Assembly: GCA_027491395.1 (NCBI GenBank)
Contig: JAOZFI010000039.1
Coordinates: 1 to 64,000, forward strand
From: Thermoproteota archaeon
Lineage (GTDB): Archaea > Korarchaeota > Korarchaeia > Korarchaeales > Korarchaeaceae
Length of the DNA: 64,000 bases
Direction of reading: 5' to 3'
Shown here: one piece after another, positions 1 to 64,000 of the stretch
How the letters are laid out: each line of letters starts with the position of its first letter
Position numbering within the stretch: the stretch's first letter is position 1
Notes under the pieces: generated by a model
What the model was told of the DNA's origin: nothing
The model's database searches: none
What the model saw: only the letters and a program-made list of their open reading frames with translations
Program-made: the position numbers and the translations under genes

Positions 1-389
1 ATGAAGACCCTGACAGAACCCCTATCCTCATAGGAGCTGAAAATCTCTCCTGCTTTCCTTATACCGCTCAAGATGGATTCGAAGAACTCATCAGCGCTCA
101 TTCTCAATCGATCAGCCGACTTGGCGACCTCTCCAGCTCCCCTGACCCAGAAGGTGACCATGCCGGTGTAGACGCCCAGCCTCAGGTGGGTGGGCACGGG
201 ACTTCCCATGGGGAGGAACGCGTAACCTTCGGCCCTCCTGCTGGGCAGAAACCCCAGCTTCTCCATTTCTTCCACTAACTTCGATATCAGACCTTCCAGA
301 TCCTTGGGATCTAGGTAAGCGTACATCTCCACTTTTATCAGGAAGCTCTCGTAATCCATCTCAATCTTGGATAGGGATGGGACCACCAT
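1..389 (-). CDS. Hypothetical protein, 3' end outside window
   Basis: Manual translation from ATG at 389 (MVVPSLSKIEMDYESFLIKVEMYAYLDPKDLEG...) is open to the window edge; co-oriented just downstream of UbiA. Confidence 0.7.
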   Translation of the reverse strand, partial: MVVPSLSKIEMDYESFLIKVEMYAYLDPKDLEGLISKLVEEMEKLGFLPSRRAEGYAFLPMGSPVPTHLRLGVYTGMVTFWVRGAGEVAKSADRLRMSADEFFESILSGIRKAGEIFSSYEDRGSVRVF

Positions 390-400
390 AAAAATGCAGC

Positions 401-1222
401 TCAGTGGGGGAGGAGATCCAGCATGAACCCGAATCCCAAGAGCAGGCTCACCACCAAGTTGACATTGAAGGCCTTGGCGTACTCCCCCCTCCTAGCGAGG
501 TAGTGTTGATAACCAAGCAGCCCGGCCGTGAGGCCTATTGAGATCGCAGAGAACACGCCATTGATTGCACTCACCAGCAGGACTAAGACCGTACCTATGT
601 GTAAGAGGAGTGAGAGGTTGAGGGCAACTTTCTCCCCGAAGCACGCCGGAACCGATTTGATCCCCAGCCTTCGATCTATACCCACATCCTGCACCGCGTA
701 CACCATGTCGAAGCCCGCTACCCACATGGCCAAAGCGATAGCGTAGCCCCAAGGCAGGTTGGACACACTGTTCGACATGGCTATCGCTCCCGCAAGCGGG
801 ACCGCTCCGAGCACGGCACCTAGGTGGAAGTGAGGGAAGCAGTGGATCCTCTTAGCGAAAGGGTAGGTTACCTCCGCGAGTATTATGGGAAAAGCTAGGA
901 GGAAGGCTAGCCAGTTGAAGTAGAGTGCGCTAAGGGCGAATATGGAGGAGAACAGCACTATAAGTAGGACCACGGTCAGAGCCCTCGCCTCTCCAGTTAC
1001 GAGAGGCCTACTGGCCGTTCTGGGATTCAGGGCATCCAAGTCCCTGTCGAAGAGATCGTTAGACAGCAGAGCGACGGATCTAGCTGAGAAGAGAGCGACG
1101 CCTATAATCAAAGCGTCCAGCCAGTCGCTCAGTCCGAACATCAGCGCTCCGACGTAAGCGAAGGGTAGGCTGAAGAGCGTGTGATGAATCCTCAGCATCC
1201 TCACGTAGGCCCTAAATCCCAA
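401..1222 (-). CDS. UbiA-family prenyltransferase (MqnP-like)
   Basis: HTLFSLPF, NDLFDRDLDALNPRTASRPL and GFDMVYAVQD Asp-rich motifs, multi-TM; start trimmed to TTG 1222 overlapping the ubiD stop. Confidence 0.9.
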   Translation of the reverse strand: MGFRAYVRMLRIHHTLFSLPFAYVGALMFGLSDWLDALIIGVALFSARSVALLSNDLFDRDLDALNPRTASRPLVTGEARALTVVLLIVLFSSIFALSALYFNWLAFLLAFPIILAEVTYPFAKRIHCFPHFHLGAVLGAVPLAGAIAMSNSVSNLPWGYAIALAMWVAGFDMVYAVQDVGIDRRLGIKSVPACFGEKVALNLSLLLHIGTVLVLLVSAINGVFSAISIGLTAGLLGYQHYLARRGEYAKAFNVNLVVSLLLGFGFMLDLLPH

Positions 1223-2630
1223 GCTCGGACCACCTCTCATCCACTCTCCTCGCAACCTCTGGATCTGGGGCGACGGGCTCGGGCCAGTCCCTTCCCATCT
1301 CCTCTCTCAGCTTCCTAGTCGCATCCACTATCATCTTGCCTCCCATCCTAGGAGCGACGCTCGCATGATCGAGCTCGTCGGCAACGGCGTTCTCCACAAT
1401 CTGCACATCCCTCTGGGGATCCACGGTCGAGGCCACCGCGTACATCACCTGATTTAAGTCGTGCACATCCACGTCGTGGTCCACAACAACTACCATCTTA
1501 GTCAGGGAGAACTGTCCCAAGCCGAGTAGCCCCATCGCCACCTGCTTGGCATGGCCTGGGTACCTCTTCCTGATGGCCACTACGGCAATGCCGTGAAAGA
1601 GCCCGTACTCCGGCAGGTTCAGATCCACCACCTCAGGCATGAGCATCCTCACGAAGGGTAGGAAGGTCCTCTCCACCGCCTTTCCCAGAACGGCGTCCTC
1701 GAGCCAGGGATAGCCCACTACGGTGGCGTGAAATATCGGGTCTTCCCTTGTGTAGATCCTCCTCACCCTGAAGACCGGGAAGGGGGCTGGTGGAGTGTAA
1801 TAGCCCATGTGATCCCCGAAGGGTCCCTCTATGCGGGTTTCGCTAGGTGGAACAGAGCCCTCCATTACCAGCTCGGCTGAGGAAGGGATTAAGAGGCCAC
1901 TCTCTCCCTTAGTTACCCGTATCGACCTCCCAGCCATGATTCCAGCGAAGAGGTAGCTGTCTATTCCTTCAGGCACGGGTGCCACTGCAGCGAAGGCCAC
2001 GGCAGGATCTACACCCACAGCTACAGCAACAGGCATCTCCTCACCGTACTTCTCGTAGTAGGCAGCCCCCCTCTTGTGTATGTGCCAGTGCATCCCCGTA
2101 ACGTCCTTCCCCATTATCTGCATCCTGTAGACCCCGAAGTGGTGTATCCCCGTCTCCAGATCTCTAGTGATGACGATGGGGAAGGTAAAGAATCTTCCCG
2201 CGTCCTTCGGCCACGTCCTGATCGCTGGCACCTTATTCAAGTCGGGCTCATCCCACTCATTGTCCTTCCAAGGGGCTTTGGATATCTTAGGTAGGTATCT
2301 GCCGAAGCTAGCGGCTTCCCTCAAGGTCCTGACCTTCTCCCCTAAGGTGAGAGGGGGCGGTCCCCTAGCTAGTCTAGTGAACCTCTCGCCAGCATCCTCC
2401 AGCCTCTCCACTCCCAGAGCAAACTTCACCCTCTCTATCTTCGAAAACAGGTTGCCAGCGACTCTCCAACCCTCGAAACCCTCGATGTTCTCGAAGAGGA
2501 GTGCCGGTCCACCTCGTGCGACTCTCCTCAGGATCTCCGCTATCTCCAGCTCAACGCTGACCGGAGCTTTTACCCTTCTTAGCTCTCCTCTACTCTCAAG
2601 CCCCTCCAGAAAGCTCCTGAGATCTTCCAA
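1212..2630 (-). CDS. ubiD: UbiD-family prFMN-dependent decarboxylase (menaquinone-pathway type)
   Basis: WPKDAGRF, GVYRMQ, EGPFGDHMGYY, LDHAS and GKMIVDAT motifs. Confidence 0.93.
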   Translation of the reverse strand: MEDLRSFLEGLESRGELRRVKAPVSVELEIAEILRRVARGGPALLFENIEGFEGWRVAGNLFSKIERVKFALGVERLEDAGERFTRLARGPPPLTLGEKVRTLREAASFGRYLPKISKAPWKDNEWDEPDLNKVPAIRTWPKDAGRFFTFPIVITRDLETGIHHFGVYRMQIMGKDVTGMHWHIHKRGAAYYEKYGEEMPVAVAVGVDPAVAFAAVAPVPEGIDSYLFAGIMAGRSIRVTKGESGLLIPSSAELVMEGSVPPSETRIEGPFGDHMGYYTPPAPFPVFRVRRIYTREDPIFHATVVGYPWLEDAVLGKAVERTFLPFVRMLMPEVVDLNLPEYGLFHGIAVVAIRKRYPGHAKQVAMGLLGLGQFSLTKMVVVVDHDVDVHDLNQVMYAVASTVDPQRDVQIVENAVADELDHASVAPRMGGKMIVDATRKLREEMGRDWPEPVAPDPEVARRVDERWSELGI

Positions 2631-2652
2631 CTTTCACTCCCACGGAGTAGTC

Positions 2653-3131
2653 TCACGTTAAATTAAGTGTTTGCCGATCCTTTCCTTGAGCTCTTAACTT
2701 CCTCGTCAGGAGTATTTTAGCCATCTCGCTCAAATTCCACCTCCCATATCTGTTGTAGAGGACATAGTCCTCCCGGCTCAATTCCCTCAGGAAGGATGCT
2801 ATCAAGGAATCTACGTTGATCCTGTCTATCAGCACCCTGTAGCCTGGGCCAATCCTGAGAGGAATGTCCCTGGAGAGAGGTTATCCCTAAAATCACTCAA
2901 ACCCATTACATGAACATCGAGAGGGGGAGACCTCTCCTAAGGGCCCGTGAGGATATCTTGTACTCGAGCTCCATCTTTTCCCTAGGTCTCAATGATCCTT
3001 TCACAACTATCAAGAGATCGACATCCTTGGCATCCCTCCAGTAGATCAAGCTCCCAAAGACAAGTGCCGCTAGGACCCTATCTCCCAGCTCCTCCAGTAC
3101 GAGGTCCTTCAAATCCTTATATAATCCCCTT
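2653..3131 (-). pseudogene. Minimal nucleotidyltransferase (MNT), broken by two frameshifts
   Basis: VFGSL...DVDLLIV in the 2906-3157 frame; continues LDVHVMGLSDFRDNLSPGTFLSGLAQ in a second frame, then GYRVLIDRINVDS in the 2653-2835 frame; 5' boundary approximate. Confidence 0.75.
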
Positions 3132-3548
3132 CTTCGCGAGATACCTCCTCGCAACACCCAATACCTCCCTAGCTCTCTTGAGAGCCTCTTCAGCTACCTC
3201 CCTATCGATGAACTCGTCGGGCGACACAACCTCACCTCTTAAGAGGAACGAATATCTACTCCTAGTGTAGTACCCGGTGAACCACCCTATTATATCTAGG
3301 ACCCTATCGAACTCATTCCTCCACTCATCCGAGAACGCTTCAGAGAATGCGGTCCCCAGCATTGGCCCGTGATTGTACACGTACTTCTTTTTGGCCCCTA
3401 TCATAGCCTTCACAGCCTTCCCAACGCACTGTTGCAGGTGGAAAACAGACTCTGAGTAGTCTTCGAACTCAATTGATCTTAAGGCTCTTTTAAGGTCTTT
3501 CTCCGCTTCTTCGAAGTACTTTCTGGCGAACTTCTCGTAGAATACCAA
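3117..3548 (-). CDS. HEPN-domain protein (MNT partner), possibly decaying
   Basis: AEKDL..A, FHLQQCVGKAVKA, NHG, YTRSRY, EEALKRAREV: archaeal HEPN pattern. Confidence 0.85.
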   Translation of the reverse strand: MVFYEKFARKYFEEAEKDLKRALRSIEFEDYSESVFHLQQCVGKAVKAMIGAKKKYVYNHGPMLGTAFSEAFSDEWRNEFDRVLDIIGWFTGYYTRSRYSFLLRGEVVSPDEFIDREVAEEALKRAREVLGVARRYLAKKGII

Positions 3549-3658
3549 ACGTGTCCCTTTCCTGTCAGATAAGGCTTCAAACTTATATTTGTCGTATCGC
3601 AGCGGATGCCACTACCATTATTTTATGACAAAGTGAAGGGAAGGGAAATGGGGAGAAC

Positions 3659-4558
3659 ATGAGAAGGCTCCTCTACCTACTAGCTCTCGTCGTAATCGTC
3701 TTGATAGCCTACGCTCTGATACCCAAGCAGCGGAGCCCCGTCACAGCTGCCACCATACAGGGGGGAATCAGCACACTCGACCTGATGGAGGGCAAGGCCG
3801 AGTGGCTCAAGGTGATGAGGTTCGATAAACCCTTGGACGTGGCCCAGGCCCTGTCGAAGGGCGAGGTCGATGTGGCCGTTATAACCTCTGAGATGTACGC
3901 GAAGTTCGCTCTCTCCTCCAAGAGGGATCTGAAGATAATCGCCGCTGAGATGCTGCAGAATCAGGCGGTGGTAGGGGTGAGTGACCTGAAGGACTTGGAG
4001 GGTAAGAGGATAGGCGCCACGACGGCCAGCGGGACCTACGCGATGTTTCAGGCGTACACGAGGCTCGCGGGTGTGAAGGAATATGAGGTGGTGGACATGC
4101 CCCCACCCCAGTTAGTAGCGGCACTGAATAGGGGCGACATAGATGCGGCGGTAGTCTGGGAACCCGTGGCTTCCAAACTCATCGCCAAAGGCTATGAGTA
4201 TGTCGATTTCGTTGACCTCGCTGAGAGGTATGTGGACAAACAGCCAATAATGCTGGTGTGGGTCGCCACAGAGGACTTCCTGAGGAGGCCCGACGATGTG
4301 AAGGCATTCCTCGAGCTGAGGGAGAGGGCGGCTCAAAGGTGGGATGAGGAAGCCCCCTCGATCCTCAAAAAACTCTATGGTCTTAACGACAATGAGATAA
4401 ACACTCTGATGGCTAGAGTGAGGCTGTGGACTGGTGGTCTAGAGGGGGCGAGGGAGGGCATAATCTCTGCTTGGGAACTGGCTCGTCAGGGAGGATACCT
4501 GAAGGTAGGCGAGGACGCTCTAAAGGAGCTCGCATCTAAGGCCTTCTGGGGAGGCTGA
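3659..4558 (+). CDS. ABC transporter substrate-binding protein, NitT/TauT/SsuA-like
   Basis: N-terminal hydrophobic anchor, DLEGKRIG, GDIDAAVVWEP; followed by permease and ATPase. Confidence 0.85.
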   Translation: MRRLLYLLALVVIVLIAYALIPKQRSPVTAATIQGGISTLDLMEGKAEWLKVMRFDKPLDVAQALSKGEVDVAVITSEMYAKFALSSKRDLKIIAAEMLQNQAVVGVSDLKDLEGKRIGATTASGTYAMFQAYTRLAGVKEYEVVDMPPPQLVAALNRGDIDAAVVWEPVASKLIAKGYEYVDFVDLAERYVDKQPIMLVWVATEDFLRRPDDVKAFLELRERAAQRWDEEAPSILKKLYGLNDNEINTLMARVRLWTGGLEGAREGIISAWELARQGGYLKVGEDALKELASKAFWGG

Positions 4559-4640
4559 TCCCTCGACTCCCTCCTCTTTCCCGACCAAATCCTTAAGAGC
4601 CTTCTCGATGGTTGCTCCCGTTGGTGAGAGGTCAGGCACC

Positions 4641-5411
4641 ATGACTCAGGGAAGGAAGGAGGCCGGCAAGGGACGGGAAATCGCTTTCAGAACCGGAAGG
4701 ATACTCGCTGGCCTCTTCGTCTTGGCGATATGGATCTCAGCGTCAGCGACGGGCATGCTCCCTTGTCCCGCGGAGGTGCTGGCATACCTCCTCAGCATGA
4801 AGCTGGAAGATGTTGCGCCTCAAGTGCTCAAGACGCTGTACAACAGCATTACCGGATTCTCCCTGTCTTTCCTAGCCTCCATGGTACTAGGTCTCCTGTC
4901 CCACAAGCTTTCCTTGGTCAAGGGGTTCTCGGAGGCCCTCTCCGAGATATTCAACAGCACCTCCGCCTTGGTCTGGTCTTTGGTCCTAGTGGCCACCCTA
5001 GGCGTGTTAAGTCCCCTCCCGCCGATACTAGTGGTCGCAGCCGTGACGCTCCCCCATGTACTCACAGCTACGGTATCGGCTCTGTCCTCGGCGGACCCGG
5101 GTCTGCTGGAGGCCGTCAGATCGGTAGGAGCCAAGCCCTCTGACGAATTCTTCGAGGTGATCTTACCCAGCTCCGTACCGCTCTTGGCCTCGGCCTCAAG
5201 GGTCGGGTTGGGGACCGCCCTGAGGATAAGCGTGGTGGCCGAGGCCTTCGGATCAAGCGGCGGAGTGGGCTACATGATAATCAGGAGCTACAACTTGGCT
5301 GATGCCTCGGGGGTACTGGCTTGGTCCATCGTGCTAATTGCTCTGGTCCTAGGACTGGATCAGCTGATCCTCAAACCCCTAGAGAGGAGGGCTAAGAGAT
5401 GGCTAGAGTGA
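4641..5411 (+). CDS. ABC transporter permease, NitT/TauT family
   Basis: EAA loop LLEAVRSVGA, VVAEAFGSSGGVG; start at ATG 4641 chosen. Confidence 0.88.
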   Translation: MTQGRKEAGKGREIAFRTGRILAGLFVLAIWISASATGMLPCPAEVLAYLLSMKLEDVAPQVLKTLYNSITGFSLSFLASMVLGLLSHKLSLVKGFSEALSEIFNSTSALVWSLVLVATLGVLSPLPPILVVAAVTLPHVLTATVSALSSADPGLLEAVRSVGAKPSDEFFEVILPSSVPLLASASRVGLGTALRISVVAEAFGSSGGVGYMIIRSYNLADASGVLAWSIVLIALVLGLDQLILKPLERRAKRWLE

Positions 5412-6112
5412 TGTTAGACGTCTCCTCGGTATACAAGAGCTTCTCGGAACCTGTCCTAGTTGATATAAGCCTTAACCTGAATGGAGGCGAGATCTTAGGG
5501 GTCGTGGGACCCAACGGATGCGGGAAGACGACCCTCCTGAGGATAATGGCGGGACTGGAGTTGCCCGACAGGGGGAGCGTCAGGAGGAAGGGGAAGGTCG
5601 GCATCGTGTTTCAGGAGGACAGGCTCCTTCCTTGGAAGACCCTTTGGGAGAATGTGGCCCTAGGGCTGAAGTATCACGGGATGAGGGGGGAGGAACTAGC
5701 CAAGAGGGTTAGGGAGTACTCGAGCATGGTGGGGCTCACCGACTCCGATCTGTCACTCCACCCTAGGAAGGCCAGTGGCGGCACTAGGAGGAAGGCAGCC
5801 CTGGCTAGAGCCCTCGTCCTCGAGCCGGAGATACTCCTCTTGGATGAACCGTTCACCGGACTCGATGTCAAGGCTAGGACCTCCTTGAGGGAAGCCCTCA
5901 AGTGGATCTGGGACGAGTACGGACTCTCGACGGTGATAGTCTCCCATCAACTGGAGGAGCTGCTGCCCCTAGCCGATAGGGTCTACGTGCTAACTCCAAA
6001 ACCAGCTAGAGTAGCTAAGGAGATAGATTTGAGGGGCATGGATTTGGAGAGGAGGCTGGAGAGAGTGAAAGAGGCCCTCTTTCATATATTATCGAGATCT
6101 GGAACGGAGTGA
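5399..6112 (+). CDS. ABC transporter ATP-binding protein, NitT/TauT family
   Basis: Walker A GPNGCGKTT, VFQEDRLLPW, Walker B LLLDEPF. Confidence 0.92.
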   Translation: MARVMLDVSSVYKSFSEPVLVDISLNLNGGEILGVVGPNGCGKTTLLRIMAGLELPDRGSVRRKGKVGIVFQEDRLLPWKTLWENVALGLKYHGMRGEELAKRVREYSSMVGLTDSDLSLHPRKASGGTRRKAALARALVLEPEILLLDEPFTGLDVKARTSLREALKWIWDEYGLSTVIVSHQLEELLPLADRVYVLTPKPARVAKEIDLRGMDLERRLERVKEALFHILSRSGTE

Positions 6113-6847
6113 TCTCCTAAGGAACCACCAGATGACTGGAATGGTGGCTACGACTGTCATGCCGATTCCCGTGGCCATGAACTGGGAAGTACTGTCCTCG
6201 AAGGGGATGTAGGCGCCGCATACATCCATCACTGCATGCAGCATGGAAGGACCCGCTATGTTCCATCCGAAGTAGTAGTAAGCGGCCAGCACCATGCCCG
6301 CCGCGAAGACCGATAGCAGGTGCAAGCTTACCTCTCTAAGACCATATTTAGCAACTAGAAGGTCTATTGGAAGATGACTGAGGGCAAAGAGGAGGGAGCT
6401 GAGCGAGGCAGCGGTCCAAAACTTCCATCTCCCCTCATAATCCGAGGCCATCATGGAGAAGTAGTATCCCCTGTCCACCAACTCCTCCGCTGGACCAACG
6501 ACGAGGAAGAGGTGGAGAGTGCCCAGCAAGTTGAGGTCGGGCTTACCCCCCATCGCCAAGTGTATCGAGAGCAAGGATACGGAACCTAGAGCAGCGAGGG
6601 AGAGGGATTCCTCTATACCCCTCCTAGAAACGCCTACATCCTCCCAAGAGTCATCGAACCATCTCAGGAAGAGGTAAACCAGTCCAAATGAGACTGCAAG
6701 CTTGACAACGGATTCCACAAGCAGGGGGAGCGGCTCTGGAGTCAAGACCCCCCAACCGAGCATCCCGGTCACATAGCGGTAGGGGGTCCATATCAGAATG
6801 AACGCAATGAAGAGTTTCAGGGACTTGACTAGGCCTTCTTTTCCCAC
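6089..6847 (-). CDS. CPBP (CAAX protease/Abi) family intramembrane metalloprotease
   Basis: AEELVDRGY, FALSH and HAVMD motifs in a multi-TM protein. Confidence 0.87.
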   Translation of the reverse strand: MGKEGLVKSLKLFIAFILIWTPYRYVTGMLGWGVLTPEPLPLLVESVVKLAVSFGLVYLFLRWFDDSWEDVGVSRRGIEESLSLAALGSVSLLSIHLAMGGKPDLNLLGTLHLFLVVGPAEELVDRGYYFSMMASDYEGRWKFWTAASLSSLLFALSHLPIDLLVAKYGLREVSLHLLSVFAAGMVLAAYYYFGWNIAGPSMLHAVMDVCGAYIPFEDSTSQFMATGIGMTVVATIPVIWWFLRRSLRSRSR

Positions 6848-6921
6848 AGGAACACCGGGAAATTTGATGGCATCATATTAAAACTGGTCCTGATCAATTT
6901 TTGGACGCTTTCTGGCGTAAG

Positions 6922-6943
6922 AGCATACAAGTATGCTTATATA
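6922..6943 (+). promoter_or_regulatory. vapBC promoter: palindromic operator abutting TATA box
   Basis: AGCATAC-aa-GTATGCT perfect inverted repeat overlapping TTATATA about 25 nt before the ATG. Confidence 0.6.
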
Positions 6944-6964
6944 CAAGAACCCCTTAGGTATCGT

Positions 6965-7174
6965 ATGCCCTCCACTACCACAATCAGGATCAGCAGATCC
7001 ACGCTAAGGATGCTGGAGGATCTAAAGAGGAGAAAAAGGGCTCGAAATTACGATGAACTAATTATAACGCTCATTCAAGAGCTCAGAAATAGGGAACTGG
7101 ACGCTAACTTCGGGATAGACAGGGGAAAGATCTCGAGGTTCACCGAGGAGGATAGAGGGGATGCTAGGATCTAG
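6965..7174 (+). CDS. VapB-type antitoxin (RHH-like)
   Basis: TTIRIS...LEDLK...NYDELI N-terminus, acidic FTEEDR tail, overlaps the PIN gene. Confidence 0.8.
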   Translation: MPSTTTIRISRSTLRMLEDLKRRKRARNYDELIITLIQELRNRELDANFGIDRGKISRFTEEDRGDARI

Positions 7175-7586
7175 AACACTTGTGGTGGATAGCTACGCGT
7201 GGATCGAATACTTCCTCGGCTCAGACAAGGGGAAAAAGGTGCTAGAAGAGTTAAGGAGGGCAGAGGAAGTGATCACACCTTCCGTGGTCCTAGCCGAACT
7301 CGCACACAAGTACTTCAGGGAGGGTATGGACAGGGCTCAGGTTGAGGAGAGGATAAACTTAGTGAGATCGGTCTCCACAATCCGGGATCTAGATAACCAA
7401 GTCATCTTGGGGTTAAGAGAGGCGTACGGCGTGCTGCTGGATAATGCGAGGAGGCAGGGTATGAGACAAAAACCAGCTTTAAACGATGCAATAGTACTCT
7501 CAACCTCCTTGATCGTTGAAGGATCCGTCATAACGGGAGATAGACACTTCAAAGGGCTGAATAGGGTTATTTGGGTAGGAGATTAG
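7161..7586 (+). CDS. vapC: VapC PIN-domain ribonuclease toxin
   Basis: VVDSYAWIEY, VLAE, LNDAIV and TGDRHF acidic PIN residues. Confidence 0.9.
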   Translation: MLGSRTLVVDSYAWIEYFLGSDKGKKVLEELRRAEEVITPSVVLAELAHKYFREGMDRAQVEERINLVRSVSTIRDLDNQVILGLREAYGVLLDNARRQGMRQKPALNDAIVLSTSLIVEGSVITGDRHFKGLNRVIWVGD

Positions 7587-7680
7587 CTCCCTTAGGGTAC
7601 TCGCGGCTTATAAATCGAGATGAGTGTCTACATACCATACCAGAATTAATTTAGATCCACTATAAGAACCTGATCTTCAA

Positions 7681-9024
7681 ATGAGGGTCTTCGGGACATC
7701 GGGATTCAGGGGATACGTTAACGGGAAGCTTAATCCTCTGAATGTAATTAAGCTGGCTTTATCCTTCTCTTCATTCCTTTCAGGTGGCAGGATAGCGGTT
7801 GGAAGGGATGCTAGGCTGGGCAACAAGATAATCCATCCGACCTTCGTGTCCGGTCTCCTCGCGGGCGGTAGCGACGTGATCGACTTCGGTCTCACATCGA
7901 CCCCGGCCCTACTCCACGGGATGAAGGGGAGGAGCGAAGGGGCCGCCATGATAACGGGTTCTCACACTCCTCCGGACATACACGGGATCCTCCTCTTCAG
8001 GGGGGATACGGCGGAGATCTTCGGAGATGAAGAGAGGGAGATAGAGGAGATATTCGAGGGTGAGAGGTTTCAATTTGTCGGGTTGGAGGACTTGAGTGAA
8101 GTTGAGAGGGGAGATGCCCTCCCCAGCTACAGGGAGGACGTGAGAAGTGAGTTCCCTACCCTGAAGGGCAGGATAATTTTGGACTCAGGCCACTCACCCG
8201 CGGTCAGGGACTTCCTACATGTGCTGGATGGTTTGGAAATGAGGGTCCTGAACGGAGAGATAAGGGGGGACTTCCCCAACAGACCGCCTGAACCGGATCA
8301 GAAATCACTGGGACTACTTGGAAGGATCGTCAGGGAGGAGAGTGCGATATTCGGACTGTCGCTAGATGGAGATGGAGATAGGGCCATATTCGTCGACGAG
8401 AGGGGAGAGGTGGTCCCTCCCGATAGGTTGGGCATCCTGTTCGCCTTGGAGGAGGCGAGGAGCAGGGGCATAAGGAAGGTAGCATGCCCTGTCAACACAA
8501 CGGGAGCAGTGGAGATTCTGAGGGAGTACGGGATCGAGATTACCTACACTAAAGTGGGCCCGCCGGCTATGGCCTCGGCCATACTGAGGAAGGGAGCGGG
8601 TTTCGCGTTCGAGGAGTCGGGGAAGTATATCTGGCCGGGGAACATCCTTTATGGAGATCCCGTCTATGCCACCGCCAAGCTGTTACGGATATTGGATGGA
8701 AGGTCTCTCTCGGAATCGCTCTCATGGATACCCAAGAGGTACACTAGGAAGGGCGCGATTCCCTGCCCTGATCACCTTAAGGGAAGGCTACTCTCCGAGG
8801 TTGAGGCATTGGTCGAACCTCTTGGAGATATGATCAAGATAGATGGCGTGAAGGTGGTCTTGGACGATGGAAGCTGGATGCTCCTCAGGCCCTCTGGAAC
8901 TGAACCTGTATTCAGATATCATGTGGACGCGCCCACTAAGGGGAGGACTCTAGAGCTTGAGAGAAAGGCCCTGTCGATGATCAGGAGTGCAGGGAAAACT
9001 GCAGGACTTGAGAACCTTAATTAA
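7681..9024 (+). CDS. Phosphohexomutase (phosphomannomutase/phosphoglucomutase family)
   Basis: FGTSGFRG, TGSHTP, DGDGDR, FEESG and RPSGTEP motifs. Confidence 0.93.
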   Translation: MRVFGTSGFRGYVNGKLNPLNVIKLALSFSSFLSGGRIAVGRDARLGNKIIHPTFVSGLLAGGSDVIDFGLTSTPALLHGMKGRSEGAAMITGSHTPPDIHGILLFRGDTAEIFGDEEREIEEIFEGERFQFVGLEDLSEVERGDALPSYREDVRSEFPTLKGRIILDSGHSPAVRDFLHVLDGLEMRVLNGEIRGDFPNRPPEPDQKSLGLLGRIVREESAIFGLSLDGDGDRAIFVDERGEVVPPDRLGILFALEEARSRGIRKVACPVNTTGAVEILREYGIEITYTKVGPPAMASAILRKGAGFAFEESGKYIWPGNILYGDPVYATAKLLRILDGRSLSESLSWIPKRYTRKGAIPCPDHLKGRLLSEVEALVEPLGDMIKIDGVKVVLDDGSWMLLRPSGTEPVFRYHVDAPTKGRTLELERKALSMIRSAGKTAGLENLN

Positions 9025-9045
9025 GATCCGGCAGCCCTTAACTCG

Positions 9046-10842
9046 GTGGTCTGCTTGAAGGGTTACGGCCTAATACAATGGGTCGATCTCTCATCGGGAG
9101 AGCAAAGACGTGAACCCATTTCAGATGATCTGGCTCTGAAATTTATAGGTGGCAAGGGTCTTGGAGCAAAGTTGCTTTACGATATGACCGATGAGAGAAC
9201 CGACCCGCTTAGCCCCGACAACCCTCTCATATTCGCAATAGGTCCCTTCACTGGGACGGCCGTTCCTTACTCCGGTAAGGGGACCTTCATCTTCAGATCC
9301 CCCCAGACGGGGATCATAGGAGAGTCCGTAGTGGGAGGTACCTTCGGGGCTGCCTTCAGGTGGGTAGGCTACACCGCATTGGTAATAACGGGCAGAGCGG
9401 AGAAGCCCGTCTACCTAGTCGTGAGGGAAGATGGTGTAGAGGTGAAGGACGCCAGCCATCTCTGGGGGAAGACCATATACGAGACCGAGGATACCCTCAA
9501 GAAGGAATATGGACGCAGCTCCGTAGCGTCAATAGGTCCTGCCGGAGAGAACTTGGTGAAGTACGCGGTGATAGGTAACGAGAAGTGGAGACAGGCCGGT
9601 AGGACCGGTGGGGGAGCTGTAATGGGATCAAAAAAGCTGAAGGCTATAGTTATCGATTACGATACCATGAAGTGGGACGCTGCGGACCCGGATGGTGTGA
9701 GGAAGTACACCTCAGAGGAGATAATACCTAGGGCTAGGGAGGAGCTGAAATCGTACTTCGAGAAGGGGACGACGGGCTTAGTCGAGCTAGCGAACGAGTG
9801 GGGGTTCTTCCCCAGCTACTACTGGTCGAAGGGCAGCGTAGAGGGATGGGATAGGATAGCCTGGGAGGCAATAGAGAGAGAGGTATTCGTACACGCAAAG
9901 GGGTGCTTCGGCTGCCCGACCCCGTGTGGAAGGTACAGCAAGGTGAAGGAGGGGAAGTACGCTGGAAGCGAGGTGGAGGTGGAATACGAGACCGTTTACT
10001 CGATAGGCGGCCTTGCTGCCGTCACCGACATAAAGGCTATAGTGTGGTTGAATGACCTAATTGACGGGCTGGGCATGGACACCATCACGATAGGCAACAT
10101 ATTCGGCTTCGCAATAGAGGCCTACAAGAGGGGCAAGTTGGATCCCGGCTTCAAGCTCGACTACAGCGAGCCCGAATCCCTGTACGAGCTTACCAAGATG
10201 ATAGCTGAGAGGAGAGGAGTGGGAGACCTGCTGGCTGATGGAGTTAGAGCTGCCGCTGAGAAGCTGGGCCTCCAAGATCTTGCGATTCACGTGAAGGGAC
10301 TGGAGCCCGCGGGCTACGATCCCAGAACCCTGAAGAGCATGATCCTCAGCTACGGAGTCTCCTCTAGGGGCGCCTGTCACCTGAGGCTCACCGGCTACTT
10401 CGCCGACATAAAGGGACTTGGAGGAGACAGGAAATCTGTCACAAAGGAGAAGACGGAAGTATTAGCGGATCTTGAGGAGAAGGGCGTACTAGAGGATTCC
10501 TTCGTGATATGTAAGTTCACCAGAACCTTGATAGACTGGGAGCAAATGGCCAAGTACTACACGCTCATAACCGGAAGAGAAACAGGCATAACTGACCTTA
10601 AAACTGCCGCTAGGCGCATAATAAACCTAGTGAGGATGTATAACGTGAAGCTTGGCGTGAGGAGGAAGGATGACAGACTACCTAAGAGACTCTTCAGGGA
10701 GTCCTTCATCCACGAGGGGGAGGAGAGGAAGATAACTGAGGAGGAGCAGGAGAGGTTCCTTGACTATTACTACGAGCTCAGGGGATGGAACAAGGACGGA
10801 GTCCCCAAAGAGGAGACCTTGAAGGAGTACGACCTGATATAA
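9046..10842 (+). CDS. aor: Tungsten aldehyde:ferredoxin oxidoreductase family protein
   Basis: AGRTGGGAVMGSKKLKAI, CFGCPTPC, EYET, GMDTI, RGACH, YYELRGW. Confidence 0.93.
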   Translation: MVCLKGYGLIQWVDLSSGEQRREPISDDLALKFIGGKGLGAKLLYDMTDERTDPLSPDNPLIFAIGPFTGTAVPYSGKGTFIFRSPQTGIIGESVVGGTFGAAFRWVGYTALVITGRAEKPVYLVVREDGVEVKDASHLWGKTIYETEDTLKKEYGRSSVASIGPAGENLVKYAVIGNEKWRQAGRTGGGAVMGSKKLKAIVIDYDTMKWDAADPDGVRKYTSEEIIPRAREELKSYFEKGTTGLVELANEWGFFPSYYWSKGSVEGWDRIAWEAIEREVFVHAKGCFGCPTPCGRYSKVKEGKYAGSEVEVEYETVYSIGGLAAVTDIKAIVWLNDLIDGLGMDTITIGNIFGFAIEAYKRGKLDPGFKLDYSEPESLYELTKMIAERRGVGDLLADGVRAAAEKLGLQDLAIHVKGLEPAGYDPRTLKSMILSYGVSSRGACHLRLTGYFADIKGLGGDRKSVTKEKTEVLADLEEKGVLEDSFVICKFTRTLIDWEQMAKYYTLITGRETGITDLKTAARRIINLVRMYNVKLGVRRKDDRLPKRLFRESFIHEGEERKITEEEQERFLDYYYELRGWNKDGVPKEETLKEYDLI

Positions 10843-10863
10843 TAGTCTTTATTATTCTTTTTA
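10843..10863 (+). terminator. T-rich archaeal terminator after aor
   Basis: Successive T-tracts (TCTTTATTATTCTTTTT) right after the stop codon. Confidence 0.55.
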
Positions 10864-11079
10864 ATTCCCGAGAAGGTCTGGACATTCATCTCTATCTCCA
10901 CTGGCAGGGTGGATCGGTTTGCAAACTGATCACCATCGACCGTCCTAGAACTCATTCGTTCCGAAAAATCCGAAGCTCGATTCAACGTAGCGCTTCTTTT
11001 AATTTTACCTATATAAATCCCAGACAAGCTTATATTAATCAGATCGGAGTGTTCCTTCGCCCCAAAAGGGGGTGTCACA

Positions 11080-11235
11080 ATGAGCGGAAAGGACTGGGGT
11101 ATAGCGATAGTTCTACTTATTGTAGGCCTACTGATAGGCTATTTCGCAGTTGGACCGGGCAAGACGATCACCACCACCGTCACACAGACATCTGTCAAAA
11201 CCGTGACGGTCACGCAAACAGCGGGCGCCCCTCCA
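11080..11235 (+). repeat. Conserved N-terminal anchor module, copy 1 (copy 2 at 20169-20324; related copy at the livK 5' end)
   Basis: 46/52 identical residues between copies 1 and 2 by manual alignment. Confidence 0.85.
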
Positions 11236-12747
11236 CCCAAGACCACGACAACCCAGACCACGCCGCCCAAGAAATACGCTGACACCATAGTGATAGGAGT
11301 GACCGATAAGGTTTCCGACCTAGATCCGGCCAATGCATATGACTTCTATACTTGGGAGGTGTTCAACAACATAGGGGAGGGTCCGTTCAAGTACAAGCCA
11401 GGAACCACTGAGCTGATTAAGGGAATAATAGAGGACTACGAGGTCCAGGAAGGAGGTAAGGTCTACATACTGAAGCTCAGGAAGAATCTGAAATTCGCAG
11501 ACGGGACTCCCTGCACCGCCAAGGACCTGAAGTGGTCTATAGATAGGGTGGCTAGGATAGAGGGAGACCCCGCGTGGTTCGTTCTCGACTTCGTCAACAA
11601 GACAGAAGTAATCGACGACTATACTCTAAAGATAGTGCTGAACCAGCCCGTGGCCTTCTATCCAGCGGTGCTGGCCGTCCCCACCTACTTCCCCATACCA
11701 CCGGACAAGTATCCTGCCGATGAGATTTCTTCCGACAACACCGCTGGCAGCGTCGGTCCCTACAAGATAACCAAGTGGGTCAGGGATCAGGTCCTTATAC
11801 TGGAGGCCAACCCCTATTACTACGGAGAGAAGCCCAAGACTCCCAAGGTTATAGTCAAGTTCTACAAGGACGCCACCACCCTCAGGCTGGCGCTGGAGAG
11901 CGGTGAGATAGACATAGCTTGGAGGACCCTAAACCCCACTGATATAAAGGACCTCATGAAGAAGCCCGGCATCCAGGTGATAGAGGGTAAGGGCTCCTTC
12001 ATAAGGTACATCGTGTTCAACACGAAGATAAAGCCCTTCGACAACAAGAAGGTCAGACAGGCCCTTGCCGCCGCCCTCGACAGGAAGGCCATAGCCGAGA
12101 GGGTCTTCTTGGGCACAGTGGATCCTCTCTACAGCCTCGTTCCCATGGGCATGTGGAGCCACATAGATGCTTTCAAGGAGAAGTACGGGGAGGCCAACAT
12201 AGAGCTGGCCAAGAAGCTTCTCAAGGAGGCTGGCTACTCCGAGTCCAACAAGCTCAAGGTTGAGCTGTGGTACACGCCTTCCCACTACGGCGATACTGAG
12301 GCCGATGTCGCTGCTCTGATAAAGGAGGCCTGGGAGAAGACCGGAATGGTCGAGGTGACCGTGAAGAGCGCCGAGTGGAGCACCTATCTGGAGCTCACTA
12401 GGAAGGGCCAGCTACCTGTGACCCTCTACGGCTGGTATCCCGACTACATAGATCCCGACAACTACCTGTTCCCGTTCCTCCACACCGGATCCAACAGGTG
12501 GCTCGGTGAGCCGTACAGCAACCCCGATCTTGACAAGATACTGGAGAAGGCCCAAGTATCCCTAGACCAGAAGGAGAGGGAGCAGCTGTACAAGCAGGCC
12601 CAGCAGATATTGGCTGAGGATGCTCCTATAGTGCCCATATTCCAGGGCAAACTGTATGTGGCCGCCAAGAATAACGTGCACGGTATAGTGCTCGACCCGA
12701 TAATGCTTCTCAGGTACTACCTGATCTACAAGGAAGCTGGTAGCTGA
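11080..12747 (+). CDS. Peptide ABC transporter substrate-binding protein (family 5, DppA/OppA-like)
   Basis: TM anchor plus Thr-rich linker, LDPA, KFADGTP, GPYKI, GWYPDYIDPDNY. Confidence 0.93.
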   Translation: MSGKDWGIAIVLLIVGLLIGYFAVGPGKTITTTVTQTSVKTVTVTQTAGAPPPKTTTTQTTPPKKYADTIVIGVTDKVSDLDPANAYDFYTWEVFNNIGEGPFKYKPGTTELIKGIIEDYEVQEGGKVYILKLRKNLKFADGTPCTAKDLKWSIDRVARIEGDPAWFVLDFVNKTEVIDDYTLKIVLNQPVAFYPAVLAVPTYFPIPPDKYPADEISSDNTAGSVGPYKITKWVRDQVLILEANPYYYGEKPKTPKVIVKFYKDATTLRLALESGEIDIAWRTLNPTDIKDLMKKPGIQVIEGKGSFIRYIVFNTKIKPFDNKKVRQALAAALDRKAIAERVFLGTVDPLYSLVPMGMWSHIDAFKEKYGEANIELAKKLLKEAGYSESNKLKVELWYTPSHYGDTEADVAALIKEAWEKTGMVEVTVKSAEWSTYLELTRKGQLPVTLYGWYPDYIDPDNYLFPFLHTGSNRWLGEPYSNPDLDKILEKAQVSLDQKEREQLYKQAQQILAEDAPIVPIFQGKLYVAAKNNVHGIVLDPIMLLRYYLIYKEAGS

Positions 12748-12775
12748 ACCTCCCCTTTCCTTTTTATCTTTCCCG
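12748..12775 (+). terminator. Pyrimidine/T-tract terminator after the SBP gene
   Basis: CCTCCCC...TTTTT tract; similar tracts follow the stops at 21872, 34418 and 38957 (minus strand). Confidence 0.5.
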
Positions 12776-12791
12776 CTAGGGTGGATTCCAG

Positions 12792-13802
12792 ATGTCACTA
12801 AGGGCCTACGTGATAACTAGAATTCTTATGACGATCCCCATGATCCTCATTCTGCTGACGTTGGTCTTCCTCGTAATGAGAGTCCTCCCAGGAAATCCTG
12901 TGATAGCCATAGTCGGGATGAAGGCCTCTCCAGAGTACATAAAGAAGCTGGAGCATCAGCTGGGTCTCGATAAGCCCCTTTGGCAGCAGTACCTCGACTA
13001 TTTGGGGAACCTGCTGAGAGGAGACTTGGGAAGGTCTATGATATGGGGGAAGAGGCCCGTCATCCAAGAGATAATGGACCACTTCCCCGCAACTCTTGAG
13101 CTGACGATAGGCGGCTTCTTGGTCAGCGTCCTATTGGGCTTAGCCACAGGAATGCTTGCGGGGATAAGATCAGGTGGAAAAGTAGATGCATCCATGAGGA
13201 TCTACAGCATCGTCGTGTATTCCCTCTTCATACCCCTGCTGGGAATGATGCTTCAGCTCGTGTTCGGGGTCTGGCTCCACATGCTACCAGTAGGTGGGAG
13301 GATAGATCCGGGTATGGAACCTCCATCGATAACGGGTCTGTATGTCTTGGACTCGATCATAAGCCTGAAGATGAATAGCCTGCTCAACTCGTTGGCTCAC
13401 TTGGCGCTGCCCTCACTCACCTTAGGGCTGGTCCTCTCAGGCATATACACTAGGTTGGTGAGATCCAGCCTGATGGAGGTGCTGGGTCAGGATTTCATAA
13501 GGGCTTGCAAGGCTAGAGGCCTCCCAGGAAGGGCCATCCTGTTCAAGCACGCGCTGAAGAACGCGCTCATCCCAATTCTCACCATGATGGGTCTTCAATT
13601 TGCTCTCTTGCTGGCCGGCGCCGTTCTCACCGAGACCACGTTTTCATGGCCGGGAATGGGCACCTTCCTAGTCGAGAGGATAACGTATAGGGACTTCACA
13701 ACCATACAGGGGGCAATAGTATTCTACGCCCTCTTCGTGGCCTTGGTCAGCCTGATCGTTGATCTGGTGTACGCATACGTCGATCCTAGGATAAGGTACT
13801 GA
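12792..13802 (+). CDS. dppB: Peptide ABC permease (DppB/OppB)
   Basis: GLDKPLWQQY, GDLGRS, FPATLEL, KARGL, KHALKNA, ETTFSWPGMG, DPRIRY. Confidence 0.92.
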   Translation: MSLRAYVITRILMTIPMILILLTLVFLVMRVLPGNPVIAIVGMKASPEYIKKLEHQLGLDKPLWQQYLDYLGNLLRGDLGRSMIWGKRPVIQEIMDHFPATLELTIGGFLVSVLLGLATGMLAGIRSGGKVDASMRIYSIVVYSLFIPLLGMMLQLVFGVWLHMLPVGGRIDPGMEPPSITGLYVLDSIISLKMNSLLNSLAHLALPSLTLGLVLSGIYTRLVRSSLMEVLGQDFIRACKARGLPGRAILFKHALKNALIPILTMMGLQFALLLAGAVLTETTFSWPGMGTFLVERITYRDFTTIQGAIVFYALFVALVSLIVDLVYAYVDPRIRY

Positions 13803-13808
13803 GGTGAT

Positions 13809-14669
13809 TTGATGAGAACGTTCAACCTCTCTCGCTTCCTCAGCTCGGTGAGGGATGCCGGGCTGGACGGTTACATGATGGTGGTCGGTCTGATTATAGT
13901 GCTGGCCGTTTTAGTGATGGCCGTGTTCGCCGAGTTCATAGCGCCCTACGATCCTGTCAAGACCGTGGGCATGCCCGTAACCCCTCCGTCCCCCGAATTC
14001 CCTTGGGGCACCGATACCATAGGAAGGGACGTATTTAGCCGCGTCGTCTACGGTTCTAGGACCATAATGGTGGTGATACTCATGTCCACCGCCCTGTCTA
14101 TGGCGGTGGGCATACCTCTGGGCCTCATCTCAGGATATGTCGGAGGCCCACTCGACAGGGTATTCTCCCTAGTGATGGACAGCATATACGCCTTCCCTGG
14201 GCTCATACTCGCCATTGCGGTGGCTGCAATGCTCGGACCCGGCATATACAACACGTCCATATCACTGGCCGTGGTATACATCCCCACTTACTTCAGGATG
14301 GTGAGGGGGCAGGTCCTCTCGCTGAGGGAGCAGCTCTTCGTGGAGGCAGCTAGGGCCTTGGGTGCGACTGACTGGAGGATACTCCGCAAATACATATTCC
14401 CCAACGTGTTCTTCATCATAGCGGTGGTGTTCTCCCTGAACGTGGCTGATGCCATCCTGACCGAGGCGGGTCTGAGCTTCCTAGGACTTAGCGTCCCGGC
14501 CCCAACGCCTGACTGGGGATTCGACCTGAAGAACGGCCAGAGGTACTTCCTATCGGGCAAGTGGTGGCCCGTCGTGTTCCCAGGAACTATGATAATACTG
14601 CTGGCCTTGGGCTTCGGTCTCCTCGGTGAGGGACTCAACAGGATGCTTGGGCAGAAGGAGGTGAGATGA
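13809..14669 (+). CDS. dppC: Peptide ABC permease (DppC/OppC)
   Basis: GTDTIGRDVFSRVVYG, EAARALGA, EAGLSFLGL. Confidence 0.92.
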   Translation: MMRTFNLSRFLSSVRDAGLDGYMMVVGLIIVLAVLVMAVFAEFIAPYDPVKTVGMPVTPPSPEFPWGTDTIGRDVFSRVVYGSRTIMVVILMSTALSMAVGIPLGLISGYVGGPLDRVFSLVMDSIYAFPGLILAIAVAAMLGPGIYNTSISLAVVYIPTYFRMVRGQVLSLREQLFVEAARALGATDWRILRKYIFPNVFFIIAVVFSLNVADAILTEAGLSFLGLSVPAPTPDWGFDLKNGQRYFLSGKWWPVVFPGTMIILLALGFGLLGEGLNRMLGQKEVR

Positions 14670-15620
14670 GTGCTCTTGGAGATAGAGGACCTCCATGTCT
14701 ACTACTTCACCAAGAGGGGCGTGGTCCGGGCGGTCGAGGGGGTCTCCTTCGAACTCGACAGGGCCGAGATACTGGGGATAGTGGGTGAGTCGGGAAGCGG
14801 GAAGAGCACGCTCGGACTGGCGATAATGAACCTAGTCCCCTCCCCAGGGAAGATAGTTAGAGGGAGCATCAGGCTGGACGGGAAGGACCTGACCAAGATG
14901 AGCGAGAAGGAGCTAAGGGATATCAGGGGCAAGGAGATAGCTATGGTCTTTCAGGATCCAATGACCTCCTTGGACCCCCTTATGAGGATAGGCGATCAAA
15001 TAGTGGAGACTATCTTGGCCCACGAGGATGTGAGCAAGGAGGAAGCCAAGAGGAGAGCCCTTGAACTACTGGAGGAGGTGGGGATCTCCAGGGATAGGTT
15101 CAACGACTATCCCCATCAGCTCAGTGGAGGGATGAGGCAGAGGGTGATGATAGCAATGGCCATCTCCCTGAACCCCAAGCTGATAATAGCTGATGAGCCC
15201 ACTACGGCCCTCGACGTCATAGTGCAGGATCAGATAATGGAGTTATTCTCCAAGTTGAGGGACGAGTTCGGCGTGGCGGTAATCCTAATATCCCACGATC
15301 TAGCTCTAGAGTTGGAGGTATCTGACAAGATAGGGGTGATGTACGCCGGGTGGCTCATGGAGCTCTCGAAGTCGGAGGAGCTAGCTAAGAAACCCCTGAA
15401 CCCATACGCTAGGGAGCTGCTAAAGGCAATACCGAATGTGGAACTTGAGGAGCAGGAGCTCGTGTCCATCCCTGGGTCCCCACCAGATCTCCACGATCCT
15501 CCAAAGGGATGTCGGTTCCACCCTAGGTGCCCTGATGCGATGCCTATCTGCTTCAAGGAGGAACCACCCACCAAATCGATTGACGGGAGGCTCGTGAAGT
15601 GCTGGCTGTACGGAGGGTGA
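14670..15620 (+). CDS. dppD: Peptide ABC ATP-binding protein (DppD)
   Basis: [38 protein letters not shown]. Confidence 0.93.
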   Translation: MLLEIEDLHVYYFTKRGVVRAVEGVSFELDRAEILGIVGESGSGKSTLGLAIMNLVPSPGKIVRGSIRLDGKDLTKMSEKELRDIRGKEIAMVFQDPMTSLDPLMRIGDQIVETILAHEDVSKEEAKRRALELLEEVGISRDRFNDYPHQLSGGMRQRVMIAMAISLNPKLIIADEPTTALDVIVQDQIMELFSKLRDEFGVAVILISHDLALELEVSDKIGVMYAGWLMELSKSEELAKKPLNPYARELLKAIPNVELEEQELVSIPGSPPDLHDPPKGCRFHPRCPDAMPICFKEEPPTKSIDGRLVKCWLYGG

Positions 15621-15624
15621 TCGC

Positions 15625-16602
15625 ATGCTGCTAAAGGTGGAGAATCTGAAGAAGTATTTCCCGGTCGCTAAGACCTTCATAGAGCGGCTCCTCACGAGGG
15701 AAGAGAGGTACGTCAGGGCGGTGGACGGGATAAGCTTTCACATAGAGGAGGGAGAGGTCTTCTCACTAGTCGGGGAGTCGGGAAGCGGGAAGACCACCAC
15801 CGGCAAAGTGGTGCTGAGGTTGATAGAGCCCACCTCCGGGAGGGTCATCTTCCAGGGGAGAGACATAACCTCCTTGGGCAAGAAGGAGCTCCGACTGATG
15901 AGGAGGCACATGCAGATAATATATCAGGACCCATACGCGTCCCTCAACCCTAGGATGAGGGTCGGAGAGGCCATAATGGATCCCCTGCTCATCCACAAGA
16001 TAGCTGAGGGGAGAGAGGCCAAGGAAATGGTGCTGGAGATGCTCGAGAAGGTGGGACTCACGCCCCCGGAGACGTTCTTTAACTCCTATCCAGCCTACCT
16101 CAGCGGGGGACAGAGGCAGCGTGTCGCCATAGCTAGGGCCATGATCACCAGACCCAAACTGGTGGTTGCTGATGAGCCAGTCAGCATGATCGACGTCTCA
16201 CTGAGGGCTTCTATCTTGGATCTGATGATGGATCTCAGGAAGGAATTCGGCGTCGCCTACCTCTTCATAACCCACGATTTGGCCGTAGCCAAGTACATCT
16301 CTGACAGGATAGCCATAATGTACCTTGGCAAGATAGTCGAGCTAGGAAGGACGAAGGTCCTATTCAAGAACCCCCTGCACCCCTACACCAAGGCTCTGCT
16401 GAGCGCCATACCCGTCCCTACCCCGGGCAAGAGGAAAGAGAGGCTGAGACTGAAGGGTGAGATCCCTTCAGCTATAGACATCCCTCCTGGATGCAGATTC
16501 CACCCGAGATGTCCCATGAGCTTCGAACCGTGCAATAAGGAGGAACCCGAGCTCATGGAGGTGGAGCCGGGTCACTTCGTGGCCTGTCACCTGCACACGT
16601 AG
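15625..16602 (+). CDS. dppF: Peptide ABC ATP-binding protein (DppF)
   Basis: [36 protein letters not shown]. Confidence 0.93.
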   Translation: MLLKVENLKKYFPVAKTFIERLLTREERYVRAVDGISFHIEEGEVFSLVGESGSGKTTTGKVVLRLIEPTSGRVIFQGRDITSLGKKELRLMRRHMQIIYQDPYASLNPRMRVGEAIMDPLLIHKIAEGREAKEMVLEMLEKVGLTPPETFFNSYPAYLSGGQRQRVAIARAMITRPKLVVADEPVSMIDVSLRASILDLMMDLRKEFGVAYLFITHDLAVAKYISDRIAIMYLGKIVELGRTKVLFKNPLHPYTKALLSAIPVPTPGKRKERLRLKGEIPSAIDIPPGCRFHPRCPMSFEPCNKEEPELMEVEPGHFVACHLHT

Positions 16603-16942
16603 AAAAAATTTAACACTCCTTTTTTGAAGTAGCTAGCTGAGAGTAAAGCCATTTTGGGATAGTTGAGGCCTCCTAGGATGGCCATCGATCGCCAGAATGA
16701 ATCTCCCCCCTAGAGTGAAATCCTTGGTGACCTATGCTGTAGCTGCATGTGAACCCTAACTTCTCATCCCTCACTGACTGCTCCGTGTGGTTTCCTCTCA
16801 TTTGTAAGACCTCAGATATTAAACCCTCAAGATTCACCTTCGCGGCCAACAGGATCCATACCAGACGTTCTTGGCAGCCACTATATATAAACCTCCAGAA
16901 AGGTTTAAGAGCCCTAAAATTGATGGAAAAAGAGGAGGTTGA

Positions 16943-17248
16943 GTGAGAAAAAACGGTAAGATCACTCGATGAGATCAGGATCATCCTCAAAAGCATGAGA
17001 GCGAACTGAGGGAGAAGTACGGTGTGAAAAGAATTGGCATCTTTTGATCCTTTGTCAGATGAGAAGCTGGAGAGGAAAGCGATGTCGATATACTCGTCGG
17101 GTTCGACAGGCCTATGGGACTCCTCAAATTTCTCGAGTTAGAGGAGTACATGAGCAATTTGATAGGTATGAAGGTTGATCTCATATCTAAAAAGGCGCTT
17201 AAACCCCACATTGGGAAATACATCTTGGAAGAGGTCGTTATGGTGTGA
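16943..17248 (+). pseudogene. MntA-type nucleotidyltransferase antitoxin pseudogene
   Basis: ELREKYGVKRIGIF*SFVR*EAGEESDVDILV...KVDLISKKALKPHIGKYILEE; TGA at 17045 and 17060 plus a frameshift near 16990. Confidence 0.88.
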
Positions 17249-17589
17249 AGAGGTCTTATAGGGACTACATCCTCGACATTCTCACATCTATCGATGAGAT
17301 CGAAGAATTTACCGAGGGCATGGATTTCTAAGAGTTTATCGGAGACAGGAAGACTATAAACGCTGTTATCAGAAGCTTAGAAGTCATGGGAGAGGCTGCT
17401 AAGAAAATTCCACGCAAGATCAGGGAGAAATATTCAGATATTCCTTGGAAATACCTCGCAGGTATGAGAGATAAACTGATTCACGAGTACCATGGAGTAG
17501 ACTTGGGGATCGTTTGGGAGGTCGTCAAGACCGAAATCTCTCCTCTGAGGCCGAGGTTTGAGAGGATTTTGAGAGAACTTGAGGAGTAA
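17245..17589 (+). pseudogene. HepT/DUF86 ribonuclease toxin pseudogene
   Basis: KRSYRDYILDILTSIDEIEEFTEGMDF*EF...AVIRSLEVMGEAAKKIP...MRDKLIHEYHGVD; in-frame TAA at 17329. Confidence 0.88.
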
Positions 17590-17722
17590 TCTCACTGCTC
17601 TCGTGATCTATTCCCTTCTCTTCTCTCTCCCTTGCGCGGGACATCCTCTTGCGGGAATGAGGAGTCAGCTTTCAGGCTGGAGGGAAGTACTGCTGTGAAC
17701 TCAAAAGATGGGAGGGCTGGGC

Positions 17723-18610
17723 TCAGTGTTCGCCCTCCCTTCTACCCTCCTTGGAGAGCCAGTCCTTCACGATCTCCATCAGCTCCATGGGTATCAGGAA
17801 CTTTGTGGCCTCGGAGGAACCTATCACCTTCAGCCCATCCAAGTACTGAAGCTTCATGGTCTTCTCATCCAACGCCTTCGCGACCTCGTCTATGGTCTTG
17901 AGGGCCAAGGCGTAGCCCTCAGCCTTGAGTATCTGGGCCTGCCTCTCACCCTCGGCCTTCAGTATGGCCGCCTGCTTCTCGCCCTCAGCTACCTTTATTG
18001 CCGCCTCCTTCTTTCCCTCAGCCTCTGTTACCATGGCCCTCCTGTTACGTTCAGCAGCCATCTGCTTTATCATAGCCTCCTGAACCGTTTTAGGAGGTAA
18101 TATCTCCCTGATCTCTACGTTTGTTATCTTGACGCCCCATCGCTCGGTCACCTCATCGAGCTTAACTCTCAGGATGTTGTTTATCTCATCTCTCTTTGCT
18201 AGGACCTCATCAAGCATCATTTCTCCTATGACCGCTCTCAGTGTGGTGGTAGCTATTCCTATTGCCGCCCCCTTGAAGTCCGACACGTTGAGGACGCTCG
18301 CCATGGGATCCACCACCTTGTAGTAGACGATGAAGTCTATATCGGTGGGGGCGTTGTCCTTCGTTATGCAGGTCTGATGCGGCACATCGAAGTAGCTCTC
18401 CCTCAGGTCTATCCATATTATTTGGTCAATTATAGGAACCCTGAATACTATACCGGGCCCTTTCACCCCTAGAAACCTGCCCAGCCTCAGAATTACAAGC
18501 CTCTTGAACTCAGGCACTATTTTAATTGCCGAAGCTAGGAACAGGATCAGGATAAAGACGACAACAGCTATAAGGAACTCTGACAGACCCAAAACTACAG
18601 CTTGGGTCAT
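17723..18610 (-). CDS. SPFH/stomatin (band 7) protein
   Basis: N-terminal TM, RLGRF..GPG, ITKDN, TTTLRAVIG, WGVKITNVEI, AEGEKQAAIL repeats. Confidence 0.93.
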   Translation of the reverse strand: MTQAVVLGLSEFLIAVVVFILILFLASAIKIVPEFKRLVILRLGRFLGVKGPGIVFRVPIIDQIIWIDLRESYFDVPHQTCITKDNAPTDIDFIVYYKVVDPMASVLNVSDFKGAAIGIATTTLRAVIGEMMLDEVLAKRDEINNILRVKLDEVTERWGVKITNVEIREILPPKTVQEAMIKQMAAERNRRAMVTEAEGKKEAAIKVAEGEKQAAILKAEGERQAQILKAEGYALALKTIDEVAKALDEKTMKLQYLDGLKVIGSSEATKFLIPMELMEIVKDWLSKEGRREGEH

Positions 18611-19818
18611 TCTCTCACCACCTTGACCTTAAAACCTTCAATATCAACTATCCTCACCCTCTCCCCCTCCTCTATGCTCTCATTTGAAACGGCAGTCCAG
18701 AGCTCAGAGCCAACGAGCACCACTCCATCTCTATCCGGCCTTATAGCGACCTTAACTACTCCTGTTTTACCTATTACGTTTTCTGGACTAAGGGGACTTG
18801 TTCTTTTAGACAGGATCTCCCTTATCTTGTACAGATAGAACCCAACAAGTCCGGAGAAAACAACTAGAGATACAATCACGGCTTCGACACTTAAGGTGGG
18901 TGCTATCAGTGGTCCAGATTCGTACACAAGCAGCAGGCCAATAGCGGAGATCACAGCGCCTGTCAGGGCTAGGAAACCGTGACCGGTCTTCAACTCGAGG
19001 AATATGGTCGTCGCTCCCATCACCATGAGTATTACAGCCGCTAGACTCGCCCCGATGAGGCCGAACGCGTAGAGGCCCAGCACTATCATTATGGTCCCAC
19101 TGGCCTCCATCACGAAGGTCGGGTGCGTCAGTCCAAGCAGCACGAGTATTATGCCTAGAATGAATATAACCCATGCATTCAGCGGATCCGTTATGACGAG
19201 GAGGAGGGATACCCTCACATCAGGGTAATATTCCTCTGTTTCTCTGGGCCAGCCCATCCTTTCCAGCGCTTCTAGAGAATTCTTCGCCGTGCAGTCCGCT
19301 ATTCCATACTTCGAGGCCTCCTCAGCGGTTAGAGCTAGATTCTCCCTAACGAACAGTTCCGCAGCCGTTGAGTTCTTACCTGAAACCTCAGCTAAGCTCT
19401 TCATCCAGCTGGAGAGGGCGTTCACCACTTTCTCATCTCTCGGTCTAGGCTCGGCCGCCCCTATGGAAGATCCGGGTCCCATGCATATCTTATCCGCAGA
19501 CAGTGCTATGAAGGCTCCAGCCGAGAATGCCTTTCCACCTGATGGGATGTAGACGGCCACCCTCACCGGTGAAGAGCTGATTGTCCCTACTATCCGCTCA
19601 GTCGACTGGAGGAACCCTCCATCAGTGTTGAGGACTATGAGCACATCCATGTCACTGCTCTCAGCAAGCTTCACTCCGGACGCGATGTACTCCGCCACAC
19701 CCTCTGTGATGGTACCTTCTACCCTCAGCAGGAGGGTTCTACCACCACTGGAGGCCTGCAGAAGAGGGGGAAGCAGGAGTGAGAGCATCAGTAATACAGT
19801 AAGCGTTGACCTTCTCAT
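18607..19818 (-). CDS. nfeD: NfeD long form (ClpP-like serine protease, TM region and OB fold)
   Basis: LNTDGG, AFSAGAFI, SIGAAEP, EKVVN, C-terminal GKTGVV...GELWTA; paired with stomatin; start trimmed to ATG 19818. Confidence 0.9.
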   Translation of the reverse strand: MRRSTLTVLLMLSLLLPPLLQASSGGRTLLLRVEGTITEGVAEYIASGVKLAESSDMDVLIVLNTDGGFLQSTERIVGTISSSPVRVAVYIPSGGKAFSAGAFIALSADKICMGPGSSIGAAEPRPRDEKVVNALSSWMKSLAEVSGKNSTAAELFVRENLALTAEEASKYGIADCTAKNSLEALERMGWPRETEEYYPDVRVSLLLVITDPLNAWVIFILGIILVLLGLTHPTFVMEASGTIMIVLGLYAFGLIGASLAAVILMVMGATTIFLELKTGHGFLALTGAVISAIGLLLVYESGPLIAPTLSVEAVIVSLVVFSGLVGFYLYKIREILSKRTSPLSPENVIGKTGVVKVAIRPDRDGVVLVGSELWTAVSNESIEEGERVRIVDIEGFKVKVVRE

Positions 19819-20168
19819 GGCTCCACTCATAAGCAGTAAGTATAGAAATTTAACCGTTGTTTTTTGGAGGACTCCCGATACCCCGGATTCTCCTTGAAGG
19901 GACGGAGAGTGTGGATGACACTTAGACACCTAGTTGCGCTAATTCTATGTTACTATGTCGAAAATCTGTCCTATTGATGGAGGATCGCCGAGAGATGATG
20001 GGAAGATGAATCTCTCTGAGGCGTACGACCCCTCTCCCGAACCGGAAAAATCTTTTTGTTGGAAAAGGGAAAAATACATGATCTATCCAAGCTTGTGCTC
20101 CCCTATCTGAGGTCAAGATTTATATTTGTCAGATTTTGGGGCCTATCTAACCATAGTGGGTGTTCTAG

Positions 20169-21872
20169 ATGAGTGGGAAAGATTGGATAGTCGTGATAGT
20201 CCTCCTGATCGTGGGGCTCCTTATAGGGTATTTTGCCGCGGGCCCTGGTAAGACAACCACTGTCACCGTGACACAGACCTCTGTCAAGACCGTGACCGTG
20301 ACCCAGACTGCTGGCGCCCCTCCAGCTCCCACCACGACTAAGACGACCACTACCCAACCCAAGGCCCAGATGAAGACCCCCGCTGATACCCTGATAATAG
20401 CTATGGATACCAGCGATGCGGTCTCTATGGATCCGGCTAGGGCTTATGAGTTCACCTCATGCTTCGTTGTCAACCAGCTCTATGATAAGCTTGTGGATTT
20501 CGAGCTTCCTGATCTGGTCAATGTTAAGCCTGAGGTCGCTGAGAAGTGGGAAGTCAGCGAAGATGGCAAGGTTTGGACCTTCCATATAAGGAAGGGTATT
20601 AAGTTCGCTAGCGGTAATCCCCTCACCGCCGATGATGTCGTTTACTCCCTCCAGAGGGTAATTAAGCTTAAGCAGACCGCTTCTTGGGTTCTTACCCAGT
20701 TCGTCTCCACTCCCGAGCAGATAGAGAAGATCGATGACTACACCGTCAAGATAACCTTAGATAAGCCAGTAGCTCCGAGCTTCTTCCTCGCTACCCTGAC
20801 GTTCACGACTTCCGCAGTCGTAGATAAGCAGGTGGTCGAGGCCCATGCGAAGAACGGGGACATGGGAAGCGATTGGATGACCGATCACAGCGCCGGTAGC
20901 GGTCCGTTCGTCCTAGAGAAGTGGGATAGGGAAGCCGAAATAGTCCTTAAGGCCAATCCATACTACTGGAAGCCAGGTCAGCCAGCTGTGAAGAAGGTGA
21001 TCATAAAGCATGTTCCCGAGCCCACGGATCAGCTCCTCCTGATAAAGAAGGGGGATGTTGACATAGCAACTGACTTGACTGCGGAGCAGGTCAAACAGGT
21101 TGAGGGTACACCCGGAATAAACGTGATAAAGGTGGAGAGGACCCACATAGTCTACTTGGGAATGAACGTTGCCGTGAAGCCGTTGGACAAGGAAGAGGTT
21201 AGGGATGCAATCAGGTACTGTATAGATTATGACAGCATAATAAACGACATCCTGCTTGGAGCAGCGATAAAGTGGCAGACTGTCATTCCAAAGGGTCTGC
21301 TCGGAGCGAACCCGAAGACACCCTACAAGAAGGATGTGGCTAAGGCCAAGGAACTCTTAGCTAAGGCCGGTGTGCCCAATGGATTCACCATAGAGCTGAC
21401 CACGCCGCCGACCTATCCTCAGATAGACATAGCAACCAAGATACAGGCTGACCTGGCCGAGTGCGGCATCAAGGTGAAGATCGTGCAGATGACCCAGTCC
21501 GAGATGTACGAGAAGTACAGAAAGCAAGGTCTCCAGCTTGTGCTCGCAGGTTGGGGGTCCGACTATCCGGATCCGGACAACAACGCCAAGGCTTTCGGTG
21601 ACTACAGGGTGAAACAGCTCGCTTGGAGGAACTCTTGGTACGATGACCATGCCGCCGATCTCGCCGAGAAAGCGGCCGTGGAGTTCGACAACAATAAGAG
21701 GAAGCAGATGTACCTCGAGCTCACTGACTACATACTCGACCACGGACCCTACGCGATCCTCTACCAGACCCTCGCCCAGCACGTAGCGAGGGACTACGTG
21801 AAGAATTATCTGCCCGATCCGACGTTCTTCCTTGAGGACCTCTCCAAGGTGTCAAAGGCCGGAGGGAGCTGA
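20169..21872 (+). CDS. Peptide ABC transporter substrate-binding protein (family 5), second copy
   Basis: MDPARAYE, KFASGNPLTADDVVYS, GSGPF, GWGSDYPDPD. Confidence 0.93.
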   Translation: MSGKDWIVVIVLLIVGLLIGYFAAGPGKTTTVTVTQTSVKTVTVTQTAGAPPAPTTTKTTTTQPKAQMKTPADTLIIAMDTSDAVSMDPARAYEFTSCFVVNQLYDKLVDFELPDLVNVKPEVAEKWEVSEDGKVWTFHIRKGIKFASGNPLTADDVVYSLQRVIKLKQTASWVLTQFVSTPEQIEKIDDYTVKITLDKPVAPSFFLATLTFTTSAVVDKQVVEAHAKNGDMGSDWMTDHSAGSGPFVLEKWDREAEIVLKANPYYWKPGQPAVKKVIIKHVPEPTDQLLLIKKGDVDIATDLTAEQVKQVEGTPGINVIKVERTHIVYLGMNVAVKPLDKEEVRDAIRYCIDYDSIINDILLGAAIKWQTVIPKGLLGANPKTPYKKDVAKAKELLAKAGVPNGFTIELTTPPTYPQIDIATKIQADLAECGIKVKIVQMTQSEMYEKYRKQGLQLVLAGWGSDYPDPDNNAKAFGDYRVKQLAWRNSWYDDHAADLAEKAAVEFDNNKRKQMYLELTDYILDHGPYAILYQTLAQHVARDYVKNYLPDPTFFLEDLSKVSKAGGS

Positions 21873-21908
21873 GACTTCCCTCCCTTTTTCTCTTCCGGGG
21901 GGTAGCTG

Positions 21909-22922
21909 TTGGACCTTAAGACGTACATATTGAGGCGTCTGGCCCTAATGTTGTTCGTCCTATTCGGAATAATTGTGATTACGTTTATCGTGTCTCATGT
22001 GATTCCTGCTGATCCTATAGGGGCCATTCTGGGACCCCAAGCTCCTCCCGAGCTTGTAGAGAAGGTTAGAAGGGAGTGGGGATTCGATAAGCCCCTTCCC
22101 GAGCAGTTCGTTGACTACATGGTGAACTTACTCCACGGTAACTTAGGCAAGTCCATAAGAACGAATAAGCCGGTGGCAGAGGACCTCATGAAGTTCTTTC
22201 CCGCGACGATCGAACTGGCAACGGCGGCGATGATAGTTGCCATAGTGATAGGGATACCCCTCGGTATAATCTCGGCCGTTAAGAAGGACAAGTGGCCCGA
22301 CCACATCTCCAGAATATTTGCTCTAATGGGGGTGAGCATGCCCGTCTTCTGGCTGGGTCTCATCCTGCTCTTCGTCCTCTACTACCAGCTGGGAATATTT
22401 CCAGGGCCTGGTAGGCTGGATCCAGGGATAGAGGCTCCACCCAGAATAACTGGCATTTTAACACTCGATAGCTTGATTACCGGGAACTTCGAGGCGTTCA
22501 CGAATGCCGTATGGCATCTTATACTCCCCTCGTTCGTCTTGGGCTACTACGCCTCTGCATCAATCACTAGGATCACTAGGACATCCTTACTCGAGGTCAT
22601 GACCCAGGACTTCATAAGGACGGCCAGAGCTAAGGGCCTGCCCGAGAGGGTCGTGCTGTTCAGGCACGCCCTGAGGAACGCGCTCATACCCACTACCACC
22701 GTCATAGGGATGGCTTACGGAAGCCTGCTGGAAGGTGCGATACTCACGGAGACCATATTCGCTTGGCCCGGATTGGGGAGGTACTCAACAGGTGCTTTCC
22801 TGTCTGTGGATTTCTTGGCGGTTATGGGCTCCACCTTACTGATAGCGGTGATCTACTCAGTGGCCAACTTGGTTGTGGACATACTCTACGCATTCCTCGA
22901 TCCGAGGATAAGGTATGCCTGA
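21909..22922 (+). CDS. dppB: Peptide ABC permease (DppB)
   Basis: GFDKPL, FPATIEL, ARAKGL, RHALRNA, ETIFAWPGLG, DPRIRY. Confidence 0.92.
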   Translation: MDLKTYILRRLALMLFVLFGIIVITFIVSHVIPADPIGAILGPQAPPELVEKVRREWGFDKPLPEQFVDYMVNLLHGNLGKSIRTNKPVAEDLMKFFPATIELATAAMIVAIVIGIPLGIISAVKKDKWPDHISRIFALMGVSMPVFWLGLILLFVLYYQLGIFPGPGRLDPGIEAPPRITGILTLDSLITGNFEAFTNAVWHLILPSFVLGYYASASITRITRTSLLEVMTQDFIRTARAKGLPERVVLFRHALRNALIPTTTVIGMAYGSLLEGAILTETIFAWPGLGRYSTGAFLSVDFLAVMGSTLLIAVIYSVANLVVDILYAFLDPRIRYA

Positions 22923-22934
22923 GGAGGTGCTCTC

Positions 22935-23819
22935 ATGAACTTAAGAGAGAAGGTCAGGGGCCTGATGGAGTATTTCAGATCCGAGGACTTTAAAATAACT
23001 CTAATCTTGGTGAAGAAGAGCCCTCTCACGGTCTTGGGACTCGCTCTGACCATATTCTTGGTGCTGGTGGCGATTTTCGCACCCTTCATAGCACCCTACG
23101 ATCCCATAAAGCAGGACCTCAAGAATAGGCTTCAGCCCCCTAGCTGGGAGCACCCTTTCGGCACCGATCAGCTCGGAAGGGACATATTCAGCAGGGTGGT
23201 CTGGGGATCAAGGATCTCCCTGTTTATAGCCCTTATAGTTGTCGCTATCTCATTCACCGTCGGAACTACCATAGGCATAATCTCCGGCTACTTCGGGGGT
23301 AAGGTTGACGAGGTTCTTATGAGGATCACGGACATGTTCATGGCATTCCCCAGACTGGTACTCGCCTTGGCCGTGGCTGCCGCTCTAGGACCTGGGCTCT
23401 TCAACACCATGCTCGCCATAGCCTTCGTCTCTTGGGTCTACTACGCCAGGCTGGCTAGGGCTAGCACCCTCCAGATAAGGGAAGAGGTGTATATAGAGGC
23501 GGCTAGGGCGATAGGGGCCAGCGACAGGAGGATACTCTTCCTTCATGTCCTCCCGGTAGTCATCGCGCCGGTAGTAGTTCAAGCCACCCTTGACATGGGC
23601 GGGACCATCCTCACCGCAGCCGGCCTCGGTTTCCTTGGACTGGGTGTCCAGCCCCCCACTCCGGAGTGGGGAGTCATGGTAAGTGAGGGGAGGAGGTTCA
23701 TAACTGAACAGTGGTGGGTCTCCACATTCCCCGGTTTCGCGATACTCTTGGCAACGCTGGGCTTCAACCTGCTGGGCGACGGGATAAACGATATACTGAA
23801 TGTCAGGGCGAGGAGGTGA
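22935..23819 (+). CDS. dppC: Peptide ABC permease (DppC)
   Basis: HPFGTDQLGRDIFSRVVWG, EAARAIGA, PPTPEWG. Confidence 0.92.
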   Translation: MNLREKVRGLMEYFRSEDFKITLILVKKSPLTVLGLALTIFLVLVAIFAPFIAPYDPIKQDLKNRLQPPSWEHPFGTDQLGRDIFSRVVWGSRISLFIALIVVAISFTVGTTIGIISGYFGGKVDEVLMRITDMFMAFPRLVLALAVAAALGPGLFNTMLAIAFVSWVYYARLARASTLQIREEVYIEAARAIGASDRRILFLHVLPVVIAPVVVQATLDMGGTILTAAGLGFLGLGVQPPTPEWGVMVSEGRRFITEQWWVSTFPGFAILLATLGFNLLGDGINDILNVRARR

Positions 23820-23823
23820 TTGA

Positions 23824-24813
23824 GTGAGCGACGACGGGAAAGGAGAGAATCTCTTGGAGATCAGGGATCTGTACGTTCAATTCCACACTCTGAGAGGCAT
23901 AGTCAAGGCCATAGATGGCGTCAACTTGGAGGTGGGACATGGCGAGGTCTTGGGTCTTGTGGGGGAGACTGGCAGCGGCAAGACGGTGACGGGCCTCAGT
24001 ATACTCAGGTTACTGGAGCAAAACGCCGAGATCACCGGAGGGGAGATAATATTTCAGGGGAGAGACCTGCTCAAGCTGCCCCTCAAGGAGATCCTGAAGA
24101 TAAGGGGGAGAGATATCTCAATGATTTTCCAAGAGCCGAAGGCCGCCCTGAACCCGGTCATGCAGGTGGGTGATCAGGTGGCCGAGTCCTTCCTAGTGCA
24201 CGAGGAGATCTCCAAGAAGGAGGCGAGGGAGAGAGTCCTAGGGATATTCAGGAGGGTGGGCCTCCCTGATCCCGAGAGGGTGTACAAGAGCTATCCCCAC
24301 GAGCTCAGCGGGGGAATGGCTCAGAGGGTCGTGATATCCATGGCGCTCGCCCTGAAGCCGAAGCTGCTCATAGCTGACGAGCCCACCTCCGCCCTGGATG
24401 TGACAATACAGGCCCAGATAATGGACCTCTTTCGCGAGCTGATCAACGAGATGGGAACCAGCGTCATCTACATAACACACGACATGGCCCTAGCTGCTGA
24501 GATAAGCGATAGGATCGCGGTGATGTATGCCGGCAGAATAGTGGAGGTGGCCGACACTGAAACGATATTCGAGAATCCCCTACATCCTTACACCCAGGGA
24601 CTGCTGAAATCCATACCCAAACCGGGATATAGGGGGAAGCTCTTCTCGATGGAGGGGGAGATACCGCCCTTGATAAATTCACCCCCTGGCTGCAGGTTCC
24701 ATCCCCGCTGCCCTAAGAGATTCGAACCGTGCGACAAGGAGGTGCCCAAGCTGATGGAGGTAGAACCAAGGCATAAGGTAGCCTGCTTCCTGTTCGGAGG
24801 TGCGTCCAAATGA
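23824..24813 (+). CDS. dppD: Peptide ABC ATP-binding protein (DppD)
   Basis: [36 protein letters not shown]. Confidence 0.93.
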
Positions 24814-25805
24814 TGCTGGAGGTTCAGGATCTCAAGAAGTACTTCCCCGTACGCGGTGGCGTGATGATGAGGGTGATCGGTCATGTGAAAGCGGTGGACG
24901 GGGTCTCCATATCCATAGAGAAGGGAGAAGTCTTCGGCCTGGTGGGCGAGTCCGGGAGCGGTAAGACGACCTTGGGCAGGACGGTCCTCAAGCTGACCAA
25001 GCCCACCGGTGGGAGGATAATCTTCGATGGAAGGGACATAACCGATCTCTCGGGCAAGGATCTCATTCCCCTGAGGAGGGAGATGCAGATAGTCTTCCAG
25101 GACCCGTACAAGGCCTTGCATCCGAGGAAGAGGGTGAAGGACATAGTTGGTGAACCCCTGATCATACACGAGGGGACCAGCGATATGGAAGTGAGGAGGA
25201 GGGTAGCGGAGATGCTCAAGCTGGTGGGGCTGAATGTGGAGCACATGGACAGGTACCCGCACGAGTTCTCGGGAGGGCAGAGGCAGAGGATAGTCATAGC
25301 TAGGGCCCTGATCCTGAGGCCCAAGTTCATGGTGCTCGACGAACCTACCTCTGCCTTGGATGTGAGCGTTCAGGCTAAGATACTCAACCTGCTGAGCGAT
25401 CTCAAGGAACAGTTTGACCTCACCTTCCTACTGATAAGCCACAACTTGGCGGTGGTGCAGCATATGAGCAACAGGATCGGCGTGATGTACCTCGGGAAGC
25501 TCATGGAGGTAGCTTCCTCGCAGGAACTCTTCGAGAAACCGCTTCATCCCTATACGAAGGCCCTCATATCGGCCATCCCTGTACCCGACCCTAAGCTAGC
25601 TAAGAAGAAGAGGAAGATGACCCTCAGGGGCGAGATACCGAGTCCCTTGCATCCGCCCTCCGGCTGCAGGTTCCACACTAGGTGCCCGTTCGCTAAGGAG
25701 ATCTGCGAGAGGGAGGAACCACCTTTGAGGGAGGTGGAGCCAGGCCACTGGGTGGCGTGTCACTTCTGGGATGAGTTGAGGGAGGTAGGAGTGTTAAATG
25801 CCTGA
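24810..25805 (+). CDS. dppF: Peptide ABC ATP-binding protein (DppF)
   Basis: [37 protein letters not shown]. Confidence 0.93.
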
Positions 25806-25950
25806 GGATGGGGATAAGGAGGTTGAGCTCGAATGGAAGGATTACCTAGCCTTCGTGATCGCCCTCTTGACAACCAACCTCCTTCCCCTCATTCTGATAG
25901 GGATTCTAATGGTGATCCTCTCGTACCTCATCGTTCAACTCTTCGGCTGA
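25798..25950 (+). CDS. Small membrane protein (50 aa), absent from the ORF track
   Basis: [50 protein letters not shown]; ATG overlaps the dppF end, GGAGG/GGAG upstream. Confidence 0.7.
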
Positions 25951-27208
25951 CCTCCTCCAACGACTTTTCGATTATGGAGAGGGCCTCCTCCACCTGTTCA
26001 GCCGTTATCGTTATCGGTGGCGTCAGCTTGATCACATTGTGATGCCTGCCCACGGTTATGGCCAGCAAGCCGTTTCTGAAGAGGGCGTCCTTCAGCTCAG
26101 ACGCTAACCTCTTCGAGGGCCTCCCACCCTCCAGTATCTCAATTCCCTGCACGCATCCGATCCCCCGGGCATCGACTACATGATTGTATCTGGTGACGAA
26201 CTCCCTTAACCCTCTCATCATCTCTTCTCCTCTTCTCAAGGCATTTTCCAAGAGATTTTCCTCTCTGATCGCCTCTATAGTCGCTAAGGCGGCCAAGACT
26301 CCCAAGTAGTGGCCAGCGTATGTGCCGAGGCTGCCGCCGCTACACAGATACCACTCCTCCACGAGATCGCCCCTGAAGGCAATAGCCGCTAGGGGAAGAC
26401 CGCCCGCTATCCCCTTGCCCATGACTATGATGTCGGGCTCCACCCCGTGATGCTCTACCCCGAACCACCTACCCGTCCTTCCGAAACCCGTGTAGACCTC
26501 GTCGATTATGAGTAGAGCGCCTGTCCTCTCCGCAATCCCCCTGAGGCCCCTGAAGAAGCTGGAGGGTGGGAATAATACGCCCCCATGAGACTGGAGCGGT
26601 TCCACTATGATACCAGCCAAGTCCTCGGGTTCCACTGCCCTACCGATGACCTCCTCCTCTATGAAATTAAGTACAGCATGAGAGCACTCCTCGCAGTCAT
26701 CAGCCTTTAGAGGACATCTGAAACAGTTGGGGTAGGGCGCATATACGGCTTCAGAGGTCCTAGGTGCGACCCGCCTCATCCCCTCCGTGGGAGAGGATTG
26801 CAAAGCATATCCAGTGAGCCCGTGATAGGCGCCGTAAAAAGAGAGGATGACCTGCTTTCCCGTGGCGAACTTGGCCAGCTGAATAGCGAAATCACTCGCC
26901 TCGCTTCCAGTGGTGGCATACGCTATGGAGGCATTCTCGACGGGGACGAGAGACCTGAGTTCCTCCCCGAGCTTCAGGAGAGGCTCGTTCGGGGCCAGTA
27001 AACCTGAAAAACCCGTTAACTTCTCCACCCCCTCCTTTACTTTCGACACTACTTTGGGGTGGGCTTGACCGAGGGAGGTAGCCGCTCCGCTGAAATCCAA
27101 GAACCTCCTTCCATCTCTCGTCCATATTTCCGCCTTAAACCCTCTTTCGACGATGATTGGAAAGGAGGGAGGGCACTTGAATACCTTCGGGTAGAAATCT
27201 TCCAGCAT
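25928..27208 (-). CDS. Class III PLP-dependent aminotransferase (GabT/ArgD-like)
   Basis: TGSEA, GAYHG, DEVYTGFGRTG, MGKGIAGG, GTYAG. Confidence 0.92.
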   Translation of the reverse strand: MLEDFYPKVFKCPPSFPIIVERGFKAEIWTRDGRRFLDFSGAATSLGQAHPKVVSKVKEGVEKLTGFSGLLAPNEPLLKLGEELRSLVPVENASIAYATTGSEASDFAIQLAKFATGKQVILSFYGAYHGLTGYALQSSPTEGMRRVAPRTSEAVYAPYPNCFRCPLKADDCEECSHAVLNFIEEEVIGRAVEPEDLAGIIVEPLQSHGGVLFPPSSFFRGLRGIAERTGALLIIDEVYTGFGRTGRWFGVEHHGVEPDIIVMGKGIAGGLPLAAIAFRGDLVEEWYLCSGGSLGTYAGHYLGVLAALATIEAIREENLLENALRRGEEMMRGLREFVTRYNHVVDARGIGCVQGIEILEGGRPSKRLASELKDALFRNGLLAITVGRHHNVIKLTPPITITAEQVEEALSIIEKSLEEVSRRVER

Positions 27209-27248
27209 AGGAATATGCGATCCTCATTCCTAAATACCTTGAAGGAAT

Positions 27249-27875
27249 TCAGCCTCCGGCCATGTAGATGGCCTCCTCAGCTATCTGGACCGCGTGGTCC
27301 GCCATCCTCTCGAGGTATCTGAGGATGAGTGTCATGGCCACAGCGCAAGCTGGGACCTTCTCAACACCAGTCAGGACCCTCTCCTTTAGGTAAGACTCGT
27401 AGGCCCCGTCCACCTTGTCATCCATCTCCATAACCCTCCTAGCTAGCTCTATATCCCTGGTCTCCACCGCCCTCAGGGCCTCCTTCACCATGGTCTCAGT
27501 TATCTCAGCTGGCTCAACCACGAGCTGGATGTCGCATTGGCTCATGTCCCTGAACAGGACTAGGGTCTGGGCTATGTTCCTAGCGTACCTGCCAAGCCTA
27601 ACCAGCCCATAACTTATCTCCATGAGGGATATGAGGGTTCTCAGGTCCGACGCCATTGGCTGGAATCTGGCTAGGATCTCACTTATCTTGATTCTCAACT
27701 GTCCGTGGGTGAAGGACAGGATTTGAGCTCCCTTATCAACCTCCTCTAGGACGGTAGTAGGATCTGCCCTGCCTAGGAAAGCCTCGACGCACTTCTTGGT
27801 TAGTGAGAGGGATAACTCACTCGACTTGACGACCTCGGAGAAGACGGATTTTATCTCGGCATCCAATAACGCCAT
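27249..27875 (-). CDS. phoU: PhoU-family phosphate uptake regulator
   Basis: ARFQPMASDLR, DDKVD, YLERMADHAVQIAE; start trimmed to ATG 27875. Confidence 0.85.
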   Translation of the reverse strand: MALLDAEIKSVFSEVVKSSELSLSLTKKCVEAFLGRADPTTVLEEVDKGAQILSFTHGQLRIKISEILARFQPMASDLRTLISLMEISYGLVRLGRYARNIAQTLVLFRDMSQCDIQLVVEPAEITETMVKEALRAVETRDIELARRVMEMDDKVDGAYESYLKERVLTGVEKVPACAVAMTLILRYLERMADHAVQIAEEAIYMAGG

Positions 27876-27948
27876 TTTCACATATCCCTTGGTCGAACTT
27901 ACCCGCCCGATTTTATTATGTTTCCGCATGCTCAGGTAGGAGATCGAT

Positions 27949-28284
27949 ATGAGCGAGGAGGGATCTTTTAGCTTGGTGTTCGTGGCCTTCATGTTCATAG
28001 GAATGGGCGTAGGTTATCTGCTTGGGAACACAGCTGCTGGGCTCTTCATAGGAATGGGAGTGGGGTTCTTGGCCATGGCCTACCTCAAACCTAGGGAGAA
28101 GGGGATAGACTTGAGGAAGGGGCCTTGGGGCTCGGTGGCACTTGCTTTGGTGGGCTTGGGCTTCATCTTGGGTGGGACATCGCTGCTTCTGGGCTTCGAG
28201 ATACCTTGGGATAAGTTGGGAGGGGTGTTCCTCATTCTGATGGGTTTGGCCTTCCTGGCCATGGCTCTGGGAAGGAGGGGTTAG
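27949..28284 (+). CDS. Small Gly-rich membrane protein
   Basis: About 4 TM segments with repeated FIGMGVG. Confidence 0.7.
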   Translation: MSEEGSFSLVFVAFMFIGMGVGYLLGNTAAGLFIGMGVGFLAMAYLKPREKGIDLRKGPWGSVALALVGLGFILGGTSLLLGFEIPWDKLGGVFLILMGLAFLAMALGRRG

Positions 28285-28286
28285 AG

Positions 28287-29441
28287 TTAGCCGAATATGG
28301 CCCTACCGAAGTTTTCTCTCTCCCTCAGTAGCCTGTATCTGCCACCCTCAAGGGCGACGACCGCTGGTAACGGTCTGAGGTTGTATCTGCTAGCCATGGA
28401 GAACCCGTAGGCCCCGACATCGGCAATTACCACGAGGTCCCCTTCTCTGACCCTCGGCAGGTCGTACTCGCCAAAGAAGTCCGCTGACTCGCAGACGGGA
28501 CCAGCAATCAGCACTTTCTCCTCAGGACCCTCGGACTCCGCCAGAATCCTGTGCTTTGCTCCATAGAGCGCGGGCCTGAGGAGGTCGTTCATTCCAGCAT
28601 CCAACAAAACCCACTTTCTCCCACCTATCTCCTTCACGTAGTTCACCTTGGCAACGAGATAACCCGCGTCTCCAACTATGTACCTACCGGATTCCACGAA
28701 TATGTGAACCCCTAATTCCCTGGATGTCTCACACACGATTTCAGCGTACTCTCCTAGAGGGAACTCTCCGGACCCTTCATAGGATATGCCCAAGCCACCT
28801 CCCAGATCAAGCACCTCCACCCCACCGAACTGCTCAACCAGGGATCGGAGCACATCCAACGCGTTGATAAAGGGTTCAACGCTCATTATCTGGCTCCCTA
28901 CGTGTGTATGAAAGCCCCTCGTATTCATGTCACTTCTCAAAGACCTGAGGAGTGAGAGGGCCCTTTCAGGGGGGAGACCGAACTTCGTTCCTGGTCCTGC
29001 CGTCACGAGGCTCGGATGAGCCCCAGCTCCCAGTCCGGGGTTCACCCTCACCATGACATCCGTTCCCCCCAAATCTCTAAGGGTTCTAGCCTCGGATTCA
29101 CTCTCAAGTGAGACTGTAGCCCCGTAACTAGCAGCTTCCGCGAGGTCCTGCCTTGAGGGACTCGGCCCCACGAGCACCACTTTCTCAGGGGGAACACCGG
29201 CCCACCTGGCGAGCATCACGCCGTAACAGGAGGGAACGGTGGCTCCAGAACCTAAGGAGGAGAGCATCCTGACGAGCTCCGGCTCGTGATTGGCTTTATA
29301 TGCGTATGCAATCGTGTGAGGGCATTTCAGAGCGTTATCCAACCTCAGGAAGTTCTCTCTAACTCTGTCCATGTCCAGCAGGTAAATGGGGGTCCCGAAC
29401 TCCTCCGCCACATCGCTAACATCGATCCCGGCTACTCTCAA
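28287..29441 (-). CDS. lysA: Diaminopimelate decarboxylase
   Basis: FGTP, YAYKAN, HVGSQI, DLGGG, ESGRY, RPALY, GPVCESAD, GAYGFSMASRYN. Confidence 0.87.
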   Translation of the reverse strand: MRVAGIDVSDVAEEFGTPIYLLDMDRVRENFLRLDNALKCPHTIAYAYKANHEPELVRMLSSLGSGATVPSCYGVMLARWAGVPPEKVVLVGPSPSRQDLAEAASYGATVSLESESEARTLRDLGGTDVMVRVNPGLGAGAHPSLVTAGPGTKFGLPPERALSLLRSLRSDMNTRGFHTHVGSQIMSVEPFINALDVLRSLVEQFGGVEVLDLGGGLGISYEGSGEFPLGEYAEIVCETSRELGVHIFVESGRYIVGDAGYLVAKVNYVKEIGGRKWVLLDAGMNDLLRPALYGAKHRILAESEGPEEKVLIAGPVCESADFFGEYDLPRVREGDLVVIADVGAYGFSMASRYNLRPLPAVVALEGGRYRLLRERENFGRAIFG

Positions 29442-29565
29442 GGGCTCACCCTACGGCACAGAAATGTACCTGTACCAGTTAATTATCCTGACCAGTCGAT
29501 ACGCCCCGTCTACACCGACACTTCACCCTTTATATGTTGGCGGGGAGCTCCTCCCCGGTGGTCCA

Positions 29566-30132
29566 TTGAGACTCAACATCAAGGTCATAGCACCAGTGAT
29601 CATGGCCGCCATCATGCTTATCGGAGTGATCAGCATGAGCTCCCCGCCCTCCCCCTTGGGGAGCGAGGAGTGGCCCCTCCCCCCAGCAGACATACCTCTC
29701 GAGAACATAACCTCCAACATGAACATCTCCGATTTCGTCTTCTTCGGAGGTCAGCCCGTAGCGAGTTTGGGAACGGGGTTAGACTTCCCGTTGGGGAGCA
29801 CGGCCTTCTACTACGTTGGAGCTTACAAGAATAATACCTTCGTGGCATTCGTTGTGGCCAAACTTCCAGATCCGCAGTACTCGGTTCAGTTTGGCGGAAG
29901 GGCCCTGAACTCCCTGAAGGAGAACCTCCCTGAGGAGAATGTGAGGTACTTGGTCACCAACGAGGGAGGCTTCTTGCAGTACCAAGGCACCAATCAGACC
30001 CTAGTGCTGTGGTACGGGCACTCTTGGTACTTCGAGATCATGGCGGGAAAGGGAGGGGACTTGGGGAGGGAAGCAGTTCAGGCGGTTAAGAGGGCCATCT
30101 ACGAGGCTATACAGAAGGTTCAGAGGGCCTGA
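29566..30132 (+). CDS. Hypothetical membrane-anchored or secreted protein
   Basis: Hydrophobic N-terminus after TTG 29566 with GGTGG RBS and TATA at about 29530; the upstream extension in the ORF track overlaps lysA. Confidence 0.65.
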   Translation: MRLNIKVIAPVIMAAIMLIGVISMSSPPSPLGSEEWPLPPADIPLENITSNMNISDFVFFGGQPVASLGTGLDFPLGSTAFYYVGAYKNNTFVAFVVAKLPDPQYSVQFGGRALNSLKENLPEENVRYLVTNEGGFLQYQGTNQTLVLWYGHSWYFEIMAGKGGDLGREAVQAVKRAIYEAIQKVQRA

Positions 30133-31241
30133 ACCTTACCTCCCTCCTCGAAAACCACCTTCAACTTAAGCTTCTCCTCCTTCACCTTGAGATTACCCAA
30201 CCCGGGCCCATCCGGCACTGTCCTGTGCCCGTCCTCGTAACCGGCTCCACCCTCGACGAAGTCCTCCTTGAGTGATATGTCGGAGTCCAGATCCGTCGTT
30301 ACCAAGTTCCTCGTGGCCGCAGCGAAGTGGACTCCCGCGGTTATACTGACCCCTCCTTCCATCATGCACCCTATCATGTTGGGTATGCCTGCCGCCTCGC
30401 TTATCGCGGCTATCCTCCTAGCCTTGAGGAGGCCTCCCGCCTTCGTCAGCTTTATGTTGATGTAGTCGGCGGCTCCCATCTCCACAACTTCGAGCGCGTC
30501 CTCAGGGGTGTGCACGGACTCGTCAGCCATTATCGGGATTGGGCTCATACTTGTGAGCACGGCCATGCCCTCGAGGTCATCCCACCTAACGGGCTGCTCC
30601 GCCAGCTCCAAGTCGTACCTGTCCATCTCGGTGAGGGCCCTCATGGCCTCTTTGACGGTCCATCCCTGATTAGCGTCTATCCTCAGCCTTATGTCCTTCC
30701 CCACAGCGTCCCTCACCGCCCTGACCCTGGCCACATCCTCCTCCACTCCGGTTCCCACCTTGAGCTTGATGACCCTGAACCCCCTCTCAACTATCCTCAG
30801 AGCCTCCTCGGCCATCTCCTCCGGTCTCTTTATCCCTATGGTGAAGTCCGTCTCGACCTTGTCCCTGTACCCGCCCAGCAGGTCCCTCACCTTGACTCCG
30901 AGGATCTTCCCCTTGAGATCGAAGACAGCCGTTTCTAGGGCGAACTTCGCTGAATTGTTACCCAAGATTGCCTTGTCCATCTTCTCCTCTATTCTCTCGA
31001 CATCCATTGGGTCCTCCCCTATCACCGCTGGGGCTAGAGTGTGCATGGCAGCTACTATGGTGTGCTCGCTCTCACCGATTATCCTCCTCGCTGGTGAGGC
31101 CTCGCCCCACCCAACTCTGCCCTCATCATCGAATACCTTTACAACTACATCCGTGCTGCTCGTGGAAGTGCCCAGCGAGATGGTAAACGGCTGTAAGTAG
31201 GGAAGATCTACGGTATAGACCTCTATCCTCTTAATGGACAT
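30120..31241 (-). CDS. Dipeptide epimerase (L-Ala-D/L-Glu epimerase family, enolase superfamily)
   Basis: PFTIS, GWGEA, KLKVG, DANQGW, EQP, DES, NIKLTKAGG, GCMME and the DLD motif. Confidence 0.9.
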   Translation of the reverse strand: MSIKRIEVYTVDLPYLQPFTISLGTSTSSTDVVVKVFDDEGRVGWGEASPARRIIGESEHTIVAAMHTLAPAVIGEDPMDVERIEEKMDKAILGNNSAKFALETAVFDLKGKILGVKVRDLLGGYRDKVETDFTIGIKRPEEMAEEALRIVERGFRVIKLKVGTGVEEDVARVRAVRDAVGKDIRLRIDANQGWTVKEAMRALTEMDRYDLELAEQPVRWDDLEGMAVLTSMSPIPIMADESVHTPEDALEVVEMGAADYINIKLTKAGGLLKARRIAAISEAAGIPNMIGCMMEGGVSITAGVHFAAATRNLVTTDLDSDISLKEDFVEGGAGYEDGHRTVPDGPGLGNLKVKEEKLKLKVVFEEGGKVQAL

Positions 31242-31338
31242 GAGACCCCCTGAGGAATCACGCTCGTTAGGGATAAAGTTACCCGCTCCGTCAACTTTCC
31301 CGTAGGAGAACCTTTAATCTCGCGAACTTCCCGATTCA

Positions 31339-32427
31339 TTGATGGCCAAGAAGTGTCCCGATGATAATCCGTATCATGTGGTAGCCGAGCTTCAAGAGCC
31401 TCTAGGAGATGGAAGGGTCAGGTGCCTGGCCTGCCCAAGGAAGTGCATAATCCCACCGGGAATGTACGGCCTGTGCAAGACCAAGCTCAATGTGGATGGT
31501 ACGCTCTGTGAGGTGAACTACTCGAAGGTCAGCAGCGTGGCCATGGATCCCATAGAGAAGAAGCCCTTCTTCCACTTCATGCCGGGCAGCTATGCCTACA
31601 GCATAGGCACCGTGGGCTGCAATCTCTTCTGCGAACACTGTCAGAATTGGGTGATAAGCCAATCGGATCCCGAGAGCTTCCGCTACCTCAGAGATCTGCC
31701 CCCAGAGGAGGCTGTCAGGGAAGCTGTGGAGCTAGGTGCCTCGAGCATAGCCTTCACCTACAACGAGCCCACCATAGTGAGCATGGAGTGGGTCGTTGAC
31801 GCGGCCAAGCTGGCCAAGGACTTCGGTCTCGCAACTCTCAGCGTGACCAACGGTTACTGGAGTGAGGAGGCTAGGGAGAGGTTAATCCCCCTGATAGATG
31901 CCGCCAATGTGGATGTCAAGGCATTCACCGACGACTTCTATAGGAAGGTGACCAAGGCCCCGTTTCTGAGGCCCGTCTTAGACACTGTACTCGCTCTTAA
32001 AAGGGCCGGAAAGCATGTTGAGGTGACTTACCTCATAATACCCACCCTAAATGATGGTGAAGAGGAGATCAGGACTTTCGCTAGGTGGATAGTTCAGGAG
32101 GTCGGAGACGACACTCCTGTTCACTTCTCACGTTTCTACCCGCATTTCAGGATGAAGAACCTTCCCCCGACTCCGATCGAATACATAAAGAGAGCTATCA
32201 GGATAGCTAGGGATGAGGGTGTTAAATTCGTTTACTCAGGGAATGTCCCGGGCGATCCAGACGAGAACACCTATTGTCCAAGGTGCGGCACTCTACTGAT
32301 AAGAAGATACGGATTTACCATAGAAAAGTGCAATCTTTCTGAGGACTCGAGGTGCCCCCAATGCGGCGAATCCATAACCATAGTGGGTCCTTGCACTGAA
32401 TCCGGGGGCTGGCTGGGTTACTTATGA
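31339..32427 (+). CDS. amrS: AmmeMemoRadiSam system radical SAM enzyme
   Basis: CLACPRKC, DPIEKKPFFHF, GCNLFCEHCQNW, FTYNEP, HFSRFYP, YSGNVPG, TYCPRCG. Confidence 0.9.
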   Translation: MMAKKCPDDNPYHVVAELQEPLGDGRVRCLACPRKCIIPPGMYGLCKTKLNVDGTLCEVNYSKVSSVAMDPIEKKPFFHFMPGSYAYSIGTVGCNLFCEHCQNWVISQSDPESFRYLRDLPPEEAVREAVELGASSIAFTYNEPTIVSMEWVVDAAKLAKDFGLATLSVTNGYWSEEARERLIPLIDAANVDVKAFTDDFYRKVTKAPFLRPVLDTVLALKRAGKHVEVTYLIIPTLNDGEEEIRTFARWIVQEVGDDTPVHFSRFYPHFRMKNLPPTPIEYIKRAIRIARDEGVKFVYSGNVPGDPDENTYCPRCGTLLIRRYGFTIEKCNLSEDSRCPQCGESITIVGPCTESGGWLGYL

Positions 32428-32447
32428 TCGGTTGATCATTTTGCCAG

Positions 32448-34418
32448 TTGACATGGGTTTCACCGAAAACCTTTTTAAGCAATACCCCTAATGTCCGGCG
32501 GCCGGTGAGATCCTTGGAGACCATCATAGAAGCCGGCGTCGATATATTGGGGAAGATCCCTTGGAAGGACGCGTCTTTTGAGGAGAAGGTACAGGCTTTG
32601 AACGAGATGTGGAAGGAAGGAGAGCAGATTAAAAAGCTACTAGAGGAGAGCACTGATCTAGAGGAGGCAAGGAAGAAAATCTACGACTACTTGGCATCGC
32701 TCGAATGGGAGCTCAGGGTAGGCAGGATAAAGCTTCATAGGATCGATTACTGGCTTGCATTGGAAGCCATAAAGAACTTCAGGAACATAATCTCACCGGA
32801 AAACGAGAAGATAGCCACCTTCAGCACCCTTGAGTATTTGTGGCGGCTAGCGAAGGAAGGAGAGAGGTTCCTCGACAAGGTAAGCATGGGCTTCATCCTC
32901 GAGTTCAAGTACCTGTTCAAGGCGATTCACGGGAACTCTAACTACGCCAAGGGATGGATCCACGATCTCTTGGGCGAGGAAAAGGCCAAGATAGTCCACG
33001 AGTTCCTTAGGATAGGCGGAAGGGAGGGCGCCATTCTCAGGTCCGAGTACCTCGATGAAGTGGCCAAGCTGGTGAAGCAGTATTTCGGCAGGTTCACTTT
33101 CGGCCTAGACCCCAAAGTCATAGAGAAGAGAGAGCAAAACATCCAGAAGATCCTCGATTACTTCGGAGCCACCAGAGACGACTGGATGGACTACAAGTGG
33201 CACTTCAAGCATGTGTTCAAGAGGCTGGAGCACGTGGACATGCTGAAGGAGCTAGTTCCCCTGACGGAGGAGGATGTCGAGAACATAAAGATGGCCATAG
33301 AGAACAGGATACCCTTCGGCATCACTCCATACTACCTGCACCTCTTCGACTTCGAGAGGGCCGACAGGAAGTGGGATCCCCAAGTCAGGGCTCAGGTGAT
33401 CCCGCCAAGGTGGTACCTCGAGGAGATGATCAAGCACAGGCAGGACAGGAACTACGTGTTCGACTTCATGAAGGAGCACGATACCTCCCCGCTGGAGCTC
33501 GTTACTAGGAGGTATCCGATGATAGCCATATTGAAGGTGGCTGACACGTGTCCGCAGATATGCGTCTACTGCCAGAGGAACTGGGAGATAGAGGAGGCCT
33601 TCAGTCCAGTGGGCATACCGCCGAAGGCCCTAATAGACAAGGCCATAGAGTGGTTCGCCAACCATGAGTCCATGATGGATGTGCTACTCACCGGCGGTGA
33701 CCCTGCAATCCTGAACGATAGGTACATGGAGTACATCCTCAGTCGTCTGGCTGAGATAGACCACATCAAGAGCATCAGAATAGGGAGCAGAATAGTCGTA
33801 ACCGTGCCTATGAGAATCACCAAGGAATACGCGGAGATGCTGAGTAGTTTCATCGAACCCAACAAGAGGAACGTGATGTTCGTCACCCACGTTGAGAGCG
33901 CAGAGGAGGTCACCCCCTACATGGCCAAGGCTGTGAAGACCCTAAGAGACCACGACATCTACGTGTACAACCAGCAGGTCTACCAGTTCGCCACCTCTAG
34001 GAGGTTCCAGTATGTCCTCACGAGGATAGCCCTCAAGATAATAGGTATAGATCCGTATTACAACTTCTATCCGAAGGGCAAGTTCGAGCAGAGGGATTTC
34101 CTCGTTCCCGTCGCAAGACTTGCCCAAGAGAGGAAGGAGGAGGCAAGGCTCCTACCCGGTCAGTATAGGACCGACGAGCCGGTGTTTAACGTCCCCGCTC
34201 TTGGAAAGAACCACATAAGGGCTTGGCAGGATCGTGAACTCATAGCCATAATGCCGGAGACTGGAAGCAGGATATATGTGTGGCATCCGTGGGAGAAGGG
34301 CATAGCTCCGGTTGATCCGTGGCCCTACGTGGATGTCCCCATCTACGACTACCTGATGAGGCTTAAGGAGGTCGGGGAGGACATAAAGGAGTACGAGAGC
34401 ATCTGGTACTACTACTGA
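32448..34418 (+). CDS. KamA-family (lysine 2,3-aminomutase-like) radical SAM protein, long form
   Basis: ITPYY, VTRRYP, CPQICVYCQR, VLLTGGDP, IRIGSR, VPMRIT, NQQV, GIDPYY; the real start may be TTG near 32515. Confidence 0.9.
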   Translation: MTWVSPKTFLSNTPNVRRPVRSLETIIEAGVDILGKIPWKDASFEEKVQALNEMWKEGEQIKKLLEESTDLEEARKKIYDYLASLEWELRVGRIKLHRIDYWLALEAIKNFRNIISPENEKIATFSTLEYLWRLAKEGERFLDKVSMGFILEFKYLFKAIHGNSNYAKGWIHDLLGEEKAKIVHEFLRIGGREGAILRSEYLDEVAKLVKQYFGRFTFGLDPKVIEKREQNIQKILDYFGATRDDWMDYKWHFKHVFKRLEHVDMLKELVPLTEEDVENIKMAIENRIPFGITPYYLHLFDFERADRKWDPQVRAQVIPPRWYLEEMIKHRQDRNYVFDFMKEHDTSPLELVTRRYPMIAILKVADTCPQICVYCQRNWEIEEAFSPVGIPPKALIDKAIEWFANHESMMDVLLTGGDPAILNDRYMEYILSRLAEIDHIKSIRIGSRIVVTVPMRITKEYAEMLSSFIEPNKRNVMFVTHVESAEEVTPYMAKAVKTLRDHDIYVYNQQVYQFATSRRFQYVLTRIALKIIGIDPYYNFYPKGKFEQRDFLVPVARLAQERKEEARLLPGQYRTDEPVFNVPALGKNHIRAWQDRELIAIMPETGSRIYVWHPWEKGIAPVDPWPYVDVPIYDYLMRLKEVGEDIKEYESIWYYY

Positions 34419-34476
34419 TCCTCCCCCCTCCTTATTTTCCCAAACGTTTTTGATGGAATCGCCTCAGGCTAGTGGT

Positions 34477-35415
34477 ATGAGGAAAATCCTAGCCATAGCT
34501 CTAATCCCATTATTTCTGGCTCCCCTCGCCTACACCTTAGCGCAACCCATAGCGATAGCCGAGTTACCCTTAGGATCCAAGCTTACATACAAGTTAGGGG
34601 GAGTTTACGTCGGTAACAAGACCTACGAGGTCTTGGGCTGGTCTTCCTCCCGAGGCAGGAGATGTAAACTGGTCAAAGTTAGTCTCTCCGTTAACGCCTC
34701 CGGTAGCTTCTTCTACAGGGGGATAAATTCCACTTCCGAGTTCTGCTACGACGAGAGGGGAAGACCCCTGAAAGAGGTCCTGTACATTCCACAGGAATTC
34801 AACTCGTCCTACACGAGGGTTGAGATAACCTATTGGTGGGAGGGCGAAGAGGTATTTCCTCACAGATCTTTGATAAGATTGATAGGTGAGAAAATGGAGA
34901 ACTATGATGTGCTGCTCAATGAAGGACTTATGATCAAGGAATCTGGTGGAAAGACTGAGAAGTTCAGGGTAAGCAGCGAGAATCTCTCGAAGGTACTGCC
35001 TTTTGTTCCCGAGAGGCTAACGGAACCATATGTCGACCTGTCATCCATCAGGCTGAAGGAGGGTTACGCGAGGAGGTACGGAGACTTCGAGGTGAAGGTG
35101 CTTTCTCTGGAGAATGTTCAGACCCCAGCTGGTCTGTTCCCTTGTTATAAGGTGCTTCTCTCCGGTTGGACCGAGGACGGCCTTCCATATAACTCAACAG
35201 TTTACGTTACAGTGAAAGAACCTAGGTTCACCACCTACTATATTACCAATATAATTGGGATAAAGCAAACTGGATACGTGGTTGAGGCCAATATCCCCGA
35301 GCCAGGGTTGAATAAGTGGATAATCTATCTCGTAATGGTATTAGTTATGCTCGCTGTACTCGCGTTCTCACTCAAAAAGAGGAGGAAGGCGGGAGAGAAG
35401 CGAGTTACTTCTTAG
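34477..35415 (+). CDS. Secreted protein with C-terminal TM anchor
   Basis: Signal peptide MRKILAIALIP, ENVQTPAGLFPCYKV beta motif, C-terminal TM plus KKRRK. Confidence 0.75.
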   Translation: MRKILAIALIPLFLAPLAYTLAQPIAIAELPLGSKLTYKLGGVYVGNKTYEVLGWSSSRGRRCKLVKVSLSVNASGSFFYRGINSTSEFCYDERGRPLKEVLYIPQEFNSSYTRVEITYWWEGEEVFPHRSLIRLIGEKMENYDVLLNEGLMIKESGGKTEKFRVSSENLSKVLPFVPERLTEPYVDLSSIRLKEGYARRYGDFEVKVLSLENVQTPAGLFPCYKVLLSGWTEDGLPYNSTVYVTVKEPRFTTYYITNIIGIKQTGYVVEANIPEPGLNKWIIYLVMVLVMLAVLAFSLKKRRKAGEKRVTS

Positions 35416-36505
35416 AAGCTTCCTCCTCCATTTTCAGCTCCTCTCCCACATCCCACTCGCTTGATTTGGAGAGCTCTAAGGCTGGTGTCTCTACCGGACC
35501 CTCCGGTATGGCGCCCTGTGGCCTGAACATCAGGACGAGGATTATTATCAGCCCTATTATGATATACTTCATGTAGGTCACGTCGAACTCAACCCTTATT
35601 CCCAAGAGACTCAGGAAAGACGGTGAGATGAACTGGTCCAAGGCGGTCATTATCAAGGTTCCCACGATCACTCCCTTGTTGTTGGCCATGCCACCCAGAA
35701 TCACCATGGTGAGGATCAAGAAGGTTATCAGAGGCTGGAAGTCGTCAGCAACTACTCCCTGTATGTAGAAGGTCCTGAGGACACCAGCTATTGCTGCTAG
35801 GGCGCTTCCTATGATCATCACCTCTCCCCTCACCCTAGGTACCACCTTGCCTAGAGCCATCGCTGCAAGGTCATCGTCCCTTACCGATTTGAGCAGCCTT
35901 CCGAATGGAGATTTGGCCAACCTCTGCACATACACGTACGCCAGGACGGCAAAGGCTACCACGACCACTGTGTACGCGAGGCTCCTCATGTGCACGTCCT
36001 TTATGAATGATAGAGGATTGGCTATCCCGGTGAGGCCGGTAAGGGCGCAAACGATTCCCTCCTCGTTTCTGGCTATGATTCTCCCCATGTCTCCAATGAA
36101 TATGAGGGTTATCGCTAGAAAGTCCTCCTTCAGCCTCAGCGCGGGATAGGATGCGGCATATCCGAACAAACCTCCCACGAAGGCTCCCAGCACGAGAGAG
36201 GCCACAAAGAGACCTATAGCTTCGGCTGGATGAGAGCTAAGGTACTCAGTCCTCAGTACGGATGCTTGCCCTGAACAGTATCCTGCTTTAATCCCAGCTA
36301 TGTAATCAACAACTCTAGCCGTGAGGACGCCAGCCATGTAGGCTCCAACTGATATGAAGAATACGTGGCCGAAATTGGGTATCCCGCCGTAGCCGTACTC
36401 CATGTTCAAGCTTAGCGCAGCTATCAGGTAGATGGCGAACAGCACCACGAAGGATGTGAAGATGGGTATGTACGACAATAGGAACTCTACCTGCACATCA
36501 TTCAC
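35405..36505 (-). CDS. livM: Branched-chain amino acid ABC permease (LivM)
   Basis: LNMEYGYGGIPNFGH, LRLKEDFLAI, SPFGRLLKSVRDD, PQGAI. Confidence 0.9.
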   Translation of the reverse strand: MNDVQVEFLLSYIPIFTSFVVLFAIYLIAALSLNMEYGYGGIPNFGHVFFISVGAYMAGVLTARVVDYIAGIKAGYCSGQASVLRTEYLSSHPAEAIGLFVASLVLGAFVGGLFGYAASYPALRLKEDFLAITLIFIGDMGRIIARNEEGIVCALTGLTGIANPLSFIKDVHMRSLAYTVVVVAFAVLAYVYVQRLAKSPFGRLLKSVRDDDLAAMALGKVVPRVRGEVMIIGSALAAIAGVLRTFYIQGVVADDFQPLITFLILTMVILGGMANNKGVIVGTLIMTALDQFISPSFLSLLGIRVEFDVTYMKYIIIGLIIILVLMFRPQGAIPEGPVETPALELSKSSEWDVGEELKMEEEASKK

Positions 36506-37427
36506 CTCCCTTGCTCATCTTCTCCTTTATCCACCCGATCACGTCGATACCAGCGAAGCCCGTCGGCTTGAGTAGCAGGACTATGACGAGTATTACGAAG
36601 GATATCAGCGGTCTGTAGGCCGTGCTCACGTGGAAGTACGTGTTCATGAAGGTGATGCCGAAGTTCTCGGCGAAACCGACTATCAGACCTCCTGCTATGG
36701 TCCCCCAGAAGCTGACCAGCCCTCCAAGTATGGAAGCCGCGAATATCCTCAGCAGGGCGTACCATCCTATTTCGGGGGTTATCACGGAGTAGGCTGACCA
36801 GAGTCCGCCAGCTATACCGGTTATCCCACCCGCGATGAACCACATGAGCCTCCTGAGCGTGTATATCTTAACTCCAGAGACCCTAGCAAGGTCCTCATTG
36901 TCGGCCATGGCCCTCAGAGCCTTCCCTGGCTTGGTGTAGTGGAACATGAGGTGCAGGAGCACGACGCTCGCTATGGTGATGGGGAACACCCATAGGTGTA
37001 TGGTTGTTATGCCCGCTCTACCGAACCTCCCTATCAGCTGGACATTCGCCTTCGCTTGTACGGTAATCACCGCATTGAGATCCGCGTAAATGAATAGGAT
37101 GTACCTGACCAGCAGACCTATGCCAATACTGGCGACTAAGAGGAAGAGAGGCTTCGACCCCCTCTTGATCATAGGTTTGAAGACTCCCTCGTCCATCGCA
37201 ACCGCAAGCAAGGCTGAGGCGAAGAAGGCAGCTATCAGAGACTCTCCCAGTCCGTAACCCATCCAGTTCACGAGTAGAGCTGTGACGTAACCTCCGACAG
37301 TGACCAGCTCGGCGTGAGCGAAATTCGCTATCTTCGTGACCGAGAAGGACATGGTGAGGCCCAAGGCCATGAGGGTGTAGAGACTCCCTAGTGTCAGGGA
37401 GTTCATCAAAGGAACAGATAAATCCAT
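36498..37427 (-). CDS. livH: Branched-chain amino acid ABC permease (LivH)
   Basis: ALGLT...NFAHAEL, GKALRAMADN, LKPTG. Confidence 0.9.
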   Translation of the reverse strand: MDLSVPLMNSLTLGSLYTLMALGLTMSFSVTKIANFAHAELVTVGGYVTALLVNWMGYGLGESLIAAFFASALLAVAMDEGVFKPMIKRGSKPLFLLVASIGIGLLVRYILFIYADLNAVITVQAKANVQLIGRFGRAGITTIHLWVFPITIASVVLLHLMFHYTKPGKALRAMADNEDLARVSGVKIYTLRRLMWFIAGGITGIAGGLWSAYSVITPEIGWYALLRIFAASILGGLVSFWGTIAGGLIVGFAENFGITFMNTYFHVSTAYRPLISFVILVIVLLLKPTGFAGIDVIGWIKEKMSKGGE

Positions 37428-37442
37428 AACATCACCTCCAAA

Positions 37443-38168
37443 TCACTTTTTACCTAGGAAAGCCTCCACGAACTTCTCGTCCGCTAGAAGATCTTTCCCT
37501 GGGCCTTTCATCACTATCCTACCGCTGGAGAAAACGTAGCCAATGTCGCAGAAGCTCAGCGCCCTCTTTGCATGTTGTTCCACTAGTATGACGGTGACGC
37601 CAGTGTCGACTATGTCCCTTATCTTCATGAAGATCTGAGTCACCACCTTAGGGGCTAATGCCGCGGCTGGCTCATCCAAGAGAAGAAGGGTAGGTCTACC
37701 CATTAAAGCCATAGCCATGGCAAGCATCTGCCTCTCTCCACCGCTCAGGGAGCCAGCTTTCTGCTTCTGCCTTTCTCTAAGGATGGGGAATATGTTGAGG
37801 ATCTCCTCCATATCTTTCTTTATCTCCTCCTTATCCTCTCTAGCGTAAGCGCCCATCTCCAAGTTCTCCTTAACAGTCAGGTTCGGAAATACGTTGTTCA
37901 CCTGGAACACGAACCCCAATCCTTTCCTGGCTCTTACCTCAGGGGGAAGCTTCGTGATCTCCTCTCCGTTGAAGATCACGCTCCCATTGAAGACCCTAGT
38001 TAGGCCGAAGAGGGTCTTGAGGAAGGTAGATTTCCCGGACCCATTAGGTCCTACTATGGCCGTGATCTTGCCCTTTTCCGCTTGAAAATTTACATCTTGA
38101 ATAATTACTGCCTTCCCATATCCCGCAGTTAAGTCTCGAGTCTCCACAATATACTCAACCATCCTCAC
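37443..38168 (-). CDS. livF: Branched-chain amino acid ABC ATPase (LivF)
   Basis: GPNGSGKST, LTVKENLEMG, LSGGERQMLA, LLDEP, VEQH. Confidence 0.92.
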   Translation of the reverse strand: MRMVEYIVETRDLTAGYGKAVIIQDVNFQAEKGKITAIVGPNGSGKSTFLKTLFGLTRVFNGSVIFNGEEITKLPPEVRARKGLGFVFQVNNVFPNLTVKENLEMGAYAREDKEEIKKDMEEILNIFPILRERQKQKAGSLSGGERQMLAMAMALMGRPTLLLLDEPAAALAPKVVTQIFMKIRDIVDTGVTVILVEQHAKRALSFCDIGYVFSSGRIVMKGPGKDLLADEKFVEAFLGKK

Positions 38169-38923
38169 TCACCCAAATAGGCGTCTATCACCCTCGGGTC
38201 CTTGTAAACACCCTCAGGATCTCCATCGTATATTAGCTCTCCGTAATTCATTACTAGAACCCTCTCTACGTAGTCGAACAGGATATCCAATCTATGTTCA
38301 ATGATCAGGAAGGTCAGCCCGTACTCATCTCTTATTCTGACTATGTGACTGAAGATCTCCCTAGCCAGCTTAGGAGCTACACCAGCCGCGGGCTCATCTA
38401 ATAGAAGAACCCTAGGCTCGGACATCATGGACCTAGTGATCTCAACGAGCTTCATCTGTCCACCACTCAGCTCTGTGGCCCAATTGTTCCTCACCCTAGA
38501 GAGACCAAACTCCTTTATCGTCTTCAAGGATTTCCTTGCGTACTCTAACTCTTGATCCCTCCAGAGATGGTGCAGAGGGGCAATTAGCGGATTCTCACCC
38601 CTCTGATTTCTGTGGGCTACCATAACATTTTCGACAACGAGCATCTTTTCGAATAACCTCGGTACTTGAAAGCTCCTAACTACCCCTTTATGGTAGATGT
38701 CCCATGGATCCAGCCCTGTTATGTCCTCTCCTCTGAAGAAAATCTTTCCCCTGTTAGGCTTGTAGACCCCCGATATCACGTTGATAAGCGTGGTTTTCCC
38801 GGACCCATTAGGTCCAATCAGACCTACTATCTGACCCTCATTCAAATCAAAAGTTACGCCGTCAACGGCTCTGATACCACCAAAATACTTGGCGACATCT
38901 CTAACCTGTAGGATAGCAGTCAT
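38165..38923 (-). CDS. livG: Branched-chain amino acid ABC ATPase (LivG)
   Basis: FGGIRAVD, GPNGSGKTT, RSFQ, LLDEPAAG, IEH, VIDAYLG. Confidence 0.92.
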   Translation of the reverse strand: MTAILQVRDVAKYFGGIRAVDGVTFDLNEGQIVGLIGPNGSGKTTLINVISGVYKPNRGKIFFRGEDITGLDPWDIYHKGVVRSFQVPRLFEKMLVVENVMVAHRNQRGENPLIAPLHHLWRDQELEYARKSLKTIKEFGLSRVRNNWATELSGGQMKLVEITRSMMSEPRVLLLDEPAAGVAPKLAREIFSHIVRIRDEYGLTFLIIEHRLDILFDYVERVLVMNYGELIYDGDPEGVYKDPRVIDAYLGE

Positions 38924-38956
38924 ATATTATCACCAAAAAGGGGAGAGGGAGGAAGT

Positions 38957-40294
38957 TCAGGGCTGCTCGTAGAAGGTCGTGGCCTTAGTAGTTCCATCAT
39001 ATTTGCCGATGGTCTTGAAGGTCCACTGACCGTCCACTATCCTTGGGGCCACGATGTCGTAGATAGGTACGGCAGCATCGCCGTACTCATCGAGCAGCTT
39101 CCATCCGGTCACGCCGTAGAAGTGCTTGCTTATGTAAGGAACTAGCTTCTGGAACACCCTGCCATCGTACTTGTGAGCCACGAGCACGGTCAGGCCAGCT
39201 ACCCAGGCAGCATCATAAGCATAGAACGCGTAGGTGCTGGCCTCGGGGGACTCACCGAACCTCTTGGTGTACTTCTCTATGAACTCCTTCACTAATGGGT
39301 TTTCCTTGGATCCCACAGCAGGCGTGGTGGCCATGAAGTGCACGCTCTGCAGGAACTTGGCTATGTCCTCCTTGGCCTTGGGAGGCAGGAAGGTAGCCCT
39401 CTTCATGGAGTCAGGTCCGAACCACCTTACCTTGCTAAGCGTAGGGTCGAGCCTTGCAGCCTCGAGAATCTTTATACCGTCATCGTCGAAGGCTATTATG
39501 ACAACGCCGGTCTCAGCATCGGCTCCGAAGTCGGCCACAGCAGCGCTAGCCCTCTCCACATCGGCGGAGAGGTCGGGCTGAGTGTGGTCATATATTATCT
39601 TAACGACCTGACCTCCGAGCTTCTTGAAGTTCTCCTCTATCAGGTCGGCGAGACCCTTGCCGTAGTCATCGCTCCTAGCCATTATAACAAGCTTCTTTAT
39701 TCCCTGATCCCATATTATCTTGGCCAGAGCGGGACCTTGGTACTTGTCAGGGGACGGCATCCTGAAGCAGTAATCGTTCTTGACCATAGCAGCAGTTCCG
39801 GTGCTGCTCGGACTTATAGCGGTCATGTGGTGGGACTTGGCGTAGTCAAGTATGGCCTTACACTCGCTGGTAGCGAGCGGGCCAACGACCATCTGCACGC
39901 CAGCGGATGCGAGCTTCTCGTAGGCGGCAATAGCACCCTCAGCAGAGGTCTTGGTGTCCTCGTGGATGTATTTGAGTCTGACGGGAGAGCCAACCTCCTC
40001 TAGCATAGCGTTTATCTCCTCTATGGCTAGGATTGCCGCGTTTCTCCTCCTAGGACCGTCCACCGCGTAACCTCCAGTGACGGCGATGGCTAATCCGATT
40101 ACATACTCCTTCTGCTCAGGCGCTGCAGCAGTTCCCGTCACGGTGACTGTCTTGGTGACAGTCTGCGCACCGGCACCGCCCACGGTGACGGTAGTGGTGG
40201 ACACGCTCACCTTACCAGGGGCGGCCACATAGCCCAACAGGATTCCTATGATGAATAAGACAATAGAAACTACTCCCCACGCTTTCGAACTCAT
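38957..40294 (-). CDS. Branched-chain amino acid ABC substrate-binding protein (LivK-like, type I PBP)
   Basis: AIEEIN, EDTK, VVGPLATS, ISPSST, DDYGKG, YAYDA. Confidence 0.9.
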   Translation of the reverse strand: MSSKAWGVVSIVLFIIGILLGYVAAPGKVSVSTTTVTVGGAGAQTVTKTVTVTGTAAAPEQKEYVIGLAIAVTGGYAVDGPRRRNAAILAIEEINAMLEEVGSPVRLKYIHEDTKTSAEGAIAAYEKLASAGVQMVVGPLATSECKAILDYAKSHHMTAISPSSTGTAAMVKNDYCFRMPSPDKYQGPALAKIIWDQGIKKLVIMARSDDYGKGLADLIEENFKKLGGQVVKIIYDHTQPDLSADVERASAAVADFGADAETGVVIIAFDDDGIKILEAARLDPTLSKVRWFGPDSMKRATFLPPKAKEDIAKFLQSVHFMATTPAVGSKENPLVKEFIEKYTKRFGESPEASTYAFYAYDAAWVAGLTVLVAHKYDGRVFQKLVPYISKHFYGVTGWKLLDEYGDAAVPIYDIVAPRIVDGQWTFKTIGKYDGTTKATTFYEQP

Positions 40295-40711
40295 TTACTC
40301 ACCCCTTACAGGGCTTCTTAGGGAGCCTAGCGGTATTCCCCATTCTGATACTCTTAAAATTTACGGTAAAAGTATGAATGAGGCCATAAGCAGGCTCCTC
40401 TTTTGAATGGATTAAAATAAATTGACAAAGGTCACTATCCAAAAATTACGTTGACATTTCCATCAATGACTTGAAGACGACGTCATTAAGTCCTAGAACG
40501 GCCGTTTTTATGGTATGACCTTCAGGATACTATAACACCCACATTCCCCTCTAACTAATGTAATCTGCCCCTGGATACATGTGCCAAGGCGAAATTGGGA
40601 GGGGCTTCAATTTACGACATGTTGACGATCTTTAGGGGTCTGGAAGGATATCCCACCCCCTTAACTAAAAATAGTTTCCCAACATGGAACATAATATTTT
40701 AACACAAAGGA

Positions 40712-41599
40712 TCAAGGACTCTTCGCTTGATCAGAGTGAGATCTGAGCCTTCTGTAACCGATCCAAGCCAAGGACGCGACTAGCAAGGGTATCGCTAGGA
40801 AAGCGGTTCCGACCACCAAGATATATATGGAACCCATCAGAGCCCTGCCCGCATCCTCAATTACCTTATCCCAGAAGCTCTTTTCCGTCGTGCCAGCTCC
40901 TCTCTTCTGGAGATTCACGTTAACGGTGGCGTAGTCCACCCTATTCCTCATGCTCTCCCTTATCGCCTCCAGCCTCTCTATTCTCTCCCTGACAGCTGAA
41001 AGGCGATCCTCTATCTCAAGAATATCTCTCACATTCTCTGCCTTGTTCAGAAGATCCAGTAACCTCTGCTCTTCAGCCCTAGCGTTCCTCAACCTAGCCT
41101 CCAGATCAACGAGAGCATCCGTCAGATCCACCGTGTTTATCTCCTCCAGTTTCACCTCACCCAAGGACCTGAGCTGAGGGAGCGCGTCGTCCAGGTTGCT
41201 CTTGGGTATCTTGATGGTGAGATATCCCCCGTCCTTAGTCACACTGGAGTGCTTAACGTAGCCACCCAGCGAGTAGGTTAGTTGTGCCACCTTATTTGCC
41301 GCATTCCTCACATCCTCTACTTCTAAGGCCATGGAAACCGTGATAGAGATGTCCCTACCGACCTCAAACGTTCCCGGGATGAAATCAGTCCCAGCTGAGG
41401 ACTTGCCGTACTCCCCAGCAATAGCGGTCGTTCTGACGGTCTCTGGTTGGGGAGCCACGGGACCGTAGCCACCCTTCCCCTTCAACATTTCTCTGGTTCT
41501 TCCTCCTTGGAACTCCCTCTCTATTTTCGGATAGTAGATATATCCCGCCACGATCAGCGTGAGAAAGATTAACACCGCCACTAAATACCTCTTATTCAT
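40712..41599 (-). CDS. DUF4349-family membrane-anchored protein
   Basis: N-terminal TM, GGYV, DLTDALVDLEARL, ILEIEDRLSAVRERIE, VDYATV, C-terminal TM; start trimmed to ATG 41599. Confidence 0.82.
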   Translation of the reverse strand: MNKRYLVAVLIFLTLIVAGYIYYPKIEREFQGGRTREMLKGKGGYGPVAPQPETVRTTAIAGEYGKSSAGTDFIPGTFEVGRDISITVSMALEVEDVRNAANKVAQLTYSLGGYVKHSSVTKDGGYLTIKIPKSNLDDALPQLRSLGEVKLEEINTVDLTDALVDLEARLRNARAEEQRLLDLLNKAENVRDILEIEDRLSAVRERIERLEAIRESMRNRVDYATVNVNLQKRGAGTTEKSFWDKVIEDAGRALMGSIYILVVGTAFLAIPLLVASLAWIGYRRLRSHSDQAKSP

Positions 41600-41672
41600 A
41601 CAGTCCCCGAACATAGGCAACTCATTCAACCTAAAAAGGGAGGGGAAAAGGTTCAATGGAAATTGAACCATT

Positions 41673-42539
41673 CTATTCCAAAATATTTGGATGGAACAAG
41701 AGGTGATCGGCCGCAACGGTCAGGACCTTCCCCCCGCACTCCTTCAACATCTCCTTAGCCACCTTGTAGTGAGCACCCGTTGACATTCCTCCGAGCACCC
41801 CCTTCTCCGCCAACCTCTTTGCCCATGAGATCGCCTCATCGGGACTTACAGCTCTAACTTCATCCACGATGGACAGGTCTAGGTTTTCGGGTATGTGGAA
41901 GGAGTCGTAACCATCGATCTCTCCCTTGAACTCCCCCTCTATCCCGAACTTCTTGGCGATCTCCGAACCTACTGGCGTAACTGCAATTATTCTTGTATCA
42001 TACTCCTCCTTGAGTGTACGGCCGACGCCCGTGATCGTCCCACCCGTCCCCACTCCCATGACGAAGACATCTACCTTTCCAACCTGCTCGATTATCTCGC
42101 GGGCCATGCTCTCCTGTCCCCGAGGATTCGCAGGATTTGAGTCTTGCATGAGGAAGTGAGCATCTCTTTCCCTCTGTATCCTCTCAGCGACGGAGAATAT
42201 ACTTCTAGGATCATCAGGAGGGACGTTGGGGCAGAGAGTGACGTGAGCACCTAGCCTCCTCATCAGAGATATCTTAACGGGACTGGCAGTTTCCTTAGCC
42301 ACTATGTAGACCTCAAATCCCATCAATTTACCGTAAAAGGATAGGGCAACACCTGTACTCCCACTTGTGGCCTCTACTATTGCTCCTCCTATCCCCTTCC
42401 TGTCAATGAGATCTAACAGCATAGACACGGCCATCCTGTCCTTGTGACTGCCTCCCGGATTCAGGTATTCAAGCTTGAATAGGATGCCATCTACCTCAAC
42501 AACCGGAGTGTTCCCGATCTGCTCCCAGAGTTCAGCCAT
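41673..42539 (-). CDS. Cysteine synthase / cystathionine beta-synthase family PLP enzyme
   Basis: IGNTP, KLEYLNPGGSHKDR, EATSGSTG, GVGTGGTITG, GMSTGA. Confidence 0.9.
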   Translation of the reverse strand: MAELWEQIGNTPVVEVDGILFKLEYLNPGGSHKDRMAVSMLLDLIDRKGIGGAIVEATSGSTGVALSFYGKLMGFEVYIVAKETASPVKISLMRRLGAHVTLCPNVPPDDPRSIFSVAERIQRERDAHFLMQDSNPANPRGQESMAREIIEQVGKVDVFVMGVGTGGTITGVGRTLKEEYDTRIIAVTPVGSEIAKKFGIEGEFKGEIDGYDSFHIPENLDLSIVDEVRAVSPDEAISWAKRLAEKGVLGGMSTGAHYKVAKEMLKECGGKVLTVAADHLLFHPNILE

Positions 42540-42939
42540 GACGGATCCATGTAGGTGATACGGGCGAATAAATAAAAGGGGAGGCGAATCTTCAGCCAGC
42601 TCTCTTCATGAGTAGTATGGCGGCTGCTACGAAGACAGACAAGATGGGCAATTAGTGGCAACAGAAGACATATCTCCTCCAACTCTGTGTCTATCGGTTA
42701 TTCTAAAGGCATGAACACATCCTTTTGTCTCACAGCTACTGCAGACCGAGGTAATAAATTAAGGTAGTTCATCGATCTTCACTAAAGGATTTAACCACTG
42801 ATTACGTCTAGCTAGGAAGGATATGAGAGATCACAACTCCTTAAAAAATTCTATAAGCCGACAAAACGGGTTTCGGTCGCGCTCTATCTACATCTCGCTA
42901 CCCCCCGCAAAAAAGATTGAAGGGGGGACTAACGAGGTG

Positions 42940-44628
42940 CTAATGAAGCCTCCTCCTCGTTAAGAATATGGTAATTAACGCTAGGATCACAATGAGCGGA
43001 ACGGCTACGAGTAGAGCATTAACCCCTTCTCCTCCCGTCTCAGTAGTAGTCGTTATTTTAGTGACTGGGATACCGGACGTAGCTGCTCCAGTTTTGGATT
43101 TGGTAGTAGTCGAGGAGCCAGCAGCTCTTGTGGTTTTGGTTGTGGCAGGAGCACTTGAGGTAGCTTTAACCTGTTCACCTTCCAAGACCCTCACTCCCAA
43201 CGACAGATTGGTTTCATATCCCCCACCTTGGGCCATCAGTAGGAGGGTGTGATCCCCTAGGGGTGCGTCAGCAGAAGCCCTGACGGTTACCTCTGTCTTA
43301 AAGGGTGGAACACCATCCTCTGGATCGAAGGAGAGATTTAGGCCTTCGGGCGTTTCCGCTCTCAGATGAACTTTCGACCAGAACTTGCCTCTAGGAATTA
43401 GATTAATTGAAAATGTTGTTGAGCCACCTCTCTTCACGGAGAGCTTGGTTGTCTCAGGCATGAGGAGGAAGTAGTCCTTTAAAACCTCTTTCTTTTCCTC
43501 CACCACTAATTTGACCGAAGCTCCTGAGAGGGAGAAGTACTCTTCGTCGTACCCGACTGGGACTGGAGAGAACTTGAGAGTATATTCACCCAACTCAGCG
43601 TTCTTACCAACCATCACATAAGATTCGAAAAAAGACCCATTGTCCAGAGGATGAACGTCTACGGTCACGCCATCTCCACCGAGTACCTCGCTTTTCACCT
43701 CTAATTTACCTAGGAATGTGCTATCTACAGCGATACGAAAACTGGTGTTCTCACCTGGATGCATGGTTAGAAGTGATTCGGTCATGGCTCTGAGGCTCAC
43801 AGAGGGGCCTGTGAAGTTTATCATGAGGACTGGCGTGTACTCCGGAACATTTCTCTTTTCAGTTAACTCTTTACTATAGAATTTCGCATAATATTGCGCT
43901 TCCTTTCTCAGGAACTCGTAGCTCTTGGCCTCAGCAGCTCCTCCCCCTCTGTAATTCGTGCTAGCTACGACCTCTTCCTCGCGGAAATACCTAGGTGGGT
44001 CTGGAGTTATCAGTATCCCGCAATTGGGCGCCTCTCCCTTCAAAACGCGCCTATAGTAATCAGTGACGTTGAACCTATAATATCCTGTGCTCTTCTGGAA
44101 CTTACCCAAAGTACCTTGATCTAGCAGGGTCTCCTCATGGGTTCCTCCAGCATCCCTCCATCTAGTTCCCTCCAACCTACTGAGCCATGAGACCTCGCTC
44201 TCCCTGAAGCACTCCTCCAGTCCATATATTTTGACGGGTATGCTGTCATAGGGAGTGTAGACATGTAGCTGGAGAATGGCTTCAACTACCTCAGAGCCCG
44301 GGGGTATGCTGCTAAGGTTAAAGTGGAGAAGTATATTCCTCTTATCCTTTACCTTATATATCTGTTTACATTTGATTATTTTATAATTAGGAGGATAACT
44401 GTAATCTATAACTATCTCGCAGTCGTATCTTGAAAGGTACTTGGAAAACCCTATTATCAAATAGTCCTCCAACCCAGCCTTCCAGTTGGATTTATCCTCC
44501 GCAACGTAGGAGTCAGATAGAGCGGGGATCTTCAAGGATGTGTGCTGAGGTTGAGCCGCCAACGGAATCAGGGAAGTGGAGAATACTAGGGAGAACAGCA
44601 GAATGAACCTAAATGAAGGACTGAACAA
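42940..44628 (-). CDS. Cell-surface protein with DNRLRE/CBM96-like domain, Ig-like domains, Thr-rich linker and C-terminal TM
   Basis: Signal peptide, DSYV...LLHFNLSSIPPGSEVVEAILQL...VSW...W..AGG...FNVTD, ADAPLGDH, TM plus RRR. Confidence 0.75.
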   Translation of the reverse strand: MFSPSFRFILLFSLVFSTSLIPLAAQPQHTSLKIPALSDSYVAEDKSNWKAGLEDYLIIGFSKYLSRYDCEIVIDYSYPPNYKIIKCKQIYKVKDKRNILLHFNLSSIPPGSEVVEAILQLHVYTPYDSIPVKIYGLEECFRESEVSWLSRLEGTRWRDAGGTHEETLLDQGTLGKFQKSTGYYRFNVTDYYRRVLKGEAPNCGILITPDPPRYFREEEVVASTNYRGGGAAEAKSYEFLRKEAQYYAKFYSKELTEKRNVPEYTPVLMINFTGPSVSLRAMTESLLTMHPGENTSFRIAVDSTFLGKLEVKSEVLGGDGVTVDVHPLDNGSFFESYVMVGKNAELGEYTLKFSPVPVGYDEEYFSLSGASVKLVVEEKKEVLKDYFLLMPETTKLSVKRGGSTTFSINLIPRGKFWSKVHLRAETPEGLNLSFDPEDGVPPFKTEVTVRASADAPLGDHTLLLMAQGGGYETNLSLGVRVLEGEQVKATSSAPATTKTTRAAGSSTTTKSKTGAATSGIPVTKITTTTETGGEGVNALLVAVPLIVILALITIFLTRRRLH

Positions 44629-44641
44629 ATTACCAGCCCGT

Positions 44642-44660
44642 TTAGTTAACTGTTAACTAA
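44642..44660. promoter_or_regulatory. Perfect 19-bp palindrome, candidate operator
   Basis: TTAGTTAAC-T-GTTAACTAA, 13 nt upstream of the surface-protein start. Confidence 0.5.
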
Positions 44661-44753
44661 CTTATTAGCATTACCATTGATTGAATTTATCAAGAAAGGA
44701 GCCCTCATTAGGCAGGTGCGATGATCTCACAAAAAATAAAACGTGATTCCTCA

Positions 44754-45374
44754 CTAATTGCTGGCTTCAAGGATAGCTAAGCTGACTGCGAGCGCTGCCA
44801 GCTTAGATTCCGTTTGTGATTTACCTAAACCGATCACTAATAGGTCCCCCTCCGAGGGATGAAACGCTTCCTTGAGGGTAAACTCGTCCGCTGATCTATA
44901 CCTGCCTAATGACTCCATGGTCTCAGGAAAGAGTAGCTGTCCGTCCTTGGTCATAAGGATGATAGCTCCCCTCCCTCCAGCCCTTACCGCCTCATCCCTG
45001 AGCTCAACGACATTGATTTTAGATCCGTAAGGAGGCCTCACCAAAAATGCGATCACCTTACCCTTCACGAGATCTCGGAGATACAACTCCGTTGGGCCCT
45101 TCAGAAACTTTCTCAGTTCCTTGATTATCCTTAGACCCTTTTCCGTTAGGTAACATCCCCCCTTGTCCACTTCCAGATACCCAGATTCCCTGAGCCTCCT
45201 TATGAGGCTTCTCACACTTCCCTCTCCAATATCCATGAGATCAGCGAGCCTCTTCCTCCCAATGGGCCCTTCTTCTAGGAGCAGTAGCATCATTATCGCG
45301 TGTATTAAATTAAAATTGGGAGCTGGACCGGATAATCGCTTGATAGCATCTTTTAGCTCATCTAATACCCCCAA
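44754..45374 (-). CDS. wHTH transcriptional regulator with DUF4443-like C-terminal domain
   Basis: GPIGRKRLADLMDIGEGSVRSLIRRL...LTEKG, then ELRDEAVRAGGRGA. Confidence 0.8.
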   Translation of the reverse strand: MGVLDELKDAIKRLSGPAPNFNLIHAIMMLLLLEEGPIGRKRLADLMDIGEGSVRSLIRRLRESGYLEVDKGGCYLTEKGLRIIKELRKFLKGPTELYLRDLVKGKVIAFLVRPPYGSKINVVELRDEAVRAGGRGAIILMTKDGQLLFPETMESLGRYRSADEFTLKEAFHPSEGDLLVIGLGKSQTESKLAALAVSLAILEASN

Positions 45375-45445
45375 TTTGATCCGAGAAACTCCAGTAAACT
45401 TTATTAAATAACTTTTTGGATGGATAATCCATCCAAGGTGATTGG

Positions 45446-45886
45446 ATGGGAGAGAGGTCTTGGAAGGTCTTATCCCTTCTCCTCCTCGTATGGGCGGTAG
45501 TTGCCACTACACTCTACGTCAGCACAACTATAAGCGCCGAAAAAATGGAGAATCAGCTAATTACCGTGAACATAGGTCTCAAATACAGGGATGGGAGGAT
45601 AGAATGGCACAACTCCACGAAAGTGCCCTCAGGGAGTACCTTGCTTGACGCCACGGAGGTGGTGGCAAATGTCAATTATACGGTCTACCCAGGGATGGGC
45701 GCCTTCATAAACTCAATAAACGGTGTTAGGAACGAGAAACCGTACTACTGGATGTGGTGGACATGGAACCCATCGATGGGATGGACTCTCGGACCGGTGG
45801 CAGCGGACAAGTACGTCCTCTCGAACGGGGAAACCGTACTGTGGTACTATGAGGACACTAGCAAGTACCCTCCAACTAAACCGTAA
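45446..45886 (+). CDS. DUF4430-family membrane-anchored protein (transcobalamin C-terminal-like)
   Basis: N-terminal TM, GSTLLDA, GAFINSINGV, YWMWW, ADKYVLSNGETVLWYY. Confidence 0.82.
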   Translation: MGERSWKVLSLLLLVWAVVATTLYVSTTISAEKMENQLITVNIGLKYRDGRIEWHNSTKVPSGSTLLDATEVVANVNYTVYPGMGAFINSINGVRNEKPYYWMWWTWNPSMGWTLGPVAADKYVLSNGETVLWYYEDTSKYPPTKP

Positions 45887-45924
45887 ACCCTTCTTTTCAT
45901 TATTGCCGCAGTTGAGCGGCTTCC

Positions 45925-46137
45925 TTAGGGAGCCGCTAGGAATGCAATAATCCCGAAGGTAGCTGCCGTTAACCCAGTCATCAAGTGGATCAATCTGATA
46001 TACTGGGAGAACCTCCTGAGCTTCTTTGGTATTACTAGAAGGACCATCCCCGTGATCAGCGTTCCGATGCCGTACCACAAGGCGAGGTAGCCAAGTCCGT
46101 GGTGATCGAACACCAGGCCCTCGAGCACGAACATCAT
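45925..46137 (-). CDS. Small 2-TM protein
   Basis: ATGA overlap with the upstream nitroreductase stop; two hydrophobic helices. Confidence 0.65.
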   Translation of the reverse strand: MMFVLEGLVFDHHGLGYLALWYGIGTLITGMVLLVIPKKLRRFSQYIRLIHLMTGLTAATFGIIAFLAAP

Positions 46138-46862
46138 ACCTTCCTCCCAACTGGAAACAGGTATAGAGGGTCTTCAGGACAGCTGACGATGTTCCTGACC
46201 TCTTCATCGTAAAATGCTCCCACAGCAACCGTACCTAGTCCGAGAGAGGTCGCTTGCAGATATATGTTCTGACCCACATGCCCAGCCTCCATGTAAACGT
46301 ATCTGATGCCCCTCTCTCCGTATACCGACACTGTCCTCTCGAAGTCAGCTGCGATGATTATGCATACAGGAGCATCCTCGACCCATCTCTGACCCAACGC
46401 TGCCTTGGCCAGATCCCTCGAGAAATCTCCTGATTTCATTAAGTGGAGAAGGTGTCCGAAGGGTTCGTATCGATAGATCCCCGGGGGCAATCCTTCCACG
46501 CCTCCCTCCTTAACTGATACGTAGATCACAAGAGGATAGGTTGCCCCCGCACTGGGAGCCGCCCTGAAACCCTTCCGGGTGAAGGTGACTCCTTGGGCAG
46601 CCCAAAGCAACTGACCAATCTCCTCCAAGGTGAGTGGCTCCCTTAAGTAACTCCTTACGGACCTCCTCTTGTATATGGCCTCCTCTAAGCTCATCTCACC
46701 GCTCAAATTTGGTTCAGGAAGCGCAATATAGCTCTCCTCAATCCCTACGAACTCCGATGAGGGTCTGTACTTCACTGCACCAGTGTATAGGGCTAAGTAA
46801 ATGCTTATACCGATGAAAAGCAGGGTGAGGGGAATACTCCTATGTGCCGGAGGATATCTCAT
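46134..46862 (-). CDS. SagB/ThcOx-family FMN nitroreductase with N-terminal TM
   Basis: RRSVRSY, LLWAAQG, RAAPSAGATYP, YGERGIRY, EAGHVGQN, VGAF; start trimmed to ATG 46862. Confidence 0.9.
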   Translation of the reverse strand: MRYPPAHRSIPLTLLFIGISIYLALYTGAVKYRPSSEFVGIEESYIALPEPNLSGEMSLEEAIYKRRSVRSYLREPLTLEEIGQLLWAAQGVTFTRKGFRAAPSAGATYPLVIYVSVKEGGVEGLPPGIYRYEPFGHLLHLMKSGDFSRDLAKAALGQRWVEDAPVCIIIAADFERTVSVYGERGIRYVYMEAGHVGQNIYLQATSLGLGTVAVGAFYDEEVRNIVSCPEDPLYLFPVGRKV

Positions 46863-46949
46863 CCCTACTTTCCCCATAAGCTGGGGAAAAATATGTCTAC
46901 CCAAACTTTTTAACTTCTGACCATTCAAAGGGGCCGGTGCTGCCCATGG

Positions 46950-48374
46950 GTGACGGCCTTTGCTGAGATAAGGGTCTATAACACCTTGTCCAAATCGCTC
47001 GAGAAGTTCGTCCCTCTTCACGGTAAAAGGGTTTTCATGTTCGTGTGCGGTCCAACAGTATACGATTACTCACACTTAGGCCACGCAAGGACTTACGTGT
47101 TCTACGATACACTAGCTAGGTTCCTAAGGAAGATGGACTATTCGCTCTTCTATCTCCAGAACATAACCGACGTGGACGATAAGATCGTGAACAGGGCTAG
47201 GGATGAGGGTAGGCATCCATTGGAGCTAGCTAGGGAATTTGAACGATATTACCACGAGGACATGGCCGCGTTGAACGTTACGAGCGTTAATCTTTACGCG
47301 AGGGCCTCAGATTACCTCCCTGAGATCTTCGAGCAAATCAAGGTACTCCTAGAGAAGGGCCACGCCTACTTGACGGGGACCGGCGTGTACTTCGACATAA
47401 CTACCTTCCCCGATTATGGGAAGCTGTCAGGTCAGAGGCCTGAGGAGCTCAGGGTTCACAGGATAGAGCCAGACCCAACCAAGAGGAACCCCGGAGACTT
47501 CGCATTGTGGAGAAATAGGCCGAGGGAAGAGTTCGGGTGGGAGTCGCCATGGGGGTATGGGAGGCCCGGATGGCACATTGAGGACACGGCGATATCGATA
47601 AAGCACTTCGGGAGGCAATATGACATACATGGAGGGGCTATAGAACTGGCTTTTCCCCATCATGAGGCGGAAATAGCTCAAGCCGAGAGTTATACGGGAG
47701 TTAAACCGTTCGTCAAGTACTGGATCCACACGGGTCTGCTTACAGTCGAGGGGGAGAAGATGTCCAAGTCTTTGGGCAATTTCGTGACCATAAGAGAGGC
47801 TCTGAAGGAGTACGATCCCAATGTGCTCAGGATATTTCTCCTATCGAGGCATTACCGCTCTCCCATCGACTTTAGGTGGGAACTCTTGGATCAGGCGAAG
47901 AGCAGCTACGAGAGGATATTGAACGGATACGGAAACCTCATGGACATGGATATCGTGGAGGAGGCGGGTGAACGCGAAGCTATTTTCTTGGAGGAGGTCG
48001 GCAGGATTAGGCGTAGATTCTTCGAGGCGATGATGGACGACCTGAATACAGCTGAAGCTTTGGCTCAGCTCTTCGAGCTGGTGAGGGCCGTGAACTCTTA
48101 CTACGAAGAGGGGGGCCAGATCACAGCTGTGGGCAGGACAGAGGTGATCTCGGCCTTCACAGATATGTTCGATGTGTTGGGGCTGAGAATGGGGAGGGGC
48201 TACGATGAGTCAATGCTCCGCAATCTCGTCAGCATCCTGATAGACGTAAGGGCCGTCCTCAGGAGGAGGAAAGAATACGATCTCGCGGATGAAATAAGGG
48301 CCAGACTTAGGGAGATAGGTATAGAGCTACAGGATACCCCAGAAGGAACGAAGTGGAGGATAAAGAAGAGTTAG
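46950..48374 (+). CDS. cysS: Cysteine--tRNA ligase
   Basis: CGPTVYDYSHLGH, NITDVDDK, GRPGWHIE, FPHHE, KMSKS. Confidence 0.97.
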   Translation: MTAFAEIRVYNTLSKSLEKFVPLHGKRVFMFVCGPTVYDYSHLGHARTYVFYDTLARFLRKMDYSLFYLQNITDVDDKIVNRARDEGRHPLELAREFERYYHEDMAALNVTSVNLYARASDYLPEIFEQIKVLLEKGHAYLTGTGVYFDITTFPDYGKLSGQRPEELRVHRIEPDPTKRNPGDFALWRNRPREEFGWESPWGYGRPGWHIEDTAISIKHFGRQYDIHGGAIELAFPHHEAEIAQAESYTGVKPFVKYWIHTGLLTVEGEKMSKSLGNFVTIREALKEYDPNVLRIFLLSRHYRSPIDFRWELLDQAKSSYERILNGYGNLMDMDIVEEAGEREAIFLEEVGRIRRRFFEAMMDDLNTAEALAQLFELVRAVNSYYEEGGQITAVGRTEVISAFTDMFDVLGLRMGRGYDESMLRNLVSILIDVRAVLRRRKEYDLADEIRARLREIGIELQDTPEGTKWRIKKS

Positions 48375-48381
48375 AGTCATG

Positions 48382-50079
48382 TCATCTCAGGAAGAGGGCT
48401 GCCTTCTTCAACTTCCTCTTTTGCTCTAGGAACATAACTATGGCGTCTGCGGAGAGCATTCCCACTACTTTTCCCTTCTTCGGATCTATCACGGGGAGGC
48501 AGCAAACCCCGAACTCGTACATCTTATCCAAGGCGATCATGAGGTTATCATCGGGTTTGAGGAAGTCCACCTTCCTCACTATGTCTATCAGCTTCACCCT
48601 ATCCCACTCAGAGGTGGGAATGTTGTTCACGTCCCTCAACGCGATGACTCCCACGATCCTGTCATCCTTGGCCTTTACTGGGAAGACGAAATGATCTCTG
48701 TACTTGAGGAAGTACCTGTTGAAGAACTCCTTGACTGTCAGGTCGTCCCTTAACACAGGCGGTGGAGAGACCATCAGCTCCTTCACCCTAACCCTCTCCA
48801 ATTCCTCTATCTTGGTGGTCTCTACTATTTTCTGGTTCTTGGGGAGGGAATACTTCCCCGATACTATGTAGGCAACAGCAGAAGCCACTAACCCGGGGAT
48901 CACGTAAGCCTCGGACCCTGTAGTCTCAGCGACGAAGGATACGGCTGCTAGAGGAGTCTTGAACGCGGCGGCAAGGAAGGAGGACATCCCTAATGCTACG
49001 AAGAGGCTCGTGACGCTCGGATCCATGGTACTCATCGCTGACCCGAGGGTGGCGCCTATCACTATGGATGGAATGAAAACGCCGCCGATTCCTGCGCTCC
49101 CTAAGGTTAGGGCTGTGGCGATCATCTTGAGTACCGCCATCCCGAAGAAGAAAGTTGCATTACCCCCCCTGAAGGATAGCCTGACCAGATCGTAGCTCAA
49201 GCCGAATGGGTATAAGGTCTTCGTGGTAATTAGGGTAGCGATTGCAAGCAGCCCGACCGAAGCTCCTCCTACAACTCCCCTGAGTGTGTAACTCCTCCCC
49301 TCCATGATCTTTTCCACTAGAGAGACCGTCCTCACGAAGATAACCGAGAAAAAGCCCATGACTAAACCCTCCAAGAGACCTATACTGATGATGTAAAGAT
49401 CGACCTCGCCGAAGGGCTTGAAGGCCTTGAATATAGGTTCAGCTCCCAGTATTGATATGAGGGTGAGGTAGGAGACCACGGAGGATATGAGCGCGGGGAC
49501 CACTGCCTGATGAGCCATGTCATCCTTGTAAGGAACCTCTAATGCAAACATGAGTCCGGTCAGGGGAGCCTTGAATATGGCGCTCATTCCAGACGCTGCT
49601 CCTGTCAACAGCAGGATTCTTCCGTCTTCCTCTATTCCCAACCTGTCCATTAACCTCTTCACGGCAGCCCCAACTGCCCCTCCTATGTGGATGCTGGGTC
49701 CCTCCAGACCGGCGCTACCTCCCGACCCCACGGTCAGAACGGCTCCCAACGTCTTTACAGGAGCGTCTTTGAGTAACATCTCGCCCTCCCTATAATGATA
49801 AGCTTCCAAGACCTCCTCCGTCCCGTGAAAGTGAGGTAGCTTGGTCAGCTTTTCTCTTAGTATTCCCGTGACTGAGATTCCGACAAAGGGGACTATAGGG
49901 ATGAGCCATAGATACCCACTTTCGGCAATCCTCCTCAGCATGAGCTCGGAGGCATCGAGAACAGATATCTCTAGCAAGGAAACGAGCAGCCCCGTTAGGA
50001 ATCCCACGATGGAGGATACTGTTACCCACTTCACCAACATCTTATAGAGACCAGTGGATGGCCGGCTCACCCTGACCAT
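48382..50079 (-). CDS. CLC chloride channel/antiporter with CBS pair
   Basis: GSAGLEGP, FKAPLTG..FALE, GGVFIP, TPLA, C-terminal CBS domains; start trimmed to ATG 50079. Confidence 0.92.
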   Translation of the reverse strand: MVRVSRPSTGLYKMLVKWVTVSSIVGFLTGLLVSLLEISVLDASELMLRRIAESGYLWLIPIVPFVGISVTGILREKLTKLPHFHGTEEVLEAYHYREGEMLLKDAPVKTLGAVLTVGSGGSAGLEGPSIHIGGAVGAAVKRLMDRLGIEEDGRILLLTGAASGMSAIFKAPLTGLMFALEVPYKDDMAHQAVVPALISSVVSYLTLISILGAEPIFKAFKPFGEVDLYIISIGLLEGLVMGFFSVIFVRTVSLVEKIMEGRSYTLRGVVGGASVGLLAIATLITTKTLYPFGLSYDLVRLSFRGGNATFFFGMAVLKMIATALTLGSAGIGGVFIPSIVIGATLGSAMSTMDPSVTSLFVALGMSSFLAAAFKTPLAAVSFVAETTGSEAYVIPGLVASAVAYIVSGKYSLPKNQKIVETTKIEELERVRVKELMVSPPPVLRDDLTVKEFFNRYFLKYRDHFVFPVKAKDDRIVGVIALRDVNNIPTSEWDRVKLIDIVRKVDFLKPDDNLMIALDKMYEFGVCCLPVIDPKKGKVVGMLSADAIVMFLEQKRKLKKAALFLR

Positions 50080-50201
50080 TTTCCCTCCTCTCGGCCCTCC
50101 ACAGCAAAATAAAAAAAGGAATTTGGACTCGAAGACTTTGAAGTAACCCGTGTGGAATAAGTTAATTAGCAAGAGGCCGGACCTCAACGAGAAGGGGGCG
50201 T

Positions 50202-50591
50202 GTGAGCATGGCGTTGGCTGATTCCCTCTCGTTCATTAAGAGGGATAACTACTTGATCATGTCCTTCCTGATGGGGTTCATCGTTGGTCTTATTCCAGGG
50301 ATAGGGGTTCTGGGGCCCCTAGTTGGAGGTTTCCTTTACTCGTACTTCTCCATATTCTACGGCGAGATACCGAAGGATCAGGGAGAGGTCATAAAGAGAG
50401 GCGCCGTGATGGGAGCCATACTGTCACTGGTGGACTTCGTAGTGGGTCTGCTCTTCTGGGGACCAATCCTCCCCATGGGAATTATGATGACCTTTTCGGC
50501 TCTCGTATTAATAAACACCTTCGTGGTCGGTCTCATAATAGGAGCCATACTGGGAGGGATAGGGGGCTTCCTCTCCCTTCATGTGGAGTAG
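50202..50591 (+). CDS. Small membrane protein (DUF5518-like)
   Basis: IPGIGVLGPLVGGF...GAILGGIGG Gly-rich TM pattern. Confidence 0.7.
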   Translation: MSMALADSLSFIKRDNYLIMSFLMGFIVGLIPGIGVLGPLVGGFLYSYFSIFYGEIPKDQGEVIKRGAVMGAILSLVDFVVGLLFWGPILPMGIMMTFSALVLINTFVVGLIIGAILGGIGGFLSLHVE

Positions 50592-50668
50592 TCTCCCCTC
50601 TCTTATCATTTATCACCCTGTAACGGTTTATTTTAATACAGAGGATTCCTGCCTCCTTGGTGTCTTGA

Positions 50669-52039
50669 GTGAGCTGGTCCGTCCTCGAAGCCCTGAGAAC
50701 GAACCCCGACGTCCTCAAAGAAAGCCTGAAGAAGAGATACCTGCCCACGGATCTAGTCGACAGAGCATTGGAGCTCGATGCTAGGTGGAGAGAGGCCGTA
50801 ACCGAACTCAACAGGTTAAGGGAGAGGAGGAACGAGATAAATAGGGCTATCCCCCGTGCTGGTCCTGATGAGAGGCATGAGCTGATAAAGAGATCAAAGG
50901 AGCTCGGAGTCAAGGTCAAAGAACTGGAAGAACTAGTAAAAAAGCTCTCTGAGGAGAGGGACGCCATTCTAATGTCCCTCCCGTCCATAGTGCACGAGTC
51001 CGTGCCAGAGGGACCCGATGATACCTATAACGTCCCTATAAGGTTCTGGGGGGTTCCTAAGGTCCCAAGGAGCAAGCTCGAGAGGTTCAAGGGGGAGACC
51101 TCGGGTTTCAATGTGGAATATGAGCTGGTGGATTGGGAGCCCAAAGGACACGCTGACGAGTTGGAACTGGTGCTTAAGCAGGGAGACACCCTCAAGGCCG
51201 CCCAAGTATCGGGAAGCAGATTCTTCTATCTCTTCAGGGACATAGTCTGGCTGGAGCTGGCCCTAGTCATGTTCGCACTCGATCACATCACTAAGAAAGG
51301 CTTCATTCCCGTGTTACCACCCTACATGATGAGAGAGCAGTACTACTTAGGCGTGACGGACCTGGAGACGTTTAAGGACAGCATTTACAAAATAGAGGGC
51401 GAGGACCTCTACCTCATAGCCACATCTGAGCACCCACTCATAGCCATGCATGCTGGAGACACCTTCACTGAGGACGAACTGCCCCGCCTCTATGTGGGCG
51501 TGAGCCCTTGTTTCAGGAAGGAGGCCGGAACCCACGGCAAGGACACAAAGGGCATATTCAGGGTACACCAGTTCACCAAAGTGGAGCAGATCGTCTATTC
51601 AAAGCCAGAGGAGAGCTGGGAGTGGCACGAGCGTCTCATCAGGAACGCGGAGGAGATATATCAGCAGCTCGAGATCCCCTACAGGATTGTAAATATAGCG
51701 GCTGGCGATTTGGGCGCCTGCGCCGCCAAGAAGTACGACCTCGAAGCTTGGTTCCCTGCTCAGGGTAAGTACAGGGAGCTGGTCAGCTGCAGCAACTGTG
51801 TGGATTGGCAGAGCTACAGGCTCAAGATAAAACTGGATAGAAAGGGGAGAAGGGAATTCGTGCACACGCTAAACAGCACAGCCCTAGCAACTACTAGAAC
51901 CATATGCGCCATACTAGAGAACCACCAACGCGAGGACGGAGTCGTGGAGATACCTAAAGTCCTAAGGAGGTACTTGGAGCCCTTCGAGGCGGCTCCAAAA
52001 GAGGTAATAGAACCAATAAAGAAGCTGTTGAAGGAGTGA
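50669..52039 (+). CDS. serS: Serine--tRNA ligase
   Basis: N-terminal coiled coil, LIATSE, CFRKEAG, GIFRVHQFTKVE, KKYDLEAW, ELVSCSNC, HTLNST. Confidence 0.97.
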   Translation: MSWSVLEALRTNPDVLKESLKKRYLPTDLVDRALELDARWREAVTELNRLRERRNEINRAIPRAGPDERHELIKRSKELGVKVKELEELVKKLSEERDAILMSLPSIVHESVPEGPDDTYNVPIRFWGVPKVPRSKLERFKGETSGFNVEYELVDWEPKGHADELELVLKQGDTLKAAQVSGSRFFYLFRDIVWLELALVMFALDHITKKGFIPVLPPYMMREQYYLGVTDLETFKDSIYKIEGEDLYLIATSEHPLIAMHAGDTFTEDELPRLYVGVSPCFRKEAGTHGKDTKGIFRVHQFTKVEQIVYSKPEESWEWHERLIRNAEEIYQQLEIPYRIVNIAAGDLGACAAKKYDLEAWFPAQGKYRELVSCSNCVDWQSYRLKIKLDRKGRREFVHTLNSTALATTRTICAILENHQREDGVVEIPKVLRRYLEPFEAAPKEVIEPIKKLLKE

Positions 52040-52041
52040 GG

Positions 52042-53427
52042 TCAGAACCACAGCTTCCCAGGATTCATTATGCCGTTGGGATCCAGTAGCTCCTTTATCC
52101 TCCTCACGACCTCTAGGTAGCCCTCGCCCCTGACCGCCTTTATCTCCTCTAGGAAGAGCTCCTTCTTCGCCAAGCCTATGCCATGCTCACCGCTTATCGC
52201 ACCTCCCAGCTCTATGGCAAGTCTTCCTATCTTGACGAACATCTCCTTGGCCTTTCTGAGCTGCTCCCCATCCCTTGGGTCGAAGCATATGGTAGGATGG
52301 AGGTTCCCGTCGCCAGCATGACCGAACACAGGCATTCTCAACCCATATTCTTTTCTCAAATTCTCCAGCTCCCTCAGAGCTATCATGAGCTTGCTCAGCG
52401 GCACGGTTATGTCCTCTAGGAGCACGCCCGGATAAGCCCTAGTCACGGCAGCGTAGGCCCCCTGCCTTGCCAAGTAGAGCTGCTGCATCTCCTCCGGATT
52501 ATCGCTAGCTCTAGTTCTACCTCCGCTCTCCTTCATGACCTGCTCCACTTCCCCGGCCATCCTCCAGACCGCCTCCCTCGGCCCATCAACGTCAGCCACG
52601 ACCATGGCCTCGGCCACCTCAACACCATATCCTAAGACCTCGTTTACTATCTCTATTGTCTCCTTGTCCAGCAGCTCCAGCATCATCGGGACGTAGCCCC
52701 TCCTCCTTATCTGGGAGATGGCCCTTCCGGCATCTTCAAGCCTGTCGAAGGTCCCCATGACCCTGACGACCTTCTCCGGGAGAGGATATATCTTGAGCCA
52801 GGCCCTCGTTATCACCCCCAACGTCCCCTCGGACCCGATGAAGAGGGAGAGCAGGTCCGGACCCCACCTCCACTTGTAAACGGGCTCCCCTATCCTCAGC
52901 TTCCTTCCTCCCGCTAGGTAGAGCTCCATTGCGAGGACCCAGTTTTTCATCACCCCGAACTTGGCGCCCCTCAGCCCGCCTGCGTTCTCAGCCAGCGCGC
53001 CACCTATGGTGGCCACCCTAGAGCTCGCTGGATCGGGGGGGAAGAAGAAACCGTACTCCCTGCACGCCTTGTCCACCTCCAGAACCGTAGCTCCTGCCTC
53101 AGCCATCACGTAACCGTCATCCACGTTAACTTCCACCCTGTTCATGGGTGTCAGGTCCAAGACGATGGACTCAGGAGTCGTGGGTACGGGAGCTCCGGTG
53201 AGAGAAGTGCCGCTCCCCCTCGGAACCACGGGAACTCGCTCCCTGTCCGCTACCTCCAGCACGACTTTCACGTCCTCCTCGGAGCTGGCTCTCACCACGG
53301 CGCCGGGAGCCTGCTTGAACTCCGTGCTAGCATCCAATGAATAGGCGTACACATCCTCAGGCTCAGTTAGAACCTTCTCCCTTCCTATCCTCTTGGATAT
53401 CTCGGAGATCGCTTCGGAGAATCCCAT
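52042..53427 (-). CDS. FAD-linked oxidase, GlcD/D-lactate dehydrogenase family
   Basis: PRGSGTSLTG, FPPDPAS, TIGG, GSEGTLG, GHAGDGNLH, SGEHGIG, DPNGIMNPGK; start trimmed to ATG 53427. Confidence 0.92.
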   Translation of the reverse strand: MGFSEAISEISKRIGREKVLTEPEDVYAYSLDASTEFKQAPGAVVRASSEEDVKVVLEVADRERVPVVPRGSGTSLTGAPVPTTPESIVLDLTPMNRVEVNVDDGYVMAEAGATVLEVDKACREYGFFFPPDPASSRVATIGGALAENAGGLRGAKFGVMKNWVLAMELYLAGGRKLRIGEPVYKWRWGPDLLSLFIGSEGTLGVITRAWLKIYPLPEKVVRVMGTFDRLEDAGRAISQIRRRGYVPMMLELLDKETIEIVNEVLGYGVEVAEAMVVADVDGPREAVWRMAGEVEQVMKESGGRTRASDNPEEMQQLYLARQGAYAAVTRAYPGVLLEDITVPLSKLMIALRELENLRKEYGLRMPVFGHAGDGNLHPTICFDPRDGEQLRKAKEMFVKIGRLAIELGGAISGEHGIGLAKKELFLEEIKAVRGEGYLEVVRRIKELLDPNGIMNPGKLWF

Positions 53428-53444
53428 GACATCACCACCCATCA

Positions 53445-54836
53445 TCAGGTTACACCGGCCTTCCCGGAGTATATGGCATAGGCCCTGCCATAAACTATGA
53501 GCTCTTGGACATGGAGCCCCACCGGACAGGCTTGGGAGCACTGTCCGCAGAGAACGCACGAGTAGAGCCTATCCAGAACGGCCTTGGGCCTTACAGGATC
53601 ACCCTTCACGAGGGAATTTATCAAGGTCATCCTACCCCTCGCCGACCTGCTCTCCAGCCTGTCCAATGCTTTGGCCGTGGGACACTCCACATTGCAGAAA
53701 CCGCACTTCTTGCATTTGTCCGTCTCCCACTCGAGCATCTCAGCTAGGTCCTTTAGCTCTAGGCTCTTAGGTCTGGGGCTTGACGGGAATACCTTGTACC
53801 TATTGAAGCTCGGTTCCTCCGGCATCGTCTCCTCGATTCCGTTCCTCATAGCCTCGGCTACCAAGGATGCGAGGTCCTCAACGCTGATGTCCAAGCCAAT
53901 AGCATCGAAGCCCGTTCTAAGCATCATTATGCACGCTGGACAGGAGGTGAAGACCATTTGAGCCCCGGTACCCTTCAACTCCTCTATCCTCGCGTAGGAG
54001 ACCTTCCTAGCCAGGGGAGGTTGAGTGAGCTCCAGCCCCCCGTCACCGCTGCATCCGGTATTCACTCCGTGCCTAGGAGGCTCCACGTACTTCACACCAT
54101 CGATCCTGCTGAGGATGAATCTGACCTCGTCCACCACTCCCAGAGTCCTCGCCAAGTAGCAGGGATCGTGGTAGGTGACCTTAACCTCCCTGCCCAGCCT
54201 CAGGCGCACGCCCTTCTTGGCCATCTCCCTCGCGACGACCTCGACGAAGTGCAGGGCCTCCACATCCCACCCCTCGACGAACTCCGGGTAGTATAACCTG
54301 AAGGCCGTCGCAACTATCGGGTCCAGCGTGATCACCCTCCTCACGCCCAGTTCCCTGAACCTCCGGTGGACCCACTCCGCGTGCTCCTTGAACTCCCTCA
54401 GCAGTCCGTAGGTGTGCAGCGCTACGCCTGAGGGAGGTTCGTTCTCGAAAAGGTAGCCGACCTCGATTCCGAGGTTCTTAAGCACGTAAATCGCGTCTCT
54501 CAAACCCCTCTCATATCTCTCGTTGATTCGACCCCACAATACCTTGGCACCAACGGTGTATATCCCGAGCTTCCTCATGATTGGCCCGACCTTTGCTAGG
54601 GAGTTGATGTCCATGAAACCCTCCAGCCTCTTCAAAGCCCTGAAGGCACCCTCCGCGTATCCCATAACCGGGTACATCTCGCCGGCATAAAACACCGTGC
54701 CGTCCACTGGGCCCTTGGGCAGTAATCCCCTAGCCCACCTCGTCCTCTGATCCGCGCCCAATCCCAAGACATCGCCAACGGAAGTGGTATTTTCAGATGC
54801 GAATTTCACTATCTCCGGGACGGCCGTTCCCTTCAC
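53445..54836 (-). CDS. Fe-S oxidoreductase, GlcF/HdrD-like (CCG domains plus C-terminal 2x[4Fe-4S])
   Basis: TYHDPCYLAR, TSCPAC, then CKKCGFCNVECP and CVLCGQCSQACP. Confidence 0.88.
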   Translation of the reverse strand: MKGTAVPEIVKFASENTTSVGDVLGLGADQRTRWARGLLPKGPVDGTVFYAGEMYPVMGYAEGAFRALKRLEGFMDINSLAKVGPIMRKLGIYTVGAKVLWGRINERYERGLRDAIYVLKNLGIEVGYLFENEPPSGVALHTYGLLREFKEHAEWVHRRFRELGVRRVITLDPIVATAFRLYYPEFVEGWDVEALHFVEVVAREMAKKGVRLRLGREVKVTYHDPCYLARTLGVVDEVRFILSRIDGVKYVEPPRHGVNTGCSGDGGLELTQPPLARKVSYARIEELKGTGAQMVFTSCPACIMMLRTGFDAIGLDISVEDLASLVAEAMRNGIEETMPEEPSFNRYKVFPSSPRPKSLELKDLAEMLEWETDKCKKCGFCNVECPTAKALDRLESRSARGRMTLINSLVKGDPVRPKAVLDRLYSCVLCGQCSQACPVGLHVQELIVYGRAYAIYSGKAGVT

Positions 54837-54939
54837 CCGGGGACTTACTCCCCCCGCTTACTTATTAGTGGAATGGATCCTACCGGAGAATCGTCCGCTT
54901 CCCCGAGATCTTGGATCTCAGCCGAGGGATCCAGATACC

Positions 54940-55104
54940 TTTATAAATTGAAGATCGAGTGAAGGCGGAGAGGTGATCTCGCTGAGGGGGGATCGAGAAA
55001 CTTCTCCCACGCCGTGACCCTCTCCTTGATCTCTCATTACTGGGGAGAGACCACATCACCGATCCCTTGAGGCGGGACCATGTCTCCTTGAGGAGGTGTC
55101 TACT
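54940..55104 (+). promoter_or_regulatory. thrS promoter and long structured 5' leader
   Basis: TTTATAAA at 54940, about 135-nt leader with several stems, RBS GGAGGTG at 55092-55098. Confidence 0.5.
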
Positions 55105-57039
55105 ATGGTCAAGCTGAGATTGCCAGATGGGAGGGAGCTGGAGGCCAAAATAGGCGAGAGCATACTTGAGCAGATTCCTCCTGAGTCTGGACTCGTGGCT
55201 AAGGTGGACGGCAGGCTCGTGGATCTCACTTGGATTGTTCACGAGGGAGTGGAGACGATAGAGGTGCTGGACTTCAACTCCCCCGAGGGCAGGGAGACCT
55301 ACTGGCACACCTCTTCCCATATACTGGCTCAGGCGGTGAAGAGGCTCTTCCCAGAGGCGAAGCTAGGAATAGGTCCTGCTATAGAGGAGGGCTTCTTCTA
55401 CGACTTCGATCTCGGAGGAAGATCCTTCTCTCCGGAGGATCTGGAGAGGATAGAGGAGGAGATGAGGAGGATAGTGAGAGAGAACCTCCCAGTGGTCAGG
55501 GAGGAGATGGGGAGGGAGGAAGCCATCAAGCTGTTCAGGAGCATGGGCGAGGTATACAAAGTGGAACTCCTCGAGGAGATGGACGAGGATGTGGTCTCGG
55601 TCTACAGGCAGGGAGAGTTCGTGGACCTGTGCAGGGGACCTCATCTCCCCTACACCGGTTATGTGAAGGCCCTCAAGGTACTCCACGCCTCCTCAGCCTA
55701 CTGGAGGGGTGACGAGAGGAACCCGGTGATGCAGAGGGTCTACGGAATATCCTTCCCCACAGAGGAGGAGCTGAAGCGCTACCTGAAGATGAGGGAGGAA
55801 GCTAGGAAGAGGGATCACAGGATCGTAGGCCCGCAACTCGACCTCTTCTCCATGCCCTCCGAATTGATAGGGCCCGGTTTAGTGATCTGGCACCCCAAGG
55901 GGGCCCGAATAAGAAGGGTGATAGAGGATTTCCTAGTAAGGGTCCATCTGAAGTGGGGTTACGAGCTCGTTTACTCACCCCACATAGCCTACACCAACCT
56001 CTGGAGGACCTCAGGTCACCTCAACTATTACAGGGACTTCATGTACGTCTTCGAGAAGGAGGGGATAGAGCACGCAGTCAAGCCCATGAACTGTCCTTTC
56101 CACATACTCGTGTACAAGTCCAAGAGGAGGAGCTACAGGGAACTCCCAATGAGGCTGTTCGAGCTCGGCACAGTGTACAGGTACGAGAGGTCCGGAGTGT
56201 TACACGGCCTGCTCAGGGCTAGGGGGTTCACCCAAGATGACGCCCACATCTTCACGACCCCGGAGAAGCTGGAGGAGGAGATATTCAGGGTCATAGAGCT
56301 GGACGAGTACCTGATGCGATCCTTCGGCTTCGAGGAGTTCAAGGTGGAGATCTCCACGTGGGACCCGAGGCGTCCCGAAGAATACATGGGGAGCGAGGAG
56401 GACTGGATCAGGGCTCAATCAGCTTTGGAAGAGGCGTTAAGGAATAAAGGCTACGAGTATGAGGTGATGGAGGGTGAGGCCGCCTTCTATGGACCCAAGA
56501 TAGATGTGAAGCTCGTGGACTCCATAGGGAGGGAGTGGCAGCTGAGCACCATACAGCTCGACTTCAACCTCCCCAAGAGGTTCAATGTCACTTACGTAGA
56601 CGCCGACGGGAGTGAGAAGACCGTCATTATGATACATAGAGCCCTTCTAGGATCCATAGAGAGGTTCTTCGGCATACTGCTCGAGCACTACGCCGGGAAC
56701 TTCCCCCTCTGGCTAGCCCCAGTTCAGGCGAGGGTATTGCCCGTAGCTGAGAGGCATCTGGACAGGGCGAGGGAGGTTCTAGATCGCCTGCTCAGTGCCG
56801 GAATCAGGGCTGATCTGGATGACGCCAGAGGGACCCTTGGGTACAGGATAAGGGAGAGCGAGCTGGAGAAGGTACCGATCCTCCTAGTGATAGGTGACAG
56901 GGAGGTAGAGTCTGGTAAGGTGGCGGTGAGGCGCAAGGGCAAGGGGAACCTTGGGTCCATGGATCTGGAGGAGTTCCTCAGGGAGTTCACGGAGGAGTTC
57001 TTGCCGCCGGATCTGAGGGGAGGCTCCTCAACTTTTTAG
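55105..57039 (+). CDS. thrS: Threonine--tRNA ligase, bacterial-type (TGS plus SAD editing domain)
   Basis: LPDG TGS start, HTSSHILAQA, GFFYDF, DLCRGPH, RDHR, KPMNCP, FTQDDAH, AFYGPKID, IHRALLGSIERF. Confidence 0.97.
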   Translation: MVKLRLPDGRELEAKIGESILEQIPPESGLVAKVDGRLVDLTWIVHEGVETIEVLDFNSPEGRETYWHTSSHILAQAVKRLFPEAKLGIGPAIEEGFFYDFDLGGRSFSPEDLERIEEEMRRIVRENLPVVREEMGREEAIKLFRSMGEVYKVELLEEMDEDVVSVYRQGEFVDLCRGPHLPYTGYVKALKVLHASSAYWRGDERNPVMQRVYGISFPTEEELKRYLKMREEARKRDHRIVGPQLDLFSMPSELIGPGLVIWHPKGARIRRVIEDFLVRVHLKWGYELVYSPHIAYTNLWRTSGHLNYYRDFMYVFEKEGIEHAVKPMNCPFHILVYKSKRRSYRELPMRLFELGTVYRYERSGVLHGLLRARGFTQDDAHIFTTPEKLEEEIFRVIELDEYLMRSFGFEEFKVEISTWDPRRPEEYMGSEEDWIRAQSALEEALRNKGYEYEVMEGEAAFYGPKIDVKLVDSIGREWQLSTIQLDFNLPKRFNVTYVDADGSEKTVIMIHRALLGSIERFFGILLEHYAGNFPLWLAPVQARVLPVAERHLDRAREVLDRLLSAGIRADLDDARGTLGYRIRESELEKVPILLVIGDREVESGKVAVRRKGKGNLGSMDLEEFLREFTEEFLPPDLRGGSSTF

Positions 57040-57061
57040 CTTCTCCCCGCCCCTTCCGTAT

Positions 57062-57607
57062 ATGAGGTTCAAATCCCTGATCCTAGGAGTAGGGGCATTA
57101 GCGGTTCCACTGTTCCTTGTCTTCCTCTCGATAGCCTTTTCCCCTTGGTTTCGGTGGGAGGCTAACGCCCTCAGCGATCTAGGTCACTCCCTAAAGAGCC
57201 CCGTGGCTCCTCTGTTTAACGTGGGCCTCGTCACGGGAGGACTCTTGATGATTCTCTACTCCGTCCTCTACATGATTAGGAAGTACCCCCATACCTCGAA
57301 GCTCATGGCAGCATCTGGCTACTTCCTGATGCTGGTAGGGACCTTTGACGAGGTATACGGGGGGCTCCACTTCCTAGTATCTCTGTTCTTCTTCTTGGGG
57401 ATCGCTATAGCAGCTATAATTTACAGTTACGAGGGGAGGAAGAACTATCCGGTGATTTCCACCGTAGTAATTGCGGTCTCTTGGGCGCTGCAACTGTCCG
57501 GGGCCTGCCCGTGTGGTGAAGCGGTTCCCGAGATGATCTCGATTCTAGTGACCCTTCCGTGGTACTTGGACTCGTTGAGGAATGTGGAGAGGAGTCTTAA
57601 GTGGTAG
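57062..57607 (+). CDS. DUF998-family membrane protein
   Basis: SPWF.W..NALSDLG, FNVGL, LVGTFDE, LHFLVS..FF, AVPE. Confidence 0.8.
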   Translation: MRFKSLILGVGALAVPLFLVFLSIAFSPWFRWEANALSDLGHSLKSPVAPLFNVGLVTGGLLMILYSVLYMIRKYPHTSKLMAASGYFLMLVGTFDEVYGGLHFLVSLFFFLGIAIAAIIYSYEGRKNYPVISTVVIAVSWALQLSGACPCGEAVPEMISILVTLPWYLDSLRNVERSLKW

Positions 57608-57611
57608 TGGG

Positions 57612-58766
57612 GTGGTGGATACGGAACTGCGGCGGAGAGAGGTCTACAAAGCGATTATCTTGTTTGGACTCGTGAGCCTAGTGGGGGATGTGATCTATGA
57701 AGGGGCTAGGGCGGTAGCCCCATCCTATTTGGGAGCTTTAGGTGCTACCGCCCTAGTGGTGGGACTGGTCTTCGGCGTCTCCGAGTTCGTTGGACTGTCC
57801 CTGAGGCTTGTCAGTGGTGTGTTGGCCGACATCACGGGCGCTTACTGGGCCCTCTATCTACTAGGCTACGGCCTGATAGTGTCGATACCCCTCCTCGGCC
57901 TGACCAACCTGTGGCCCGTGGCCGTGGCCCTGATCTTCGCTGAAAGGGTCGCTAAGGGACTCAGATCTCCAGCGAGGGATGTCCTAATCTCTGCAGTGTC
58001 CAAGGGTGTTGGCGCCGGGAAGGCGTTCGGCTTGCACGAACTCATGGATCAGGTAGGTGCCATCGCTGGACCGGCGCTGCTGGGCACGATTTTATTCCTC
58101 CGACCCAACGACTACTCCTCGGCCTTCCTCTCGCTCCTGATCCCTTATCTCGTCCTGTTAACCTCGATCCTCTACATCTACTACAGGTTCAGGGCCGTGA
58201 TCCCCTCGGGGAGGAGGACCAAGTTCAGCCTATCTGACCTCCCGACTAACTTCTGGATATACACGCTGGCGGTCTTCCTGAACACGGCCGGTCTGATTCA
58301 TGTCTCTCTAATTGTGCTTACCTCCAGCGAGGCCTTTTCCCCTTGGATGGCCGCCTACCTCTATGTACTCATGCAGGCGGTGGATGCGATCTCCGCTCCG
58401 CTGGCGGGTCTCGCCTACGACAGGATGGGGAGGAAGGTGCTGTACCTGCCGTTCCTGCTCTCCCCGATACCATCCATAGCCACCCTGATGGGAGGAAGCA
58501 ACGTGATCTTGGCGGTGATCTTCTTCGGAGTGATATACGGGATGCAGGAGTCCATCTACAGAGCAGCAGTATCAGATCTAGTCTCAATGGAGGTGAGAGG
58601 AACGGCTTACGGTATGTTCAACACAGCCTACGGTCTCGGTTTTCTGGTGAGCGGCTCACTCTTCGGGTACTTCCTCTACACCGGGGATGTGCTCTCGGGT
58701 ACACTTTTCTCCGTTGCCGCGCAGATTGTAGCGGTAATCGCCCTCTACAGGTCTCTACTCGATTGA
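57612..58766 (+). CDS. MFS transporter
   Basis: About 12 TMs, SGVLAD, ERVAKGLRSPARD, GKAFGLHE, RGTAYG. Confidence 0.9.
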   Translation: MVDTELRRREVYKAIILFGLVSLVGDVIYEGARAVAPSYLGALGATALVVGLVFGVSEFVGLSLRLVSGVLADITGAYWALYLLGYGLIVSIPLLGLTNLWPVAVALIFAERVAKGLRSPARDVLISAVSKGVGAGKAFGLHELMDQVGAIAGPALLGTILFLRPNDYSSAFLSLLIPYLVLLTSILYIYYRFRAVIPSGRRTKFSLSDLPTNFWIYTLAVFLNTAGLIHVSLIVLTSSEAFSPWMAAYLYVLMQAVDAISAPLAGLAYDRMGRKVLYLPFLLSPIPSIATLMGGSNVILAVIFFGVIYGMQESIYRAAVSDLVSMEVRGTAYGMFNTAYGLGFLVSGSLFGYFLYTGDVLSGTLFSVAAQIVAVIALYRSLLD

Positions 58767-59657
58767 GATCCCCACCCCCTCTAATACCTCTCTTATCTTT
58801 GCCCTAACCTCGGCGGATTCTACCATGAGAGGGGGCCTGCACACCTCCTTCACCGGAGCTCCTAGTATCGACAGGGCAGTCTTTATCGCGGTCGGGAACG
58901 AGGATGCGAAGTCATATATCCTAGCAAGACTCGCGAGCTTTCTGAACCCTTCCACGGCGCCTTTGAGATCTCCTGAGAGCCACGACCGGTGTATCGACAG
59001 GTGGATCTCGGGGGCAACGTTGGCTAGGGCCATGATCCCGCCGTCCCCTCCTAGAGCTAGGGTGTTGAGCAAGTGGTCATCCATCCCGGTCATCACCGAG
59101 AAGTCCGGCCTGACGGATTTTACCCTGACCACGAGATTTCGCATGTATGAGACGCTGTCCTTTGTCACCTTCGCGCCTACCACGTTGGGGAACTCCTCAG
59201 CAAGCCTGACGTAGACGCTCACTGGGATGTCGTTCCCAGTTAGGGACGGTATGTTGTATATGATGAGCGGTAGATCCAAGGAGTTGGCTATCCTGCTGAA
59301 GTGGTGAAGAAGCCAGTCCTCCTTAAGCTTGAAGAAGTAAGGGGGCATCACCACGGCACCGTCTGCTCCTAGATCTTTCATCTCCCTACCGAGCGAAATG
59401 GCCTCCTCTGTATAATTTGAGCTTATTCCAGGAAGTATCTTGGGTCCCTCAACAGCATCCAGACTTATCTTCACTATGTCGAGCATCTCGTCCCTTCTCA
59501 GGTGAACGAATTCCCCTGTAGTCGAGTTGACGAAGATGCCGTCAACTCCTTTCTCACTTAGGAATGAAACGAGCCATCTCAGGGCCTCTTCATCGATGGA
59601 AAGGTCCTCATTGAAGGGGGTTATCATCGGAACTATTACTCCGGAAAATCCCTTCAT
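58755..59657 (-). CDS. DapA/NanA/KDG-aldolase family protein
   Basis: ITPF, NSTTGEF, PPYF, IIYNIP, Schiff-base GAKVT, GGDGGI. Confidence 0.9.
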   Translation of the reverse strand: MKGFSGVIVPMITPFNEDLSIDEEALRWLVSFLSEKGVDGIFVNSTTGEFVHLRRDEMLDIVKISLDAVEGPKILPGISSNYTEEAISLGREMKDLGADGAVVMPPYFFKLKEDWLLHHFSRIANSLDLPLIIYNIPSLTGNDIPVSVYVRLAEEFPNVVGAKVTKDSVSYMRNLVVRVKSVRPDFSVMTGMDDHLLNTLALGGDGGIMALANVAPEIHLSIHRSWLSGDLKGAVEGFRKLASLARIYDFASSFPTAIKTALSILGAPVKEVCRPPLMVESAEVRAKIREVLEGVGISIE

Positions 59658-59689
59658 ATGAATGAGAGGGGGAGGAGATCATATAATCC

Positions 59690-59890
59690 CTAGGTGGTGA
59701 GGGACCTCTGCAGTCCCTGAACGTACTTGGCAAGGAGGTAGGCCATGGCCAAGTTAGTGGTGGCCATGAGTATGCCGACCCCTCCGTCGAATCCCATCAG
59801 GGTCAGCACCAGCCCTACATGGTAGGCGAGGGCGTTGCCCACCATCAATCCGAAGGTCCTCAAGGCCACCACCCCAGATCCCTCCATCAA
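59690..59890 (-). CDS. Small hypothetical 2-TM protein
   Basis: Hydrophobic ORF filling the gap, TTTATAA just upstream; start uncertain. Confidence 0.45.
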   Translation of the reverse strand: MMEGSGVVALRTFGLMVGNALAYHVGLVLTLMGFDGGVGILMATTNLAMAYLLAKYVQGLQRSLTT

Positions 59891-60065
59891 CGTTATAAAT
59901 GCAAATCGCTTGATATCGTTTCATAACGTTTCAATAGGATCGTAAGGACCCTTCCAACTATTTCAGTTCGGTAGGAGGGAGAACTATGGGTAATTCCATG
60001 GGAGAAGATCATTTGGTGGAAGGTGAAGACTTTTGAGATCAGGGAGTAAGGTAACTGGAGTTAAC

Positions 60066-61154
60066 ATGAGAGTGTATTTGGACAACGAACTCTCACCTAG
60101 GCCCCCGGACGAGGTCGTAGAGTCCCTCATCCCCTTCTTCAATAAGAAGGCCTACGGATCCCCAAAGGTACCACATGAACCCGGTCTGGAGGCTTATCAG
60201 TTCATCCAAGAGGTGCTGGAGTACCTGAGCTCCCTGCTAGACTCCGATGGCGATTTCACGATTGTAGGGAGCGGGACAGAAGCCAATAATCTAGCCTTGA
60301 GGGGCATCATCAGGTTCCTCAGTAAGAGGGGTAATCTGGTGACTAGTTCGGTTGAGCACAGGAGCGTGCTCGGTCCCCTAGAGGACCTATCCCAAATACT
60401 TGAGGTGAGGATGGCTCCAGTCGATGAGGACGGTCATGTAAGGGTTGAGGAGCTCGAGAGGCTAATTGATAGAGAGACAATTCTGGTCAGCGTCCAGATG
60501 GTGAATCAGGAGACTGGAGCGATCCACGATCTGGATGCGATCTCTGACATAACTAGGGATAAAGGAGTTTTCCTGCACGTGGATGCCTGCGATGCCTTGG
60601 GGAGACTGCACATAGATCTATCCAAGGTGGACCTCCTCTCCTTAAGTGGAAGCAAGATCTACGGCCCCAGAGGAGTCGGTCTCCTTTACGTCAGGGAGGA
60701 CTTGGATCTGGAGCCTATAATGTCGGGAAGCACTGGGATACAACTGCTAACTCCTGTCGATGTAAATATACCTGCTTTGGCGGGTTTCTACAAGGCCTTA
60801 CAGCTGTTCGGATCCCCCGAAAAATGGGGGGAGGTGAAGAGGATGAGGGACAGGATATCTAGGGAGCTGGAGGGTACAGGTGTGGTAATGAATAGTCCAC
60901 CGGACTCGATTGACACTATTAACTTTTCAGTGAGGGAGGGAGCCGGAGCCCTCATACTAGAGGCGAGTACACGCGGACTCTACCTGTCTCAGGGCACCTC
61001 CGAGCCAGTGAGCTACGTGCTCACCGCCATGGGGAGGGCTAGGAAGCTAGCCGCTAACGGCCTCGTGTTAAAGCTTCATCCATATATGAGGTGGGAGGAG
61101 GTCGAATTCACGATTGAAGTATTGAGCGACTTGCTGGGTGAGAAGAAAGCGTGA
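60066..61154 (+). CDS. Class V aminotransferase, IscS/NifS-like, degenerate
   Basis: YLDN, SGTEANN, VEHRSV, NQETG, HVDA, SGSKIYGPRGVG, SYVLTAMG; no SSGSAC loop. Confidence 0.85.
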   Translation: MRVYLDNELSPRPPDEVVESLIPFFNKKAYGSPKVPHEPGLEAYQFIQEVLEYLSSLLDSDGDFTIVGSGTEANNLALRGIIRFLSKRGNLVTSSVEHRSVLGPLEDLSQILEVRMAPVDEDGHVRVEELERLIDRETILVSVQMVNQETGAIHDLDAISDITRDKGVFLHVDACDALGRLHIDLSKVDLLSLSGSKIYGPRGVGLLYVREDLDLEPIMSGSTGIQLLTPVDVNIPALAGFYKALQLFGSPEKWGEVKRMRDRISRELEGTGVVMNSPPDSIDTINFSVREGAGALILEASTRGLYLSQGTSEPVSYVLTAMGRARKLAANGLVLKLHPYMRWEEVEFTIEVLSDLLGEKKA

Positions 61155-61227
61155 AGAGGACGAGTTCTCACGGATCATTTCACATATGAAAAAAGGAAAC
61201 TATTTCAAATATACTTTGAACTGAACC

Positions 61228-62622
61228 ATGGTGCCCCATATGTCCGAGCACAAGCCGACTGTTGAGGAGCTTCTTAAGAAGGCTGAAAAGCCTTCCAAGC
61301 TAGCCCTTGCATATCACCCATTTTATGAGGGCAAGGTCCAGGTCATGCCCAAATGTGTCGTCAGGGATGTGGACGACTTTGCCATATGGTATACGCCCGG
61401 AGTTGCAGCCTCGTGCAAGGTGATAAAGGAGGATCCCGAGCAGTCCTTCTACCATACCAACAGGTGGAATTACGTTGCCGTCGTGAGCGACGGCACCAGA
61501 GTTCTGGGCCTCGGCAATATAGGTCCGGAAGCAGGTCTACCCGTGATGGAGGGTAAGGCCCTCCTGTTCAAGTATCTAGGGGGCGTTGATGCCTTTCCAC
61601 TGGTTGTTAGGGCTCACAAGCCAGATGAGATGCTCAAACTCTTGGAATGGATCGAGCCCAACTTTGGTGGGATCAATTTGGAGGATATAGAGAAGCCGAA
61701 ATGCTATTACGTGCTGGAAGAAGCTAGAAAAAGGTTGGAAATTCCCGTATGGCACGATGATCAGCAGGGCACAGCAACTGTAGTCTATGCGGGTCTAAAG
61801 AATGCATTTAAACTAGTTGGTAAGGATATGAAGCAATCTAAAATAGTATTCTATGGAGCGGGGGCTGCTAACCTGAGAAGTGCAATAGTCTTGATAAAGG
61901 CAGGCGTTCCACCTAAGAACATAGTAATGATAGACAGCAAAGGGCCTCTCTACAGGGATAGACCAGACATGGAGAGTATAAAGGAGAAAGATCCATGGAA
62001 ATACGATCTGACCATGAAGACCAACGGAGAAAACGCGAAAACCATAGAAGAGGCATTCAAGGGAGCTGATGCCTTGGTAGCCATGAGCAAGCCTGGGCCG
62101 GGAGTGGTTAAGAAGGAATGGATAAAGTTGATGAATGACGATCCCATAGTATTCGCTTGTGCGAATCCAATACCTGAGATATGGCCATGGGAGGCCAAGG
62201 AGGCCGGAGCTAAGATAGTAGCTACGGGCAGGAGCGACTTCCCGAATCAAGTGAACAATAGCCTCGGATTCCCCGCCATATTCAGAGGGGTCCTAGATGT
62301 CAGAGCTAAAACTATAACAGACGAGATGTGCATAGCCGCTGGAGATGCTTTAGCCAAGTTCGCTGAGGAAAAGGGGATACATGAAGACTATATAATCCCA
62401 ACCATGGACGAGTGGGAGGTCTACCCAATCGAGGCCGTTGCTGCAGCTGAGCAGTCCATCAAACAAGGAGTTGCTAGGAAGATCCTCAGCAGGAACGAGC
62501 TCTACGAGAGGGCGGTGAATATAATCAAGAATGCCAGAGAAGCAACTAAGCTTCTCATGGAGAAGGGCCTGATACCCTCACCGCCTCCCGAGGAGGAGGT
62601 CTTGGAGAGCTACGGCCCGTAA
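61228..62622 (+). CDS. NAD(P)-dependent malic enzyme
   Basis: [62 protein letters not shown]. Confidence 0.95.
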
Positions 62623-62712
62623 TTTCTCTCCTATTTTTCGAGCCCTCTTACTCCGGGGAGCCCCGCCAGCTGCATACAGTTCACTTTTTAACGCTGGGTG
62701 TCCTCCTAGCTT

Positions 62713-64000
62713 ATGCGGCTAAGCTTCGCAGCATTACTGACACTCTTGCTCGCATCACAAGCCCTCCCAATCCAAGCATCCCCGCAGGGTCTTAAGATCC
62801 TAATAATAGCCAACGAGTTCGATTCCAAGGCCGCAGATGTATTGAAGGCGGCCCTCTTGGAGCTTGGCATGAAAGTGGAGAGGTCCACTAAGCCTTCTGA
62901 TGGTTACGAGCTCTATTTCGTCCTAGGTGGGCCGCTTGCTAAGGATGTGGGACACCTCTCTAGGAAGCTGCTACCTCGAGAGGAGTCACAAGCTCTCATG
63001 AATGTTAGGGGGTACTGGACTTTTGTCCTCTCTTCCATTGATGGGAGGGACGCTCTGGTCATCGCGGGTCACACTAGAAAGGAGACCCTACAAGCCGTCA
63101 AGTCCCTCCTAGACAAAGGGATTGTGGACTTCGTGGTTGATAGGGAGGTGAGGATAGCACCCCCTCTCTCTGAAAAAGAGATGAGGAATACTACCTCGCT
63201 TCACTTCAAGTGGAGGTTCCCCCCCAAGGTGGGCAAGGACTACGAGTTCTCTCTAGATGTTCCCTTACCTCTAATAGATTTCTTTAAGGTCAAACCGAGG
63301 ATGAAAGTGGTCGAGTTCAATGAGAGCAAAGAGACCCTGATATTCACGTGGTACCTGATGGTCAGGACGCCCCACGACGATCCTTACATCTCCAAACTAG
63401 TAGAAAAGCTCGAATCCATTGCAGAGAGCGAGGGAATGGACGAGTATAGGAAGCTCTGGTTCGTCGCCTCCTTCGTCCAGAGCCTGAAGTACTCGTTAGC
63501 AAACGAGTTCTCCCCCACCGGGGATTACCCCAGCTACCCGTTAGAGACCCTTTACAGGGGTAACGGCGATTGCGAGGACCTATCAATACTCCTCATATCC
63601 CTCTACGAGCAAATGGGCTACAAGTCAGCCCTTCTGATAATGCCCACCCACGCTGCGGCCGCTGTATCCATGAATCCTGAACTGGTGAGGTGGCCTCGTG
63701 TCAGGGCTGATGTGATAGACTTTGAGGGGACACCAGTTGTTCTCGTTGATCTTCTAGATCTCCAGAGAAAATTGGAGGAGGGACCAGCTTCCTTGGAATT
63801 CGAACTAGGTGGGACGAGCTACTTCTACGTGGAGACCACTAACTTCTTCATGCCAGGCGAGATTCCTGATCTGACGTGGCTGGCCGATCAAATAGGCTGG
63901 TACTACAGGGAATTCCCCCTCTTCGTCGTGAGCACGGAGGGAGTCTCCGTTCCACTCATAGCCAACTACATCATAGCCACTAGGAGGATAGGAGACGGGT
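62713..64000 (+). CDS. Secreted protein with S-layer-like domain and transglutaminase-like domain, 3' end outside window
   Basis: Manual translation: MRLSFAALLTLLLASQA signal peptide, VLGGPLA...VIAGHTRKET, then SFVQSLKY...YPLETLYRGNGDCEDLSILL...THAA...YVETT. Confidence 0.8.
   Translation, partial: MRLSFAALLTLLLASQALPIQASPQGLKILIIANEFDSKAADVLKAALLELGMKVERSTKPSDGYELYFVLGGPLAKDVGHLSRKLLPREESQALMNVRGYWTFVLSSIDGRDALVIAGHTRKETLQAVKSLLDKGIVDFVVDREVRIAPPLSEKEMRNTTSLHFKWRFPPKVGKDYEFSLDVPLPLIDFFKVKPRMKVVEFNESKETLIFTWYLMVRTPHDDPYISKLVEKLESIAESEGMDEYRKLWFVASFVQSLKYSLANEFSPTGDYPSYPLETLYRGNGDCEDLSILLISLYEQMGYKSALLIMPTHAAAAVSMNPELVRWPRVRADVIDFEGTPVVLVDLLDLQRKLEEGPASLEFELGGTSYFYVETTNFFMPGEIPDLTWLADQIGWYYREFPLFVVSTEGVSVPLIANYIIATRRIGDG

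What the first reader, a model, noticed from the sequence alone, without database searches (positions are those of the whole stretch)
11080..11235. N-terminal anchor module under strong purifying selection, shared by three solute-binding proteins of two folds
Seen: the first 52 aa of the SBPs at 11080 and 20169 are 46/52 identical (MSGKDW...IVLLIVGLLIGYFAxGPGKTxTxTVTQTSVKTVTVTQTAGAPP), while their binding domains are visibly far more divergent. By my count 29 of the 46 identical residues use different codons, so this is not a recent DNA copy. The LivK-type SBP starting at 40294, an unrelated fold, begins MSSKAW...IVLFIIGILLGYVAAPGK...TVTKTVTVT. Known: signal anchors and Thr linkers are normally the fastest-evolving parts of SBPs, and Sulfolobus uses class III signal peptides to route sugar SBPs to the bindosome. 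This motif has no lipobox Cys and no clear prepilin cleavage site. Inference: a lineage-specific sorting, glycosylation or assembly tag (MSxKxW-TM-GYxAxPGK-[TV]n), possibly an undescribed SBP display system; the alternating T-V run could form an intermolecular beta-stalk.
Basis: partly seen in the sequence, partly recalled or inferred. Interest (0 to 1): 0.72.

Follow-up and report, generated by a model that had tools for sequence, protein, structure and literature searches.

The report
Swappable membrane tether of binding proteins
Several nutrient-binding proteins of this archaeon start with the same short membrane-helix-plus-threonine segment; across related genomes it is less conserved than the binding domains and replaces other anchors, so it is most likely an ordinary membrane tether copied between genes, in a form of a known pilin-like anchor that lacks the usual removable leader.

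Summary
The counts are exact: 46/52 identical residues, 29 with different codons, bodies about 30% identical. The claim of exceptional selection fails. The module is less conserved than the binding domain in 56 of 63 orthologue pairs. Synonymous sites saturate at this protein distance in this genus, and a plain anchor is about as conserved. Orthologues with 82-92% identical bodies carry unrelated anchors, while the modules of three Opp-type paralogues form one clade: the segment was most likely grafted between genes. A profile finds it on 10 of 17 binding-protein genes here and on six Pfam families. Looser versions occur in other archaea behind class III or Tat-like leaders, and Met1 sits about where the class III cut would fall. 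Best reading: a leaderless class III-type signal anchor plus Thr spacer. Left open: this genus also encodes leaderless pilin-like proteins beside type IV filament motors, so pilus-machine display is not excluded.

The parts
11030..11037 (+). TATA-like box upstream of SBP A
   Evidence: sequence; kept in 5 of the 8 module-bearing A loci as written, an AT-rich box in two more, one locus cut short; function inferred
11068..11074 (+). ribosome-binding site GGGGGTG; fixes the start at 11080, so no leader is made
11080..11097 (+). short n-region (residues 1-6, one Lys); Met1 lies about in register with residue +1 of class III-type homologues
11098..11151 (+). hydrophobic helix (residues 7-24) with G16-x-x-x-G20-Y21; predicted membrane anchor
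   Evidence: helix 3-23 in the model; G16 and G20 invariant, Y21 and P26 nearly so in 44 modules
11152..11163 (+). Gly-Pro-Gly-Lys hinge after the helix (residues 25-28)
11164..11235 (+). alternating Thr-Val run and AGAPP (residues 29-52); end of the shared cassette
   Evidence: no secondary structure in the model, pLDDT 56-67
11236..11277 (+). Pro/Thr-rich tail, not shared in register between paralogues; likely crossover zone (inferred)
11278..12747 (+). SBP A body, Opp/Dpp type (PF00496)
12792..16602 (+). two permeases and two ATPases of the ABC importer served by SBP A
20169..20324 (+). module of SBP B (gene 20169-21872, PF00496); likely donor lineage for the copies on A and D (inferred)
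40121..40294 (-). module of LivK-type SBP C (gene 38957-40294, PF13458), a more distant variant with a Gly-rich insert inside the T-V run

Best explanation
The segment is a membrane helix followed by a threonine-rich run that sits on ten binding-protein genes of this genome and most likely works as an uncleaved membrane anchor plus spacer, derived from the pilin-like (class III) anchor by loss of the leader and likely spread by 5-prime exchange between genes. Inferred working: the single Lys and the helix insert the protein through Sec with the N-terminus inside; the Pro after the helix would block signal peptidase I (recalled rule); the Thr-rich run holds the binding domain away from the membrane so that it can reach its own ABC permease. 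Shown: the segment is exchangeable, it evolves faster than the bodies, and SBPs A and D carry the same version as B although their outgroup orthologues have unrelated anchors. The high A/B identity then reflects a copy old enough to scramble third codon positions but young in protein terms.
For: Module identity below body identity in 56 of 63 orthologue pairs against G000 (left out: rows with no N-terminus in the locus and two E rows cut or frameshifted). The A-versus-B module distance (pN 0.073, pS 0.73) equals the distance between A-module orthologues in G000 and G009 (45/52, pN 0.076, pS 0.74), whose bodies are 96% identical; A bodies reach pS 0.62-0.68 at pN 0.065. Replacement: D has the module in 4 genomes but unrelated anchors in 9 others (bodies 79-87%); B lacks it in G003 (body 92%) and G047; A lacks it in G021, G024, G027, G028. 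A, B and D modules of the G000-G004 subclade form one clade, 97/98 on protein and 100/99 on DNA. Control: a plain class III anchor family plus other non-module anchors is about as conserved (first 28 aa: 96% in 13 pairs against 94% in 66 pairs at body identity 95-100%). Class III link: 5 of 10 hits with a class III-like leader have the second Gly at +21 from the cut site, and 46 of 53 hits classed as leaderless have it at +20 to +22 from Met1. Known architecture: class III binding proteins of Sulfolobus have a Ser/Thr linker after the hydrophobic stretch (PMC2797410, passages); unprocessed signal peptides can serve as N-terminal anchors (PMC3387779, passage).
Against: Topology, lack of cleavage and spacer role were not tested. 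G16, G20 and alternate Thr stay fixed across 44 modules (rows chosen for having GY and at least 8 Thr, so partly circular), which a bare anchor does not need. In the 85-95% body bin module anchors were somewhat more conserved than controls (70% against 64%), though three control heads were cut inside the linker. Ongoing homogenisation is not shown: AU tests did not reject vertical descent for the deeper B and E split (p 0.27 and 0.30; B as one clade p 0.054), and only 1 of 11 paralogue pairs had excess shared codons (G008 A-B, P 0.013 uncorrected). The register count depends on a regular expression that miscalls some leaders and picks the Met by distance. Orthologue pairs share ancestry and are not independent.
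Confidence: 0.65

Rival explanations
1. The module is a ready-cut class III N-terminus, and a type IV filament machine that handles leaderless subunits places these binding proteins in the envelope: a bindosome-like display that needs no prepilin peptidase.
For: Met1 is about in register with the class III cut. A locus with a secretion ATPase (PF00437; best NCBIfam match BasE, 159 bits against a cut-off of 1000), an 8-helix membrane protein and several pilin-like genes was found in 11 genomes of the genus by at least one of its genes. These genes start right after a ribosome-binding site, often 0-8 codons after an in-frame stop, and one folds like archaeal type IV pilins (pLDDT 89; full-length matches to 8FK7, 8Q30, 6W8X, TM 0.32-0.37). 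Ten of those 11 genomes are the ones with the tight module; G014 (70% complete) showed only looser ones. G013 and G016 have another motor locus with leaderless pilin-like genes. Class III binding proteins are proposed to use such machines widely (PMC13705601, section 18).
Against: No direct link: the SBP genes lie in ABC operons (as in Sulfolobus too). The co-occurrence is one clade, one event. The pilin-like genes begin M-[QE]-x-[TS]-x-E and lack the GxxxGY motif. The same helix end and T-V run follow Tat-like leaders in other archaea, which argues against a class III-specific role. Plain anchors in this genome also start M-x-x-[KR], so leaderless may simply mean signal anchor. The 8-helix protein has no PF00482 match.
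Confidence: 0.17
2. The module is a recognition tag for a modifying enzyme, most plausibly O-glycosylation of the alternating threonines, and this is why the pattern is kept.
For: 29-43% Thr in the linkers of A-E; T33 and T35 invariant, T45 and T47 nearly so. Ser/Thr stretches of archaeal binding proteins are described as glycosylated or potentially so (PMC3387779, PMC2797410, passages).
Against: Thr-rich linkers of other sequence occur on non-module orthologues and on C-terminally anchored proteins. The linker is the least conserved part (51-64% at body 75-95%). No N-glycosylation sequon in any of the five heads, although an AglB/STT3 gene is present. No dedicated enzyme was looked for beyond that.
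Confidence: 0.09
3. The T-V run pairs between chains into a beta-stalk, and GxxxG packs the helices, so the module is an oligomerisation domain.
For: Period-two Thr/Val pattern; in four variants a Gly-rich insert splits the run as a hairpin turn would; GxxxG is a recalled helix-packing motif. Sulfolobus binding proteins form 400-600 kDa complexes even without BasEF (PMC3047682, passages).
Against: The single-chain model from 44 sequences has no strand in the run. Register and length of the run vary, and family-level relatives keep the helix but replace the run with Pro- or Cys/Pro-rich linkers.
Confidence: 0.05
4. The likeness is convergence of hydrophobic and Thr-rich low-complexity sequence, not common descent.
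For: Synonymous sites carry no signal; the weakest hits (below about 35 bits) include C-terminal anchors and non-SBPs by eye.
Against: 46/52, 44/52 and 42/52 identity among A, B and D without gaps; other anchors of the same genome reach at most 9 bits with the three-sequence profile.
Confidence: 0.04

Closest known systems
[quoted passage not shown] 5 in PMC13705601
   Same: N-terminal hydrophobic helix kept on the mature protein, Ser/Thr-rich linker, diverse binding domains behind a shared N-terminus, genes in ABC operons (PMC2797410, PMC13705601, passages). Homologues of the module carry class III-like leaders.
   Different: No leader is encoded on A-E, so there is nothing for PibD/FlaK to cut; a screen that demands the cleavage motif would miss them. 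Linker almost Ser-free and alternating T-V. Recent grafting onto Opp-type bodies is visible.
Bindosome (Bas system) of Saccharolobus solfataricus
   Same: One envelope route for many binding proteins; this genome has a secretion ATPase whose best NCBIfam match is BasE, pilin-like genes and a FlaK/PibD-like peptidase.
   Different: BasE cut-off not met (159 against 1000 bits); no PF00482 platform match in G000; pilin-like genes leaderless; no evidence that SBPs depend on it.
Uncleaved Sec signal anchors of archaeal surface proteins
   Same: Short positive n-region, one helix, no lipobox, no C-terminal anchor.
   Different: Carries a fixed GxxxGY..P motif and T-V run shared across six SBP families.
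C-terminally anchored crenarchaeal OppA (S. solfataricus, A. pernix) and lipoprotein SBPs (Thermococcus litoralis)
   Same: Same job of tethering; the A family itself occurs with lipobox, class III, leaderless and apparently soluble N-termini in other organisms.
   Different: No C-terminal helix and no Cys on A, B or C; one SBP of this genome (C22) does use the C-terminal type.

Membership tests
Class III signal peptide binding proteins | positively charged leader ending in [KR][GA] before the hydrophobic stretch | tested here: not met
   No leader on A, B, C (stop codon or no start upstream). Met by sequence for three other SBPs of this genome, C5, C7 and C54.
Class III signal peptide binding proteins | about 20-residue hydrophobic helix at the mature N-terminus | tested here: met
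   helix 3-23; register with class III-like homologues
Class III signal peptide binding proteins | Ser/Thr-rich linker between helix and binding domain | tested here: met
   29-43% Thr
Class III signal peptide binding proteins | prepilin peptidase in the genome | tested here: met
   PF01478 over cut-off at G000 C31; found in 5 of 5 relatives tested
Bindosome (Bas) | BasE ATPase, BasF platform, BasABC pilins | tested here: inconclusive
   ATPase matches BasE far below the cut-off; 8-helix neighbour has no PF00482 match; one pilin-like protein has a type IV pilin fold
Bindosome (Bas) | binding proteins need the machine for surface function | not testable with these tools
   needs deletion or heterologous expression
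Archaeal lipoprotein SBPs | lipobox Cys | tested here: not met
   no Cys in the heads
SPase I-cleaved, C-terminally anchored OppA | C-terminal Ser/Thr stretch plus membrane helix | tested here: not met
   one helix only, N-terminal
Dedicated sorting tag (PEP-CTERM/PGF-CTERM-like logic) | motif conserved more than the cargo and kept on orthologues | tested here: not met
Dedicated sorting tag (PEP-CTERM/PGF-CTERM-like logic) | co-occurring processing enzyme | tested here: inconclusive
   only the prepilin peptidase, secretion ATPases and AglB were searched; one filament locus tracks the tight module but as a single clade
Described Pfam/NCBIfam family for the module | match over a curated cut-off | tested here: not met
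   no Pfam match at E 1e-5 covering the N-terminus; NCBIfam matches all below cut-off; no PDB sequence match better than E 0.04

The most novel reading that the evidence does not exclude
This korarchaeal genus runs a leaderless class III system: pilins and most solute-binding proteins are translated already in their 'processed' form, a type IV filament motor installs the binding proteins in the envelope without a prepilin peptidase, and newly acquired transporters are recruited to it by grafting the 52-codon cassette onto their 5-prime ends.
Probability: 0.15. Interest if true: 0.72.

Novelty: new variant of a known kind. Interest (0 to 1): 0.33.

Why it matters
As most likely read, it is a clean, datable case of anchors being swapped between unrelated transporter genes in an archaeon, and a warning that saturated third positions do not prove unusual selection. 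It also shows that screens for pilin-like binding proteins that require the cleavage motif miss a leaderless class. If the bolder reading held, it would extend the bindosome idea, still unsettled, to a peptidase-independent form, with a natural test set: ten module-bearing and seven plain-anchor binding proteins in one cell.

Tried and rejected
Trimer prediction of the 56-residue module with its 44-row alignment: no answer (score 0.02, mark 0.42); it counts neither for nor against binding. ESM Atlas on residues 1-66 of a near-identical stored homologue: no usable hit. PDB sequence searches with the module and pilin profiles: nothing significant. Recent gene conversion: longest identical runs between paralogous modules 8-14 nt, except 20 nt in G008; not significant after 11 tests; rejected as a general explanation. 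Genus-wide concerted evolution of B and E modules: suggested by tree shape, not supported by AU tests. Shared promoter or 5-prime untranslated region: only generic TATA and ribosome-binding sites are shared. I first took G013 (one contig) as a module-bearing genome with no filament system; one search showed another motor locus with pilin-like genes there, so I dropped that argument. I first took G010 as lacking the locus; one search found a pilin-like gene at a contig end. The careful body tree finished only for A; B, D and E used FastTree. Paper searches for this module, for anchor exchange among archaeal binding proteins and for leaderless archaeal pilins gave no description; the library lacks most subscription papers, and I saw no figures or supplements (Fig. 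2 of PMC2797410, Fig. 5b and tables of PMC13705601 may bear on this).

Full report
Observation. The first 52 codons at 11080 (A) and 20169 (B) give 46 identical residues, 29 of them with different codons; the bodies match at 154 of 509 columns. A and B are PF00496 and the minus-strand gene ending at 40294 (C) is PF13458; A is followed by two permeases and two ATPases. Ribosome-binding sites and in-frame stops fix the starts, so no leader is made. Close homologues are named Candidatus Korarchaeota by their sources.

How far it spreads. A profile of 12 modules finds 11 places in this genome (9 of them were in the training set): ten SBPs and one small secreted-repeat protein. A census by local search with known SBP bodies found 17 SBP genes (18 frames, one gene split); seven have other anchors. 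In the protein collection 62 of 63 hits (7994 candidates scored) carry an SBP family: PF00496, PF13458/PF01094, PF02608, PF00497, PF13407/PF00532, PF03480. It matches 34 of 38 genomes of the order at E 0.001, strongly only within the genus, and 25 of 201 genomes drawn from the phylum of G052 at E 1e-5, best 41 bits (these hits were read by eye, not by Pfam, and some are not SBPs). Sources name members of three of ten weaker clusters as Thermoprotei, Desulfurococcales and Geothermarchaeota. So the tight form is local; the loose form is a wider thermophile pattern.

Selection. I collected orthologues of A, B, C, D (G000 C61, Opp type) and E (G000 C28:87403, LivK type). The module is less conserved than the body in 56 of 63 pairs against G000; the seven exceptions are all pairs with bodies at least 95% identical, and four of them are C. 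Synonymous saturation is normal here: A bodies that are 89% identical have pS 0.62-0.68, and the A modules of G000 and G009 differ just as A and B do (45/52, pN 0.076, pS 0.74 against 46/52, 0.073, 0.73). Non-module anchors are about as conserved over the first 28 residues (96% against 94% in the closest bin; 64% against 70% in the next, where three control heads were miscut). The module is under purifying selection, as a membrane helix should be, but not unusually.

Exchange. D carries the module in G000, G006, G008 and G012 and unrelated anchors in nine other genomes with bodies 79-87% identical. B lacks it in G003 at 92% body identity. A has class III-type anchors in G021, G024, G027 and G028 and lipobox anchors further out. 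The A, B and D modules of the G000-G004 subclade form one clade (97/98 protein, 100/99 DNA; 28 rows) although their bodies are distant. The simplest history, inferred, is that B's lineage had the module across the genus and that A, 9 kb away, and later D received it by 5-prime recombination ending in the Thr-codon-rich tail. Continuing conversion is not shown: AU tests p 0.054-0.30 and 1 of 11 pairs with excess shared codons. Gain and loss of signal peptides among orthologues is described for Enterobacterales (PMC5952966, search listing and start of abstract only).

What the module is. Among the 63 hits, ten have a class III-like leader before the same helix (two probably false calls); five place the second Gly at +21 from the cut, and 46 of 53 classed as leaderless place it at +20 to +22 from Met1 (seven with longer distances probably have leaders the pattern missed). 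Two SBPs of this genome (C5, C7) have leader and module together. In other archaea the same helix end and T-V run also follow Tat-like leaders. Class III binding proteins with a retained helix and Ser/Thr linker are known (PMC2797410, passages and section 20; PMC3387779, passages; PMC13705601, passages and section 18). The model has a helix at 3-23 and no structure beyond. I therefore read the module as a leaderless class III-type anchor with a spacer. Insertion by Sec, lack of cleavage and the spacer role are inferred; that Pro next to the cut site blocks signal peptidase I is recalled.

The open door. The genome has a prepilin peptidase and a secretion ATPase. In G002 the ATPase lies with an 8-helix protein and at least six pilin-like genes that have no leader; starts and nearby stops are kept across relatives, and one folds like archaeal type IV pilins (the top hit by E-value was an unrelated Ig-like domain, the pilin matches cover the full length at TM 0.32-0.37). 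At least one gene of this locus was found in 11 genomes, ten of which have the tight module; that is one clade and one event. So the lack of a prepilin site does not rule out filament-machine display in this genus. Nothing ties the SBPs to it directly, and the pilin-like N-termini differ from the module. PMC4858521 (passages) and PMC3047682 (passages) did not describe leaderless substrates in what I read.

Verdict. Real feature, ordinary function most likely (0.65), with an unusual leaderless form and visible grafting: a new variant of a known kind, interest 0.33. The bold reading, a peptidase-independent bindosome, has probability about 0.15.

Noticed in passing
L285:8553-19015 (G002:C9); in G000 split over C13, C42 and C56: Type IV filament-like locus whose pilin-like genes have no class III leader; start codons switch among ATG, TTG and GTG at the same position across relatives; one protein has the archaeal type IV pilin fold.
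   Followed up: partly
L285:3604-4949 and 7358-8014; G000 C42:8884-13290: An Arf-family GTPase (PF00025, E 4e-53) with a C-terminal extension, a weak roadblock/LC7 match and a second small GTPase lie next to that filament locus.
   Followed up: no
L299:3316-10895 (G013), L300 (G016), L231:2593-8047 (G000 C62): A second, divergent secretion ATPase with a TadC-like neighbour; in G013 and G016 it is followed by small leaderless pilin-like genes, which were not seen beside it in G000.
   Followed up: partly
G000 C54:2634-4137: A LivK-type SBP with a class III-type leader is split over two frames here, while relatives have one frame: frameshift or assembly error.
   Followed up: no
L142, L143, L145, L146, L149, L150: In other genera of the family an SBP keeps the module's helix but replaces the T-V run by a Cys/Pro-rich linker with repeated C-P-x-C, perhaps a disulfide-stiffened spacer.
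   Followed up: no
L016-L020 (G018, G013, G016, G015, G001): These genus members have only a 56-58% identical version of SBP A with a short plain anchor, grouping with a distant genome in the tree: possible replacement by transfer.
   Followed up: partly
G000 C38:3532-4052 (L117:1523-2053): The one non-SBP with a module-like head carries Lipoprotein_15 repeats (PF03640).
   Followed up: no
window 17723-19929 (-): NfeD-stomatin (Band 7) pair lying between the two Opp-type operons.
   Followed up: no
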